Part shown: positions 1 to 64,000 of the stretch, in pieces
Layout: every line of letters begins with the position of its first letter
Position numbering within the stretch: the stretch's first letter is position 1
DNA from: an uncultured Chthonomonadaceae bacterium
GTDB lineage: Bacteria; Armatimonadota; Chthonomonadetes; Chthonomonadales; Chthonomonadaceae
Direction: 5' to 3'
Assembly: GCA_963817895.1 (NCBI GenBank)
Contig: CAWFQB010000004.1
Span: forward strand, 192,001-256,000
Length of the DNA stretch: 64,000 nucleotides
Made by a program: the position numbers and the translations under genes
The notes under the pieces: generated by a model
The model's database searches: none
Seen by the model: only the letters and a program-made list of their open reading frames with translations
Told to the model about the DNA's origin: nothing

Positions 1-13
1 GCTGGCGTCGCGT

Positions 14-2116
14 TTGGGACGTGACCGCAACGCCCTGCTTGCCCTGATGCTGGCCGTTGTGGCGGGGGGGAGTCTGGCGGGCGCGTGGGGCATTCACGAG
101 TATCTGGAACACTGGAAACAGGGCAACGTCGCCCATCGCGTGTTCGGCACGTTCCTCAACCCGGACTTTCTCGCCGGGTATCTGCTGCTGACTCTGCCCC
201 TGACGCTGGCTTGCTTTGTGTCTGCCCACGAGCGCATGACCCGGCTGCTGATCGGATTGGGGCTTGGATTGCAAACCGCGTGTCTGCTGTTCACGGTTTC
301 GCGGGCGGGCGTGGGGATGCTGTTTGTCGTGGTAGGGGCATGGCTGCTGTTGCTCTGGCGTCTCGGCATGGCGCGAGGCAAGGGGCGAGAACTGCTTGCC
401 GGATTGGGGCTGATGCTGTTTTCCGCGCTTCTCGCTTCGTCGCCCCTGCTGATACGCCTGACCAATACGGGCAAGCAAACGGCGGGCGGGCCGGTCGTTG
501 CCGTTTCCAGCATCGGGGAAGCCGCGGATACGCAGGCCCATTCGGGCAAGTTCCGGCAGGTGACATGGACGGCGACCCTGCGCATGGCCCGCGCCAACCC
601 GCTCACGGGAACCGGAATCGGCAGTTACGAAAACGCCTACCGACGCTACGCCATCGCCGCGCCCACCGTCCACGCCCACAACAGTTACCTGCAATGGATG
701 GCGGAAACAGGCATACCCGGCGCGATCTGCCTGCTTGTCGTCCTCGCGTCTTCGACGGCCTTTGCCGTCTACGTTCTCGTCCTGAACGCCCCCCGCAAAT
801 CCCGCCCAAAAGGAACAAACGCGAACCTTCCCGCTACGCAGCCCCATACCAATGACCTTTACATAGACGATATAGAACTTGACACAAAGGGAAAAGGCAA
901 TCCCCAATCGTCAATCGAAAATCGTCAATCGCCAATTCTGCTGACTGGCCTTCTGGCGGCGATTGTGTGTTCCATCCTGCACAGTCTGTTCGATTCGGAC
1001 TGGTATATCATGGCGACCGCGCTGACGTTGAGCGCGATGGTGGGATTACTGGTGGCGCAGGCGCGGGATATTGCGCCGCTTGCCACGCAAACGCCGCGCC
1101 CGCTCTCGAAGGGGATGTTGGCGGCCTGTGGGGTTGTGGTTTTGCTGTTGTTGTGGCGCGGGGGCGTGACGTATCTGTCGCGGTTTCAGGCGGCGCAGGG
1201 GATGGTGTCCGAGGCCGAGTTTCGGGAGCAGGCGGCGCAGGGATTGCCTGCCGCGAAGGACACGCTGCAAAACGCCCTGCATAGTTACCAGTCGGCGGCG
1301 GACATAGACCCGTTTGCGACCGAACCCTACTCCAAACTTAGCGGCCTGTACCAGACAACAGGCGAACCGGAAAAGGCGCGAACGGCGCTGGAACAGGCAA
1401 CCCGGCTTGCGCCCTCCGGCATAACGTATTACCAACTGGGGCAATTTATCCGGCGGCAGGCGAGTCAGCAGGCAATCCAAAGCGCGTCCGGGCAGGCATC
1501 CGGCGACCCGATGGCATTGAGCGGGGAAATGATTGCCGCGCCCACCGCCGCCTATCCGCCCGCGCTGAACGCTTTTGCGCGCGCCCGCGAGTTTGACCCG
1601 CACAACCTGCAAACCCTCCGCGCCCTTGCCGAAACGTATGCGCAGTCGGGCAACACGGCGCAATCCGTACAAACCTATCAGGACATGATTGATCTGGAAA
1701 CGACACCCGTAGGCACAGTTCGCGCCATGCCGGAAGCGACCGAAACCGAGTTCGCTTACGCCCATACCCGCATCGGCAAACGGCTGCTGGAACAGGGGAA
1801 AGCGGGGGAAGCTGTCTCTCAATTCCAGCAGGCAGCCGCAATCCTGAGAACCTGGTGGCAGCACAGGGGCTATGAAATCTACCAGTTGCAGCGGGCGCAG
1901 CACCCGGATAAAGCGCAAAGCCTGACCGCGCTATATGACCGAACCCTGACGGAGTGGCAGAACGCGCTTCAAAAACAGGGCGCGACGGAAAACGCCCATC
2001 GCGCTCAGGTGGAAATGGAGCAGGCGACGTTCCATCAGGAGCAGAAAGCGGACGAAGAGGCCACGCAGAAAGCCGCCGCGCAAACCAATTCCGCGCCCGA
2101 ACAGAATACGCCGTGA
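14..2116 (+). CDS. O-antigen ligase (Wzy_C)-family membrane protein with C-terminal TPRs; 5'-truncated by window edge
   Basis: RVFGTFLNPD, TVSRAG, GTGIGSY and HAHNSYLQWMAETGIPG motifs; many TM segments; TPR-like helices in the C-terminal half. Confidence 0.85.
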   Translation: MGRDRNALLALMLAVVAGGSLAGAWGIHEYLEHWKQGNVAHRVFGTFLNPDFLAGYLLLTLPLTLACFVSAHERMTRLLIGLGLGLQTACLLFTVSRAGVGMLFVVVGAWLLLLWRLGMARGKGRELLAGLGLMLFSALLASSPLLIRLTNTGKQTAGGPVVAVSSIGEAADTQAHSGKFRQVTWTATLRMARANPLTGTGIGSYENAYRRYAIAAPTVHAHNSYLQWMAETGIPGAICLLVVLASSTAFAVYVLVLNAPRKSRPKGTNANLPATQPHTNDLYIDDIELDTKGKGNPQSSIENRQSPILLTGLLAAIVCSILHSLFDSDWYIMATALTLSAMVGLLVAQARDIAPLATQTPRPLSKGMLAACGVVVLLLLWRGGVTYLSRFQAAQGMVSEAEFREQAAQGLPAAKDTLQNALHSYQSAADIDPFATEPYSKLSGLYQTTGEPEKARTALEQATRLAPSGITYYQLGQFIRRQASQQAIQSASGQASGDPMALSGEMIAAPTAAYPPALNAFARAREFDPHNLQTLRALAETYAQSGNTAQSVQTYQDMIDLETTPVGTVRAMPEATETEFAYAHTRIGKRLLEQGKAGEAVSQFQQAAAILRTWWQHRGYEIYQLQRAQHPDKAQSLTALYDRTLTEWQNALQKQGATENAHRAQVEMEQATFHQEQKADEEATQKAAAQTNSAPEQNTP

Positions 2117-2859
2117 TGCAGACAACTCGCCATAAAGTGGTTGTGCCGCATCTGCCGCCGTCCTTGAACGGCCTGCGCGTAGCCCAACTGTCGGACTTCC
2201 ACCGCAGCCGCCTGACGCCCGACGCCCTGATAGCGGAATCCGTTGCCCGCGTTGTCCGCGAGTCGCCCGATCTTATCCTGCTTACAGGCGATTTCGTCAA
2301 CGACGACCCCGCCGACATTGCGCCCTGCATGAAACTGCTGTCCCCACTCATGGATTCGGGGATTGCGCCCTTCGGCGTGTACGCGGTTCACGGCAACCAC
2401 GATGTAAAAGCCGATTTAGCCAAATTACAGCAGGCGTTGGAAGACAGCGGCATCGCCTATCTGTGTAACCAAAGCCATCGCCTTCCTAACGGCCTGTGGG
2501 TTGTCGGACTGGATGAAGACTGGTACGGGACGCCGGATGTGGCGCAGGCGTTTGCTGATGTGCCGCCCGATGCGCCCGTTCTGGTTCTCGCGCACAATCC
2601 GGGCGAAGCCGACCTTGTTTCTGATCGCGCCTGCGTCGTCTTTTCCGGCCACACGCACGGCGGGCAAATCCGCCTGCCCCTCGTTACGAAACGCGCCCTG
2701 AAGTGGATCAAAGCCAAACACTACCGCGCGGGCTGGTACACAACCGGCAAAGCGCAATTGTACGTCAATCGCGGCATCGGCAACGCTGACGTGCCGTTCC
2801 GCTTCCTCTGCCCGCCCGAAGTATCGTTTTTTACCCTCAGCCCCGGCTCTTCCCCCTGA
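2116..2859 (+). CDS. Calcineurin-like metallophosphoesterase (YkuE-like)
   Basis: SDFH, TGDFV, GNHD, AHNP and GHTHGGQ motifs; ATG overlaps the upstream stop (TGATG). Confidence 0.9.
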   Translation: MQTTRHKVVVPHLPPSLNGLRVAQLSDFHRSRLTPDALIAESVARVVRESPDLILLTGDFVNDDPADIAPCMKLLSPLMDSGIAPFGVYAVHGNHDVKADLAKLQQALEDSGIAYLCNQSHRLPNGLWVVGLDEDWYGTPDVAQAFADVPPDAPVLVLAHNPGEADLVSDRACVVFSGHTHGGQIRLPLVTKRALKWIKAKHYRAGWYTTGKAQLYVNRGIGNADVPFRFLCPPEVSFFTLSPGSSP

Positions 2860-3422
2860 GTTTCGTATTCCTGGTTCGCTTTGGGAACACGACTTTGCTG
2901 CGTTCGGAGGGAAAAGGGAGTGAGTGTGGTAGCTTTACCTGTTGAACGTGGAGTTGAGCGCATCTGTAAACCTTGCGGTTTTACGCGCTCAGGTTACGCC
3001 GGGTCGGCGCATCTAAATGGAAAAGAAAGAGAATATGTAGAGACGTTGTCGAAATAGTGGCAATGCAGCGCTTCCAGCACTCGGTCTCGTTGTGTCTAGT
3101 TTTTAAGTAGAGGCGTCGTGACCTCCGAATGGTTAAGACGGTCGGATGTGAACAGGCATCTTTTTGCACCTCCCTCCCTTGTTTGTGGGGACTGTATTCG
3201 GTTTTGGCAAGCAACGTTATATTAACATTCGCCCCCGATTTTAGAAGTATCCAAAAGCTGTTTTTGCGAAAAAAGTTTGGAAATAATTAGGGGCTATCCT
3301 CTCCCTGATTCGTTCTTTGCGCGGACAGGGAGAAGGGAGTAAGCGAGTTCACTTTGTTTGTTGAATACGGGAGGAGTAGGTTCGTACAGTTTATAATCTA
3401 CGCGCGCAACTTGCGCCTTCGC

Positions 3423-3480
3423 TCCCTTCTCCCTCCGAACGCAGAGAGGGAATCAGGGAGAAGGGCCGGGGTTGAGGGTA
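3423..3480. repeat. REP-like palindromic element (CCCCTCTCC...GGAGAGGGG family)
   Basis: Similar to copies at 26683, 36192, 50482, 50628, 54505 and 58651. Confidence 0.55.
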
Positions 3481-3525
3481 CAAGCCCCCGGCGTCGCGCA
3501 AGTCTATCGAACGCGCTCCTCTCCT

Positions 3526-4468
3526 CTACATGCCCTGTTTAGCCCGTCTGCGGCGCAGCAGCCATCCCGTTCCGGTCAAACCGCCTGCCAGAAGCAAGGC
3601 GATTGTGCCGGGTTCGGGAACAGGGGAATCAGAAGCCGGACGCCGAAACGCCAATCCCGCAGGAAAACTCAGGCCCGTCGCGAAGTCGCCCATATCATGG
3701 CCGGTTACGGAAAACTCTCGCACGGTCGAGCCACCGAAATTAACAACGTACAGGTTACCGTTTGTGTCAAATGCAAGAATTCGTGGGCACATTTAAGCCT
3801 GTCGTGGCGAAGTCACCCATATCCACTCCCGTCGGCGAAAAACGGCGAATGGCGTTCTTGGCCCGATTTACGACGTACAGGTTGCCTGACGTGTCGAAAG
3901 CCAAACCTTGTGGACTGGATAGCCCGGAGGCAAACACGCCTAGGTCTTGGCCGGTTGCGGAAAACTCTCGCACGGTCGAGCCACCGTAATTGGCGACATA
4001 CAGATTGCCGTTTGCATCAACGGCCATCCCCACGGGATTGGATAACCCTGATGAAGCGAACACGCCTAAATCCGCTCCGGTTGAGGAGAAGCGATGCACC
4101 GTATTGCCAGCATAGTTGCTGACATACAGGGTGTCGTTGTGGTCAAAAACAAGTCCATCAGCATCACTCAATCCCGTCGCTGCGAAGTTGCCCAGATCAA
4201 CCCCCGTCGGCGAAAAGCGGCGAACGTTGTTGGTAAGCGCACCGGCAATATAGAGGTAGCCTTTGGAGTCAAAAGCCATGTCGTAAAAACGAAAGGTTCC
4301 GCCTGAGGAGGTGAAGAGGCCCAGGTTCGTTCCATTCGGTGAAAAATCGTAGGCGCGATTATTGTAGTATTCGCCCACAATGAGGTGCTGAGCGTTGGCA
4401 ATGGTGGACAGCAAGGAAAAAGCAGAGGCAGCGACGACGGCGGCAAACTTGCAGGTAAAACGAAACAT
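3526..4468 (-). CDS. PEP-CTERM protein with NHL/beta-propeller repeats (frameshift near 3780)
   Basis: Signal peptide; repeated P-x-G-[LM]-A-F-D-x-x-G-N-L-Y-V units; C-terminal VPEPGTIALLLAGGLTGTGWLLRRRR in ORF 3526..3792. Confidence 0.85.
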
Positions 4469-4508
4469 AAAAGTTTCTCCTTTTTGAGAAAGCATTGTCA
4501 GCAGATGC

Positions 4509-4524
4509 GGCAAGAAAGATGCCG
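4509..4524 (-). promoter_or_regulatory. Putative sigma54 -24/-12 promoter of the PEP-CTERM gene
   Basis: Minus strand CGGCAT-CTTTC-TTGCC (GG-N10-GC) about 40 nt upstream of the ATG at 4468. Confidence 0.5.
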
Positions 4525-4643
4525 AGACAACATTGTTGGCTGTTGTCCAGGAAAGGGGAGAAATCGCGCAAAGTATGACACGGTTTCTCCCCTTTCTCCT
4601 CAATCCATCAGATTTTTAGCGCATAGACGCCATCATCAGGTAA

Positions 4644-4973
4644 CTACCGCCCCGGCGTACCGCCGGGATTGCCCGTTCCCGTTCCCGGCTTGCCCGGGCC
4701 ATTGCCGCCCGTTCCCGGTCTGCCTGGGCCGCCACCCGTTCCCGGTCTGCCTGGGCCGCCACCCGTTCCCGGTCTGCCCGGGCCATTGCCGCCAGTCCCC
4801 GGCTTGCCCGGCTGGCCTCCGCCAGTCCCCGGCTTGCCGCCACCGCCGTGTGGATGTTGGCGACCCTGGGCGCTTGCCGGATGCGACAGCGCCAGAGAGC
4901 AGAGTAGCGCGACTACCATAACAGGAGCGACGCCACTCAACCTGTGTGAGAGTCGAGTTGATAGAAGGAACAT
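4644..4973 (-). CDS. Small secreted Gly/Pro-rich repeat protein
   Basis: Signal-peptide-like N-terminus ending HPASA/Q, then about 6 G[KR]PGTG units encoded by 27-30-nt tandem repeats. Confidence 0.6.
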   Translation of the reverse strand: MFLLSTRLSHRLSGVAPVMVVALLCSLALSHPASAQGRQHPHGGGGKPGTGGGQPGKPGTGGNGPGRPGTGGGPGRPGTGGGPGRPGTGGNGPGKPGTGTGNPGGTPGR

Positions 4974-5330
4974 TAGATCAATCTCCTATTTCAGCCTGCC
5001 AGGCGCAGACTGAATCTTGGAATTTACTGTCCGAAAGCCTGGACAAACAATGTGGAGTGAAGCTCAGTAGAGTGGCCGGATGCGAATTGCCGAAACCCCG
5101 CGCCGCTCTCATTTGCATAGTTGGTGTAAACTTTGCCTCGCTTACAATATATCTACAAATTTTTGAATTATTTTTCTCCGTTCTTTTATTCATCAAGAGG
5201 AAGGTATTCGTGCCGTCGAAACAAAACTTACCTGTAAATAGCGGAGTATTGAATAGCGCAGCACATTCATCCACACATAGACATGCGCTTTTACACGTTT
5301 GCCGGGAATGATATCGAAAGAGGGTTTTTT

Positions 5331-8300
5331 ATGCGGTTTACCTCACGTATTCTTGGTGTTGTTACCGTGCTGTATGTCGGTGGATACTGCCAGATGCCCA
5401 TGCCTGCATCCCCGCATCACAGACAGGCGCAACCGGCAAATGACGCGCACACGTTCGGGGTGGTGGTTGAGGCGGTTGAACCCGGCTCCACTGCGGCAAA
5501 GGCCGGGCTATGTGTCGGCGATGTTTTACAGGAGTATGGCGGGCGTTCATTACGCACTGTGTTTAAATTTATGGCGGCACAGGAAAACACGGTTGCCGCG
5601 TCCATCACGCTCAAAGGGTTGCGGTCTGGTCAGCCTTTGTTGGCGCAGTTACCAATGCAGTCGCCGGGCATACCGTCACCGGATGTAACGCCAAACATGC
5701 GCGTTCACCCACAATGGTCGAATATTGCGCAGGCTTTGTATCAAGCCGGACAGACAAGCATTTTAGGAGGGCGTATCGAAGAGGGTGTTGTTTCCTGGCG
5801 AAATGCGATAGTAGAACTAGAAAATTCTGGCGATGCCGTTGAAGCGGGCTGGCTCTGCTGGCGGACGGGCGAAGCATATAGTGTTCGGGGTGACTGGAAG
5901 CAGGCGCAGCAATGGCAGGAACACGCCTGGAAGAATGTGAAGTCGGGGAATGACGCGGCTGCGCAAACATGCGTACTACATTCACTGGGAGAAGTATGGG
6001 AACATCAGGGTGATCTTGCAAGAGCCTTCGATTGGTATGAGCAGGCGCGAAAACTGAACATCGCAAATCAGAACGTCTTCTGGCAAGCCAACGATCTGGA
6101 TAGTGAGGGCGATCTTGCATTTGCGCGTCAAAAATGGAATGAAGCGAACAAATTGTATGAGCAGGCGCTCACGGTCTGCCAGCCGCAGGCTCCCGCCGCA
6201 TGGCAGACCGCGAGTATACTTTATCGCCTGGGCAAGAACGCCGAGGCACAGGCGAACCATCTACAGGCGCAAAAGCGCTATCAGGCGAACCATTACAGGC
6301 GCAAAAGCGCTATGAAGATGCCCTCGCTATCATACAAAAACAGACACCTGACTCGTGGGATGCAGCCTCAATTTGCTTCGACATGGGGTTAATGGAATTC
6401 CATCAGGAGAACTGGACTAAAGGGATAGAATATTCGCGGCAGGCGCTGATCCTCTTTCGCCGGAAAGCCCCCAACTCCAGGGAGGTGATGCAAGCCCTTC
6501 TCAACATGGGACAAGCCGCCGAGAAACAGGATGATCTGAGCCATGCCTATGCGTATCTTGAAGAAGCCCTTCATGTAATCCGAAACCACAAAACTGACGC
6601 TGGCGCGTTCACCGATATAACAGTCGAGGCGACGTGTTGCGCGCATCTTGGGATTCTTGCCTTGCGACAGGGGCATTCAGAAGATGCGCAGAAGTACGCG
6701 CAGGCTGCAATTGCCATTTATGAAACGCAAAAGCCTGTGTTACTTGATATGGTGGCTCCTCTGGGAACCTTGGGAACTCTCGCGCTTAATGAAGGAGATT
6801 TGCCACAGTCGCAGAATTACTATAAATACGCTCTCGAAATTTGTAAACGTTATGGTTCGCCGCCTGGTCAAACATTGGATGTTTTGCGCCTGCTGGATGG
6901 GGTTACAATGCTACAGGGCGCATCGTCAAACGCGCAACTATACATTCAGAGAGCGGCTAAATTACTAAAATCTACTTCCGACCCAGCGGAAAAGGCTGCT
7001 TTGCTGGACGGTCTAAGTCTGGCAGCCGTTCAACAAGGGCGCTGGAAACTAGCGCAGCAGTACGCGCAGCAGTTACTGACAATTCAACAACGCTTCTCCC
7101 CTGCCTCTTCGAGCCTGATAGAAATCTATGCTCTGCTCGGATATATTGAGGCGCAGCAGAAAGACTCCACGAACGCCCAACTCCATTTTCAGCAGATGCT
7201 CGCCCTGACGCAGAAATTTGCTCCCGACTCACTGGAGGAAGCCAATGCGCGCGCTTTCCTGGGACATGTACTGCTGGTAAAACGCGACTATGAAGGCGCT
7301 TTGAAGCAGTTTGAAGACGCCGTTACCATTGTCGAAGCGCGGCGGCAGCGGCTTGCCAACCCCGAAAACCGCGCGTTTCTGCTGGAACAACATTCCGTCC
7401 CTTTCATCGGCATGATGCAGGCGCAAATCGCCCTGAACCAGAAAGAACAGGCGTTTGAAACGCTGGAACGCGCCCGCGCCCGCAGCCTTGTAGACCTGAT
7501 CCGCGAACGGAAACCATCGGCCTCCATGCCTCCCCTGCCGGACGCGCCCCCGGACTCGGCGGAACAGCAGAAGCTCATCCGGCAGCGTAGCGCGTTGTCG
7601 CAACAACTGCTTGTCGCGGCTGCCGATCCGCAGCAGACCAAAGCCAATGAACTGCGCGAGAAGATTCAGACGCTCGACGCGAAACAGCGCGAATTGGAAA
7701 CCGCCATTCGCCAATCCTCGCCGCATTACGCCGGTCTGAACTATCCCAAACCGTTGACCTTTGCGGAAGCGCGGCAAACGCTGGATGATGGAACCCTGCT
7801 GCTGGCCTACGCGCTCGGCGCAAAGCAAAGCTACCTGTTTGTCGTGACCAACAAAACCGAACTGCGCATTGTTCCGCTTGCGGTTGGCGAGGAGGCGCTT
7901 GGGCGGGAGGTGAAGGAGCTGAATGACGCGCTGAAATCGAAGGGGAGTTACCTAAATCCTGCCCGCCTGCTTTACCGGCAGTTGGTTGCGCCCGCGTGGA
8001 AGGAGATTGCCGCTTCCCGGCGCATCCTGCTGTGTCCCGACGGCGTTCTGAATACCCTCTCCTTTGCCGCTCTGGTCACGTCCCCGCCGGACAAACCCGG
8101 TAAGCCGGGGCAGCCGGCCACGCATCTGGTGGAAGCCAAACCGCTGCACGTCATCGCGTCCCTGAGCCTGTACCGCGAATTGCAACAAATGCAGGTTTCC
8201 CGCTCCGGCAAAATACTCGCGCTTGCCGACCCGGATTCCACAAAAAGTGGGCTGCATCTCGATCCGATCCGCAAACCCTTCAGCAGATTACCGATCTGAA

Positions 8301-8822
8301 AAAACTGTACGGCAATCGCGTGGAAGCGTATACCGGCAAACAGGCGACCACAGCCGTTGTTCGGCAGCAGGGATTGCAGGCTTCCATTCTGCATTTCGCC
8401 TGTCACGGCCTGCTGGAAAATGGCGACCCGCTCTCCTCCGCCCTCGCGCTCAGTTCGGACGGCGCGGATAAGGGGCTATTGACGGCTGCGGGTATTCTGC
8501 GCCTGCATCTGCCCGCCGATCTGGTCATGCTTTCCGCCTGTAAAACGGGTTTGGGAAAGCAAACGCAATTCGAGGGCGTAGTGGGCTTGACGCGGGCATT
8601 CCAGTATGCGCGCGGCGCAGCGTGGGCGTGAGTTTATGGCAGGTGGACGCGGACAGCGCGAACGCCCTGATGAACCATTTTTATACCGAATACAAAGCGG
8701 GCATCGGTAAGGATGTCGCGTTACAGAGGGCGCAGGTCTCGATACTGCGCGATACGAAAAATCGTGGCTGGCAGCATCCCTACTATTGGGCGGCGTTCCA
8801 GATGGTCGGCGATTGGAAATAA
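5331..8822 (+). CDS. PDZ-TPR-CHAT (caspase-like) protease, split by 3 frameshifts (near 6293, 8280, 8620)
   Basis: PDZ-like VVVEAVEPGSTAAKAGL..GDV; many TPRs; ERARARSL, LLCPDGVL, catalytic ILHFACHG and LVMLSACKTG, SLWQV and HPYYWAAF motifs. Confidence 0.85.
6249..6313 (+). repeat. 33/32-bp tandem duplication causing the first CHAT frameshift
   Basis: caggcgaaccatctacaggcgcaaaagcgctat is followed by the same unit lacking one C. Confidence 0.85.
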
Positions 8823-8839
8823 GTCAGCGCGGAGAAGGC

Positions 8840-9844
8840 ATGGAATCAGAGCAACCCGAACGGCTGTCACGTCTGCTTGACGAATACTACGCTGCTGATG
8901 CGGCTGATTTGAAGGCGTCCGGCCGTCTGGAAGAAGCAATTCTGGAGGAACTTGCGCCGCTCGTCCGTAGAAAAATAGCGTCCGAGGGGTTTCCGCGCGC
9001 CGAGGCCGAAGACATATTTCAGACAGCGTATTCCAGAACCCTTCACAGATTGAGAAGATACCGCGACAGCAAAACTCCCATTCCGAATATCTTGGGATTG
9101 GCGGCAAGAATCACAGCCTGCCTCCTTGCTGAAGAATTTCGGCGGAATTCTCCCGAGTATCGCATGGAACGCGATGTGCGCGACAGGCTGCGGCGTCCCC
9201 CGCTGAACACCCTGCTGGCGCGCTGGCAGCTGGCGGAGTGGTTGATCGGACTTGTCGAATGGCATGGCACACCCTTTCAGAAGACGCCACGCTATGCCGA
9301 ATTTTGCCGCGATGACACGCGGTTCGCGCAGGAGGGATTGGAGGGACGCCATCCCGCCAACCACAAACAGGTCAAACTACCGGAACTTTTGCTGAAATTT
9401 TTACAATGGGTGGAAACGCCACTGGAAGAAAGCAATCTGATCGCGTGTCTGGTGAGATTGCGGGGTGAATTGCCGCGCGTCATTGTTGCGTTCCCGGAAA
9501 ACGAGGAGAATGAGGAATGGCTCGCCGCGCCAAAACCGCCGGAAGCCAGATGGAACTGGGAATCCTGGTGGCAGGGACTATGCGAATTGCCTCTGATGAG
9601 CCGCGCCGCCATTCTGCTGGTCAGGGAACCGGCAGAACTTGTTTTTATAACCACGCTGGAGAATCCCTGCGCCTACGTTGCCGCCGCGCTGAACATTGAT
9701 CCCGACGAGATGGAGCGTTTGTGGGAGAAACTGCCGCTGACAGACACAGACATCGCTAACCGCTATGAAACCACAGCCAATAACATTCAACAAAGGCGTT
9801 CTTACTATCTGCCCCGGTTGTGGAGGCGGCTTATAGAGCCTTAA
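8840..9844 (+). CDS. Atypical sigma70/ECF-like sigma factor with long central insert
   Basis: Region-2-like AEAEDIFQTAYSR...AARIT; region-4-like LCELPLMSRAAILL...DIANRYETTANNIQQRRS; lies between the CHAT and anti-sigma genes. Confidence 0.65.
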   Translation: MESEQPERLSRLLDEYYAADAADLKASGRLEEAILEELAPLVRRKIASEGFPRAEAEDIFQTAYSRTLHRLRRYRDSKTPIPNILGLAARITACLLAEEFRRNSPEYRMERDVRDRLRRPPLNTLLARWQLAEWLIGLVEWHGTPFQKTPRYAEFCRDDTRFAQEGLEGRHPANHKQVKLPELLLKFLQWVETPLEESNLIACLVRLRGELPRVIVAFPENEENEEWLAAPKPPEARWNWESWWQGLCELPLMSRAAILLVREPAELVFITTLENPCAYVAAALNIDPDEMERLWEKLPLTDTDIANRYETTANNIQQRRSYYLPRLWRRLIEP

Positions 9845-9995
9845 CCTTTGAAGTTTGCTTGTGTAAGTTTGCTTGCTGTCAGGCGCTTTGATGTAAGAAT
9901 CCTGAAATCGCGCCAACTATTGTGTAGGAGAGCAACCCAATAGACTGCAAAATTGTTCTCAAAAACTGACCCTGAAATTGGATAAATCACTTTCG

Positions 9996-11634
9996 ATGAA
10001 CGAAACCAATCCACATTTGACACCCTCGGAAATTGACCGCATCCTCGCCAATGCGCGGCATCCTGACCCTTCCGCTGAAGCCGCGAACGCGCATCTGAGG
10101 GAGTGTGAGCCATGCCGCCGCGCCCTGCGCTCCCACGCGCCCGCCGTCGAAGCCCGTCTGCTGCATCTGTTTGCCCGAACGGAAAGCGATGCGCCGACAA
10201 CGAAATCAGCAAATACTACAGGGGCGGCAAGCGAATGGGAGCAAGAGGAATGGGCTGATGAGGAATGGATGCGGGCGGAGGACACGGAAAGCGGCTGGCT
10301 GCAAGAGGAGTGGGGATGTGTCGCGCAGGAGGATTTGTCCCGCTACGTTGCCGATGAACTCAGCGCGTCCGACAGAACGCGCGTCGAGACACATCTTCAG
10401 GAGTGCCATCTGTGCCGCCGGGACGCGCGGGAACTACTACAGCTTCACAAAGATGCCGAAGAACTGGTTCAATCCCTGTCCGGTTCCGCCACCTTTGCGC
10501 CGCAAGTCGCGCCACCTGTTACAGCCCCCGCTTCCCCGCAGCCTGAAATCTGACTCCGCCGCGCCTGCCGAAACGCCGAAAGTTGACGCGCCGCCTGTCA
10601 ATGACGCAAAAACGGTATGGCAGCGTTGGCGCGCGAAATGGCTGCCCGACCCTCTGTTCGCGCCGAACTCGCTTTTCCCGTTGGGAGTGGGCGCGGCGTT
10701 TGCGGCCAGCGTACTGATGTTCGGGTTTATCCTGCCCCTGCGCCAACAGCTAAACGCGCAAGTTGAAGCGCAAAAGGGGGCGGCTGCCCTGCGAATAAAG
10801 GAAGATGCCGCGCAATCCGCGCGTCTTCAGGCCGAACGGGAACAGGCCGGACAACAGCAGGCGCAAGCGCTTGCGCAAAACCGAGCGCAAGCGGCCCAAC
10901 TCCAAAAAACGCAGCGGGAATTGGCAATGGCGCGTGAGTTACAGAAGCAGAATCCTCTAGCCGGGGCGACTCCGTTGCCGAATAACGCATCGGGCGAACA
11001 AATTTTCAGCGACAAACAGGGCAGATTGGTTCGCTTGCAGAGGATAGACGCAGGCATAAGCAAAATTTATTCTCATCCTGACCTCGCCTTTGCGGAAGGC
11101 CAAAGTCGGGTTGGCAATCTTGCGTCCGGGCGAGGTGTTACGTTGGGCAGCGGGCACGATCCGACAGCCGCCATTACGTTGCTTACGCCAGTCGCCTGCG
11201 TGGTCGCCTCCACAACACCGAAATTCCAATGGCGTCCTCTTAACGGTACTGTGCGCTATCAGGTTCAGATACGGGAGGTGAACAGTTCCGTTGAACTCTC
11301 TGCAAGCAGGGAACTTGATGCTGCGGAATGGACTCGCGGTGAGCCATTGCGTCGGGGCGTCCTGTATTCGTGGCAGGTTGTCGCCATAAAGAGCAACGGC
11401 GAGAAAATCCCTTCCGACAGCAAAACGTTCCAGGTGTTGGACGCGCAAACGGCGGCGCAAATAGACAGTCTTGCGGGTTCCCCCCTCCTGCGCGGCCTGC
11501 TGTATACCAACGCGGGCGCATTTTTGGAGGCCGAACAGGAGTTCAGGCAGTATCAACAGGCCAACCCCCATTCGCCACAGGCGCGTTCGCTGTTGAAGCG
11601 AATTCAGGCGCTCCGGCAAACCTTCCAAAAGTAA
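9996..11634 (+). CDS. Transmembrane anti-sigma factor: two zf-HC2 motifs, TM helix, coiled coil, DUF928-like/TPR C-terminus (frameshift near 10545)
   Basis: HLRECEPC and HLQECHLC motifs; hydrophobic LGVGAAFAASVLMFGFIL; TPKFQW...YSWQVVA...GLLYTNAG. Confidence 0.7.
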
Positions 11635-11861
11635 GGGCAGGGCAAGTCCTCGAATTAACGTGGAAACAGAAACGTACATAAAGCAACTGTAGCGTAGAAA
11701 AATGCATGCCGTCTGGCAGCGTAAATTGCCGACACGTTTTTCGTCCGCAGGATGATTGGCCGCAGGCCTAACAACTGGCATTTTATATGCCGGTTCCAAT
11801 GATTTCACTCGCGTTCATTCGCGTTTATTCGCGGCTCTATTTTGGATGTCAGGAGAGTGGT

Positions 11862-13214
11862 ATGTCTGCTGTCGCGCTTGTTCCCGGTCCGAAAGGCAGT
11901 GCCATTTGGGGAAACATGCCCGCGTTTCGGCGCGACCCGCTGAACTTTTTGCTGCATTGCGTTCAGGAGTACGGCGACTGGGTTCCGCTGCGGCTTGGCC
12001 CGCGCCGCGCTTTTTTCGTCAACAGCCCGGATGACATTGAAGAGATTCTGGTGGCGCAGTATCGCCACTTCAGCAAAGGCCCCGGCCTGCGCCGCAGCAA
12101 AATGCTGTTCGGCAACGGCCTGCTGACAAGCGAGGGGGATTTCTGGCGGCGACAGCGCAAACTCGCGCAGCCGGCGTTCCATCGCGAACGCATCGCGGGT
12201 TACGCGCAAATCATGGTGGACGAAACGCGCTCGTATGTGGCGGGCTGGAAAGCAGGCGAAACGCGCGATATTCACCGCGAAATGACGCGATTGACAATGC
12301 CGATTGCCCTCAAAACCCTGTTCGGCTCGGAACTGGAAAATCTGGAAAGAGTCTCCAAATCCATAGAATTGACGCAGAGCCATTTCCAAAAGTGGATACA
12401 CTTCTTCGCCATGCTGCCCGCCTGGATTCCCACGCCCCGCCTGCCCGAACTGACTCGCGCCGTTACCGAACTGGACGCGATTGTGTACAAGTTGATTGCC
12501 CACCGCCGCGCGAGCGGCGAAGATAGGGGCGATCTGCTTTCCATGTTGCTGCGCGCGCAGGTGGAGGAAGTCGAAGGGGAAAACAAGAGTGAAATTGGCG
12601 AGGCAATGACGGATAAGCAACTGCGCGACGAGGTGCTGACGCTGTTTCTCGCCGGACACGAAACCACCGCGCTGGCCCTGACGTGGACACTCTATCTGCT
12701 GGCGCAGTATCCCGACGTGGAAGCGAAACTGCGCGCGGAAGTGGAAGCCGTATTGGGCAATCGTCCCGCCACAGCAGCCGACAAACCCAATCTGAAATAC
12801 GCGGAGCAGGTGATACAGGAATCTCTTCGCCTGTACCCGCCCGCGTGGGTCATGGGGCGCACCCCGTTTGAAGATTGTACGATTAACGGACACCCGGTAG
12901 CGCAGGGCAGTACAATCATCATCAGCCAGTGGGTCGCGCATCGCAATCCGCGCTTCTTTCCCGACCCCGAAACGTTCCAACCGGAGCGTTGGGAGGGGGA
13001 TTTCGCCCGCGCGCTGCCCAAATACGCTTATTTCCCGTTCGGCGGCGGGCCGCGCGTGTGCATCGGCAACACCTTCGCCCTCATGGAGTCTGTACTCGTG
13101 CTGGCAACCCTGCTGCAATCCTGCCGCTTCCAACTCGTACCCGGTCAGAATATCGTTTTACAGCCCGCCGTCACCCTCCGCCCCCGCGACGGAATCCAAA
13201 TGAAACTGCTATGA
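11862..13214 (+). CDS. Cytochrome P450
   Basis: AGHETT I-helix, ESLR (ExxR), PERW and heme motif FGGGPRVCIG; AGGAG RBS. Confidence 0.95.
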   Translation: MSAVALVPGPKGSAIWGNMPAFRRDPLNFLLHCVQEYGDWVPLRLGPRRAFFVNSPDDIEEILVAQYRHFSKGPGLRRSKMLFGNGLLTSEGDFWRRQRKLAQPAFHRERIAGYAQIMVDETRSYVAGWKAGETRDIHREMTRLTMPIALKTLFGSELENLERVSKSIELTQSHFQKWIHFFAMLPAWIPTPRLPELTRAVTELDAIVYKLIAHRRASGEDRGDLLSMLLRAQVEEVEGENKSEIGEAMTDKQLRDEVLTLFLAGHETTALALTWTLYLLAQYPDVEAKLRAEVEAVLGNRPATAADKPNLKYAEQVIQESLRLYPPAWVMGRTPFEDCTINGHPVAQGSTIIISQWVAHRNPRFFPDPETFQPERWEGDFARALPKYAYFPFGGGPRVCIGNTFALMESVLVLATLLQSCRFQLVPGQNIVLQPAVTLRPRDGIQMKLL

Positions 13215-13370
13215 GATTCGCCTTCTGATGAGGATTGGACAAATACCATTCTCAACTATCTCAACGGCAAAGCAAAAAAGCCTGAAACACAGAAATATGT
13301 GCCGATTTATTCTCGGCGGAACGTTGTATAATGAAAATATAACTGTCTACCTCAGAAGGAGGATGTACCT

Positions 13371-13586
13371 ATGAACGCGCATCGCATTGAAACAACTTTA
13401 TCCTCAGATCGCACTTTGATCTTGCTGGACTTGCCGTTCAAACCCGGCGCGTCCATTGAGGTAATCATATTAGAAACGCCTGAATCTGATGATGTTGCGC
13501 CCCGTTATCCGTTACGCGGCACACCTTACCGCTTTGACTCTCCATTTGAGCCTGTTGCTGCCGGGGAGTGGGAATCCGCAAAATGA
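13371..13586 (+). CDS. Putative antitoxin
   Basis: Small ORF with AGGAGG RBS overlapping the downstream PIN toxin; PLRG...FDSPFEPV tail. Confidence 0.65.
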   Translation: MNAHRIETTLSSDRTLILLDLPFKPGASIEVIILETPESDDVAPRYPLRGTPYRFDSPFEPVAAGEWESAK

Positions 13587-14011
13587 GCGCTGAAGAAACG
13601 ACCCTCCACGAGATGCTCATTATTGACACTCATATCTGGATTTGGTGGGTACAAGGTGACGCTCAACTTGACGCTGAAAATGCGCAGATATTAAGTGACA
13701 ACGAACCTTATGGCATCGGCGTTAGCGCTATTTCCTGTTGGGAGATTGCAAAACTGGTTGAGTACGGTAAACTGCAACTTCCGCTTCCTGTGGAACAATG
13801 GCTTCAAGTTGCCCTGAATTACCCCGGCGTTCGCCTCCTCGATCTCAGTCCGCGTATCGCTGTTGAATCAACGCAACTACCCGGCGCTTTCCATAAAGAC
13901 CCTGCGGATCAAATCATTGTTGCGACTGCTCGCGTTTACGGCTGTCCCCTGATGACTGTGGATCATAAGATACTTGCGTACCCGCATGTCAGAAAAATTG
14001 GTGTTGTATAG
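13583..14011 (+). CDS. vapC: PIN-domain (VapC-family) toxin
   Basis: IIDTHIWIWW, SAISCWEI, HKDPADQIIVATA and TVD motifs. Confidence 0.9.
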   Translation: MSAEETTLHEMLIIDTHIWIWWVQGDAQLDAENAQILSDNEPYGIGVSAISCWEIAKLVEYGKLQLPLPVEQWLQVALNYPGVRLLDLSPRIAVESTQLPGAFHKDPADQIIVATARVYGCPLMTVDHKILAYPHVRKIGVV

Positions 14012-14032
14012 CCTGATCAGGAGTACATTCTA

Positions 14033-14729
14033 TCAGACAACCGGGAGAAGTTCAGACACGCGAATATGGGTATCGGGACGGGCGAACGTGGTAATGTCGG
14101 CTTCCTCGTTGTATGCGGTTATTTCCGCGTAGCCGGTCGGCGTGGGATTGCGGTGTACCGCAAACCGACGTTCCTTGAGGTCGGCAACCCAGTATTCCAC
14201 GATACCGGCGCGGGCGTACAGCAGGGCTTTGTTGTTTAAATCGAAGTTCACAGTCAAGGCGGACACTTCCACGACAAGCAAAACCTCGGCAGGGGACGGT
14301 TCGTTACCGGACAGGGACGCGAGTGGAAGCGACAATACGGACACATCCGGTTCCGGCGCATTGATTTCCGCATCCGTCAGGTCAACGCCCACCGACATCT
14401 GGCACTGTATGAAAGCGTCCCCGATACGCGCGCCAACCAGAGGGTAATCAGCATTACAGTGACAGTATCTTTGCACTTTTCCACTTTTTGAGATACAAGC
14501 AAGCGAACAGGCAATATCACTTTCCTATCTCATTTTTCAAAAAGTGCAAAGATACTGCAGTGATTCTGTGCGGTAAATTCTGCGCCATTTTGAAAACAAT
14601 CTCCCCGTCAATCAGTTCGTAACGCGCGGTCAGCAATCCGCTTTCTTCCAGAAACTCGCACTCTTGCCGGGTAAACCGTTTGCGGTTCGGCGTTGGTCCC
14701 CACCCGGTCGGCGTCAATGTATCCGTCAT
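14033..14729 (-). pseudogene. Uma2-family (DUF820) endonuclease interrupted by a MITE
   Basis: RYELIDGEI..M, PEPDV, LVVEVS and YARAGIVEYWVADL motifs; broken by element 14463-14557. Confidence 0.85.
14463..14557. mobile_element. 95-bp MITE with 18-bp TIRs and 6-bp TSD
   Basis: TIR CAGTATCTTTGCACTTTT / AAAAGTGCAAAGATACTG flanked by direct repeat CAGTGA (14457-14462, 14558-14563). Confidence 0.9.
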
Positions 14730-14770
14730 GGCGTTCCTCCTCATTTCTTTGTCCAGATATTCTCGAAAAC

Positions 14771-14810
14771 TCTCTATGAAACCTCTGTGTCTCTGTGTCT
14801 CTGTGGTGAA
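14771..14810. repeat. CTCTGTG-family intergenic repeat (aaacctctgtgtctctgtg[t/c]ctctgtggtgaa)
   Basis: Near-identical copies at about 20078-20116, 45636-45684, 57513-57550 (inverted) and 57608-57647. Confidence 0.8.
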
Positions 14811-14827
14811 ATGCTTGTTTCAAACGT

Positions 14828-17800
14828 CTAGCGCGAATTCATACGGCAGATAGGCGCGATGACGAACAATTGCGCGGCCATCCATACGGGCGCAAGGGAC
14901 TGCCGACTGTCGCGGGCAATGCGGCGAATGATCTGTGGGAACAGTCTTTGCAGCATTTTGGTTTGCGCAAACGTCGGCAGGGTATTGATGGCCTGCCGCA
15001 CCTGCTTGCGCGCGTCTGCGAACGCGCCGGCTTTGCTGGAAGCGTCTGCCGCCTGCACACCCACCAACCCGGTCACGAGCGGATACAGGAACTGGTAATA
15101 GGCGGGCAGGGACGACGTTTCGCACCCGGCGAAGATACTCCTGCGCAGGCTGCGGTTGCGCCGGACAGCGCGGCATCGAGGGCCAGCCAGAGGGCGTGTC
15201 TGGCCGTGCAGTTATCCCCCCGCAGGGTCAGGGCATGGCGATGAATGGGCGCGGCTTCTTCGTCGCGGTTCAGGTTGCGCAGGGACACGGCGCGGTTGAG
15301 CAGCATCCAGCTTTGCGCGTCGCTTCGGGTTTGCCAGTCCTGCGTCCACTCCACCGCCTTCTCGTGCTGCCGCAGGGTTGTCAGCGCATACGCCACGCTG
15401 CCCCAGGTTTCATCGTGTCGGCGCAGCAGGGCGCGATGCAGATGCGCGAATTTGTTGAACGCTTCCACGTTTTTCGCTTCGCTCAACGCCTGCCACCCAA
15501 CCGGCAAGAGCGCGAACGCCGATCTTGCCCCGCGCCGCCAGACGTTCCAAACGCGATTCCGCCTGCCACTCGCCCCGCTGTACGCAGTCTTTGGCCCAGT
15601 GCCAACCCACAACCGGCTGCGCATCCGGCTGCTCGACTAATTGCGCCAGGAGGGGCGTTAGCGATTGCCCATAACCGGCATTCCGCAGCCGTTTCAGGGC
15701 TTCCTCAATGTCGTCGCTAATATCGCCGGGAAGCAGGCAAAGCGCGTGAAGGTAATGAAGAGCGGTTCGCTCGTCCTTGCGATGCAGGGCCAGGCGAATG
15801 GCGAGAACATGCGACCAGCCTTCCCGCCCCCGCGCCAGCAGCGCGTCAACCGTCTGCTGCGCCAGAGGGGTTTCCCCATCCTCCATCTGCATCTCGAACA
15901 GGGCGACGCCCGCATACGCCGCGTCCGATGACACCATAATCGCTCGCCAGAACGCCTGTTTCGCGCCGTTTTTATCGCCGCTTTTGCGCAAAGCGTCGGC
16001 AAGGTACGTGTGGGAAATGGCGTCCTGCGGATCAAGGGCGACCATGCGCCGCGCGGCCTCCTGGTACACGTCCACGACGTTCTGGCTGCGGCTCCAGCGC
16101 GCCAGTTGTGTCCATCCCCACAGGTAGTTGGGATCATCGGCAAGCAGAGTTCGCATCTGCGTCAGGGCCTCGCGTACATGGCCCCGTTCCGCCGTGACCC
16201 AGGCCATTCGCGCCCGCAGGGAGGTCGGCACAGCCTGCCCCGCAGGAGGCTGGCAGGCGCGCAGGGCGTCGTCGAATCGTCCCTGTTCCGTCAGCAATAC
16301 CGCCTTGAGCGCATACGCCTCGTAACTGCGGGGATTGAGGAGAATGGCGCGATCCAACGCCGCCAACCGTTCGTCCAGCAGTTCAGGGCGATCCAGCGCC
16401 TTCGCCAGCATCAGCCACGAGCGCACTTCGCCCGGACGCCTGCGTGTCAGGTCGCGCAGGGCTTCTTCGGCCTCGTTGCGCCTTCCGGTCTGCTCCGACC
16501 AGTCGTGCAGGGCTTCCCACGCCCATCCATAGGCCGGTTCCAGGCGGGTAATGGCGCGGGCCTGCTCCACGGCCTCCTCGCGTTTCCCCATCTGCCAGAG
16601 CGTGTACGCCATGCCGGACAGGGTTTCCACGTCCTGCGGGTCGCGCATCAGGGCGGTCTGGAGAACCTGCCGCGACTCGTCCCATCGTCCCTGATCGCGA
16701 TAACTTACGCCCAACTGCCGCGCCAGGGGCGCGTAATCGGGAAACATCCGCATAGCCTGCTGTAGTATTTCCTGTTCGCCCGCCGGGTTCGCCTGCGCTT
16801 TTCGCGCGCCCGCCAGATCTTGCCACAACGCGGGATTGAGCGGAAAGCGGGTCGTAGCCTGCATTGCCAGTTGTTCGGCTTCGGGGGCGCGATCCAGGCC
16901 AATCAACTGCTGAATGGCGGCAGACCAGGCATGCCACAGGTCAGGGCGCTCCCGCAGGGTTACGTAAACTGCGCTGTATATCTCTTCGGGCGACAGGATA
17001 CCCTTCGCGTGCTGCCGGAATCCGAGCAGTCCGTCGCCATAGACCGTTTGCCGCTGCAATTCCGTCTGAATGAAGTAGATCGCTTCCCGTTTTTGCGCGG
17101 GCGTGTCACACGCGCCGACGAAACGGCCCAGAGCGTAATCGTTGTCAACAGAAAGCGTGATGGCGCGGCGATAATGGTCGCGCGCCGCGTCCCATTTGCC
17201 CATTTGCCCGCACAAATCGCCGAACACGGCGTAACCATAGGTGGTGTTGGGTTCCAGCAGGAGGGCCTGCTCCGCATGAAGCAGCGCCTCGTCTATGCGG
17301 TTCTGGTCGCCAAGCAGATGCGCCAGTTCGCGCCGCGCCCAGGCATCGGCGGGGTCAATGTCAATCAAGTGGCGCAAAACGCGCTCGTGGGCGGCGGCAT
17401 CGTGTTCCAGATCGTTGCCGCGCATCCATTTGGCCCACTGCTGATGCAGGCCGCAGTGGTGCGGGAAGCGGGCGGTAATCGCCTCGAAATGCTGCTGTAC
17501 CGCGCCCGGTCCGATGGATTGAAGCAGCAGATTGGCAACAGCCGCGTGCGCGTCAAGCGCCAGCGGGGCAAGGGCTAAAACCTCGCGCCAGCAGGCGAGA
17601 GAGAGCGTGTTATCATTGGCATGGCCGGCAATTTGCGCCTGCGCCCGCAGCCAGTCCACGCGGGGCGTTTTGTCGCGAGCGGCTTCCAGCAGGGTTTGGG
17701 CGGCGGGCAGTTGGTTGTGCCGGGCGCGCTGTCGGGCCGCGAACAGCAGCAGTTTGCCATCCTCCGGTCGGCGCGACAGCGCCTGTTCCAGAACGGCAAA

Positions 17801-20013
17801 CGCCTCCTGCGAACGATCCAACTCCATCAGAGCGGCATACAGCGTGTGCGCGGGGAGCGTGGATTGCTTGCCCAATCGTTCAAAGCGATTGCGCAGAAAT
17901 GCCAACGCGCTTTCGGTCTGCCGCAGATAGCGGGCCGCCGCGAAATACGCGCGCGCCAGACTTTCACTGGTATTTTCCAGACACGCGGCGAAACGGTACA
18001 GGGTAAACGCTTCGTCAAACTCCTGCCGCTCCCACAGGATGTTGGCGAGTATAAACAGATTGCCCGCTTCCGGGGACGGCGGCGAATGGCGCGTTTCAGC
18101 AGAAGCAGGGCGCGTTCGTGTTCGCGGGCATCATCGGCAAGCTCCTGCGCGTACTGCTGCCAGAACAGGGGCGCGGCGGCGGCAAGAGAAAACTGCGTGG
18201 AAGCGGCATCTCTGCCCGTTTCCGGCGTTGCGGCATCCTCTTGCGCCTCTGTTTTTCCCCATGCGGACGCCTGCCGGCATAATGTTTGCAGCAAATTCAG
18301 GCGCTCGTCACGGCGCGACAGGCGATGCAGACACGAGATATGCGCCATTTTCAGGTTCGCGTCTTCGGGAAAGCGCGCTTCCAGTTGTTGCGTGCAGGCG
18401 AGAATTTCCACCCCGTCCTCATCGTAAAAGGCCAGGGCGCGGCGGGCCTCCAGGACAAGAGTATGCTCCCCCGCCTGCGCCTGCATGATCTCGTATTCGT
18501 TCTGCGCGGCAGCGCGGTCATGCCGCACAAGGGCGCGGGAAAGCCGGTAGTAGCGGTCGTACAAAGCCTCATCGGGCAGTTCGATGCCGTCCAGCAGATG
18601 GGCGCTTTCCGGTGGCGCGAAGACCATGCCGGTCGGCCCGATGGCGCGCAGGGATTGCAGCATCTCCTCCGCCAGCGCCTCGCGAATGGCGCGAACGTAT
18701 GGGTCGCGTATCAGGAACGTGCCTCGCCGCGAATCGTAGCCGATCACGGCCTGCAAATGCGCGTAGCCCGGCCCTGCGGTTGTCAGCGTAAACGGGACGC
18801 CCCTGTCCAGCAACTGCCGCGCGCTGTCCCACGTCACGCGGAAATCGCGGGCCGTCCAGCCGCGCGATTCGGCCCAGTATCGCTCATTGTGCCAGGGCGT
18901 CCCGTTGTAGCAGATGTCGTCCGCGATTTCCAGATGGTCTACCGTCTGCTGCCAGAATCGGCCCAGAGTGGCGAGCGTAGCCGGGGCGCAGGTCATGTGA
19001 TGCTGCCGCACCCATCCGACGGGCAGTTGTACGCGGGTGGCGTCGGGAAGCGCGGCTTCCATGTTGGCGACAATGCGCGCGAAATACGGCGACTCGGATT
19101 GCTGCGCAAGCGCAATGGCGGCAGCGTAATCGCCGTTATGGTACGCCAGGTCGGAACGGATGCTTGCGATCCATAAATGCAGCTCTTTGCCCGCAAGCGG
19201 CGCCAGGATTTCCAGGCGTTCCAGCGCCACGCCGGCTTCCGGGTACATCTGCCGTTCCAACAGCATACCAAGCAGTTGATGCGTGATAACCGTGCTTTCC
19301 AGGCGTTCCGAAGCGGATTGGAGCTGTTCCAGCGCCTCCTCATCGCGGCCCAGGAGAACCAGTCCCTGCGCGACCGCCTGCACACCCGCCCGATACCAGG
19401 GCTGCAATTGCAGCGATTTTTTGGCCGCGCTCAGAGCCTCCTCGTAACGGTCGGCCTGCTCCAATGCGCTCGACCGCTCCACCCATACCCAGGGATTGTC
19501 GGGCGCAAGGGCGACGGCCTGCGCAAACCAGGCGTCGGCGGTATCGAAATCGCGCAGGGTGGCCGCGACCAGACCGCGCAGGGACAGCCATTCGGCCCGG
19601 TCGCTGCTTTCCGCTGCGGGATGCGCGTCATCGGGTTCTCCCAACCGGTTCATGGTTTTCCAGGCGGCGAGCGGCCCTTTGCGCTCCATCACAACCCGCG
19701 CATAAGCGTAACGGGCGCGGGGATGCCTGCGATCCAGGCGGTACGCGCGCAGGTGCAGCCAGTCCGCCAGTTCCTCATCGCCCAGATTGGCGGCCAGCCG
19801 CCCCGCCAGGTCACAGGAGGAGGCATCCCGCAGACCGGTGAACGGCAAATAGGGTTCCAGAACGGCATACGCCTGCAGGTACAATCCCTGCTCGACGAGT
19901 TCGCGCGCCCGCCCCATATCCCTGTTGGAAAAACGCGAAGAATCGTTGGCAGGCGAGTCGGTAAAGGAAGCGGAAAGCGCCTCGGTTGGGTTCGTTATCG
20001 TGAGCATTGACAT
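14828..20013 (-). CDS. Large TPR protein with central C39-like cysteine peptidase domain (several frameshifts)
   Basis: VRQHHMTCAPATL (Q..C) and HLQAVIGYD..RDPY (H..D); extensive TPRs; reading continues across ORFs 17827-20013, 15410-17905, 15073-15624 and 14828-15076. Confidence 0.75.
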
Positions 20014-20223
20014 AATGAATTTGACAGTTCAGGGCAGGAAAAAGGTTCAGGTTCTCTTCTTCTCTTCTGTTCTTTTCCTCTGTGAAACCTCTGTGTCTCT
20101 GTGCCTCTGTGGTGAATGATTTTTCCATTTGCAGGGCAGGAATATCGCGCCTTCGTGGGGAATGTTTCCGGCACAGCGGACGCCTGCGCCCGCGTAACTT
20201 TGTATCACAGGAGATATTCGCCA

Positions 20224-22024
20224 ATGAACACCCCGCTTCCTGCCCACCGCCTGAACACCCCTCTGCCCAAAATCGGCATACGCCCCGCCATTGACGGACG
20301 CTACGGCGGCATCCGCGAGTCGCTGGAAGGCCCGGTTATGCAAATGGCGCGGAATGTGGCCGAGTTTCTCACTGCCAATCTGCTTCATTCCTGCGGCCTG
20401 CCCGTCGAGTGCGTGATCGCGGACGAGTGCATTGGCGGCGTGGCTGAAGCCGCCCGTTGCGCCGCCAAATTCGCCCGTGAGGGCGTTGGCGTGTCTCTGA
20501 CCGTCACGAACTGCTGGTGCTACGGAAGCGAAACAATGGACATGGACCCCGTTTTGCCGAAAGCGATCTGGGGATTCAACGGCACACAGCGACCCGGAGC
20601 CGTGTACCTCGCCGCCACGCTCGCCGCGCACAACCAGAAAGGCTTGCCGACATTCGGCATTTACGGGCGCGACGTTCAGGATTTGGAAGAGACTACGATT
20701 CCCGCCGATGTTCAGGAAAAACTGTTGCAATTCGCCCGCGCGGGTATCGCTGTCGCCACTATGCGCGGCACGTCCTATTTAGGCATGGGCGGCATGTCTA
20801 TGGGCATTTTGGGAAGCATGGTAGACCCCGATTTCTGGCAGGACTATTTCGGGATGCGTACCGAAGTCGTGGACATGACCGAATTTGTCCGCCGCATGGA
20901 TGAGAAAATTTACGACCCGGAAGAGTACGAACGCGCCCTTGCATGGACGCGCGAACACTGCAAGGAGGGCGAAGACCTGCAACCCGCCCAGCAAACAACA
21001 CGACCGCGCGCAAAAAGACAAAGATTGGGAAATCTGCGTACAAATGACCCTGATTGCCCGCGACCTGATGGCAGGAAACCCACGTCTCGCGGAACTCGGC
21101 TTTAAGGAGGAGGCGCAGGGGCATAACGCGCTTGCCGGAGGGTTTCAGGGGCAGCGGCAGTGGACAGACCACTTTCCCAATGGCGACTTCATGGAGGCGA
21201 TGCTCAACACCAGTTTTGATTGGAACGGGATACGCCAGCCGTATATGGTGGCGACGGAAAACGACGCGCTCAACGCCGCGTCCATGCTGTTGGGGCATCT
21301 GCTGACGGGAACCGCGCAACTGTTCGCGGACGTGCGAACGTACTGGAGTCCCGAAGCCGTGCAGCGCGTGACCGGGCATGTTCTGGAGGGCGCAGGCGTA
21401 AACGGCTTTTTGCATCTCATCAATTCCGGCCCTGCCGCTCTCGACTGGACGGGAGAGCAAACCGAAAACGGTAAGCCTGTCCTCAAACGCTTTGGCGACA
21501 TCACGCCCGAAGACGCCGACAAATGCCTGAACGCGACCCTGTTCCGACCGGGTACGCTGGAATACTTCCGGGGCGGCGGATACTCGACGGATTTCACCAC
21601 GCGGGGCGGGATGCCCGTGACGATGTGCCGCGTCAATCTCGTCAAGGAACTCGGCCCCGTCCTGCAAATCGCCGAAGGGTACACCCTCGACCTGCCCGAA
21701 GCCGTTCACAACGTCCTCGACCAGCGCACCGACCCGACATGGCCGACAACCTGGTTCGTGCCGAACTTAACGGGACAGGGGGCGTTTGCCGACGTGTACA
21801 GCGTGATGAACGCCTGGGGAGCCAATCACGGCGCGATCTGTTACGGCCACATCGGAGCCGATTTAATCACGCTCGCGTCCATGCTGCGCCTCCCCGTTGA
21901 CATGCACAACGTCGCCGAAAACCGCCTGTTCCGTCCGAGCGCGTGGGCGCGTTTCGGCGCGGGCATGGACAGCGTAGGAGCCGACTTCCGCGCCTGCGCC
22001 GCGTATGGTCCTCTCTACCGGTGA
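20224..22024 (+). CDS. fucI: L-fucose isomerase (frameshift near 20980)
   Basis: [46 protein letters not shown] and WGANHGA motifs. Confidence 0.95.
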
Positions 22025-22114
22025 CAACTCCCCAGGCGTGAACGCCGGGGCTTCTACGGTCATGCTCCGTGTCCTTCCCTGCGGGTGGACGCCCGGTGTG
22101 CTGCCCCACGCCCA
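22021..22114 (-). mobile_element. Orphan IS200/IS605-like right end (subterminal hairpin plus TCAC terminus), no tnpA/tnpB
   Basis: Minus strand ...gaagccccggcgttcacgcctggggagttgtcac, resembling right ends of TnpB-carrying elements. Confidence 0.5.
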
Positions 22115-22206
22115 CTCTATTGTGCCTTCCACACAAATGCGTTGTTTCGGATTAGCCGTTCGCGCAGGCTGATCTGCAACTAAAGAAAAAATCCTGAAGG
22201 CTGCTC

Positions 22207-22347
22207 TATTACTTCGTCAATTTACCCCTACGTTCTAAATTGTAGGGGTTCTGCTTGCTGAACCCTCCTCATACAAGGGCTGAACCCTCCTCAAATAAGG
22301 CGCAGCAAGCAACGCCCCTACACTTGCCTTCTACCTTGACGGAGTAG
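22207..22347. repeat. Composite palindromic element with GTAG-type REP core
   Basis: Outer IR tacttcgtcaa/ttgacggagta; inner tgtaggggttctgcttgctg...cagcaagcaacgcccctaca. Confidence 0.6.
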
Positions 22348-22348
22348 T

Positions 22349-22516
22349 GGCCTGCGAATCACTGTCTATAAAGTGCTGGAGTATCTCGCCTCAGAAATGA
22401 CGGAGCAGGAGATACTTGAGGATTTCCCCGATCTGACACACGCGGACTTGAAAGCCTGTCTCGCCTACGCCGCTGACCGTGAGCGGCGGTTTATGACCTC
22501 TCCTCTTGCCGCATGA
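22349..22516 (+). pseudogene. DUF433 antitoxin, 5'-truncated
   Basis: GLRITVYKVLEYLASEMTEQEILEDFPDLTHADLKACLAYAAD; no start codon, N-terminus replaced by the repeat element. Confidence 0.8.
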
Positions 22517-22844
22517 AACTGCTTTTTGATGCGAATTTATCGCCACGTCTCGCCTTGCGTCTTGCCGATCTTTCCCGGCTTCAACGCATGTTCGGGATAT
22601 TGGGTTGCGGGCGGCGGATGACCCTGCTGTTTGGGAATACGCGCGCCAAAACGAGTTTATCATTGTTTCCAAAGATGCCGATATGCACGATTTGAGTCTG
22701 CTTTTCGGCAATCCTCCCAAAGTTATCTGGCTGCGATTGGGAAACTGTTCCACAGTTCAGGCAGAGAATCTCCTGCGGCGTGAGTTCGCGGCGATTAAGA
22801 CATTCTACGACGATACTACCGTTTCCTTGCTTGCCTTACGCTGA
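22513..22844 (+). CDS. DUF5615 PIN-like toxin (frameshift near 22575)
   Basis: MKLLFDANLSPRL, then IVSKDADM and PPKVIWLRLGNCST in the next frame. Confidence 0.8.
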
Positions 22845-22996
22845 ACAGCCTTAAACTGCGCCAATTTGTTCTCAACGAGAGCGGCTTCTTCCGGCGTTAG
22901 TTCCAGAAATTCTGCTGTCGTTCCCACTTTCCAGCTTTTAGCTTCTAATCTCTCCTGCTTTGCTTTATCCATTGTTTGCATCTTGTTTGTCGTCAA
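22845..22996 (-). pseudogene. N-terminal remnant of an XRE/HTH antitoxin-like gene
   Basis: MDKAKQERLEAKSWKVGTTAEFLELTPEE; HTH part missing. Confidence 0.55.
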
Positions 22997-23865
22997 CCTT
23001 TTACTGCCCCCGCTGTTAAACCTGCCATAAACTCTTTTTGCAATGCCAAAAACAGAATTACTACCGGAACGACGCTTATCAGAGTTCCGGCCATCAACAT
23101 GCCTATCTCATTGTCGTAAGAGCCGCGCAGTTGGTTGAGGGCGATGGGGAGCGTGAACAGTTCCTTGCGGTGCAGCATGATTTGCGGCCACAGGAAACTG
23201 TTCCATGTCCCCATGAAACTCATCAGGCTGAACGCGCCGATCATGGGACGCGAAATCGGCATGACTATATCCCAATAGATGCGAAACTCGGAACAGCCGT
23301 CTATCCGCGCGGCCTGCAACAGTTCGTCGGGAACCTGTACGATGGATTGCCGGAACAGGAAGATGCCGAACACGCTTACGGCTCCGGGGATAATCAAGCC
23401 CAAATGCGTATCCACCAGCCCCAGATGGTGCAGCAGTTCGTACATCGGGGCCATTGTCAACTGTCCGGGGATCATCAGGGTGGCGAGCATCAGCACGACG
23501 AGGGCGCGTTTGCCCCGAAACTCGTATTTGGCAAGCGCGAACCCGGCCAGCGAACTGAAAAAGAGTTGTACAATCACCACACTGCTCGCCAGAAACGCGC
23601 TGTTGAGCAGGCCGCGCGGCAGCATATCGGATTTCTGCGCCAGTTTGACAAAGTTCTCCCCCGTCCAATGCGGCGCGAAGAACAGGTAGTGAAACTGGTC
23701 GGCGTCGCTTTTAGTCGTTGCGGCAATCAGCCAGATCAGGGGCGTCAGCACGATCAGCGCGCAGGCCGCCAGCAGAATATAAAAGCCGATTTTAGAGATG
23801 ACAGCAGCGGTTTTGCGGTTCACGCCTGCGCGGTTTTTAGCGCGAACAAAAGTATTGTCGCTCAT
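22993..23865 (-). CDS. Carbohydrate ABC transporter permease (MalG-like)
   Basis: ELLQAARIDGCS EAA loop; WNSFLWP; ends GLTAGAVKG. Confidence 0.92.
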   Translation of the reverse strand: MSDNTFVRAKNRAGVNRKTAAVISKIGFYILLAACALIVLTPLIWLIAATTKSDADQFHYLFFAPHWTGENFVKLAQKSDMLPRGLLNSAFLASSVVIVQLFFSSLAGFALAKYEFRGKRALVVLMLATLMIPGQLTMAPMYELLHHLGLVDTHLGLIIPGAVSVFGIFLFRQSIVQVPDELLQAARIDGCSEFRIYWDIVMPISRPMIGAFSLMSFMGTWNSFLWPQIMLHRKELFTLPIALNQLRGSYDNEIGMLMAGTLISVVPVVILFLALQKEFMAGLTAGAVKG

Positions 23866-24755
23866 GCGGCCTCCGTCTTCCATGCGCCCGTTATGCGCAA
23901 CTGAAACAGGCTGACAATCAACACGCCCACCGCCAGCGTCCAGCCGATGGCGGACGCCAGCCCTAAATCGCCGTTGATAAAGCCGTTGTCGTACAGGTAC
24001 ATCACGATGGTCAGGCCGGCTTTATTGGGGCCGGCCGAGTTGTTGAGCAGGATGTAGGGCAGCTCGAACAGTTGAAACGAGCCGATTGTGGCGGTAATCA
24101 GCACGAATACGGCAACGGGTTTAATTCCCGGCAATGTCACCGCCCGGAACTGATGCCAGCCGTTCGCGCCATCTATTCTCGCGGCCTCGTACAATTCCAG
24201 ATCCACCGATTGCAGCGCGGCGAGAAAATAGATCATGTTGAAACCTACGTACATCCACAGCGACGTAAGCACGAGCGCGGGCATGACAAGGGCGGGATTG
24301 GAAAGCCATTTGGTTTCCAGAGGAAAACGGGGAATCGCGCCGTGCAGGGTGGTATTGACAAGCCCGTATTTGGGCGCGTACAGCGTTCCGAACAGCACGG
24401 CGACAAACGCCTGCCCGACAAGATGCGGCGAAAAGAACGCGAACCGCCAGAACGCCCGCCCCTTCAGCCACGCTTGATTGAGGAAAATCGCCAGTCCCAG
24501 CGCGAGCGGCAACTGCAAAAAGACGGACCAGAACGCATAATGGGCGGTATTCCACAAAGCCGTGTGGAAATCCGGGTCATGCAGAATGAAGGCGTAATTG
24601 CTCATTCCGACATAGACATGATCGCGCGGCCCATTCGTGGCATACAGCGACAGTGACAGGCTTTTCACAATCGGATACAGCCCGAAAACGCAAAAAGTGA
24701 GCAGAAACGGCGCAATAAACAGGTAGGGGGCATATTGGCGAGCGCGTGTTGGCAT
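23862..24755 (-). CDS. Carbohydrate ABC transporter permease (MalF-like)
   Basis: PYLFIAP and ELYEAARIDGANGW motifs; multiple TMs. Confidence 0.92.
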   Translation of the reverse strand: MPTRARQYAPYLFIAPFLLTFCVFGLYPIVKSLSLSLYATNGPRDHVYVGMSNYAFILHDPDFHTALWNTAHYAFWSVFLQLPLALGLAIFLNQAWLKGRAFWRFAFFSPHLVGQAFVAVLFGTLYAPKYGLVNTTLHGAIPRFPLETKWLSNPALVMPALVLTSLWMYVGFNMIYFLAALQSVDLELYEAARIDGANGWHQFRAVTLPGIKPVAVFVLITATIGSFQLFELPYILLNNSAGPNKAGLTIVMYLYDNGFINGDLGLASAIGWTLAVGVLIVSLFQLRITGAWKTEAA

Positions 24756-24849
24756 GGTGTCAGGTTGTCCGGTTGTCCGGGCGTCAGGCTGTCAGGCGCA
24801 GGACAAGCAGCAGGGACGCCATTGGAACGGTATTGGGGCTAATCCTATT

Positions 24850-26654
24850 TTAACTCAGGCGAAGCCAGCAGCCGGAACCGGCGGGAACCGCAACGCTGAC
24901 GCTCGCTTCCACGACATTGAGAACGGCATCGGCAAGAACATCCCGCGCTTCTGTGTAGGGTAGGGATACAGGAAGGGCAACGCTGCGTTCTTCCGCGCTG
25001 TCGTTGATGAGAAAGACGTGTTCGGCGTTCTGGCTAGTGCGGCGGAACTGCAAACAGCCGGTCAGCCCCGGCAGTTCGGTTTGCCTGCTGCCAAGAATGT
25101 AGGACAGCAAACTCAGTTGCGCGTTGGGCAGGTTTTCATCGGCGTTAATTTGAGACAGCGGCAGGTTGATGAGCAAGGCGCGGCCTTTGCCAACGCGATT
25201 TTCCGTAAAGGCCGGGACTTCGCCGGAACCGCCGCCCGCCCTTGCGGTTGTCGTGACGATCTGAGCGCGTAATTGCGCAGGTGTGGGAGCGTCTTTCGGA
25301 TTGGGCAGGTCCGCATAAAACACGCCTGCAATGCTGACGCCGAAAAGCTGCTCGAAGGACGAGCCGGGGCGCGTGTTCAGCAAGTTCGCCCTTGTCATTG
25401 TACAAGCCCGTCGGCAGTTCGGTAACAAGGCGCGTTCCATTTTCAACAAGTGTCTTCAACTTTGTCAGCAATGTTTCTGAAATGCGCTCTGAACCGGGAA
25501 GGAAGAGAATTGGAGCGAGGAGCGAACCGTAGCGTTCATCAGTTGCTCTTCCGTGACAAAAGCGAGTGGTACATTGGCATTGACTAATGCGCGCGTCGCG
25601 CCAAAGGGTCGCTTGCAGAGGCGCGGCCTGTGGCTAAAATATGCGCCTGCGGCACGGACTGCGAGTGCCATAATTCCTGTTGCCAGCGTTCCACAGCCTG
25701 CGCCATACGTCCGGCGGTTTGTGCAGCGGGCGTGACGCGGTCCAGCCAGTCCAAAAAACCGGTGTTGCCTATATTGTATATCTTGGCTGCCACTGGTCAA
25801 ACCAAACCGATTTGAAGCCTGATGCCAGCGCAATCAGCAGAATGCGCGTCATTATCCCTGCCGTCATTGTGAACGAACGCGCGCTGCCGTAACCTGTGGT
25901 TCCTCCGGTACAATCATACAAAATGGGCAAGAGCGGGGCTGTGCTGTCAACGCCCTGTTTTGCCATTGCGTAGAAGGGACGATCCCAGTTCTCGACTGCC
26001 TTCTGTTGCAATGATAACTAGATTTCCCGGAGCGCCAAACAAAGTGTGAACCGAATCCAATCCGTAGGCCTTGAGGTGACTGATGGGCGTATGGCAATAA
26101 TGATTTTTGGTCAGGATGGGATGGTTGGGATCGGCATCATAACAAGCGCGCAGCAAGCCCGCCGCCTCTTCCTGTGACTTGCGGAAACTCGCTTCCGTCT
26201 GAAAGTCTGTCTTATCCGGGTCCCATAAAAATCCCCGGATTTCCATAATCCACGCCAGTAAAGCGGGATGTTCGCGATATTGTCGAACAAACCTTTGTAC
26301 CCATTTGGTAACATCGGCAAACGCGCCAACATTCCAACTGCCGGAATCGTCGTCCGTTCTTAAACTGTGGTGCGGCTCATTACCCGGTTCGCACCACAGT
26401 TTTAATCCGGCCTGTTCTGCGGCGTCGAAAAAACGGTCGGGATTGCGCCAGTTCATCATGCCGAGAGATTTCTCAATGTCTGTGTCACGGTTGAACGTTA
26501 CGCGAACGGTTTGAAAGCCCGTGTCTCGGATGCGCTTCAACTCGTCGCGCAAGGCGGCATCCGACCACTGCTCCCAATTCTGCAAGGCCACGCCGATTGT
26601 TAAGGGACACTCTTCATCCCATTTGCTGCGCCAATTCTGTTCCGGTTCCGCCAC
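24850..26654 (-). pseudogene. GH42-like glycoside hydrolase (TIM barrel plus trimerisation domain), multiply frameshifted
   Basis: ELKRIRDTGFQTVR, YREHPALLAW, TELPTGLYND, LFGV and ENRVGKGRALL pieces spread over several frames. Confidence 0.55.
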
Positions 26655-27131
26655 TGTGTTCCCCTTTGTCTGCTGAATAGCCCTCAACCCCCGACCCCTT
26701 CTCCCAAAAAGCCTGGGAGAAGGGGAGCCACTCACTTTCATGAACTGAGGCAAACAGAGTTGATGAGGGTTGTTGTGCAGGTGATTTCGACGCGCCCGAC
26801 AATCTTCCCTGCAAGGGGAATGTCGGGATAACGCCGAAGTTTTCGCCGTCGTATTGAAGATACGTGAATCGGTGTTCAATGGATTGACCTGTTTTGCAGT
26901 TGGCGTACTCCCAAAGCTGTAGTTTAGTGGCATATCCACGCAAAATTGAGAACCCTGTACCGTAAATGGAGCGTATAGGCAAGTAGGGGACACTGCGCGA
27001 CGGTTGCAGAGAGAACGTAATAATGTTATACTGTTGGTGTTCGCACCTCAAAATGCGTTGATGTTTCCGCCCGTTTTGCCACTGTTTCCGCCCTGTTTTT
27101 GGGCGCTATGTTCGATTTTGGGAGATTTGTC

Positions 27132-27860
27132 ATGCCAGCCAACCGGAATGCCAACGGTCGTCCTTATGCCCGCCGCAATCAGCGCCAACAGTCGGGCAAC
27201 AAATCCAATGATACGCTTGCCGCGCTTGCCGCCTTCGGCCTGATCGCCGTACTCGCGCTTGCCGCCTTTGTGCTGCTTGGCAATCGCTCCCCCGGCACGA
27301 AACTGAACCTGCTTGTCGCGGCGGATGTGACCAACAGCGTCGGTAAGGGCGACCGGCAAAAACTGTTTGGGATTCTGGATAATACCATTGACGGGGCGTT
27401 GCCCAAAGGCACCGAAATTCGGCTGTGGGCGTTTGACGTGAACGCGCACGAGATCAGCGATAAAACGCCGCGCAAATCCGAAGACCTGTGGCCGGACGAG
27501 GATCAGTGCATCGCCCATCATCAGGACGCGCAGGGAACATTGCCTGCCAAAGCGCTAAGTGAGATGGATGCGGCTATTCAGACTGCCCAAAGTAAAGGTG
27601 AAAACGTCGCCTGCCTGCTGCTCACGGATGGCGAAGATACAGACACCAACAAAAAAGCGGAGGAACAGGCCGCGCAGAAGATTGCCGATCACAGCAATGT
27701 GAAAGCCGTCTGGTTCGCGGGCGCGTCAACGGAGAATGGCTTTCGCTCCACGCTGGAGCGGCGTTTAGGTTCCATTCTTGGCAACCGCCTTGTGATTTCC
27801 AGTAACGGCGACGCGCAGGATGGCTTGAATAAGTTTCGAGCGTTGCTTGAGAAGAAGTAG
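27132..27860 (+). CDS. Membrane-anchored vWA-domain protein
   Basis: N-terminal TM; MIDAS-like DVTNS...GT...LLTDGED. Confidence 0.75.
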   Translation: MPANRNANGRPYARRNQRQQSGNKSNDTLAALAAFGLIAVLALAAFVLLGNRSPGTKLNLLVAADVTNSVGKGDRQKLFGILDNTIDGALPKGTEIRLWAFDVNAHEISDKTPRKSEDLWPDEDQCIAHHQDAQGTLPAKALSEMDAAIQTAQSKGENVACLLLTDGEDTDTNKKAEEQAAQKIADHSNVKAVWFAGASTENGFRSTLERRLGSILGNRLVISSNGDAQDGLNKFRALLEKK

Positions 27861-27985
27861 GGATGAGATACGAGATACGAGTCAATCCTTGTTGATTTCA
27901 ACTTTCCAGCAACAATTGAGAGGCTATAAAATAGTTCCTCCTCGTATCTCGTATCTCGTATCTCATCCCTACAAAGGATTTTCCT

Positions 27986-29900
27986 ATGGACGACAACATG
28001 GGCGACGTGGAACTGCCGGAAGTGGCGGTCGTGGCGGGGAACGGGCATCATGCCGTAGACGCGGGCGTGGAAACGACCCGCGTTTTGTCCCATGCCGCCG
28101 GGCTGGAATCGGCGCGTGTCGCGCCGGCTGATGTTTTGCCCAATGGCGTTGCGGGAGCCTCCGCTTATGGAGTGACGCAGCGAACGCGGGAGGGGAACGC
28201 GCCCATGTCGGACGGGGAAACAAACGGAACCAACCGCAAACATAACGATGCGCCCTCGCTGTTCTGGAACAGTTCGCTGTCGGATCAGGAGGAGCTGAAC
28301 TGGTTTGTGCCGCCCCTCCCGCATAGCGAGAAAGCGGACGCGCCCACAGAGGAGATGCTGAACCAGTTCGGGCAAATGTTGCCGCAGCAGCCCAAACGCG
28401 CGTGGATGCTGAAGTGGAACTACCGTACCCGTTCCGCCGCCACCGCAGCGGAGCAGGCGCATGTCGAGCAGGAGGCGCAGGGGCAGTTTGCCCGCATTAA
28501 AGAGCAGGCCGAGCGCGAAATTCAGCGTATTGATTCCGATGTGAAGCGGCTGAACGCGACAGCAGCAGGAATTGGAGCACAATCTGCTTCAACGCGCAAA
28601 ACGCTTTTGCCGAGTCCGCCGCCCGCGCGGGACTGCACTGCGAAATGTCCGAGCCTGCGCCCGTTGTCACGCCCGCGCGTTCCCGTCGGGGCCGGCGCGA
28701 GGCAGCGGAAGAGGATAGCAACGCTCTGTCGCGGAACCGGTCGGCAGAATCAATCCGCAAGTGGTGGAGGACGCGCTCAATGACGCGGTTCCCACGTTGC
28801 AGGAGATGGCGGGCGAGTACGGGGTCGGGCCGGTCGGACACACGGACACGCTGGCAAGAATTTTGTCGTTTTTCATGCAGTTTCTGGCCCCGCTTGTGGC
28901 AGGCATGATGCTTGCCCTGTGTTTGGGTACGCTTGTCGGAATTCTGGATATTGACACCTTGCAGCGTTCCGACAGCGCGCCGCAGCTTGCCCTTTCCGGC
29001 GCGTTGGGCTTTGTGATTGTCTATCTGATGGGTGAACTGTTTCATACGGCTGTGGCGACGCTGGCTCGCAGTCTGGAAACGCGGGACGCGGACATGGCGC
29101 ACAAGCCTAATGTGCCGCGCTTCCGCAGCAACATGGGCATTGCGGTTGTCCTGATTGTGGTCGCGCTTGGGTTAGGCGTGGCGGAAGTGACGGCGGAGGG
29201 GCTGGGTATCCGGCAACTGCATCAGCAGCAGATTGCTCGCCAGAATCGCTTCAAGGGAACGCCCGTTGCCAATCCTTCTACTGCAAACGCGCGTCCCAAT
29301 GGCAGCGCGGCGCAGCCGGTTGCCCCCGCCCCGGCTCCCGTTTCGGAAGAGTTGCCTCTGATTGTCTATCTTGTAATCGGCACACTTATCAGCGGGCCAT
29401 ATCTCGCCTATAAAACGGCGCGAGGGTGGGGCGAAAACGAAACGCATTTGCGCGAAGCGTGGCTGACGCATCGGCAGCGCGTTTGGCTGGACGAGCGGCG
29501 GGCGCAGCCGGACGTGCAGATGGCGTTCCACCATGCGTATACGGTCGAGCAGATCGAATCCAATTTAACTCGGACGCGCTGGCAACTGCAAAATCTGGAA
29601 GAGCAGCGAACCCGCGCCCTGAACGTGGAACTCCCCGCCGGACTGCAAACGCGGCGGCGCGAAGCGCGGGCGGCGGCGGTTGGCGAAGCGGCCCGCTTGC
29701 AGCAGTCCATCGAAGACCTGATAGATGTTCACGAGCCTTTGCCACGCGCGGGACAGCAGATGTCTCCGTCGCAGGCCGGAATGAACCCGCGACAGGGCGT
29801 AAATGGCGCGAGCCTGCACCCCTCCTCGCTTCCCAACTACGGACAGGAGCCGAACCAGTTTGATTTTGACTGGTCAGGTTCCCGCAAACCCAGGGCATAA
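27986..29900 (+). CDS. Coiled-coil multi-TM hypothetical protein (frameshift near 28590)
   Basis: ORFs 27986-28783 and 28761-29900 join; 4 TM segments flanked by coiled coils. Confidence 0.55.
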
Positions 29901-29905
29901 GGCTG

Positions 29906-31069
29906 ATGTTTCGATTTCGACTGCTATTTGCCCTGATTGGCGTTCTGAGCTGCCTCACAATGGCGGGCGGCATGGAGTGGTTTTTTCGGCGCGTCAATCT
30001 GGCGGCGAATCTGGATGACCGCGCCTCGCGTGTCCTGATTGTTCGCAGCGAAATCTCGCAGCGCGTGGAACAGGCGGGCGGGCAGTCAGGCGACGTGCAG
30101 ATTACCCTGACATGGAACAACCGCAACGATCTGGATTTATCCTGTATTGATCCCAAAGGGGAAAAAATCTGGTTTCAGCACAAGCGTTCCCGTTCGGGCG
30201 GCGAACTGGATGTAGACAGCAACGCTATTTTTGGGCGGCTGACCTCGCGCCCCGTAGAAAACATCCGCTGGCCCTATGGCAGCGCGCCAATGGGAACGTA
30301 CCGCGTATACGTAGACCACTACCGCAATAATGGGGATGTGGACCCGACGCCGTTCAAAGTATCTATCTTGGAAAAGGGACGGCTGCATGAAGTGCGCGGT
30401 TCCGTTGCGCACGTAGCCGCCGATGAGCCTGCCATCAAGGTGTACGAGTTTAATAATACAGGGGAAGAGTATGGCTGGAGCGGGCTGCTGCCAGCCATTT
30501 TACGCGCCCTTCTGATTACCGGAATTTGGACAAGCTTACTGGCGCTGCTGTTTACGACCGCAATTTGGGCGGGGCAAACCGTGTTCTTTCGGCGCGTTTA
30601 CAAAAAACGCTGGCTGAAACCGCGCGCGATTTGGCTGCTCATCGGGTGGGGAGCGTTATCCGGTTTGCTGGCGGGCGTGGCGGGACAGCTTGTGTTTGGC
30701 CTACTGGCGGTTGTGCCTTCCATTCCGATTCAGATCAGTCGCTATGTAGGATGGATCGTATTGGGAGGGTTGTTCGGGTGGCTGATTTCGCTGCGGATGC
30801 CAAATCTGCCCCGCTGGCCCGCGCTTGCGGGCGGCGTATTCGGCAGTTGGTTGGGTTCCATCGCGTTTCTGATTTCACTGCAAAACAGTTCCGGGGGGTG
30901 GGGGCGATTAGAAGGCGCGATGTTGCTTGGCGGCATGGTGGGCGTGATGATAACGCTGTATCTGCCCTACAAAGAGATTATAGAACCGCTGCAAGACCTG
31001 CGCATAAGCATTGCCGCCCAACGTTTACGCCCGCATCGCAGCCGGGGAGTAGGAACGTTGAAGAGGTGA
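29906..31069 (+). CDS. YfaP/DUF2135-like domain fused to a Gly-rich multi-TM domain
   Basis: GDVQITLTWNNRNDLDL..DP.GE...GGELDVD...VENI.W; about 5 C-terminal TM helices. Confidence 0.7.
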   Translation: MFRFRLLFALIGVLSCLTMAGGMEWFFRRVNLAANLDDRASRVLIVRSEISQRVEQAGGQSGDVQITLTWNNRNDLDLSCIDPKGEKIWFQHKRSRSGGELDVDSNAIFGRLTSRPVENIRWPYGSAPMGTYRVYVDHYRNNGDVDPTPFKVSILEKGRLHEVRGSVAHVAADEPAIKVYEFNNTGEEYGWSGLLPAILRALLITGIWTSLLALLFTTAIWAGQTVFFRRVYKKRWLKPRAIWLLIGWGALSGLLAGVAGQLVFGLLAVVPSIPIQISRYVGWIVLGGLFGWLISLRMPNLPRWPALAGGVFGSWLGSIAFLISLQNSSGGWGRLEGAMLLGGMVGVMITLYLPYKEIIEPLQDLRISIAAQRLRPHRSRGVGTLKR

Positions 31070-31181
31070 TTGGTGGTTGGTGGCTGGTTAAGCATGTTTG
31101 AACTGTCAATGTGTGTATTCATATCCGCAAGTCCTGCATTGGAACAACCAATCACCAGCCACCAACCACCAATCACCAACA

Positions 31182-31269
31182 TGGAGAGGACAGGATTCGA
31201 ACCTGCGATACCCGAAGGTACTGCGCGTTAGCAACACGCCGCCATCAGCCAGAACTCGGCCACCTCCCC
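31182..31269 (-). tRNA. tRNA-Ser(GCT)
   Basis: Acceptor GGGGAGG/CCTCTCC; loop TTGCTAA; long variable arm; GTTCGAATC. Confidence 0.9.
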
Positions 31270-31393
31270 AGAAAAAGGATGAAGGATGAAGACAGCACGC
31301 GGTTTTCCTGTTCCTTCTTCTGTTTTGGAGATGAGGCTTTTGGAATAGTGTAGTGCCTTCATCCTTCATCCTTCATCCCTCATCCTTTGTAAT

Positions 31394-31455
31394 ATGCCGC
31401 AGGTCCGAGTTGAACGGACGACGTCCACGTTTTCAGCATGGCGCTCTACCACTGA
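31394..31455 (-). repeat. att site: 62-bp duplicate of the 3' part of tRNA-Phe
   Basis: Identical to 35905-35966 except one base; lacks the tRNA 5' end. Confidence 0.95.
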
Positions 31456-31718
31456 ATTTTGAGGCGTCAGGGGTTTAAGTCGGGGCTGCGCGTGGTACAG
31501 TCCTGTGCTGTACATAGGCATGAAGCCTTTTTGTGACTCTACCCATCTATGTCGCTGATAATAGCACCCCATTCTAGCCACTGCCCCGCGAAAGACACAA
31601 GCCGCATGTTTGTACGTCCTCTTGTGTGAACGCAAAGGCGTCTACAAGAAGTATTCTCCATTGGAGAAATGCGGGGTTTTGCAGAAAAAGTGAGGCAAAG
31701 GGCGCAAACGTGGCGGTT

Positions 31719-31734
31719 TGGCATGAATCTTGCA
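31719..31734 (+). promoter_or_regulatory. sigma54 -24/-12 promoter
   Basis: TGGCAT-GAATC-TTGCA about 80 nt upstream of the PEP-CTERM gene. Confidence 0.7.
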
Positions 31735-31814
31735 ATGGGTATAGGAAACGGTAGTCTTTTCGATACCTTCACTGCTTCTATACTTTCATTGGTGTTCACA
31801 AAGGAGACTTCTTC

Positions 31815-32624
31815 ATGCGTTTTTGTAAACTCGCTCTTGGTATGTTTTCACCTGCCCTACTCATTGGTTTCGCCAGCACCTGCGCCCCTGTCCAAGCACA
31901 ACTGCTTGTCGTCTCTGGGGATGAAAACATCACGAATGCACTCGTCGGCAATGGAACTGCCGTCAATGTCGGCAACCAACTCTTCTTCTCCAACGTGCTT
32001 GCCAATGCTCCCGGCAGCAACCGTGTTCTTGTACAGGGGACAGATATCAGCGGATTTGATGCACCTGTCGCCAGCATCAATACGTTCTACAATACGCTTC
32101 CCGGTGTGACCTCTACCATCCAAGCCGGACCTGTAACCGCGGCTTCGTTAAGCGGCGTCAATCTGTTCGTTAGCGCCATTCCCGCCACCGCCTTTACACC
32201 CGCTGAAATCACCGCACTGTCCAACTTCTCCACAGGAGGCGGCTCCATTTTCCTGTTGGGTGACGGAGCAAACTTTGCCCCTGTGCCGGATGCGAACCTC
32301 AATGCTTTATTGGTAGGCCTGGGCAGTTCCCTGCTCATTGTTCCTGATAATCTTGACCCGGGTTTCCAAACGGTTGGCGGATCGCAGATTGCGGCGGGCA
32401 ACCCCTTGACGGCAGGCGTTACCTCCTTCACCTATACCTTCGTTTCACAGGTGTCTGGAGGCACTTCTCTGTTCACAGCATCGGGGGGGCAGACATACAT
32501 CGCCGCCACAGGCATACGCCCAACTGCCGTTCCCGAACCCGGCTCTATCGCCCTCCTCACCGGCCTGAGTCTCACCGGAGCCGCCTTCCTGCGCCGTCGC
32601 AAACACGCTCACGAAGCCGCCTAA
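31815..32624 (+). CDS. PEP-CTERM protein with GATase-like/DUF4350-like domain
   Basis: Signal peptide; FTPAEITAL..F...GGSIFLLGD; C-terminal VPEPGSIALLTGLSLTGAAFLRRRK; AAGGAG RBS. Confidence 0.88.
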   Translation: MRFCKLALGMFSPALLIGFASTCAPVQAQLLVVSGDENITNALVGNGTAVNVGNQLFFSNVLANAPGSNRVLVQGTDISGFDAPVASINTFYNTLPGVTSTIQAGPVTAASLSGVNLFVSAIPATAFTPAEITALSNFSTGGGSIFLLGDGANFAPVPDANLNALLVGLGSSLLIVPDNLDPGFQTVGGSQIAAGNPLTAGVTSFTYTFVSQVSGGTSLFTASGGQTYIAATGIRPTAVPEPGSIALLTGLSLTGAAFLRRRKHAHEAA

Positions 32625-32815
32625 ACGCCCCGCATAGTGAAGCCAAAAGCGTACACAGTCATACAGCCACAGGAACCGCGAACGTGCGGCCTGTGGCTGT
32701 TGTGCGTTGCAGTCTCCCCATTTGGAGAAACTTACCTGCAATGTCTCCTACCTGACGACAGAAGCGGCCTGTTCGCGAACAAGGAACAGGCCGCTGTCAC
32801 CATCGGATACGCGCA

Positions 32816-33367
32816 TCACGGCTCAACAGGCATATCTTTCCATTCGCTTACCACACCGCTTCTGAAAGTGACCGACTTTCGCCCGTATTCCGCATAGTCC
32901 CATTGCTCCGTATAGGTAAAATCGTGTACGGTTTGCGGTTTGCCAAACACGCGCCGTACTTTCTCCATTGCGTCGCCCCGGTGAACAACTTCCTCAGACG
33001 CGGGTTGCGCTGCTGGTTCCTTTTCCGCGCTCCTGCTCACTTTGCTTGCGGACGGCGCGGGCGCTTCGATACGCTGATAGATGATTTTCGGCTTGACGTT
33101 CTTTACAGCTTCAATGTCCTGTGCCAGTTGCTTGTTGTCTTCTTCCAGCGCGGCTATGCGGGCATTGGCGGCGTCCAGTTCGCCTCTCTGCTGTTCAAGG
33201 GCTTGCAATCGGGTTTCCAGCGCGGTGATCCGGTTACGTTCGGCAGGCGATTGTTCCGGGAAAACCTGACCGAAGCGCAATGTCACAAAGCGAGAACCGA
33301 ACATGATGAGAACGAAACTGAAGGAACATAGAAGGATGTAGCGGCCTAACTTACTGTCAAGTTTCAT
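32816..33367 (-). CDS. Membrane-anchored coiled-coil protein with BamE/SmpA-like C-terminal domain
   Basis: N-terminal TM; coiled coil; GDAMEKVRRVFGKP...EQWDY..VTFRSGVV. Confidence 0.6.
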   Translation of the reverse strand: MKLDSKLGRYILLCSFSFVLIMFGSRFVTLRFGQVFPEQSPAERNRITALETRLQALEQQRGELDAANARIAALEEDNKQLAQDIEAVKNVKPKIIYQRIEAPAPSASKVSRSAEKEPAAQPASEEVVHRGDAMEKVRRVFGKPQTVHDFTYTEQWDYAEYGRKSVTFRSGVVSEWKDMPVEP

Positions 33368-33499
33368 GGTTTGCCTCGTGTGTCAAAAGTGAGAAGGAGC
33401 AAACATACGACAGAAGCAACAAAACGCCTCTATCGAGCAGGGAATTGAATCACTGTACCCGATGAAGGCGTAAATTTCGCAGTATACTGTCTCCATTGG

Positions 33500-34770
33500 C
33501 AGGGCCGGCGCATCTTAACTGACGAGAACTTGCTCTAAATAGGCGTTGTCCCATCCGGCTTTCTTCTGCCGGGCCTTGATGCCGCGCTCACAGGTCTTCT
33601 CCTGCCGGATCAGGTTGAGCGCGATGTGGCGCAGAACGGCCATGTTCTCGGCTCCATGCTCTTTGCGGATGCGGCAGGCGTCTTCGTTGAGGCTGACATC
33701 CAGGACATAGTGTAAGCGGTTCTCAATGCCCCAGTGTTGCCGCACCGCTTTGAGAACTTTGCGGGCCTCATGAGGGACACTGCTAATGAAGTAACGCGCT
33801 TCCTCGCTGGTGGTGTCGCCGATGTGGCGGGTGCAGGTGACACGCGCCAGACTGCGCAAGCCTTTCCAGTGCTGCTGCGCGTCGCCCCAACAAAGATCGT
33901 CAAGATCAAGGGTGAGCAGGTCACACCGTCGTATGTCTACACGCCCGTGTCCGCGCCCGCTCGTGGTATGGCAACTATGATTGCAGTCGCGCCAGTGCTT
34001 TTCTTCGGCATAGGCGAAGCGGGCTTGTATATCCTGATGTAGATGAGGCTGATTGTCCTTGACCGCAATCACGTAGTCGCCTCCCTGTTGGACAATCTGC
34101 GCGACCGTTTCGGTCTGGCAGCTCATCGCGACCGTTTCGGTCTGGCAGCTCATCGCGTCCGTGGTGACGATGCAGCCCTTGATGTCGAGCAGATGCAGCA
34201 GGGCGGGAACCATGGGGATTTCGTTGGTTTTCTCTTCAATCTTGAGTTGCCCCAACACCAGACGCGCGCTTGCCGCCCAGGCGCTGACCATGTACATGGC
34301 TTTTTGCCCACACGCCAGATCAAAGCTGTGGCGCAACGCCTTGCCGTCGAGGGCAATGGTCTCGCCTTCGGTAAACTGATGCAGCGTTTGCGTCCACAGC
34401 CGAAAACACGCTTGCAAGGCCGTTGGCTCCAGGCGGGCAAAGACCCGCCGAAACGTGTCTGCCGAGGGGATGCCGTTGGGCAACGCCAGACGTTCTTGCA
34501 GCCACGCTTGCTTGGCAGTCCCAAAAGCGGCCATGTCGTCCCACCCTTCCGCGCCGCACAGCACGGCGCAGATGGCAATCACCAGAATGTCCATTAAGGA
34601 ATGCAGGCGGGTACGTTCCACGCGCGGATCGGGCAAGTCCGACAGGCACTCCACGAGCGTAGGAAAAGCAGACACAGACATCAGGCAGGCTCCTCAAAGA
34701 TGAATGGGGTGCCATTCACCATTGGCGAGACGAGTTCCTGTCTCAAACTATTTTAGATGCGCCGGCCCTG
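33500..34770 (-). mobile_element. ISAs1-family insertion sequence
   Basis: 16-bp perfect TIRs CAGGGCCGGCGCATCT at 33500-33515 and 34755-34770. Confidence 0.92.
33515..34681 (-). CDS. ISAs1-family transposase with 9-aa internal duplication
   Basis: LPDPR, GIPSADTF, IALDGK, TTDAM, VKDNQ and HWGIENRLHYVLDV motifs. Confidence 0.95.
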   Translation of the reverse strand: MSVSAFPTLVECLSDLPDPRVERTRLHSLMDILVIAICAVLCGAEGWDDMAAFGTAKQAWLQERLALPNGIPSADTFRRVFARLEPTALQACFRLWTQTLHQFTEGETIALDGKALRHSFDLACGQKAMYMVSAWAASARLVLGQLKIEEKTNEIPMVPALLHLLDIKGCIVTTDAMSCQTETVAMSCQTETVAQIVQQGGDYVIAVKDNQPHLHQDIQARFAYAEEKHWRDCNHSCHTTSGRGHGRVDIRRCDLLTLDLDDLCWGDAQQHWKGLRSLARVTCTRHIGDTTSEEARYFISSVPHEARKVLKAVRQHWGIENRLHYVLDVSLNEDACRIRKEHGAENMAVLRHIALNLIRQEKTCERGIKARQKKAGWDNAYLEQVLVS

Positions 34771-35789
34771 CGGCTGATCCGCCTTGATTTCGGGCGCGTG
34801 GGTTGGTCCGGGAAATGCAGGTTTTCGCGTCTGTCGGCTTTGCGCATGGGTTCATCGGGCGGCGTCTGGTTCCGTAGAACGGTCAATTCGCTGATGTTGC
34901 GCAGTTGTTCCTCGGACGAATGGCAGTAGATCGCGGTGACAGTCAGGCTGCTGTGTCCCAAGAACGCCTGCACATCCCTGATGTTCGCGCCGCTCCGTAG
35001 CAGGTCGGTGGCCCGCCAGTGACGTATCGAATGGGGTTTGATGTTGTCATGTCCCGCAAGTCCCGCTTGATGTTTTACGTCTTCCACGAGCATCTGCAAA
35101 CTTGTGTGTCCCAAGCGGCGGTTCACATCATACGTGAACAGATAGGGATGCTTGCAGTTGTTGGGACGCAGGGCAAGCCATTCTTTCAGCGCGGCAATGG
35201 CTTCCTCGGGCAGGTAGATTTTCCTTGACTTGCCGCCTTTGCCACTGCGTACCAGCAAGCTGCCCTTGCTCTTACCGTTCTTCGGATCGGGAAGCGTCAC
35301 ATCGTCCAGATGCAGATCGCACAGTTCCGAACGGCGCAAACCGCCATAAACCAGAACGCACAAGACAGCGCGACACAGCGCGACGCGGCGCGGACTGCGA
35401 TTGCGGCGGCAGGCATCGAGAAGAAGCGCGATTTCTTCATCGGTAATCGTCTTGCGAATGGCGGCGTCTTTCTTTGGAAGGGTGACAGTCTTTGCCGGGT
35501 TGTCGGCGATGACACCGTTGCGGATAAGGAATTCTCCCAAGCCTTTCAGCGGGTGAAAGTAACTTCGGATGCTGCGCGGGCGCAATCCCTTGCCGCTCAA
35601 GTAGTAGAGGAAGCGGCGGCAAACGGGCGGGTTGAAGTCGCTTAATGTCGGTTCCGGGTAGCCGTTTTCCGTCAGCCAGGTGTGGAAGTGGCGTAACTGC
35701 GCCCCGTAGCCTTTCTGCGTGGTCGCCGCTGCGCCTTGTTCGACGCGCAGGGCTTGCAGGTAGTCGTGAATGAGAGTGTCCAGTTGCAT
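34743..35789 (-). CDS. Tyrosine recombinase/integrase
   Basis: N-terminal SAM-like domain; GLRRSEL (R), KGGK (K), HSIRH, LGHS and TAIY catalytic residues. Confidence 0.95.
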   Translation of the reverse strand: MQLDTLIHDYLQALRVEQGAAATTQKGYGAQLRHFHTWLTENGYPEPTLSDFNPPVCRRFLYYLSGKGLRPRSIRSYFHPLKGLGEFLIRNGVIADNPAKTVTLPKKDAAIRKTITDEEIALLLDACRRNRSPRRVALCRAVLCVLVYGGLRRSELCDLHLDDVTLPDPKNGKSKGSLLVRSGKGGKSRKIYLPEEAIAALKEWLALRPNNCKHPYLFTYDVNRRLGHTSLQMLVEDVKHQAGLAGHDNIKPHSIRHWRATDLLRSGANIRDVQAFLGHSSLTVTAIYCHSSEEQLRNISELTVLRNQTPPDEPMRKADRRENLHFPDQPTRPKSRRISRRAGASKIV

Positions 35790-35905
35790 GTTGGGCTGCC
35801 TTTCAGAGTGCTTAAAGACAGCGACATAGCGGGGTAGAGCGGTGACTTAAACCCGCAACGCGCACAGGTAGGACAAAGTCCTGTACCTATGCGCCATGCT
35901 CAAAA

Positions 35906-35977
35906 TGCCGCAGGTCCGAGTTGAACGGACAACGTCCACGTTTTCAGCATGGCGCTCTACCACTGAGCTACTGCGGC
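35906..35977 (-). tRNA. tRNA-Phe(GAA)
   Basis: Cloverleaf; anticodon arm ccatg-CTGAAAA-cgtgg. Confidence 0.9.
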
Positions 35978-36025
35978 GTACCTACCTGTTTCCTAAAATC
36001 TTAGAACCCTAACACCCTAACCCCA

Positions 36026-36096
36026 TGCGCCCGGAAAGAATCGAACTTTCGTCGCGCGGTTATCAGCCGCGTGCTTTCCCATTAAGCTACGAGCGC
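36026..36096 (-). tRNA. tRNA-Ile(GAT)
   Basis: cgcgg-CTGATAA-ccgcg. Confidence 0.9.
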
Positions 36097-36100
36097 AAAA

Positions 36101-36172
36101 CTCCCCCGGCTGGATTCGAACCAGCAACCGTTCGGTTAACAGCCGAATGCTCTACCATTGAGCCACAGAGGA
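36101..36172 (-). tRNA. tRNA-Asn(GTT)
   Basis: ttcgg-CTGTTAA-ccgaa. Confidence 0.92.
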
Positions 36173-36274
36173 TCAGAAACGGAAACGCAATTACCTCACC
36201 CCGGGCGTCCACCCGAAGGGAAGGACACCCCTCTCCTTGCCGCTCCTTCGTCACCAAAAGAGGGGCTTTTTGTA

Positions 36275-36345
36275 TCCTCATTCCCGTGTTTGAATCGGGT
36301 TCAACCCCTTATAAGGAGGCCGCTCTACCCATGAGCTAAACGAGG
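36275..36345 (-). tRNA. tRNA-Ile(TAT), atypical T-arm
   Basis: Acceptor CCTCGTT/AATGAGG-A; gcctc-CTTATAA-ggggt; A:A mismatch closing the T-stem. Confidence 0.7.
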
Positions 36346-36400
36346 CGCTCAATTCCTACGAACAACCAAACTGTCACAACGCACATTTACCAACATATCA

Positions 36401-36473
36401 GGCGAGAGACGGGATTCGAACCCGCGACCTTTTCGATGGCAACGAAACGCGCTTCCAATTGCGCCACTCTCGC
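36401..36473 (-). tRNA. tRNA-Gly(GCC)
   Basis: tttcg-TTGCCAT-cgaaa; discriminator C rather than U. Confidence 0.85.
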
Positions 36474-36571
36474 ATATTGCAGGGAGTAGGGGATAGGCAG
36501 TAGGGAGTAGACCTGTACTGTAATATCCTGTCTTTCCTATTCACCACTCCCCACTCTCTACTCCCTACCCA

Positions 36572-36644
36572 TGCCCCCGGCAGGAATCGAACCTGCTGTC
36601 TTCACGTCCGAAGCGTGACGCCGTTTCCAGTTGACTTCAGAGGC
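36572..36644 (-). tRNA. tRNA-Arg(TCG)
   Basis: tcacg-CTTCGGA-cgtga; A20 after the D-loop GG. Confidence 0.85.
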
Positions 36645-36665
36645 ACATTCAACCACAACAACCAG

Positions 36666-36739
36666 TGCGCAAGGCAGGATTTGAACCCGCAGCCGTTTCT
36701 TTGTAAGAGAGCCGCTCCACCGGATTGAGCTACTCGCGC
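36666..36739 (-). tRNA. tRNA-Val(TAC), weak anticodon stem
   Basis: gctct-CTTACAA-agaaa (2 mismatches); good acceptor, D and T arms. Confidence 0.7.
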
Positions 36740-36795
36740 TTATTGAGTGAGAGTGAGAGAAAATGCGGCTTGTTCTCTCACTCTTCACTTTTCTA

Positions 36796-36867
36796 TACGG
36801 AGGACGGGAGTCGAACCCGCGTTTTGTCCTTGAAAGAGACGCCTCCTGACCGTTAGAGGACCCCCGC
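36796..36867 (-). tRNA. tRNA-Glu(TTC)
   Basis: gtct-CTTTCAA-ggac. Confidence 0.85.
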
Positions 36868-36885
36868 GCAGCACACAACAAATTA

Positions 36886-36956
36886 TCGGGGTAACAGGAA
36901 TCGAACCTGTGACAGATAGGCCCAAGCTATCCGTTATACCATTTCACTACACCCCG
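36886..36956 (-). tRNA. tRNA-Pro(TGG)
   Basis: CGGGGTG acceptor; gatag-CTTGGGC-ctatc. Confidence 0.88.
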
Positions 36957-36967
36957 TTTTGCGCCCA

Positions 36968-37039
36968 GGCCGACGAGCGGATTTGAACCGCTGACCTGCT
37001 GTTTACGAAACAGCTGCTCTACCTCTGAGCTAAGTCGGC
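36968..37039 (-). tRNA. tRNA-Thr(CGT)
   Basis: gctgt-TTCGTAA-acagc. Confidence 0.92.
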
Positions 37040-37088
37040 GCTTGAAGAGAGTTTACAGATGATAGTTGATTCACTATCGGACACATTC

Positions 37089-37227
37089 TTGCCAGGGGTT
37101 GAAAACCCCTGTCTACATGGCCTGCGGCCAAGCGTCCTTCGGACGCAAATGCTTGTTTACAAATTCTCGCGTCCGAAGGACGCTTGGCCGTAGGCCACTC
37201 AGACGGGTATTTTCAATGCCCGGTAAA
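37089..37227. repeat. Long imperfect palindrome (REP/MITE-like) inside the tRNA array
   Basis: tggcctgcggccaagcgtccttcggacgc / gcgtccgaaggacgcttggccgtaggcca inverted pair with outer imperfect arms. Confidence 0.8.
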
Positions 37228-37301
37228 ATGTGTCCAGTAGTGAAATAGTTGATAAACACGCGCCTTTCCTATCAACTAATAACCATCAACTTCTTAGCGG
37301 A

Positions 37302-37375
37302 TGCCAATCGGGGGATTCGAACCCCCAACACGTTAGTTCTGAACCAACGGCCTCTACCAGTTGGGCTAGATCGGC
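37302..37375 (-). tRNA. tRNA-Leu(CAG) with short (5-nt) variable loop
   Basis: gttgg-TTCAGAA-ctaac; variable region gtgtt; A73. Confidence 0.8.
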
Positions 37376-37404
37376 GTCTTCCCTCCTCTTTTCCGTTTAT
37401 CAAA

Positions 37405-37476
37405 CAGGGGCGGCAGGATTCGAACCCGCAACAGATGGTTTTGGAAACCATGGCTCTACCGTTGAACTACACCCCT
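37405..37476 (-). tRNA. tRNA-Trp(CCA)
   Basis: atggt-TTCCAAA-accat. Confidence 0.92.
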
Positions 37477-37585
37477 TCGTCGGTATTCGGTGTTCGGTAT
37501 TCGGAACTACAGGACAGGAGCTTTATAGTGCATAGAAGGCTTTTGACTGAATACCGAATACCGAACACCGAATACCGTTTCTGCA

Positions 37586-37658
37586 TGGAAGCGAGAGGAT
37601 TCGAACCTCCAACTCTTTGCTTAAAAGGCAAATACTCTGACCGTTGAGTTACGCTTCC
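37586..37658 (-). tRNA. tRNA-Lys(TTT)
   Basis: tttgc-CTTTTAA-gcaaa. Confidence 0.92.
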
Positions 37659-37743
37659 GAAGAAGTTGAGAGTTGATAGTCCATAGTTGATAGTAAAATT
37701 CTCCGACTATCAACTATCAACTACAAACTATCAACTCTCCCCA

Positions 37744-37816
37744 AGCGCCGGGTCGGAGTTGAACCGACACAATACGGCTTTGCAGACCGCTCCCTTAACC
37801 GTTCGGGCACCGACGC
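37744..37816 (-). tRNA. tRNA-Cys(GCA)
   Basis: gcggt-CTGCAAA-gccgt; U73. Confidence 0.9.
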
Positions 37817-37859
37817 GAAACAAACACAAACTTGTATATGCAGTTATCAAGGTACAAAA

Positions 37860-37933
37860 TGGGGATGGGAGGACTCGAACCTCCGGCCTTCACCTTCGCA
37901 GAGTGACGCGCTAATCCACTGCGCCACATCCCC
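37860..37933 (-). tRNA. tRNA-Arg(GCG)
   Basis: tcact-CTGCGAA-ggtga; A20 present; perfect acceptor and T stems. Confidence 0.85.
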
Positions 37934-37971
37934 AAACTCTCACTCTCCACTCTCACTCTTCACTTCTCAAA

Positions 37972-38043
37972 CGCGCTCGACGAGAGTTGAACTCGCTTCT
38001 TCTGCTCGACAGGCAGGCATGTTGACCGGTACACCACAAGCGC
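37972..38043 (-). tRNA. tRNA-Asp(GTC), first gene of the array
   Basis: ctgc-CTGTCGA-gcag; G73. Confidence 0.88.
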
Positions 38044-38142
38044 AGGAGAGGCATCAGGCATTAATATTAGGTAGTAGCTAAAAGCCACAAGACACGAGAG
38101 ACAAGTTGAAAACCCAACACCGAACAAACGAGCAATTCAGCC

Positions 38143-38182
38143 AAAAAAAGCCCACTGTGCCTTTGGAGTTGGGACAGTGGGC
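38143..38182 (-). terminator. Intrinsic terminator in the tRNA-array leader
   Basis: GCCCACTGT(CCC)...(GGC)ACAGTGGGC stem followed by T7 on the minus strand. Confidence 0.85.
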
Positions 38183-38311
38183 GAAGAATTCGCGCTGGTT
38201 GAGGAAACGGTTAAGCGTCTCCTCCTGTCCCAACAAGGCATTTGCAATTATTGCCACAACCGCGCAGGCCAATACTATCCATCAGGCGCGGGCAGGCAAG
38301 ACGTATCTCAT
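38168..38311 (-). promoter_or_regulatory. Putative attenuator: uORFs MRYVLPARA (38282-38311) and MDSIGLRGCGNNCKCLVGTGGDA (38211-38282) plus antiterminator
   Basis: GTTGGGACAG (38234-38225) is perfectly complementary to CTGTCCCAAC (38177-38168) in the terminator 5' arm and loop. Confidence 0.55.
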
Positions 38312-38528
38312 CGTTACAACTCGGAATCGCGAGCTGCGTTTGCCATTTGCGTCTGCGGCCTGTCTGCGGTTGTCGGTTGGTTTCAAACATTGTGTGCTTG
38401 CCTGATCCTCAAAATTGCGTTTGTTTGGCGCGGTTCGTTTTGTATTTTCCGTTTCCGCGTCCTTCACACCTATTGATTGGATTGCGCGGAGATTAGTTGC
38501 ACCCTCTTGAAAAGAAATTTTGAGCCAC

Positions 38529-38969
38529 TCAAATAAGTCTCACCACATAGCGCATGAAATACAGAAGGAGCAGCAGTGTCACCGCAGCCAGTAGGGAAGA
38601 TAAAATACCCAGTTTTCGGGAACGAATCCACCCGCTTGTTCCCAGACTGGCAAGCAACGCGACCATTCCCAGCATAAACCCCATTCCCGCCCACCGTACC
38701 GCGCCCATGATCGCTGCCCGTACTTCCAGGGGCAAATCCGTAGCCGAGCGCAGGGCAGGACGATCCACGATGTAGAACACGCCTGTCACGCTGACAACCG
38801 CGCAGACAATCAGGCAGACGGCGGCAACCAGTGCCGCTCCTGCCGTATAATCTACGGATCGGCGGTTTGTCGGGGCGTTCAAAAGGCCAACCAGAAACGT
38901 TACGGCAAACCCTGCCAGCACAGTGCCAAGAAAGGCAAGTTGACGCAACGTTTCAGCGACAGATTCCAT
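38529..38969 (-). CDS. Hypothetical 4-TM membrane protein
   Basis: Four hydrophobic segments. Confidence 0.7.
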   Translation of the reverse strand: MESVAETLRQLAFLGTVLAGFAVTFLVGLLNAPTNRRSVDYTAGAALVAAVCLIVCAVVSVTGVFYIVDRPALRSATDLPLEVRAAIMGAVRWAGMGFMLGMVALLASLGTSGWIRSRKLGILSSLLAAVTLLLLLYFMRYVVRLI

Positions 38970-39064
38970 AAAAATTCAACTCTCAACAGGGAAAAAGGGT
39001 ACGCCGCACAAATAAAAGCGCGAGTTTCCGTAGCGGGCAGACAGGACAGAACGCGCCTGTTGCT

Positions 39065-40630
39065 TTACGGGCGCAGCGCTGTCTTACCCGAAGTCGCTTG
39101 ATCTGTCCAGGGCGAAAGAACAGACGCGGGTATGATTTCAGAGGGAACGTTTCCGGTTTGACCGGGCTTGAGCCAGCCGACGGAAAGGCTGTCGCCGCCC
39201 ACATCCTGTTTTTGCAGGGCTTCGATGTAGTAACGCTTGCCTGCCTGTAAATGGACAGGGGCGGATTTTTGTTCGGGCAGTTTGTTCCACTCGCGCCGCC
39301 CGGTATAGCCGTCGCCCGTTGTCACACTTGCGATTTTGACCGCGCCGGCAGGTTTGTCGTCCATTCCTAAACGCAACTCGCAGTTGTCGTCGCCCGCAAT
39401 CCAAAAGGTGTAGTCGCCCGTTGTCGGCGGCGTCAGATACCCGCGCAGGCGCGTGCCGTAGTTGATGCCGACACTGGTGGGCGCTTCAAAATCGCGCAGG
39501 TAGGTGACGGAGTGGGGCTTGCTGGCGACGGGAATGTCCGATACCTGCTTGCCGCGTATGTCCGTCCAGACTTCGCGCGTCAGATGGTTGTTGAGCGCTT
39601 TGTCGGTGGCGCGATAGGCGGCGATTTGCGCGGCATTGGCTTTGGACTGGTACACGCGCACATAGTCGCACTGCATCTTCCAGGGCATGGAAGCCTCGTC
39701 AACCTGCCAGGGCTTATACGGCGTTTTGTTGGCGTCCATCTCCTGCGAGTACCACTGCCCACCAACGGCGAGATTGATGAGCAGGTACATCGGACGGTTG
39801 AACGCGGGCGCGGTTTTGCTCTTCGCCCATACCTTGCCGTCGAAAGTGAATACCATGTCTTCCGGCGTCCATTCCAAACCCCACGTATGGAAATCTTTGG
39901 AAATGTCCGCGCCCACTTCGTTGTAGCCGAACTTCCACGGGATTTCCTCGCCCTCGCGGGGTAGGATGCCCGCGCTGTGCTTGGTGGGGCGATGGCCGAA
40001 GAATTCAAACAAGTCCACTTCCGGCGGCCACTGATGCGCTTCATCTTCGGTGGCTTTGGTCGGATCGTCGCCCAACAGCCAGAACGCGGGCCACGCGCCG
40101 CGAACTCCGGGCAATTTGAATCGCCCCTCCACATAGCCATACTGAAACGTGAACCGCTTGTCGGAGATCAGCAGGCCGGAAGAAAAGGGCCGCTGTTCGC
40201 CCATATAAAACTTGCGCCACAATTCTTCGGGCGTTTTCCACGCTTTAATGGTCAAAATTCCGGGCGTTTCAAACGAAAAGGGATTGAGGCTGCCATTGGC
40301 TTCGGGATGAATGTTGCCCTCGCCGTTGTAGTCCTTATCCACGTAATACTGCGCCTCGACGTTGCTGAACAGCGACCGTTGACTCGAACCCTGCCAGAAC
40401 GTCGTCTGCCATTTGGAACGGTCAATGTACGGCTTGCCGTCCTTATCGGGAACCGCGTCGAATTCATCATGCCATACAAGGGAAAGCGGGTGTCCGAGGG
40501 GCGAAGTGATGGTTTGGGGAACAGAGGCAGTTGCGGCTTTGTCTGCTTTCGGCGGGGCGGCACACGCGCAGGATACGCTCAGAACAATCGCGCTCAGGGC
40601 GCACAAAGCCGATACGAATGTGTTTCTCAT
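39065..40630 (-). CDS. Secreted GH16 glycoside hydrolase with PA14 domain
   Basis: Signal peptide; LVWHDEF, GAWPAFWL and catalytic EVDLFE; PA14 NYGTRLRGYL..P.TGDYTFWIAGDD. Confidence 0.9.
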   Translation of the reverse strand: MRNTFVSALCALSAIVLSVSCACAAPPKADKAATASVPQTITSPLGHPLSLVWHDEFDAVPDKDGKPYIDRSKWQTTFWQGSSQRSLFSNVEAQYYVDKDYNGEGNIHPEANGSLNPFSFETPGILTIKAWKTPEELWRKFYMGEQRPFSSGLLISDKRFTFQYGYVEGRFKLPGVRGAWPAFWLLGDDPTKATEDEAHQWPPEVDLFEFFGHRPTKHSAGILPREGEEIPWKFGYNEVGADISKDFHTWGLEWTPEDMVFTFDGKVWAKSKTAPAFNRPMYLLINLAVGGQWYSQEMDANKTPYKPWQVDEASMPWKMQCDYVRVYQSKANAAQIAAYRATDKALNNHLTREVWTDIRGKQVSDIPVASKPHSVTYLRDFEAPTSVGINYGTRLRGYLTPPTTGDYTFWIAGDDNCELRLGMDDKPAGAVKIASVTTGDGYTGRREWNKLPEQKSAPVHLQAGKRYYIEALQKQDVGGDSLSVGWLKPGQTGNVPSEIIPASVLSPWTDQATSGKTALRP

Positions 40631-40645
40631 ACGAATACTGGTTCC

Positions 40646-41302
40646 TTATGTATCGCGGGAAAGAAACGTGAAAAAGTGCACGTTGCGCCGCAAAGGTTCC
40701 GGGGTACGGACCATTCTGGCGACGCCGACACCATAGTTTTCGGGCGGGCCGTCAAACGCGATTTCGTCAAACCCCGCAAGCCCCACCCACTGCCGAACAT
40801 CGTTGCGCAAATCGGGGCCGGAACGGAACGCGCCCCGCGTCCAGATCACCGTCGCGCCGGACGTGCACAGCATCGGCCACGCATGGATGGTATTCAGAAT
40901 ATCCTCATCGCTCACATTGCCGAACACGCCGCAGCACAGCAGCAGATTGGCGGGAACCGCGCCCGCATATGCATCGCTCAACCCGGCGTCACGGCAGGCA
41001 ATCTCGATACCCGGAGGCGCGTCTGCCCGCGCCCGTTCCGCCAATATCGAATCCAACTCCACCAACCGCCCCGAAACATCCCCGGCGCGAGGATGATTTT
41101 GCAGGACGCCAAGCAAATCCCGCCCATCCCCCGCGCACATACTCACGACACGAACAGGGCCGGGAGGACGCTGATCCAACGCCTCACCAATTCGCTGCCG
41201 AACCACGGCCAGCCGTCGAGACAGCGAGGAGTCCGGACTCTGGTAGTTCTCATGCCATTGCTGCCAGTACGTCAACTCTGCCCTGTTCTCCTGCAATCCC
41301 AT
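40646..41302 (-). CDS. Class I SAM-dependent methyltransferase
   Basis: VVSMCAGDGRDL, LVELD and CGVFGN motifs. Confidence 0.8.
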   Translation of the reverse strand: MGLQENRAELTYWQQWHENYQSPDSSLSRRLAVVRQRIGEALDQRPPGPVRVVSMCAGDGRDLLGVLQNHPRAGDVSGRLVELDSILAERARADAPPGIEIACRDAGLSDAYAGAVPANLLLCCGVFGNVSDEDILNTIHAWPMLCTSGATVIWTRGAFRSGPDLRNDVRQWVGLAGFDEIAFDGPPENYGVGVARMVRTPEPLRRNVHFFTFLSRDT

Positions 41303-41354
41303 AATTCACCTTGATTGAAAATCATCGTTGATGCTCAGAGGCTAAAGCGTGGGC

Positions 41355-41555
41355 CTAATCTTCCATACCCTCTTCTGCCATTTGCCGGTCTTCTTCGGCA
41401 AACTCCGCATACAGCGCAGCCAGTTGCGCATCTTCCAGCAGGGATATTTTAGGCCGCGACTGAAACCGCAGAAAGGCCAGATAATCAGCGACCTGCTGCA
41501 ATTTCGTGTCATCCAAACAGTCAATTTCTTGCGCGACACGCTCTTTCAGGGACAT
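41355..41555 (-). CDS. Small DUF2281-like/antitoxin-like protein
   Basis: MSLKERVAQEIDCL...QVADYLAFLRF...LAALYAEFAEEDRQMAEEGM; GGAGG RBS. Confidence 0.6.
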   Translation of the reverse strand: MSLKERVAQEIDCLDDTKLQQVADYLAFLRFQSRPKISLLEDAQLAALYAEFAEEDRQMAEEGMED

Positions 41556-41647
41556 GCGAATACCTCCATTGACATGCTTCATAAACCCATGTATCTAATT
41601 TGATGCCCACAAACTTGATGCTTTAGAGATTCCAGTAAGTGCCGATC

Positions 41648-41893
41648 TCATACACCCTCAAAATCCGCAAGGGTCGGGTCCGGCAAAGGCGCGTCAAAAT
41701 CATCAGGAACCGCAAATTCACTGGCACAAAGACCAAACGGGCGCAACGCCTTTTCGGAAGACGGTTCCGAAATAAGTTTGAGTTCTGCTACCGGGTGATT
41801 ATCCTGAACAATCAGCACGGTTTCCCCTGCATGAAGGCGTTGCAGATAGCCGGGAAGGTCATGGGAAATAACGTTGAGGTCAATGGTTATCAT
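41648..41893 (-). CDS. Phd/YefM-family antitoxin (no cognate toxin seen)
   Basis: LPGYLQRLHAGETVLI....PVAEL...RPFGL...VPDDFDAPLP. Confidence 0.8.
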   Translation of the reverse strand: MITIDLNVISHDLPGYLQRLHAGETVLIVQDNHPVAELKLISEPSSEKALRPFGLCASEFAVPDDFDAPLPDPTLADFEGV

Positions 41894-42010
41894 ATTTACT
41901 GTACCTTCAAAAGTGCCAGCATGGTTTCGGTGAGAACGCGAGGATGCTCAACGTGCGGAACGCCTTAATTGTTAAAACTACAATTCTTGTGCTGAATTGT
42001 AGTTGCGCAT

Positions 42011-42496
42011 CTACATAGCGGCAATAATACGAGATTTTATGAGTTCTTTCTTTCGATAATCCATCATTTCCTCGGTAACTTCAAGCGCATAGTTCAGGTT
42101 TCCTCTACTAATAGCAATATCCACTATCTGTTCTAATTGGGACTGCTTCATTCTGTAATCCATCATAGTTCTGATAACGACTAATTTCGTCTCTAAATCT
42201 TGCATGTCGGGATTGACTTGCCTAGAGCCTAAGCGTCCATGTACATCTGGAACGGGTATACCGCCTAAGTATATTGTTTTCGCATGAGAATACAGTTGAG
42301 TATCCGTGCGGGGAATGACTTGTGGTAGGAGGTCATCCGAAGGTTTCTCAGTACTGTTACTGCGTTTCTTCTTGGTTGTAAGAAGAGTGACATAGATGCC
42401 GAAGCATGGAATCAATACTGCTCCGATGATCCATTTTATAGTTTCAACTTCCAACTTGGCCTCCTTCTGGTAACATCCGAGTGGTGTATCGCTCAC
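42011..42496 (-). CDS. AT-rich hypothetical protein with N-terminal TM
   Basis: Open ORF visibly lower in GC than its neighbours; start may be the GTG near 42450. Confidence 0.55.
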   Translation of the reverse strand: MSDTPLGCYQKEAKLEVETIKWIIGAVLIPCFGIYVTLLTTKKKRSNSTEKPSDDLLPQVIPRTDTQLYSHAKTIYLGGIPVPDVHGRLGSRQVNPDMQDLETKLVVIRTMMDYRMKQSQLEQIVDIAISRGNLNYALEVTEEMMDYRKKELIKSRIIAAM

Positions 42497-42663
42497 AACA
42501 TAAAGCGGAGTATGTGGATGTGCACTGTTAGAACATTATAACAAGTCGAATACAAGGTGTCAATAGCGTCTTACGGAGAATTCAGCGTCTTCAACCATTC
42601 ATTTATAGCAGATCGCCTCAACACCATCTGGAGTAAGATCAGTAGATCACATTTTATAGATAA

Positions 42664-42700
42664 GCAGTCCAACTGTTGCGTGAAGCAACAGTTGGACTGC
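42664..42700. terminator. 16-bp perfect hairpin after the amidohydrolase
   Basis: gcagtccaactgttgc-gtgaa-gcaacagttggactgc. Confidence 0.6.
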
Positions 42701-42710
42701 GTTGTTGGTT

Positions 42711-45510
42711 TTACTGGCCGCCGGCAGTGGAGGGCTGCTTTTTGGTTTTTTGGGCGAGGGTGGGGGAGGAGGAGGATTCGCCCAATCGCTGCATGTAGAG
42801 TTCGTACAGGCGCGTGTGCTTGCTTTCCAGCAGGATGGGCTTGCCCGCAATGAACAGGTTGTGGACGCAGGTTGTCACTTCCAGCGGGTCGCCGTCCGTG
42901 ACGATGATGTTTGCCAGTTTGCCCGCGTCCAGACTGCCCATGCTGTCCGCAACGCCCAGCGTTTCCGCCGCGTCGAGCGTCAGAGCGCGAAGAGCGGCCT
43001 GTTTGGGCAGGCCATACGCGCACATGATGCCTACCTGACGCGGCAGGTTTTTGGCTTCGGCGGCGCTCAGGGTTTCAAACGACAGCTTTACGCCCGCCCG
43101 CTGCAAGACAGCGGGGGCCGTCCACGGGGTATCCGTCGGGTCGTAGTCGTTGGCGGGCGGCATGTCGTTGATGCTGTTGTTGATGGGGATGTTGTAGATG
43201 TAAGGCACTTTCTTCTTTGCCAGCAGGTCGGCCACTTTCCACACGTCCGGGCCGCCCGAAAGGATGATTTTCAGGCCCAGATCGTCCGCGAACTGAATCG
43301 CCCGTTTCGCGCCCGTCGCCGTGGAAACCGTGAAGATGATCGGCGCTTTGCCCGTCACATACGGCGTCATGGCTTCGAGAGAGGGTTCCAGCAGGGTGCC
43401 GGTCGGGTTTGCTTTGCGGGCATTCGCGTACAGTTTGGCATGCTCGAAGTAGTCGCGCAATAGGCGGGCGCGGGCGGTATCGCGCTGTGATACCTGCTGA
43501 AGCAGCTCGGGCGTCAGGAACGCGGCGAACCGTCCGCCGCGCTGCGATTCGGGAAAGTTCACCTGCAAGAGCAACCGGACTCTTGACGCGCATCAGTTCG
43601 GGCGTCCAACCGGCAAGGTCAATGATGCCGATCTGCCCCGATACCGTGCCGCCCGAAGGCCGCACCGCCGCGCTCGTAATGCCGTTGCCCCGCGCAATGG
43701 CAAGCATCTCGCTGCCGGGATTGACCGCTGTTGCCGCCAGCAGGTCGGGCTGAAACTCGCCGCTCTCGGACGTGTCAATGGTCGCCCGGATGCTTTCAAT
43801 CTCCTGCAAGCCCACTTCGGAACCCGCATCTATCAGGCCGGGGTAAACGTGCATCCCTTTGGCGTGAAGCACATACGCGCCGGAGGGAATCGCCACGTTT
43901 TTGCCCACCGCTTTGATTTTGCCGTCTTCAATGACAACCGTGCCGCCGACAATATCTGCCGAAGAAACGGGATGCACGGTCGCGCCCACAATGGCATACG
44001 CGCGGCGAACGGGCGGCACGAGCGGCACGGTCGGTTCCGCGACATGCGTATCCAGAACCTGCGTCGCGCTGGCCTGCTTGTCCACGCCGAACGGGTCTTT
44101 GCGCTGATAAAATACGTCGCCCTCCACAAGCGTCATGCGCGGTTTGGAGAACACGCTCAGGGGGTGTCCATCCCAGATCGTGATGTCGCCGTCCTTGCCC
44201 ACATCCAGACTGCCCGCCCGTTTGTCAATCCCCAATTGCATCGCGGGGTTGATGGTGACGAGGCGCAGGGCTTCGTTTTCGTTCAGGCCGCCGTACTTCA
44301 TGCTGTTGGCGGCTTCGATGTTGAGCCGGTACGTGCCTGCCGTGTTGTCGGAATTGACGCTGGTAACAATCCCCGCCCGGGTACACAGCGCGGCGTTGTA
44401 GGGAATGGCGTCGAACGCCTCCTCCTTATAGGCCCACGCATCCGCGAATGTGGATACCTGAACGCCCGCAGCCGCTATCTCCGGCGCGATTTTATACGCT
44501 TCCAAACCGTGCTGAAAGACCAGTTTGAAATGGTACTCCTGACTTAATCGCACCATCATCAGCATCTCATCGGCGCGGTAGGAGTGGCACTGCACCCATA
44601 TTTTGCCGTTGAGAATGTCGGCAAGGGTTTCCAACCGCAGGTCACGGCGGGGCGGAAGGGCGTTGGGATTGCCGCTCTTTCCCGCGTTGTATTTGTCCCA
44701 TAGCCCGTTGTACTTGCGGGCTTCGGCAAAGGCGCGGCGATAGACCGCTTCCACGCCCATGCGCGTGCCGGGAAAGCGCGACGGCCCCTGATTGAATCCG
44801 CCGCCGTTCGACTGCTTCACGTTTTCCCCAAGCGCGAACTTGATCATGCGGGGCGCGTCCGGCACAATCAGCTCCTCGACAGGCCGCTTGTACTTCATCT
44901 TCACGACCACGCTTTGCCCGCCGATGGGGTTCGCGCTGCCGTGCAGGAGGAGCGAACTCGTGACGCCATTGGACAGGCCGCGATAAATTGACAGGCTTTG
45001 CGGATTAATAACATCGTGCATTCGCACTTCGGCGGTAATGGCGTCGCTGCCCTCATTGACCGAATCCAGCGCGATATGCGAGTGCGCGTCAATCAGTCCC
45101 GGCGACACGAATTTACCGGTCGCGTCAATGGTGACGACACCGGCAGGCGCGGTTAAATTCTTGCCGATGGCCGCGATCTTGCCGTTCTGAATCAGAACAT
45201 CCGTAGCAGGCAAAATGCCATGCGTGACCGTGAGCAGTGTTCCGTTTTTAATCAGGCAGTTGCCTTTGGTGACGGTGGCAGGCGTTCGGTCCGAGTCCAG
45301 TTCCAGAATCGTCTGCGTACTGGCGGGCAAGGCAGGGGGCAGGGGTTGAGGGTTGAGGGTGGCATTGCCCTGTGGCCGAGTCGCCTGCGTTCCGGGCGTT
45401 CCGACGGGCCGTGTTCGCGGAACCTGATTGGTGGTTTGCGGCGTTTGCGCGCCGACCTGCGCGGTTAAAAGGGCGCATCCGAGCGGCAGTGTCCAGCGTG
45501 AGTTTTTCAC
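42711..45510 (-). CDS. Secreted tandem amidohydrolase (two domains; frameshift near 43570)
   Basis: PGLIDAHSH, KFALGEN, HSYRADE, NSD and GSLDVGKDGD; second domain YPGLIDA...GSLDAGKLAN. Confidence 0.88.
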
Positions 45511-45569
45511 TCATCGTTCCTTTCTGAAAACCAATGCAGCAAAAATGGAAAAGAGAATACAAGAAGAAT

Positions 45570-45722
45570 TAGCCGCGAATGAACGCGAATGAACGCGAAT
45601 ATGCAGAGAGGAGGTGAGGCGGATTCTCATCATGGCTCTGTTACCCTCTGTGACCCCTCGGTGTCTCTGTGCCTCTGTGGTGAAATCCCATTCGCGTTTA
45701 TTCGCGTTCATTCGCGGCTAAA
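45570..45722. repeat. Nested intergenic element: (GAACGCGAAT)n inverted arms around a CTCTGTG-family repeat
   Basis: ttagccgcgaatgaacgcgaatgaacgcgaat ... attcgcgtttattcgcgttcattcgcggctaa. Confidence 0.8.
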
Positions 45723-45730
45723 TTCTCCTC

Positions 45731-47573
45731 CTAGTCGCCGTCATCGTCATCGGCGGGGCGGCGGCGCTGCGGCAGGGCGGGCAGCGGGCCTAAATCCCGA
45801 TCCGGCTCGAACTTGTTCTTGTCTATGAACAGGTAACGGACGCGGGTTGTCGGCTGAACAAAATCGCCCGACATAACCACTAAGGCCGCCACTTTGCCCG
45901 CTTCAACCGTACCCATCTGCTTGTCCACGCCCATCAAACGCGCGGCGTCAATGGTCAGGGCGCGAAGCGCGGCGTCGCGGGGCAATCCCGCGGTAATGGC
46001 GCGGCGCAGGTTGGTCAGGAACTCGGCCTGACTGCGGTTGCCTCGCGTGGTGAAGGCGATGGGAACGCCCGCTTTGCTCAACATGCCCGCGTTCGCGACT
46101 TTCTCTTCCCATTTGAGATGCCGCTCTTTCAGCACGGGCGCAGGAAGGGCGGTATCTTCGGCGTCCGTGTTGCTGGTGTTGACGGTGCTGTTCGGGCGGC
46201 GCGTTGGGGTCAACGGGTTTGTTGGCCTGATTGGGGTTGGCGTTGGGCGGAACGGCATCCTCTTTGTCGGGCTTGGGCGGAACGGGCTTGCCCTGATCCT
46301 GTCCGGGCTTTTCGTTGGTGGCCGGTTTGTTGGCGTCCGTTTGCGCGGGCGCGGCGGGATTGGGAACCGCTGCGGGCTGGACGGCGGGCGGATCGGAGGG
46401 GGGCGGAACAGTTGTCGGAGGGTTCGCGGGGGGATTGGTTCCGGGCGCGCCGGGAACGCCGGGCGCGCCACCGGGCTGGCGATTGCCTCTTCCCTGCCGG
46501 TTGCCCAAACCGCCGGGACGTCCGCCCACGCCGCCACCGCTGCCGGGGAAACCGCCGCCCTGACCGGCGGGAGCCGTCACGCCGGGTTCCTGCCCGAAAT
46601 TAAGGCTGACGATTACGGGGATTTTGCGCTGCGACAAGACGGGCAGGGCTTTATAGGCTTCGGTTCCGCCGCTGACCATCAGCTTCAGGCCGAACTCATC
46701 CGACATGCGAATGGCGCGCCGAATCTCGTTTTCGCTGTCGGCATCGAACAGGACGGGCATCGCGCCGCTCAAAACCGGCTGAAGCGCGGCCAGCGACGCA
46801 TCGGCGGGCGGGCGGTGGCTGCCGCCATGCGCGAACGAGGTTTGCGCCATCTGAAAATACTGCGCGTCCAGCAGGGTTTGCCGCGTCAGGGCTTGAATCC
46901 CCATCAGGCTGCCGGGGTAGCCGCTTCCACTGGTGGTAAACGTGAAATTCATCGCCACATCGGGCCGCACGATGCTGTCCCGGCGCGGCATCCCCGTCAG
47001 GTTGACCAGCGTTCCGATGCCGTTCATGGTTCCGCCCGTCGGCATCACCAGTTCCGTTGTAAATCCACTGGCGCGGGCCGGAGTGAGCAGGTCGTCCGTC
47101 AGCGTCAGGTAGTCCCCGGCGCGGAGTTCGGGCCGGATACCCTTGCGGTTGGCTTCCCGCATGAACGGGGGAGCGCCCGCGCTGATGTCGGGCGCGACAT
47201 CCTGAATTGGCTGCGCGTCGGGCGGCGTGACGCCTCGGATGGAATGGGCGTCAATGAAGCCGGGGTACACGGTCAGGCCGTCGCCCTTGATAATTTCGGC
47301 TTCCGGCGGAACTTTCACGTCCACGCCCACAGCCTCAATCATGCCGTCGCGGACAAGCACGGTTCCCTTTTCGATCACTTTGCCGTTGCCGACTTCGATA
47401 CGCGCCCCGACAACCGCGTACACGCTGTTGACCGAAGAGAACGGCGTCTGCGCGTGTACCGCAGGCAGTGAAAAGCCTGACAGCAGGCAGGCAAGCCCCG
47501 GCAATAGTAGAATGTGTCTGCGCAATGGATGGTTCCTCCCGAAGCGTGGTAAATACTCTGCAACGCTTCCCAT
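45731..47573 (-). CDS. Secreted amidohydrolase-family protein with Pro/Gly-rich insert (frameshift near 46195; start uncertain)
   Basis: VYPGFIDAH, YPGSLMG, ALRALTIDAA and GTVEAGKVA motifs. Confidence 0.85.
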
Positions 47574-47847
47574 GCGAACAAGGCCAAACGGTTACAGGCT
47601 CAATTGAAGAACAGGTTGAGAATGAAGAACGCGGCAAACAGCATACGATTGCCGCAAAATGTCTCTGGAAGAACGGGTAAATCGCTGACAATTCTGATAG
47701 GAGCGTATCAGCGGATACTTCCGAACAGCAGTGTTGGGGAAGGTTGGATGAGTGCGGGGAACTCCGGCGCGAATTTGCGCGTCGAAATTCGGGCCACAAT
47801 TAACGTCAGATTAAGAATAGCGCAAACGGGCTTGCCTTGTCAATGCG

Positions 47848-47948
47848 TTGTCTTGAACCATAAATTTTCGTGATTTCAGGATTAGCATGATTGAGAAGGC
47901 GCGTTCCTCATGGGTATCCAATAATCATAAAATCATGGTTCGAGACAA
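47848..47948. repeat. About 100-bp palindromic element with TTGTCTTGAACCAT termini
   Basis: Second copy in opposite orientation at 51195-51299. Confidence 0.75.
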
Positions 47949-47999
47949 AAAGCAGTGAGAGTAAAAGGATTCGGAACGAAGATTGCTAAATAAGGACTT

Positions 48000-49328
48000 A
48001 TGAACATAGTCTTTATCGTGATTGACACTTTGCGGGCCAGCCGACTGGGATGTTACGGGTATCCGCTTCCCACCAGTCCGGCCATAGACGCGCTGGCCGA
48101 ACAGGGGGCGCGGTTCGAGCGGTGCTTTGCGCCCGGTATCCCCACAACGCCCGCGCATACAACGATGTATACCGGTCTGCATCCCCTTTCGCACAACATC
48201 GTGTGTCACGGCGGGCAGGCGGATTTAGACCGCAAAATCCCCGTTCTGCCGGAACTGCTGCAAAACACCGGGTATACGACCTGCGCTGTGGATAATCTTT
48301 ACGATATCAAAGCGTGGCTGGCGCGGGGCTACGAGTTTTACATCAACCCCTCGTTTCGGCATAAACTGCGCCTGCTTGTGTCCTGTGACGAAATCAACGC
48401 CCGCGCCATTCCGTGGATCAAAGACCATGCGCGGGAACAGTTCTTTCTGTTTCTGCACTACTGGGAACCGCATACACCCTATACGCCTCCCAAACGCTAC
48501 CAGAATTTCTACCCCTCCGAACGCGACCCCTACTCGCCCGAATTCAGCAGTTTCGAGGCCGTGAAGCAGCAGCCGATTTACGGCATGTTCGGCGATTTAT
48601 GGTTCCACAAGTTGGGGCCGATTACGGATGCCGATTACGTGGCGTCGCTGTATGACGCGGAAATCCGGCGCGTGGACGATGGCATAGCCGAGATTTTGCG
48701 AACGCTGGACGAGACGGGATTGAGCGAGGATACGCTTGTCGTTCTGACCGGCGATCACGGCGAAAGCCTGACCGAACACGACATTTATTTCGAGCATCAC
48801 GGTTTATACGACGAAACCATTCACGTCCCCCTGATGATGCGCTGTCCGGGCAAAATCGCGCCGAACACATCTGTCAAGCCGATGGTACAGCATCTTGACC
48901 TTGCGCCGACCCTGCTGGACGCCTGCGGCGTTGCCGTTCCCGACAAAATGGAGGGGCGCAGTTTGTGGGCGAGGGCGACTGGTAAGGAGGAAACAGGAGG
49001 GTGGGAACAGGTCATTTGCTGTGAAAGCACATGGCAAAGCAAGTGGTGTCTGCGTACCGATGAGGTCAAGTTCATCCTGTCCCGGCAGCCCGATCATCAC
49101 GGACAGCCGATGCGCGAACTCTATGACCTGACAACCGACCCGGCAGAAAACCACAACCTTGCCGACACGCGCCCCGAACAAGCCGCGCAACTGGAAGCGG
49201 AATTGGAAGTGTGGATCGCGGCCAGTCTTGCGCGGACGGGCAAAACGGAAGACCCCTTGATTACGCAGGGCGTCACGCTTGGCAAGCGCTGGGAAGAATG
49301 GGTAAAAAAAGGCGGCAGCAAATCCTGA
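48000..49328 (+). CDS. Sulfatase-like hydrolase (alkaline phosphatase superfamily)
   Basis: IDTLRA, TTPAHTTMYTG, HYWEPH, GDHGE and ELYDL..DP.E motifs. Confidence 0.9.
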   Translation: MNIVFIVIDTLRASRLGCYGYPLPTSPAIDALAEQGARFERCFAPGIPTTPAHTTMYTGLHPLSHNIVCHGGQADLDRKIPVLPELLQNTGYTTCAVDNLYDIKAWLARGYEFYINPSFRHKLRLLVSCDEINARAIPWIKDHAREQFFLFLHYWEPHTPYTPPKRYQNFYPSERDPYSPEFSSFEAVKQQPIYGMFGDLWFHKLGPITDADYVASLYDAEIRRVDDGIAEILRTLDETGLSEDTLVVLTGDHGESLTEHDIYFEHHGLYDETIHVPLMMRCPGKIAPNTSVKPMVQHLDLAPTLLDACGVAVPDKMEGRSLWARATGKEETGGWEQVICCESTWQSKWCLRTDEVKFILSRQPDHHGQPMRELYDLTTDPAENHNLADTRPEQAAQLEAELEVWIAASLARTGKTEDPLITQGVTLGKRWEEWVKKGGSKS

Positions 49329-49422
49329 GTACCACTTTGGAATTATATGCCGCTCTACAGTGTATAATACATGCGGCTCGCAGGAGCCGATAAATTTTGT
49401 TCGTAGAAAGAAACCCTAACAC

Positions 49423-50481
49423 ATGCAGGCTCCCACTGCGCCATCGGCGAAAACCAAGACACCCCACGCGGAAGCAAACACCCACACGGCTTTCAATGCA
49501 ACCACCGAAGTATACACAAAACCCGATACCGAATCGAAGCCGAACACCGGCACCAAAAAGACGGACTTCAAAACAAGAACCCGGCCCTTCCTTGAAAAGT
49601 TCGGTATGTTTCTGGCGGTTGTCGTGCCGCCGTGTGGCGCGTTGTATGCCGCTGTCCTCCTGACGCGCGGGCATGTTTTCTGGGGCTACCCCATTCTCGC
49701 CTTTGTGCTGGCGTCGCTGACCAATCTGGGAACTACGGCGGGCTACCACCGGATGCTGACCCATCAGGCGTTCAAAGCGCACCCCGTCGTGCAGTACGCG
49801 CTGCTCATTTTAGGCGCGGTTGCGGGGATGAGTTCGCCCATTGTGTGGGCGCACGACCATATATACCACCATTCCCATAGCGATACGGATAACGATCTTC
49901 ATTCCCCGCATACGCGACGTTATGAGGGTTGGGGAGTTGAGGTCTTCTGGCAATGGCTACATGCCCACATCGGCTGGCTGTTTTGCAGCACCATCCCCTT
50001 CGACAAAGCTACGCAGGCGACGGACACGCCTGCCGCCCGCTTCGTGCATAAAACCTGCTACGTCTGGCTTTTGGCGGGGATTTTCGTTCCCCTTTGCTTT
50101 GGTTGGAACGCATTTATATGGGCGGGACTGGTGCGCCTGTTCCTGAGCCACCACATCACCTGGAGCGTAAACTCCATCTGTCACCTGTGGGGACAGCAGC
50201 CGTTTCAGGGAACCAAAGACAAAAGTAAGAACAACGTCCTTGTCGGCATACTCGCGCTTGGCGAAGGCTGGCACAACAACCACCACTTCCGCCCCGCCTC
50301 GGCGCAGCACGGGATGCTGCCGCGCCAGTTGGACATCACCTATTCCGTAATTTGCCTGCTGGAGCGCTGCAAACTGGTATGGCAGGTAAAGCGGTACGCC
50401 CCCTGCCCGACGTGCCAGACATGGCAGGCCGCCGACGCATGCAAAAACGTTACCTGTACACAGTGCCGTGTTGTGGCGTAG
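49423..50481 (+). CDS. Delta-9 acyl-CoA/acyl-lipid desaturase
   Basis: His boxes HRMLTH, HIYHH and GEGWHNNHH; VNSICH. Confidence 0.92.
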   Translation: MQAPTAPSAKTKTPHAEANTHTAFNATTEVYTKPDTESKPNTGTKKTDFKTRTRPFLEKFGMFLAVVVPPCGALYAAVLLTRGHVFWGYPILAFVLASLTNLGTTAGYHRMLTHQAFKAHPVVQYALLILGAVAGMSSPIVWAHDHIYHHSHSDTDNDLHSPHTRRYEGWGVEVFWQWLHAHIGWLFCSTIPFDKATQATDTPAARFVHKTCYVWLLAGIFVPLCFGWNAFIWAGLVRLFLSHHITWSVNSICHLWGQQPFQGTKDKSKNNVLVGILALGEGWHNNHHFRPASAQHGMLPRQLDITYSVICLLERCKLVWQVKRYAPCPTCQTWQAADACKNVTCTQCRVVA

Positions 50482-50677
50482 TGACCTCACCCCAACCCCT
50501 CTCTTGGCCGCGCAACGCGCTAGGAGAGGGGAGCAGTTAGTTGGAAAAATTTGTGGCCGCAATGAAACTGATGTGATGTTTTGGCAGGCTCAAGTAAGTA
50601 TTTTAGGGAGGCTAACATCTACGCTCTCCCCTCTCCTGGCGCGTTGCGCGGCCAGGAGAGGGGTTGGGGTGAGGTCA
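50482..50677. repeat. Inverted pair of 50-bp REP-like elements between convergent genes
   Basis: tgacctcaccccaacccctctc...gcgcaacgcgc.aggagagggg at 50482-50531 and its reverse complement at 50628-50677. Confidence 0.85.
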
Positions 50678-51175
50678 TAAAAGCAGCCGATAACAGTGCC
50701 ATTCAGGCAAATGTTGTGCGCCGAATTTCTGATAGAACGTTTGCGCGTCCGTATTCCAATCCAGCACCACCCACTCCATGCGTCCGCAATCCCGCGCTTC
50801 AGCCTCCCGTTTGAGATGTTCCATAAAGAACGTTCCGATTCCATGACGCCGAAATTCGGGCAAGACGAAAATATCTTCGATGTAGAAGGTGGGGAGGCAC
50901 AAAAACGAAGAGTAGGTCAGGAAGGTAATGGCGTAGGCGGCGGGCGTGTTTTCTCCCGTCTGAGCGTCCCGAACATACGTCAGCCAGGCGTTGAAAAGGG
51001 GCGGCTGTCCGTCTTTGGGCCAGCCGTGCTGTTCCAATCGCTGCCGGGCGTCCGCATCCGGCGGAGCCAGTTTCTCGAAATCCGCAAGCGCGTCAATCAG
51101 GCGCAGCAGGGTAGGAATGTCTTCGCGTTCGGCTCGTTTAATCGTTAAATGATGTGTGGTTGAATTCTCGTTCAT
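50675..51175 (-). CDS. GNAT acetyltransferase (diamine acetyltransferase-like)
   Basis: YIEDIFVLPEFRRHGIG, RMEWVVLDWN and FYQKFGA motifs. Confidence 0.9.
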   Translation of the reverse strand: MNENSTTHHLTIKRAEREDIPTLLRLIDALADFEKLAPPDADARQRLEQHGWPKDGQPPLFNAWLTYVRDAQTGENTPAAYAITFLTYSSFLCLPTFYIEDIFVLPEFRRHGIGTFFMEHLKREAEARDCGRMEWVVLDWNTDAQTFYQKFGAQHLPEWHCYRLLL

Positions 51176-51194
51176 GGTTTGACCTTGCTTGTTT

Positions 51195-51299
51195 TTGTCT
51201 TGAACCATGATTTCACATGATTGGGATGATTAACATGAAGAACGCGCCTCCTCAATCATGGTAATCACAAAAATCATGCCTAATCATGGTTCAAGACAA
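51195..51299. repeat. About 100-bp palindromic element (same family as 47848-47948)
   Basis: ttgtcttgaaccatg...catggttcaagacaa. Confidence 0.75.
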
Positions 51300-51302
51300 T
51301 TT

Positions 51303-52277
51303 CTACCGAACCCCCGTAAGCCGATCCAGTTTGCGCAGCAGCGGCTTTTGTTCGATGAGTTTTGTCAGGGAAACGCGCTCGGCAAGGATGTGCAGGCCGA
51401 TAAGCAGCGACAGAGCAAGCAAGCGGAAGGGAATAGCGATTGGCGATGTGGCTAGAGCAAGTCCAAGCGTGGCCCCCAACAGATTGCTACCCGTATCGCC
51501 CATCATCACCTGCGCCTTCGCGTCGCGCTGCCAGACGGGGAGGGTGGGGATAAGAACTAAGAGCAGGAGGGGCGTTCCCGCTTCCCCGGAAAACAGCGTC
51601 AGGGCGCACAGGGGAAAGGCGACGAGAATAAACACGCTGCCCGCGCGTCCGGGGCGCAAATCCAACAGGTTTATGGCGTTCGCGCTCAGGGCAATCAGCG
51701 CGGCGGCAAGCAGGGCAAGGGCAAAATCTTCCGGGTACAAACGCCAGCCGAGCAACAGCGCCAACACTCCGCCGCCAACGGCTTTGACAAACCCGGTTGT
51801 AATCGTTCGTTCCCGAAACGCGGCGCGAAAATGGCCGCGCAGCCCCTTGATGCGTTTGGTTCCCCACGTATCGTCAATAAATCCGAGCAGTCCGAAGCCG
51901 GTTACGGCAAATAGCCAGAGCAGGCTTTCTCCCCGCTGAACGGCAAACAGCCATGCGTTCAATGCCAGCATCATTCCCGCCCACAACCAAATTGCCAATC
52001 CGAAACTTTGCGGAATTTTTTCGCCCCGGAAGTTGGCTTCCATGCGGTTTGCGCGGCGCAATAAACCGTTTACCGCGCCAAGAACAAGCGGAAGCAGCAG
52101 CAGGCCGACAAGAGCGAACAACAGGCCGCGTGATGACAGCAACCCCTGCGCGCGTACCGCGCCGAGGATGCCGAAACGCTGCCCCAAATGCTGTATCAGG
52201 CGGTCAAGGCTGTCAAAAAGCCCGCTCAAACCGTTGACAGGGAAGGACGCGCCCGGATCGCCGCCGATTTCATCCAT
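51303..52277 (-). CDS. MraY/WecA-like glycosyltransferase family 4
   Basis: GFIDD, NAINLLDLRPGR and MMGDTGSNLLG motifs. Confidence 0.88.
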   Translation of the reverse strand: MDEIGGDPGASFPVNGLSGLFDSLDRLIQHLGQRFGILGAVRAQGLLSSRGLLFALVGLLLLPLVLGAVNGLLRRANRMEANFRGEKIPQSFGLAIWLWAGMMLALNAWLFAVQRGESLLWLFAVTGFGLLGFIDDTWGTKRIKGLRGHFRAAFRERTITTGFVKAVGGGVLALLLGWRLYPEDFALALLAAALIALSANAINLLDLRPGRAGSVFILVAFPLCALTLFSGEAGTPLLLLVLIPTLPVWQRDAKAQVMMGDTGSNLLGATLGLALATSPIAIPFRLLALSLLIGLHILAERVSLTKLIEQKPLLRKLDRLTGVR

Positions 52278-53043
52278 CGCGCTGTTCCTTATTTACAGGG
52301 GTGGGGGCAGGAGGCAGGGAAGAAGTTTGAGGTGGTGACAGTTGACTTGTAATGCGGGGGAGGGGATTCCGCCATAACCGAAACAGGATACCGGCTGCCG
52401 CAAGGAACTGTTTTGCCCGGTGCAGAATCGCGCCCCACGTTCGCCCGGTCACGCGGTGCGACATCTGCGTCGGCACTTCCTGAACCCGATAGCCCTGCTG
52501 CAAGGCGCGAACCGTCAAAGCCACTTCCACGCCCCACCCGGACGCGAAGCCGCCGCCGTTCACAATCACCTCGCGCCGAATAGCCCGTTGCCCGGAAAGC
52601 GGGGCCTGCATAGTTCGTCCGGTAAGCCTGCGTATGCCCCACCGCGATAGTTTTACCACAAGCCCCATGCCGCCGCCCTTGCCCGGAATGACGGGGAAAG
52701 TGGCAATCGTCATGTCAGCCTGTTCAGCCAAAACAGGGGCGAGCAACAGTCCTGCATTAAACGCCGTTGACCCTAAATCCGCGTCAACCAGCAGCACAAT
52801 ATCGCCGCTCGACATGGCAAACCCCGCCTGCAACGCCGCGCCCTTGCCCGCGTTAGTCTGCCGCAATACCACATCCGCGCCCCCGGCTTCGGCAAGGTGG
52901 GCGGTATCGTCCGTAGAGCCATCGTCTACCACGATAATTTCACCGATTGAGACTGCATCCGCGTCCGAAAGGGCTTGCAGCGCCCGAAGCGTTTGCCCGA
53001 TGAATTCGGCCTCATTATATGCGGGAATGATGATGGAGATCAT
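52270..53043 (-). CDS. GT2 glycosyltransferase
   Basis: IIPAYNE, VVDDGSTD, GKGAA, DAD and PLSGQR motifs. Confidence 0.92.
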   Translation of the reverse strand: MISIIIPAYNEAEFIGQTLRALQALSDADAVSIGEIIVVDDGSTDDTAHLAEAGGADVVLRQTNAGKGAALQAGFAMSSGDIVLLVDADLGSTAFNAGLLLAPVLAEQADMTIATFPVIPGKGGGMGLVVKLSRWGIRRLTGRTMQAPLSGQRAIRREVIVNGGGFASGWGVEVALTVRALQQGYRVQEVPTQMSHRVTGRTWGAILHRAKQFLAAAGILFRLWRNPLPRITSQLSPPQTSSLPPAPTPVNKEQRDG

Positions 53044-53978
53044 GGCGTGGAATTGGCGAGAGCGGTGACAAGCTGCCAGCGGCCCGGATCGGTGTTGGCG
53101 CGTTCAATGGCGGTCAGGGCGAGGCCGGCGGCGTGGTACGCGGTAAAACTGGAAGTAGTCACATCCTGCGCTTCACAGGCGTACACGGGAACCCCGGCTT
53201 TTTGCAGCGCGGCAATCAGCGGCACATCCACATTCTGCGCCAGACTTGTGGCTTCGCTGCGGCTGCCGGTCAGCAGAATCACCGCCCGCGCAGGCGCATC
53301 ATAACGGCTGTCCGGTTCGCTGCGAAGAAATCCGGCCTCCTGTAACTCCGACATGAAGGTTTTGGAAGCCGAGTCGCTATTTGAATTTGCGCCGTTGGAA
53401 TTCGCGTTGTCTGTTGCGCTGTTGTTCGGTATATCTCTGGAAGCGTCTGAATTGGCAGGCACATTCTTCGTTGCGGAGGGCGGTGACTCGCCGGACTGCA
53501 AAATGGAGGCGAAACGGGCAACAAGTTCTGCGCGGTCAGCAGGAAAGCGGTTGTTGCCTACCCGCTGTTCCGTTAAACGGGGCAGAAGCAATTCGTCCGG
53601 CTGATTGAAGGGCCGTTCCAGCAGGGTAATGGAAACCACGCGCGCCCCGGCCTGCGTCAGCGTGTCGCGTATGTCGTTTGTCAGTCCGCTCGCGTCTGCC
53701 GACGTTTGCACAATCGCCAGAGAAAGCCCGCTCAATCGGCCTTTTAGCGCAAAGGGAAGGGATTGATGCAGGCTTGTTTGCAGCGTGTCCCGCTCCTGCT
53801 TCACGTCCAGCGTGTTCTTTTCCAGTATTGCCTGCGACTTTTTCAGCGCTTCAATGGCGATAACCGTGGTTTGCGGCACGCGGGGCGAACCGAAAAGGCT
53901 GCCGACAACAAGGCCAATCGTCAGCGCGAAAAAGATGGCGGCAATTGTCACCACATGGTATTTGAAGCCGGGTCCCAC
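53040..53978 (-). CDS. steB: SteB/MctB (DUF3186) family protein
   Basis: FKYHVVTIAAIFFALTIGLVVG N-terminus; coiled coil; operon with steA. Confidence 0.8.
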   Translation of the reverse strand: MGPGFKYHVVTIAAIFFALTIGLVVGSLFGSPRVPQTTVIAIEALKKSQAILEKNTLDVKQERDTLQTSLHQSLPFALKGRLSGLSLAIVQTSADASGLTNDIRDTLTQAGARVVSITLLERPFNQPDELLLPRLTEQRVGNNRFPADRAELVARFASILQSGESPPSATKNVPANSDASRDIPNNSATDNANSNGANSNSDSASKTFMSELQEAGFLRSEPDSRYDAPARAVILLTGSRSEATSLAQNVDVPLIAALQKAGVPVYACEAQDVTTSSFTAYHAAGLALTAIERANTDPGRWQLVTALANSTP

Positions 53979-53979
53979 G

Positions 53980-54489
53980 CTACTGTTTTTTCCTTTGCGC
54001 TTCGCGTCGCTGCTGCCGGTTTACCGGCGTTGTATTGGGACGGGCGGCGTTGCGGGCATCCTGCATGCTTTTGCGAACCTGCTGCGGCGTCATGGGCGGC
54101 TGTTTCGCGGCCTGCTGTTTCATCTGATCCATCAGTTGCTTCTTAATCAGCGGAACTAGCCGGTCTTTGAATTTGAACACCAGCAACGCGACAACCAGGC
54201 CCAATACCAGCAGAACAATTCTGGCAATCAGTGAGGGAATAAGGAAAATTCCCATCAGAAAGAACGCCACGCCGACGCCGCCCGTCACCTGACTGATGGT
54301 AGGCAATCGTTCCAGCATTTGAAGCGATTTTTTCACTTTGGGATCGGACTCGGCCATTAATGCGTGAAGCTGGCGCGGAAACCCGTCCATAAACGACTTG
54401 ACGGCCTTACGCGCCGACATCATCACGGTTGCGGCGACCATCGCCACCGTGCCAAGCAGAAGAAGCAGAATTGCAAGCGCTATGCCCAT
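53980..54489 (-). CDS. Hypothetical membrane protein
   Basis: 3 TM segments; NRQQRR tail. Confidence 0.7.
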   Translation of the reverse strand: MGIALAILLLLLGTVAMVAATVMMSARKAVKSFMDGFPRQLHALMAESDPKVKKSLQMLERLPTISQVTGGVGVAFFLMGIFLIPSLIARIVLLVLGLVVALLVFKFKDRLVPLIKKQLMDQMKQQAAKQPPMTPQQVRKSMQDARNAARPNTTPVNRQQRREAQRKKQ

Positions 54490-54596
54490 TAGTTGACCCT
54501 TTTGCCCTCACCCCCGCCCCTCTCCCAAAAAGGCTTGGGAGAGGGGAGACTGATTACTTAGAAGATGGGACGAATGTAAACTGTTTTTGAAGTAAG

Positions 54597-55772
54597 TTAT
54601 CTGTGAAAATGGATGCGAAGCCAGACGCCGAGGGCTTGCAGCAGAGTTTGCCCGCCGGTTGTCAGCAGAAATGTGGCGATAATGGGCGTGGCTGCCGCGA
54701 AAATCACGAGAACAATGCTGCCCATATTGACCCGGTTGCCTTTCCACAGGCGGGCAATACCTTTGGCGTCTACCAGTTTTGAGCCGATGCGCAGGCGCGT
54801 CAGAAACGTGCTTGCCATCCCGCGCCGGCCCTTGTCAAGAAAATCTTCCAGACTGAAGTGCGTTCCGACCGCCACAATCAATTGCGCGCCGAGTTCATCC
54901 GCCAGCAGCATCGCGACATCTTCGCTCGTGCCTGACGCATGGAAAACCGTCGCTTCCACGCCCAACGCCTGCGTCCGTTCCAGGCCGGGAACGCCACGCG
55001 CATCGCCCCTCGCGTAGCCATGCACAATGATTTCCGCGCCGCAACGCAGGGCGGCGTCGCTCACGCTATCCATGTCGCCCAATATGATGTGTGGGCGCAG
55101 GCGGGCTTCCAAAAGCGCGTCTGCGCCGCCATCTACCGCGATCAGAACGGGGCGAACATCCCGAAGATACTGATGTAGCAGGGCTAGATCGTCCTTATAA
55201 CCCTCGCCGCGCACTACAATAAGCGCATGTTTGTTGTGAAAACTTGTTCTCAACTTCGGCACATCAACCGGATCGAACAACAGCGCCTTTTCATTATTGA
55301 GATATTCCAGCGTATTGCGCGCGAAATGATCCAGTTCCACGCTGAGATTTTCGCGCGCCGCTTCCATCTGCCGCGCAACCAGTTCGGGCGTCAGCAGTGT
55401 GCCGTGAATACAGGCTCCGTTTTCCAAACGCAGGCAGTCGCCGTTGAGAGTTGCTGCGCTGCCATCGGCAATAGCATCGAACGCCTCAATGCCGATGTTG
55501 TCGAGCAGAGGAATACCGGCTTCCAGCAGCACGTTCGGGCCGCGATTGGGATAGCGACCGGAGATGCTCGGCACGGCATTTACGACAGCGGCAACATGGC
55601 AATCCACCAGAGCGCGGGCCGCAGTCGAATCGAGGTCGGCGTGATGAATAACCGCCACCTCTCCCGGACGCAATCGTCGCGTCAGGTTCTTGGTGCGTTT
55701 GTCTTTACGCGCCCGCAGCGTGGGCGCGTTTGTCGAAGGCGTAGACAGCGTTTCTCTGCTCAACAGGGGCAT
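54597..55772 (-). CDS. steA: SteA family (thiamine-pyrophosphokinase-like) protein
   Basis: DKRTKNL..RL.PGEVAVI.H.DLD, SGRYPNRGP, VDGGADAL, GDMDSVSD and FLDKGR.GMASTFLTRL motifs. Confidence 0.9.
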   Translation of the reverse strand: MPLLSRETLSTPSTNAPTLRARKDKRTKNLTRRLRPGEVAVIHHADLDSTAARALVDCHVAAVVNAVPSISGRYPNRGPNVLLEAGIPLLDNIGIEAFDAIADGSAATLNGDCLRLENGACIHGTLLTPELVARQMEAARENLSVELDHFARNTLEYLNNEKALLFDPVDVPKLRTSFHNKHALIVVRGEGYKDDLALLHQYLRDVRPVLIAVDGGADALLEARLRPHIILGDMDSVSDAALRCGAEIIVHGYARGDARGVPGLERTQALGVEATVFHASGTSEDVAMLLADELGAQLIVAVGTHFSLEDFLDKGRRGMASTFLTRLRIGSKLVDAKGIARLWKGNRVNMGSIVLVIFAAATPIIATFLLTTGGQTLLQALGVWLRIHFHR

Positions 55773-56040
55773 ATCAACAACACCAGACCATCGTAGCGCC
55801 TGAGTTCAGCGTTGCAGACGGATTTCGGAACATGCAAACGCTTCAAGCATTATGCGGATTTTAGCGGCAATTGTCAACGGCAATGCGGCATGTGCCGCCG
55901 AACAAAACCCTCTATCTGGTACAATACATCACTTAACTCTGCATACGTTAGCGAGAGGAGAGGCGTTTCGAGAAAAGCCTGTAACTCGCGCTGCGCAGGC
56001 AAACAATTCTAAACGTAGATTTTGTGAACGGATGCGAACC

Positions 56041-56412
56041 ATGCCGGATACCATATTGATTGAGGGGCTGGAGTTCTACGGCTATCACGGCGTTCCTGAC
56101 GAGGAACAGGCCATCGGACATCGCTACGGCGTGGATGTTCGGCTCACGGTAGATACGCGCCACGCCGCGCAAACCGACAATGTGAAAGACACGACAAACT
56201 ATTCCAAAGTGGCGCGCGCGCTTATCGAAGTTGGCACGAAAACGCAATTTCGCCTACTGGAACGCCTTGCCGAACGTATGATACAGGAGATATTCGCGAA
56301 TTTTGAACAAGTTCAGGCGGTAAACTTGTGCCTGCGCAAACTGATGCCGCCGATGAACGTGATTGTTTCGGCTGTCGGCGTGGAAATCACGCGGCAGCGC
56401 ATCGAGGAGTGA
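56041..56412 (+). CDS. folB: Dihydroneopterin aldolase
   Basis: FYGYHGVPDEE, NYSKV and LLERLAE motifs. Confidence 0.95.
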   Translation: MPDTILIEGLEFYGYHGVPDEEQAIGHRYGVDVRLTVDTRHAAQTDNVKDTTNYSKVARALIEVGTKTQFRLLERLAERMIQEIFANFEQVQAVNLCLRKLMPPMNVIVSAVGVEITRQRIEE

Positions 56413-56419
56413 ACCTATC

Positions 56420-57511
56420 ATGTTACAGCAGCCTTTGCCTGTGGAACTGACGAAATTGACGCCGGAAGAAACGGACGCGCGCATTGCCCGCGCCCGCCGG
56501 TGTCTGGGCGAAGACCTGATTATTCTGGGCCACCATTACCAGCGGGATGAGATTATTAAATGGGCGGATTTTCGGGGCGACAGCCTGAAATTGTCCCAAC
56601 TGGCCGCGCAACACCCGGAAGCTAAAACCATTATTTTTTGTGGCGTTCACTTTATGGCCGAGTCCGCCGATGTGTTGACAACGGATGAACAGGTTGTGAT
56701 ACTGCCCAATATGAGCGCGGGCTGCTCTATGGCGGACATGGCGAACATCCGGCAGGTGGAGGACGCCTGGGAAGACATTGGCAGCGTAACGGATACCTCC
56801 AAAATCATTCCCATCACCTACGTCAACTCCACAGCGGCTATCAAAGCCTTTGTGGGGCGCAATGGCGGGGCGTGCTGCACCTCCTCCAATGCGCGAAAAG
56901 TGATCGAATGGGCGTTCGCGAACGGCGAAAAACTGATGTTTTTCCCCGACCAGCACCTTGGCCGCAATACGTGCGTCGCGCTCGGCCTTGACCCCGACAA
57001 AGACATGCTTTTATGGGACCCGCACAAGCCGTTCGGCGGCAATTCGCCCGAAGATGTGGCAAGCAAAAAAGTGCTGCTGTGGAAAGGCCACTGTTCCGTT
57101 CATGCCCGCTTTACCGTCGAGCAGATCGCGAAAGCGCGGCAGGATTATCCCGGTGTTCAGGCCATCGTCCACCCGGAATGTTCGCTGGACGTGGTACGCG
57201 CTTCAGATTTGAACGGCTCGACAGAATACATTATTGATACGATCCGCAAAGCGCCCGCAGGCACAACATGGGCGGTGGGAACCGAAATCAATCTGGTCAG
57301 CCGACTCGCCCACGAGATGCCCGATAAAACGATTTTCTGCCTCGACCCGGTGGTGTGTCCCTGCTCCACGATGTACCGCATCCATCCGAGCTACCTGCTG
57401 TGGACAATGGAAAACCTGCTGGAAGGCAAAATCGTCAATCAGGTAAAGGTGAAGACGGAAATCGCCGATGATGCGCGGCTGTCCCTGAACCGTATGCTGC
57501 AAATTACATAA
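56420..57511 (+). CDS. nadA: Quinolinate synthase
   Basis: GHHYQRDE, FCGVHFMAES, AGCSMAD, GHCSVH, HPEC and CPCSTM motifs. Confidence 0.97.
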   Translation: MLQQPLPVELTKLTPEETDARIARARRCLGEDLIILGHHYQRDEIIKWADFRGDSLKLSQLAAQHPEAKTIIFCGVHFMAESADVLTTDEQVVILPNMSAGCSMADMANIRQVEDAWEDIGSVTDTSKIIPITYVNSTAAIKAFVGRNGGACCTSSNARKVIEWAFANGEKLMFFPDQHLGRNTCVALGLDPDKDMLLWDPHKPFGGNSPEDVASKKVLLWKGHCSVHARFTVEQIAKARQDYPGVQAIVHPECSLDVVRASDLNGSTEYIIDTIRKAPAGTTWAVGTEINLVSRLAHEMPDKTIFCLDPVVCPCSTMYRIHPSYLLWTMENLLEGKIVNQVKVKTEIADDARLSLNRMLQIT

Positions 57512-57512
57512 C

Positions 57513-57647
57513 TCACCACAGAGACACAGAGACACAGAGGCTTCACAGAGAAAAGCAGAGGGAATGATATGAAAGGGGCCGTTGATCTTCTCCTTTTCTC
57601 TTTTTCCCTCTGTGAAACCTCTGTGTCTCTGTGTCTCTGTGGTGAAG
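57513..57647. repeat. Inverted pair of CTCTGTG-family repeats between convergent nadA and rqcH
   Basis: tcaccacagagacacagagacacagagg... / ...cctctgtgtctctgtgtctctgtggtga. Confidence 0.85.
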
Positions 57648-57649
57648 CA

Positions 57650-59512
57650 TTATCCCGGCGTAACATCCAGCGTTTGTTCGTTCAGGTAGTCGGCGGCTCC
57701 CGGCGCGGAACCGCGCGGCTTGCGGACGTACTTTTTGAGCGTGTAGTCTACCGAGACAAGGGACGAGTGTTTCTGCTGGCTGTGCTGGGCGCAGATCAGG
57801 GCAGCGCGTTCCAGAACGGGGCGCGGCACTTCGTAGGGCTTGCCATGTGAACGGACGACGACGTGCGCGCTGACGGCGGCGCGGACATGCAGCCACCAGT
57901 CGTTAGGCGCGGCGACGCGCAGGGTAAGATAATCGTTGGCGGTCGCGCTCTCCCCAACCAGTATGTCGAATCCCCGCTCATGGAAACGCCGGATTTTATG
58001 TCCGGCGAATTCCGATTCGTTGCCGCGTTTGGAACTGTCGTTTCCGGCGGCAGCGGCCCGTAAAACGTGGCGGGCCAGCAGGTCGGCGCGTAAAGCGCGT
58101 AATTCTTCTTCCGTATGCGCGTGGTTCAGGGCGGCCATTGCCACGCGAAGTTCCTCGCCTTGATCTGCTATGCGAATGTTGTCTTCAAGGGCGCGTTCCT
58201 CGGCGTCCCGCGCCTTGCGATACCGCTTGAAGTAGTGGTCGGCATTCTCCTGCGCATTCAAGCGCGGGTCCAGTTCGATGCTGCGGTCAGGAAAGTTCGG
58301 ATCGTAGTAATCCTGAACCACAATCTCTTTTGCGCCCGTCTGGTATTTCCACAGGTTGGCGAGGATCAATTCCCCGGTTTGTTTATACAGTTCGCTGCGC
58401 TCCGCTTCGGCAAGCGTTTTCAGGACGGATTGCAGTTGTCGCTCGACGCGCTTGCTTTCCTGCTGCAACTGGCCGCGCAGTTCGCCCGCAATGGCGACAA
58501 ACCCCGCCTGTTCCGCCTGAAACGTAAACGCATCGTCAAGGGCAGCGTTCAGCGAGGCAACGGGTGTCTGGCGCAGGTTCGGCAGGCGCGTAATTGGAAT
58601 GGGGTAAGCGCCGATGACGTGACCGGCTTCGTCGCGTATTTGGATGGGGCTGACCTCACCCCAACCCCTCTCCTTGCCGCGCAACGCGCCAGGAGAGGGG
58701 CTATCTAAGTTGAAAGTTTGTGTCCACAATGCCGTTAGCGCGTCCTTTAAATTGGAGGAGGGCATGGAAAGAACTTCTGAAACCTCTTCCGCGCTATTGT
58801 TTAGTTGAGCCGCAAACCTGTGCGCCATTTCTCGCGCCAGAAAAGGGGACAGGCCGACATACAGCGACAGCAGCATGTCGGCAAACTCCTGCTGTGATAT
58901 GTGCAGGTTTGAGCCGATTTCTTTGACCAGAAACGGCACGGCGTCGCGCACAAACGGGCTGACCTTATCGGATTGTGTGGGCGGCGGCTGATAGACTAGA
59001 CCGGGCAGAATTTCGCGGACGCGGTTGATGCGCTTGCTGATGCGCTTAACGGCGTCTAAAATTGTGCCCTCCTCGTTGATTAAAATCAGGTTGCTGTGTT
59101 TGCCCATCAGTTCTGCAACGAGGGAGAACGTTTGCGCCTCCTCTTCCGGGTTCCGAGGCCCTACCTCGATTTCCAGTATCCTGTCGAAACCGATTTGCCG
59201 AATATCGCGTATCCACGAATCTTCCAGATATTTTCGCAGCACCATGCAGAAGTTCGGCGGCGTGGACGGGTTGGGGCGTCGGCGCGTGGTCAGGTGCGCG
59301 CGGGCGAACTGCGGGTCAACCGACAGCAGCAATACATGCGTTTTGTTCAGGTTGCGAACCGTCAGGGTAATATCCGCAGGCGCGGGCTGCCGTATCTCCT
59401 GTATCTGCCCGCCAACGAGCAGTGAACCTAATTCCTCCACAACGCCGCGAAGTGTCAGGCTGTCGAAAGGAATTTTAGCGGTATTGGGTGTTTGTTTTTC
59501 GGTGTTCGGCAT
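57650..59512 (-). CDS. rqcH: RqcH/FbpA (NFACT) ribosome quality-control protein
   Basis: PFDSL, FCMVLRKYL, FDRI, ELMGKHSN, ENADHYFKRY and N D.LT...DWWLH motifs. Confidence 0.92.
   Translation of the reverse strand: MPNTEKQTPNTAKIPFDSLTLRGVVEELGSLLVGGQIQEIRQPAPADITLTVRNLNKTHVLLLSVDPQFARAHLTTRRRPNPSTPPNFCMVLRKYLEDSWIRDIRQIGFDRILEIEVGPRNPEEEAQTFSLVAELMGKHSNLILINEEGTILDAVKRISKRINRVREILPGLVYQPPPTQSDKVSPFVRDAVPFLVKEIGSNLHISQQEFADMLLSLYVGLSPFLAREMAHRFAAQLNNSAEEVSEVLSMPSSNLKDALTALWTQTFNLDSPSPGALRGKERGWGEVSPIQIRDEAGHVIGAYPIPITRLPNLRQTPVASLNAALDDAFTFQAEQAGFVAIAGELRGQLQQESKRVERQLQSVLKTLAEAERSELYKQTGELILANLWKYQTGAKEIVVQDYYDPNFPDRSIELDPRLNAQENADHYFKRYRKARDAEERALEDNIRIADQGEELRVAMAALNHAHTEEELRALRADLLARHVLRAAAAGNDSSKRGNESEFAGHKIRRFHERGFDILVGESATANDYLTLRVAAPNDWWLHVRAAVSAHVVVRSHGKPYEVPRPVLERAALICAQHSQQKHSSLVSVDYTLKKYVRKPRGSAPGAADYLNEQTLDVTPG
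58651..58700. repeat. REP-like element inside the rqcH reading frame
   Basis: Near-identical to 50482-50531; translated as SPSPGALRGKERGWGEVS. Confidence 0.85.
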
Positions 59513-59589
59513 AGTAGTTTCAATGATTGCACAGGAAAAACCGCCCGTCAAGGGGAAAGATAAGGACAAATTTCAAGAGGTAGATTATT

Positions 59590-61633
59590 ATGCGATTCGG
59601 CGCGGATTATTATCCTGAGCATTGGCCGGAACAGCGTTGGGAAACGGATGCCCGCTTGATGCGGGCAGCGGGCTTTAATGTAGTACGCATGGCAGAGTTT
59701 GCCTGGGCGAAACTGGAACCGGAAGAGGGTACATACGATTTCGACTGGCTGGACAAGGCGATTTCGCTGTTGGGCAGGCACGGAATTCAGACCGTGTTGG
59801 GGACGCCGACCGCCATTCCACCCGACTGGCTTGTGGCGCGACACCCCGACATTATGCCCGTTGATGAGCGCGGCCTGACGCGGCGCGAAGGGACGCGGCG
59901 GCACTATCGCTATGGCAGCAAGGCGTATCAGGATTTTTGCGCCCGCATTGTCCGCGTCATGGCGGCACACTATTCCGACAACCTGGATGTCATCGGCTGG
60001 CAGATAGACAACGAATGGGGCTGTCACAGCACGACGTATGATTACAGCGAAGAGTCAAGGCTGCAATTTCAAGCGTGGCTGCGGCTAAAGTACGAGAGTT
60101 TGCATGAACTGAACCGGCGGTGGGGAACCGTGTTCTGGAGCCAGACATTCCATACGTGGGACGCGATTCCTCTGCCCTGGTACGCTCCCGCCGATCACAA
60201 CCCGTCTCTGATGCTGGATTTTCAGCGCTGGTCGAGCGATACGGTGGCGGATTTTCAGCGGATGCAGATTGAGATTCTGCGCCGCGCCAACCCCGATTGG
60301 TTTATCACGCACAACTTCATGGGCGCGTTTGACGAAGTGGATGGCGCGGCATTGTCGCGTGACCTTGATTTTGCCTCGTGGGACAATTATCCGCTGACGA
60401 CGTGGGGCGGCAGCAAGGTCGAATCTGAGTCACGCCGCATTTGCCCACGACATTACGCGCGGGTTCAAAAACCGCAACTTCTGGGTGATGGAGCAGCTTG
60501 CCGGCCCGACCGGAGCGGGAACCCTGTCTCCCACGCCGCGCCCCGGCCAGATTCCGTTTCTCGCCTGGCAAGCTATCGCGCATGGGGCGGACGGGCTGGT
60601 ATTTTTCCGTTGGCGAACGTGTCCCTTCGGAGCGGAGCAATACTGGCACGGCATTCTGGAGCATGACGGCAGCGCGCGGCGGCGCTACCGGGAAGTGGCG
60701 GGAATGGGGGCGCAACTGGCGCTTGTCGGCGCGGCTATCGAAGGGGCGAGGGTTCCCGCCGAGATCGCCATTCTGCGCGACTTCAACTCGTGCCGCGCGT
60801 ATCGTATCCAGAAGCAGACGCCGGGTTTCTCCTACGACGGCGAACTGGAAAGCTACCATGCCGCCCTGCGAACCTCGCATCTGCCCTGCGATGTTGTCGG
60901 TTCCGAAACCGATTTTAGTTGGTATAAAGCCTTATTAGCGCCCTGCCTGCATCTTGTCAGCGAAGCAACGGCGGCGCGACTGCGAACCTGGGTGGAAAAC
61001 GGCGGCGTTCTGCTTGGCGGGTTCCGGTTTGGCGTGAAAGATGTGGATAACAGGGTCGTGGAAACGCCCCTGCCCGGACTGTTGCGCGATGTTTTTGGCG
61101 TGATGGTGGAAGAGTACGACGCGATGGGAACCACGCTTGTCAATCACGTTTCACCCGGACTGACACAAACCGGTGGGCATCTGCTCGGCAGTCACGGCTA
61201 TGAAACCCGCCTGTGGTCGGACGTATTGCGCATCGAAAGCCCAACTGCGGAAGCGCTGGCGCGTTATGACCTGGATTACTACGATGATCAGCCCGCGATT
61301 ACGCTGAACCGGGTGGGTAAGGGCTGCGCCATTTATGTGGGAACCAGTTCGCCCAACAGCCACTTTTACGACGCGCTTGTCCGCCTGATAACAACCCGCG
61401 CCAACATCCAACGCCCCGCGCCCGAACTGAACGCGCCGCCCTGGATAGAGCTGATGCCCCGCATAACACCTTCAGGCCGCACCCTGATGTTCGCGCTGAA
61501 CGGGAGTTCCGAACCCTCCGGCATAGAGGGAACCGAAGGCTACGTCAATCTGCTTGCGGACGGGGAAGCGGAACCGCTCGGCCCGCAACTTTTCCTGCCT
61601 CCCTGGGGCGTCGCGCTGCTTGCCAAAACTTAA
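59590..61633 (+). CDS. GH42 beta-galactosidase (frameshift near 60425)
   Basis: GADYYPEHW, AEFAW, WQIDNE, SWDNYP and FFRWR...EQYWHG motifs. Confidence 0.93.
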
Positions 61634-61848
61634 CACGCTCTTAACAAGTACGTTACAAACTTCTACGTAACTTTTTCAGGTTTATTCCGTCCAATACTTT
61701 GTAATCTACGGACGCGCTTGCCTGTCCGGTTGCAGGCCGACCCGGAAATATGCTATAATGGCGCGAAAACTGTGAAATCATCAAGCCACCTGTCCCCGTA
61801 TAAGAACTGTGCTTCGCGGGGCGGGAACGCTTGCTGGAGGTAGCGTCC

Positions 61849-62415
61849 GTGCCAAAAGTAGATACCGCCGACTTCAAAAACGGCCTGTCGTTTATTCTGG
61901 ATGGCGACATTTGTACGATTATCTGGTTTCAGCACCACAAGCCCGGTAAGGGCGGAGCGGTGATGCGAACCAAGTTCCGCAACCTGCGTTCCGGCGCGAC
62001 CGTCGAGCGCACGTTCAACGCGGGCGAAAAATTTGAACAGGCGATTCTGGATCGTCACCCGATGCAGTACCTGTATCATCAGGACGACGAGTACGTGCTG
62101 ATGCACCCGGAAACCTTCGATCAGGCCAGCGTCAGCAAAGCCGCCTTCGGCGACGGTATCAAATACCTCAAAGACGGCGTGGAAGTGAACGTTCTGGAAC
62201 ACGACGGCAAAATTCTGAGCTGCGAAGTTCCCAACTTCATGGAATTAGAGGTTGTGAACACCGACCCCAGTTACAAGGGCGATACGGCTTCAGGCAGTTC
62301 CAAGCCCGCCTCACTGGAAACCGGCGCGGTTATCAATGTCCCCTTCTTCGTAAACATCGGCGACAAAGTGAAAGTGGATACGCGCTCTGACACGTATCTT
62401 GAGCGAGTCAAGTAG
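61849..62415 (+). CDS. efp: Elongation factor P
   Basis: HHKPGKGGA, KGDTA, LETG and VPFFV motifs; GGAGG RBS before GTG. Confidence 0.97.
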   Translation: MPKVDTADFKNGLSFILDGDICTIIWFQHHKPGKGGAVMRTKFRNLRSGATVERTFNAGEKFEQAILDRHPMQYLYHQDDEYVLMHPETFDQASVSKAAFGDGIKYLKDGVEVNVLEHDGKILSCEVPNFMELEVVNTDPSYKGDTASGSSKPASLETGAVINVPFFVNIGDKVKVDTRSDTYLERVK

Positions 62416-62529
62416 TCCCGGGGGCTATACGAACCCCGATCCATCGGGAGCTTGCCGCATGCGCCTGTTTGTTTCTTGATGCAATACCCACCGCGCGCCG
62501 GAGCCTGGCTTCGCGCCGCATAGAAACAG

Positions 62530-63744
62530 GTGATTCCCGTGCCTACCATCAACCATGCGGACGGTTCTTCCGAAAGTTTTCTGCCCCAGGCTGTCGTAGA
62601 CATTCTGGCGAAAGTGTTTATTGTCGCTCTGATTGTAACAATCTGCGCGTTCGGCTATCTGCTGTACGGCCTGTTTTCCGGTGAACTTGCCGGCGCAACG
62701 AGCACACACGAAATCCGGCTTCACGCCCTGCAACTGGTTCAAAGCGCGTCCAACATTCTCAGTATTAGTCTGGCAGTCACGCTTGTCTGTGGCCTGCTGC
62801 TGTTTTATGAGAATGAGGCCGTTGCTATTATCATGCTGGCCGTGTCGGCGTTTTTGCTGTTCGGCCTGAAGTTTCTGCTGGATTACTTTGGTTCACAGAC
62901 CAGTCTGACGGCGGGACCGGCGGCAACATCCACCCTGCGCGAGATCAAGCAGGCGGCCATAATGATCGGCGTGCCGGGCGTCCTGCTGTTCCTGTGGAAT
63001 ATGCTTCAGCGTATCCGTGACGCGCGTTCGGGCGTTGACCTTGCCAACATGAAATACGGCAAGGAGGCGTCTGAGGAGGAGGTTCGCGGCTCTCTCATCG
63101 GCGCGTTCGCCAAATGCTGGCAACTGCCGTTCTGCCGCGAGGGTATCCGCGTCAAATGCCCCATCTACCATGCCCGCACCAAATGCTGGAAACAGCGCGT
63201 CGGGTGCATGTGCGAAGAAAACATACTGCGCCTCGCCGCCGGTGGCGACGAGAACAAGCCGATAGACATGACGCAAAGCGCGGGCTTTGTCCCTATCGGC
63301 GACCTGATTATCAAAAGCGAAAAGGAAGCGCGTCCCTCCATTCCGACCAAAGCCGGACCGCGCGGCGTTCGCATTCCGACCAATCCGCACCTCACGGAGC
63401 ATCAGAAGCGCGAACGCTGCCGTAACTGCGTGATTTACAACGAGCATCAGCGCCAGAAATACGGCCTGGCGTCGCCGCTGGTAACGATTGCGGTTCCTAT
63501 TCTCGTCTTCCTGAACTTCGACATGCTCAAGGATTTGCTGACAAGCCTGCTCACCACTCTTGACCGCATTATCGGGCATCTGAATTTCAATCCCGCCGCC
63601 ACTACACATGGTCCGTCGCAGTTAAGCATGGACATCAACGGTTCCCTGCCCATCGCTGCCATTCTCATCATGGCCCTGACCCTGTTGGTTATGACATGGG
63701 CGCTGCGGTTCCTTGAATACTGTATGTTTCAGATAAAGATATAG
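62530..63744 (+). CDS. Multi-TM protein with Cys-rich (two-CW-like) cytoplasmic domain
   Basis: 4+2 TM helices around CWQLPFC..CPIY..CW..GCMC..CRNCVIY. Confidence 0.7.
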   Translation: MIPVPTINHADGSSESFLPQAVVDILAKVFIVALIVTICAFGYLLYGLFSGELAGATSTHEIRLHALQLVQSASNILSISLAVTLVCGLLLFYENEAVAIIMLAVSAFLLFGLKFLLDYFGSQTSLTAGPAATSTLREIKQAAIMIGVPGVLLFLWNMLQRIRDARSGVDLANMKYGKEASEEEVRGSLIGAFAKCWQLPFCREGIRVKCPIYHARTKCWKQRVGCMCEENILRLAAGGDENKPIDMTQSAGFVPIGDLIIKSEKEARPSIPTKAGPRGVRIPTNPHLTEHQKRERCRNCVIYNEHQRQKYGLASPLVTIAVPILVFLNFDMLKDLLTSLLTTLDRIIGHLNFNPAATTHGPSQLSMDINGSLPIAAILIMALTLLVMTWALRFLEYCMFQIKI

Positions 63745-63745
63745 G

Positions 63746-63868
63746 GGGTAGATGGGTAGATGGGTAGATGGGTAGATGGGTAGATACATAGTCGAAGCGC
63801 TGATTTTCTCAGAAATGTCTGAAGCGCAAGGCTACTCATCTACCCATCTACCCATCTACCCATCTACC
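63746..63868. repeat. Inverted octamer microsatellite pair (GGGTAGAT)n / (ATCTACCC)n
   Basis: About 5 and 4 copies flanking a roughly 50-nt spacer. Confidence 0.9.
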
Positions 63869-63875
63869 TCTGACC

Positions 63876-64000
63876 ATGAACGTCTCCGAACTTGAACAAC
63901 TTGTCACTCTGGTACAGGGCGCGAACATTCGCGAACTGACGCTCCGGCACAATGGCGCGCGGGTTACAATTCGCAAGTCGCCCACCGTTTCCGAAATAGG
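63876..64000 (+). CDS. accB: Biotin carboxyl carrier protein N-terminus (truncated by window edge)
   Basis: MNVSELEQLVTLVQGANIRELTL......TIRK; typical efp-accB neighbourhood. Confidence 0.7.
   Translation, partial: MNVSELEQLVTLVQGANIRELTLRHNGARVTIRKSPTVSEI

Follow-up and report, generated by a model that had tools for sequence, protein, structure and literature searches.

Introduction

In mycobacteria, general translation stress is sensed by the whiB7 leader through transcription attenuation that a uORF (upstream open reading frame) mediates (PMC10274678). The whiB7 uORF is long, variable in sequence and contains most amino acids; its efficient translation leads to termination and its stalling leads to an antiterminator (PMC10274678). 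The leader described here, which precedes an array of tRNA genes in an uncultured Chthonomonadaceae bacterium, has a uORF of the same kind and is predicted to follow the same logic. It differs in its target, which for whiB7 is the mRNA of a transcription factor and here is a set of tRNA genes, and the whiB7 uORF is enriched in Ala (PMC10274678). The features kept here are a Phe codon near the start of the ORF and a stop codon located at the antiterminator rod's tip, and no sequence homology was seen between the two leaders.

The amino acid attenuators trpL, hisL and pheM have a two-state logic in which a ribosome at the stop codon covers the antiterminator strand. Unlike them, our leader has no run of control codons, its ORF is three to four times longer and its target is tRNA. 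The trpL attenuator is also treated together with bmrB-bmrCD of Bacillus subtilis (PMC4191407), which resembles our locus in ORF length (bmrB, 53 amino acids) and in having a terminator and an antiterminator; however, the bmrB terminator sits within the ORF and an anti-antiterminator is predicted (PMC4191407). The vmlR ORF, again unlike ours, is only 3 codons long and is also accompanied by an anti-antiterminator (PMC9226507). Both bmrB and vmlR are induced by ribosome antibiotics and have a second layer of control at the promoter, features that are predicted for our locus, but they act on resistance proteins and not on tRNA genes (PMC4191407, PMC9226507).

The mechanisms by which tRNA genes are differentially regulated are described as largely unknown (PMC8421152). 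The L-array or trn operon of Anabaena PCC 7120 is, like our array, a long same-strand series of mostly redundant tRNA genes (PMC8421152), and in both cases there are associated HNH, rtcB, slipin (SPFH) and AAA genes and a presumed induction by translation stress (PMC8421152, PMC10272220). In Anabaena, HNH and rtcB are co-induced with the trn operon (PMC8421152) and the HNH, rtcB, slipin and AAA genes are targets of TrcR (PMC10272220). This RHH repressor, together with direct repeats over a sigma-70 promoter, sets the Anabaena operon apart from our locus; it is the one solved case and is described as restricted to cyanobacteria (PMC10272220). The words attenuat-, terminator and leader are absent from PMC8421152, and attenuat- and terminator from PMC10272220. 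In the mostly open-access literature that was covered (including PMC4758250, PMC7778990 and PMC4695836 by term search), leader-ORF control of tRNA genes was not found. Attenuation of this type is known for antibiotic-response genes and was not found in print for tRNA genes.

The tRNA array and its inserted element

The window is the whole analyzed stretch of 64,000 nucleotides. Its genome is called G000 here, and G001 and G002 are congeners (genus g1). The array region contains the following features:

35906..38044, minus strand: array of 16 tRNA genes from Asp to Phe, most of which duplicate dispersed genes
31395..35905, minus strand: 4.5-kb element integrated at tRNA-Phe, without counterpart in the G001 array
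35789-34743, minus strand: tyrosine integrase within the tRNA-Phe element
34681-33515, minus strand: ISAs1-like DDE transposase within the tRNA-Phe element
31181..31270, minus strand: tRNA-Ser(GCT); the G001 array continues into Ser(GCT) and five more genes

The array is a long, same-strand run of supernumerary tRNA genes, as is typical of an L-array (Santamaria-Gomez 2021). Further marks of L-arrays are a patchy distribution with spread by horizontal transfer, and silence during growth with induction under translation stress. In the G000 assembly, which is 81% complete, clear dispersed copies exist for 13 of the 16 array anticodons, one copy is doubtful and two anticodons have none; no dispersed tRNA-Phe was called. 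The same array locus is found in G001, where it holds 22-23 tRNA genes. The inserted element also has a few small genes inside and closes with a partial, near-identical tRNA-Phe copy (31465-31395); the integrase is found at the same site in G002 and not in G001. The tRNA-Ser(GCT) gene is probably the tail of the array, severed by the element.

Two rare species, tRNA-Arg(GCG) at 37859-37934 and tRNA-Ile(TAT) at 36275-36345, are included in the array, and Arg(GCG) is a marker of related arrays in the phylum at large. A palindromic repeat of 200 nt (37050-37250) splits the array between tRNA-Leu and tRNA-Thr, and short tandem repeats occupy other spacers.

The terminator and the antiterminator

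The following features lie directly upstream of the array:

38225..38234, minus strand: antiterminator helix, 5' strand; leader ORF codons 53-56; 10 Watson-Crick pairs
38201..38224, minus strand: apical hairpin of the antiterminator rod, 9 bp, from folding
38168..38177, minus strand: 3' strand of the antiterminator, equal to the upper 5' arm and loop of the terminator, from folding
38143..38182, minus strand: intrinsic terminator with a 9-bp stem, a 15-nt loop and T7, from inspection of the stem and T-run and from folding
38125..38134, minus strand: boxA-like element directly after the terminator, conserved in three genomes

An earlier note on this DNA had placed an intrinsic terminator about 100 nt before the first tRNA, and this was confirmed: the stem (38182-38174 with 38158-38150) is a perfect 9 bp, T7 occupies 38149-38143, and tRNA-Asp (38044) lies 99 nt downstream on the same strand. 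A generic scanner missed this terminator because its 15-nt loop is above the limit of the program. It is the single hairpin of its sequence family in G000 under the exact pattern.

The same note had described a 10-nt segment complementary to the terminator, and 38234-38225 does pair with 38177-38168 in 10 of 10 Watson-Crick pairs. A perfect 10-mer complement arises by chance in 0.28% of 5000 leader shuffles, and a 7-nt core of the 5' strand is invariant in G000, G001 and G002. The 216-nt region has a fold z of -4.55 with the antiterminator as its minimum free energy structure. The apical hairpin is stacked on the antiterminator helix and its loop (38215-38210) contains the stop codon of the leader ORF. 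The computed antiterminator excludes the terminator and overlaps a leader ORF, and a terminator lies between a putative promoter and the array in 17 arrays.

One could argue that the hairpin merely ends the transcript of the gene at 38969-38529, which is on the same strand, and that the array has its own promoter in the 99-nt gap of G000. This explanation is hardly credible. The upstream genes differ among the three genomes, the 38969-38529 gene being found upstream in neither G001 nor G002, and therefore the hairpin is not the end of that gene. As for a downstream promoter, the scanner called none at the terminator or in the 38143-38044 gap, and the gap itself is not conserved: in 8 of 17 homologous arrays a mere 6-33 nt separate the terminator from the first tRNA, which leaves no room for a promoter of the array's own.

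No riboswitch or T-box model was found with Rfam at the gathering score in the window or in 16 related loci, and below the threshold there were two chance-level matches only (E 1.7-1.9); by this measure the leader belongs to neither the T-box nor the metabolite riboswitch class. The element at 38134-38125, which we liken to the boxA of rrn operons, has a second counterpart inside the array (37854-37840). Both are kept in the congeners and may protect the read-through transcript.

The leader ORF

Three further features precede the antiterminator:

38455..38469, minus strand: conserved leader 5' end, identical in three genomes
38211..38390, minus strand: 59-codon leader ORF with its stop at 38213-38211; same ATG in G000, G001 and G002
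38282..38311, minus strand: 9-codon uORF1 of the earlier note, rejected as a part of the system; not conserved

A search of 61 genomes found the locus in the two congeners. Invariant among the three genomes are the promoter-like element and the 5' end of the leader, then the ORF's initial three codons (from 38390), the core of the antiterminator, the terminator and the boxA-like 10-mer. From the shared ATG the ORF has 59 codons in G000, 59 in G002 and 56 in G001; it begins with Met-Phe-Glu and finishes with Gly-Thr-Gly-Gly-Asp-Ala, and its middle is divergent. The peptide matches no Pfam or NCBIfam family above the cut-off and the Shine-Dalgarno sequence is median. Selection on the peptide is weak between G000 and G002 (pN/pS 0.32/0.39), and in 19% of trials chance alone keeps the frame open. 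The ORF may be translated, as its kept start, frame and stop position and the in-frame Phe described below indirectly suggest.

The sensor had earlier been proposed to consist of a 9-codon uORF coupled by TGATG to a 23-codon uORF. Both ORFs exist in G000, and G001 has in-frame internal ATGs, but the 23-codon uORF is the tail (from Met37) of the 59-codon ORF that starts at 38390, and neither ORF nor the overlap is present in G001 or G002, where the conserved ATG is that at 38390. In addition, a ribosome placed at the uORF1 stop leaves the predicted fold unchanged. We thus consider two coupled uORFs a very improbable sensor. The uORF1 frame read as a second ORF with an internal TGA resembles an ORF in G002; it is closed in G001 and extends into the terminator, and was rejected. 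Also rejected was the idea of the peptide as a "pan-codon sampler": in G000, amino acid and codon diversity is no higher than in genes or shuffles used as controls (P 0.49 and 0.14), and it exceeds the controls in just 2-3 of 20 leaders.

The putative promoter

38466..38503, minus strand: ECF-type promoter-like block, from congener conservation; -35 element at 38503-38496, -10-like element at about 38480-38473

The earlier note saw no promoter and neither did the scanner; comparison of the congeners, however, reveals a promoter-like block at 38503-38470 that is invariant in G001 and G002 despite their different upstream genes. We infer a transcription start near 38470. The g1 block reads GCAAC, 16-18 nt, then (G/A)TC, and presumably belongs with ECF promoters, which it resembles. 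It matches 4 of 68 genomes of the order, always before a tRNA cluster. A related motif precedes an HNH gene in four genomes and rtcB in three, and the g1-type motif is also found before Ro60 in G000 and before one metagenome cluster. The loose promoter pattern gives 56 matches in G000 against 57 in the control and does not discriminate alone; because it is not enriched genome-wide, a promoter role is inferred from conservation. In G000 the housekeeping tRNA genes have TTGACA/TATACT promoters, and so do the leaders of family f6.

The leader had first been viewed as an RNA-only switch. For this genus such a view does not hold, as there is a conserved ECF-like promoter upstream that is common to HNH, rtcB and Ro60 genes.

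Related leaders in the phylum

The arrays are patchy in the phylum sample, a tRNA-Arg(GCG) query giving matches in 14 of 401 genomes. Nine of these (two of g1 and all seven of f6) combine a promoter with an ORF and with a terminator whose stem starts alike; the others comprise one 3-gene cluster with a promoter alone, three single genes and one array directly after a protein gene. A terminator-derived pattern gave 68 matches in 52 of the 401 genomes. Fifty-seven were examined and sorted by downstream content, giving 17 tRNA arrays, of which one breaks off behind the first tRNA, a Ro60 gene recognized by Pfam, a distant Ro60-like gene, a fragment of a P-loop gene, seven genes of the HNH type and 24 others, which served as controls. 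The arrays, Ro60, Ro60-like and P-loop leaders form a set of 20 from 16 genomes of families f1, f6 and f42. The seven HNH leaders were excluded, as their stops vary (-8 to -28, one with none), although they do show a pairing.

All 20 leaders have an ATG-initiated ORF of 32-85 codons with a stop 18-35 nt before the terminator, so the ORF position is kept in homologous leaders, a check that had been proposed for the original locus. The same layout occurs in 5% of shuffles, or 35% with a wide window and any start. In 19 of 20 leaders the nascent RNA folds into a rod in which the terminator arm has its partner over 30 nt upstream, versus 5 of 24 controls and 25% of shuffles, and the fold z of the leaders is -2.69 versus -0.54. 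The stop codon is at most 1 nt from a loop in 16 of 20 (21% expected). Each leader's own terminator arm is preferred over differing arms in 18 of 20, versus 13 of 24 controls. Covariation, which had also been proposed as a check, thus receives a divided answer: the cross-pairing speaks for it, but RNAalifold on a MAFFT alignment of the 20 leaders, which align poorly, gives 0 consensus pairs. A plain best-duplex test over 200 nt is weak (6 of 27 at p<=0.05, versus 3 of 25). The -18 to -35 window and the pattern were picked after inspection of the data and relatives are not independent, and therefore the p-values overstate the significance.

With a looser pattern, seven more array leaders were later found in five f6 genomes, representing three related types within one genus. 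All seven have an ORF of 28-35 codons, a stop 21-33 nt before the terminator and an early Phe, and such an ORF is present in 1 of 14 non-array matches of this pattern. With the strict threshold for arm pairing (6 of 8) three of the seven qualify, and with a looser one (5 of 8) six.

A Phe codon lies within codons 2-8 in 20 of 20 leaders (19 of 20 if a more upstream ATG is used in G001), compared with 26% of 1307 control genes; the other two frames have one in 11 of 20 each. From these sequences, the leader peptide appears largely free to vary, with the position of the stop and the early Phe codon kept.

The early Phe codon, or else the Cys codons, could be taken as a dedicated sensor of an amino acid or antibiotic, as in pheM or trpL. 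The Phe codon is present in frame in all 27 leaders, the array encodes a tRNA-Phe for which no dispersed gene was called in G000, and the leader ORFs of genus g89 have pN below pS. Yet there are only one or two Phe codons, 45-50 codons away from the switch; the cluster of codons for one amino acid before the antiterminator that is the hallmark of amino acid attenuators was not found in the leaders; and many of the arrays show no tRNA-Phe in the stretch that was looked at. The Phe codon could instead have a role in initiation. The Cys codons, which the earlier note had suggested as the signal, number 0-5 across the 20 leaders and are not conserved; two of its three, Cys49 and Cys51, are beyond the switch point, where a stalled ribosome would, by folding, already favor termination. 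We therefore regard a dedicated amino acid or antibiotic sensor as quite unlikely.

Outside the phylum sample, the terminator pattern has 27 loci in viral contigs, none before a tRNA. Among the matches listed from a genome collection, 1 of 129 lies before tRNAs (L128, not counted as independent) and an ORF with pairing occurs in 14 of 129, which we take as background. A metagenome scan with the tRNA-Arg(GCG) pattern gave no new attenuator in 31 loci, of which 20 are without tRNA calls; most arrays are cut before their start.

Two Latescibacterota loci (L154:600-730 and L200:600-730) share the terminator stem and have a 49-codon ORF whose end lies 23-24 nt ahead of it, a strand resembling an antiterminator, and a methyltransferase-like gene downstream; they may be members outside the phylum or background. 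Four arrays (L289, L292, L298 and L300) are rich in Leu, Gln and Asn tRNAs and their leader ORFs are rich in the same codons, a possible codon-matched subtype.

Folding with and without a ribosome

In the nascent G000 RNA, with a 3' end at 38166-38155, the antiterminator has a probability of 1.0. The full transcript is bistable, with a terminator probability of 0.00-0.41 over six assumed 5' ends. A ribosome footprint at codon 49-50 or later raises this to 0.79-1.0, and at the stop of the leader ORF to 0.97-1.0; at codons 6-47 it is 0.07-0.41, except for one sampled position with 0.67, and at codon 2 about 0.9. Folding of the nascent RNA, which the earlier note had suggested, thus gives the antiterminator first and the terminator once the ribosome passes codon 49-50. 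The logic proposed there, in which a finishing ribosome masks the antiterminator and the array stays off, agrees with the folding in G000 and with the layout in 20 + 7 leaders; its two coupled uORFs, its Cys signal and the RNA-only view have to be given up.

The ribosome position sets the fold in the predicted direction in G000 and G002 and, at equilibrium, not in the other 18 leaders. In these 18 the naked full-length RNA has a terminator probability of 0.89-1.0, the terminator state being 2.7-13.8 kcal/mol below the antiterminator (95-nt window), and therefore the model needs kinetic trapping in them. With a static ribosome mask at the stop, the basal helix can still form in most of those leaders.

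Another option is that the ORF is a stand-alone small gene with its own terminator and that the array is expressed at a fixed low level, by leak-through or by antitermination of the Nus type acting at the boxA-like element, and that the ECF promoter alone provides the stress control. The preference for the terminator at equilibrium in 18 of 20 leaders agrees with this, as do the conserved boxA-like site and an ORF-to-terminator spacing that is ordinary for any small gene. The arrays of G003, L258/L282 and L264 have an ECF-like promoter and no terminator, and therefore promoter control alone does exist. However, the peptides are unrelated between groups while base pairing with the arm and loop of the terminator covaries in 18 of 20, the stop is at the rod tip in 16 of 20, and the housekeeping TTGACA promoters of f6 would leave the leader as the sole control. 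Based on these points we consider the stand-alone gene unlikely.

A model for the control of the array

The explanation that fits best, to which we give a probability of about 0.8, is that a ribosome-mediated attenuator of the whiB7/bmrB type would open the spare tRNA array under translation stress, in the place of TrcR. Transcription would start near 38470 at the ECF-like promoter. As the RNA grows, the 5' arm of the terminator is predicted to be sequestered in the basal part of a long rod; the last part of the 59-codon ORF forms the 5' side of this rod and the stop codon lies at its tip, so that naked RNA would read through. A ribosome that follows the polymerase, given the coupling of transcription and translation that we assume for this phylum, would melt the rod at codon 49-50 or beyond; in the computed folds this releases the terminator, and the array would be off. 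If initiation failed, or if translation were blocked in the first ~48 codons, for example by ribosome antibiotics or by cleaved or uncharged tRNA, the rod would stay intact and the 16 tRNA genes would be transcribed.

If true, control by a leader ORF of this kind would account for the silence and the switching-on of long tRNA arrays outside the cyanobacteria. It would be a direct feedback from failing translation to more tRNA that needs no protein as regulator and can move together with the array. The element measures 330 nt, with precise predicted switch points and 27 natural variants.

The other targets (Ro60, HNH, and SPFH and RlaP inside arrays) would fit translation stress and overlap with the TrcR regulon, as far as it is described in PMC10272220. 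A wider reading is that attenuators across the phylum, fixed only in the early Phe and the rod-tip stop, act as a peptide-independent sensor of translation failure on a whole repair regulon (spare tRNA arrays, Ro60, HNH, SPFH and RlaP) and are an independently reached, RNA-level equivalent of TrcR. We hold this reading tentatively, as slightly closer to doubtful than to probable.

Other genes behind similar leaders

The f6 arrays carry SPFH and RlaP genes. An SPFH query gave nothing in five g89 genomes. RtcB was not found in G000 (81% complete). The Ro60-like protein of L093 has no Pfam match and is assigned by BLASTP only (E 8e-7).

In genus g1, the promoter of an HNH gene (G000:C5:95293-95690, L251; L249, L250) is of the same type and the terminator is conserved; the leader ORF of this gene extends into the terminator or past it (90 codons in G000), which is a different logic. 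HNH genes in families f16 and f25 (L080-L082, L085-L088) have a TTGACA promoter, a leader and a terminator of the same family with a variable stop. At L092:1560-2800, the attenuator and the Ro60 gene are separated by ~1.2 kb of structured non-coding DNA, which has a long tRNA-like match at 2495-2625 and is a candidate for Y RNA or tRNA-like elements. In L032:1-1860 the array directly follows a putative RtcB gene (identified by eye), with no terminator between. In both congeners rtcB appears as two distant matches (L254, L256, G001:C2:4975199-4978432; L253, L255); that of G001 is split inside a 1188-aa open frame, possibly by an intein or an insertion.
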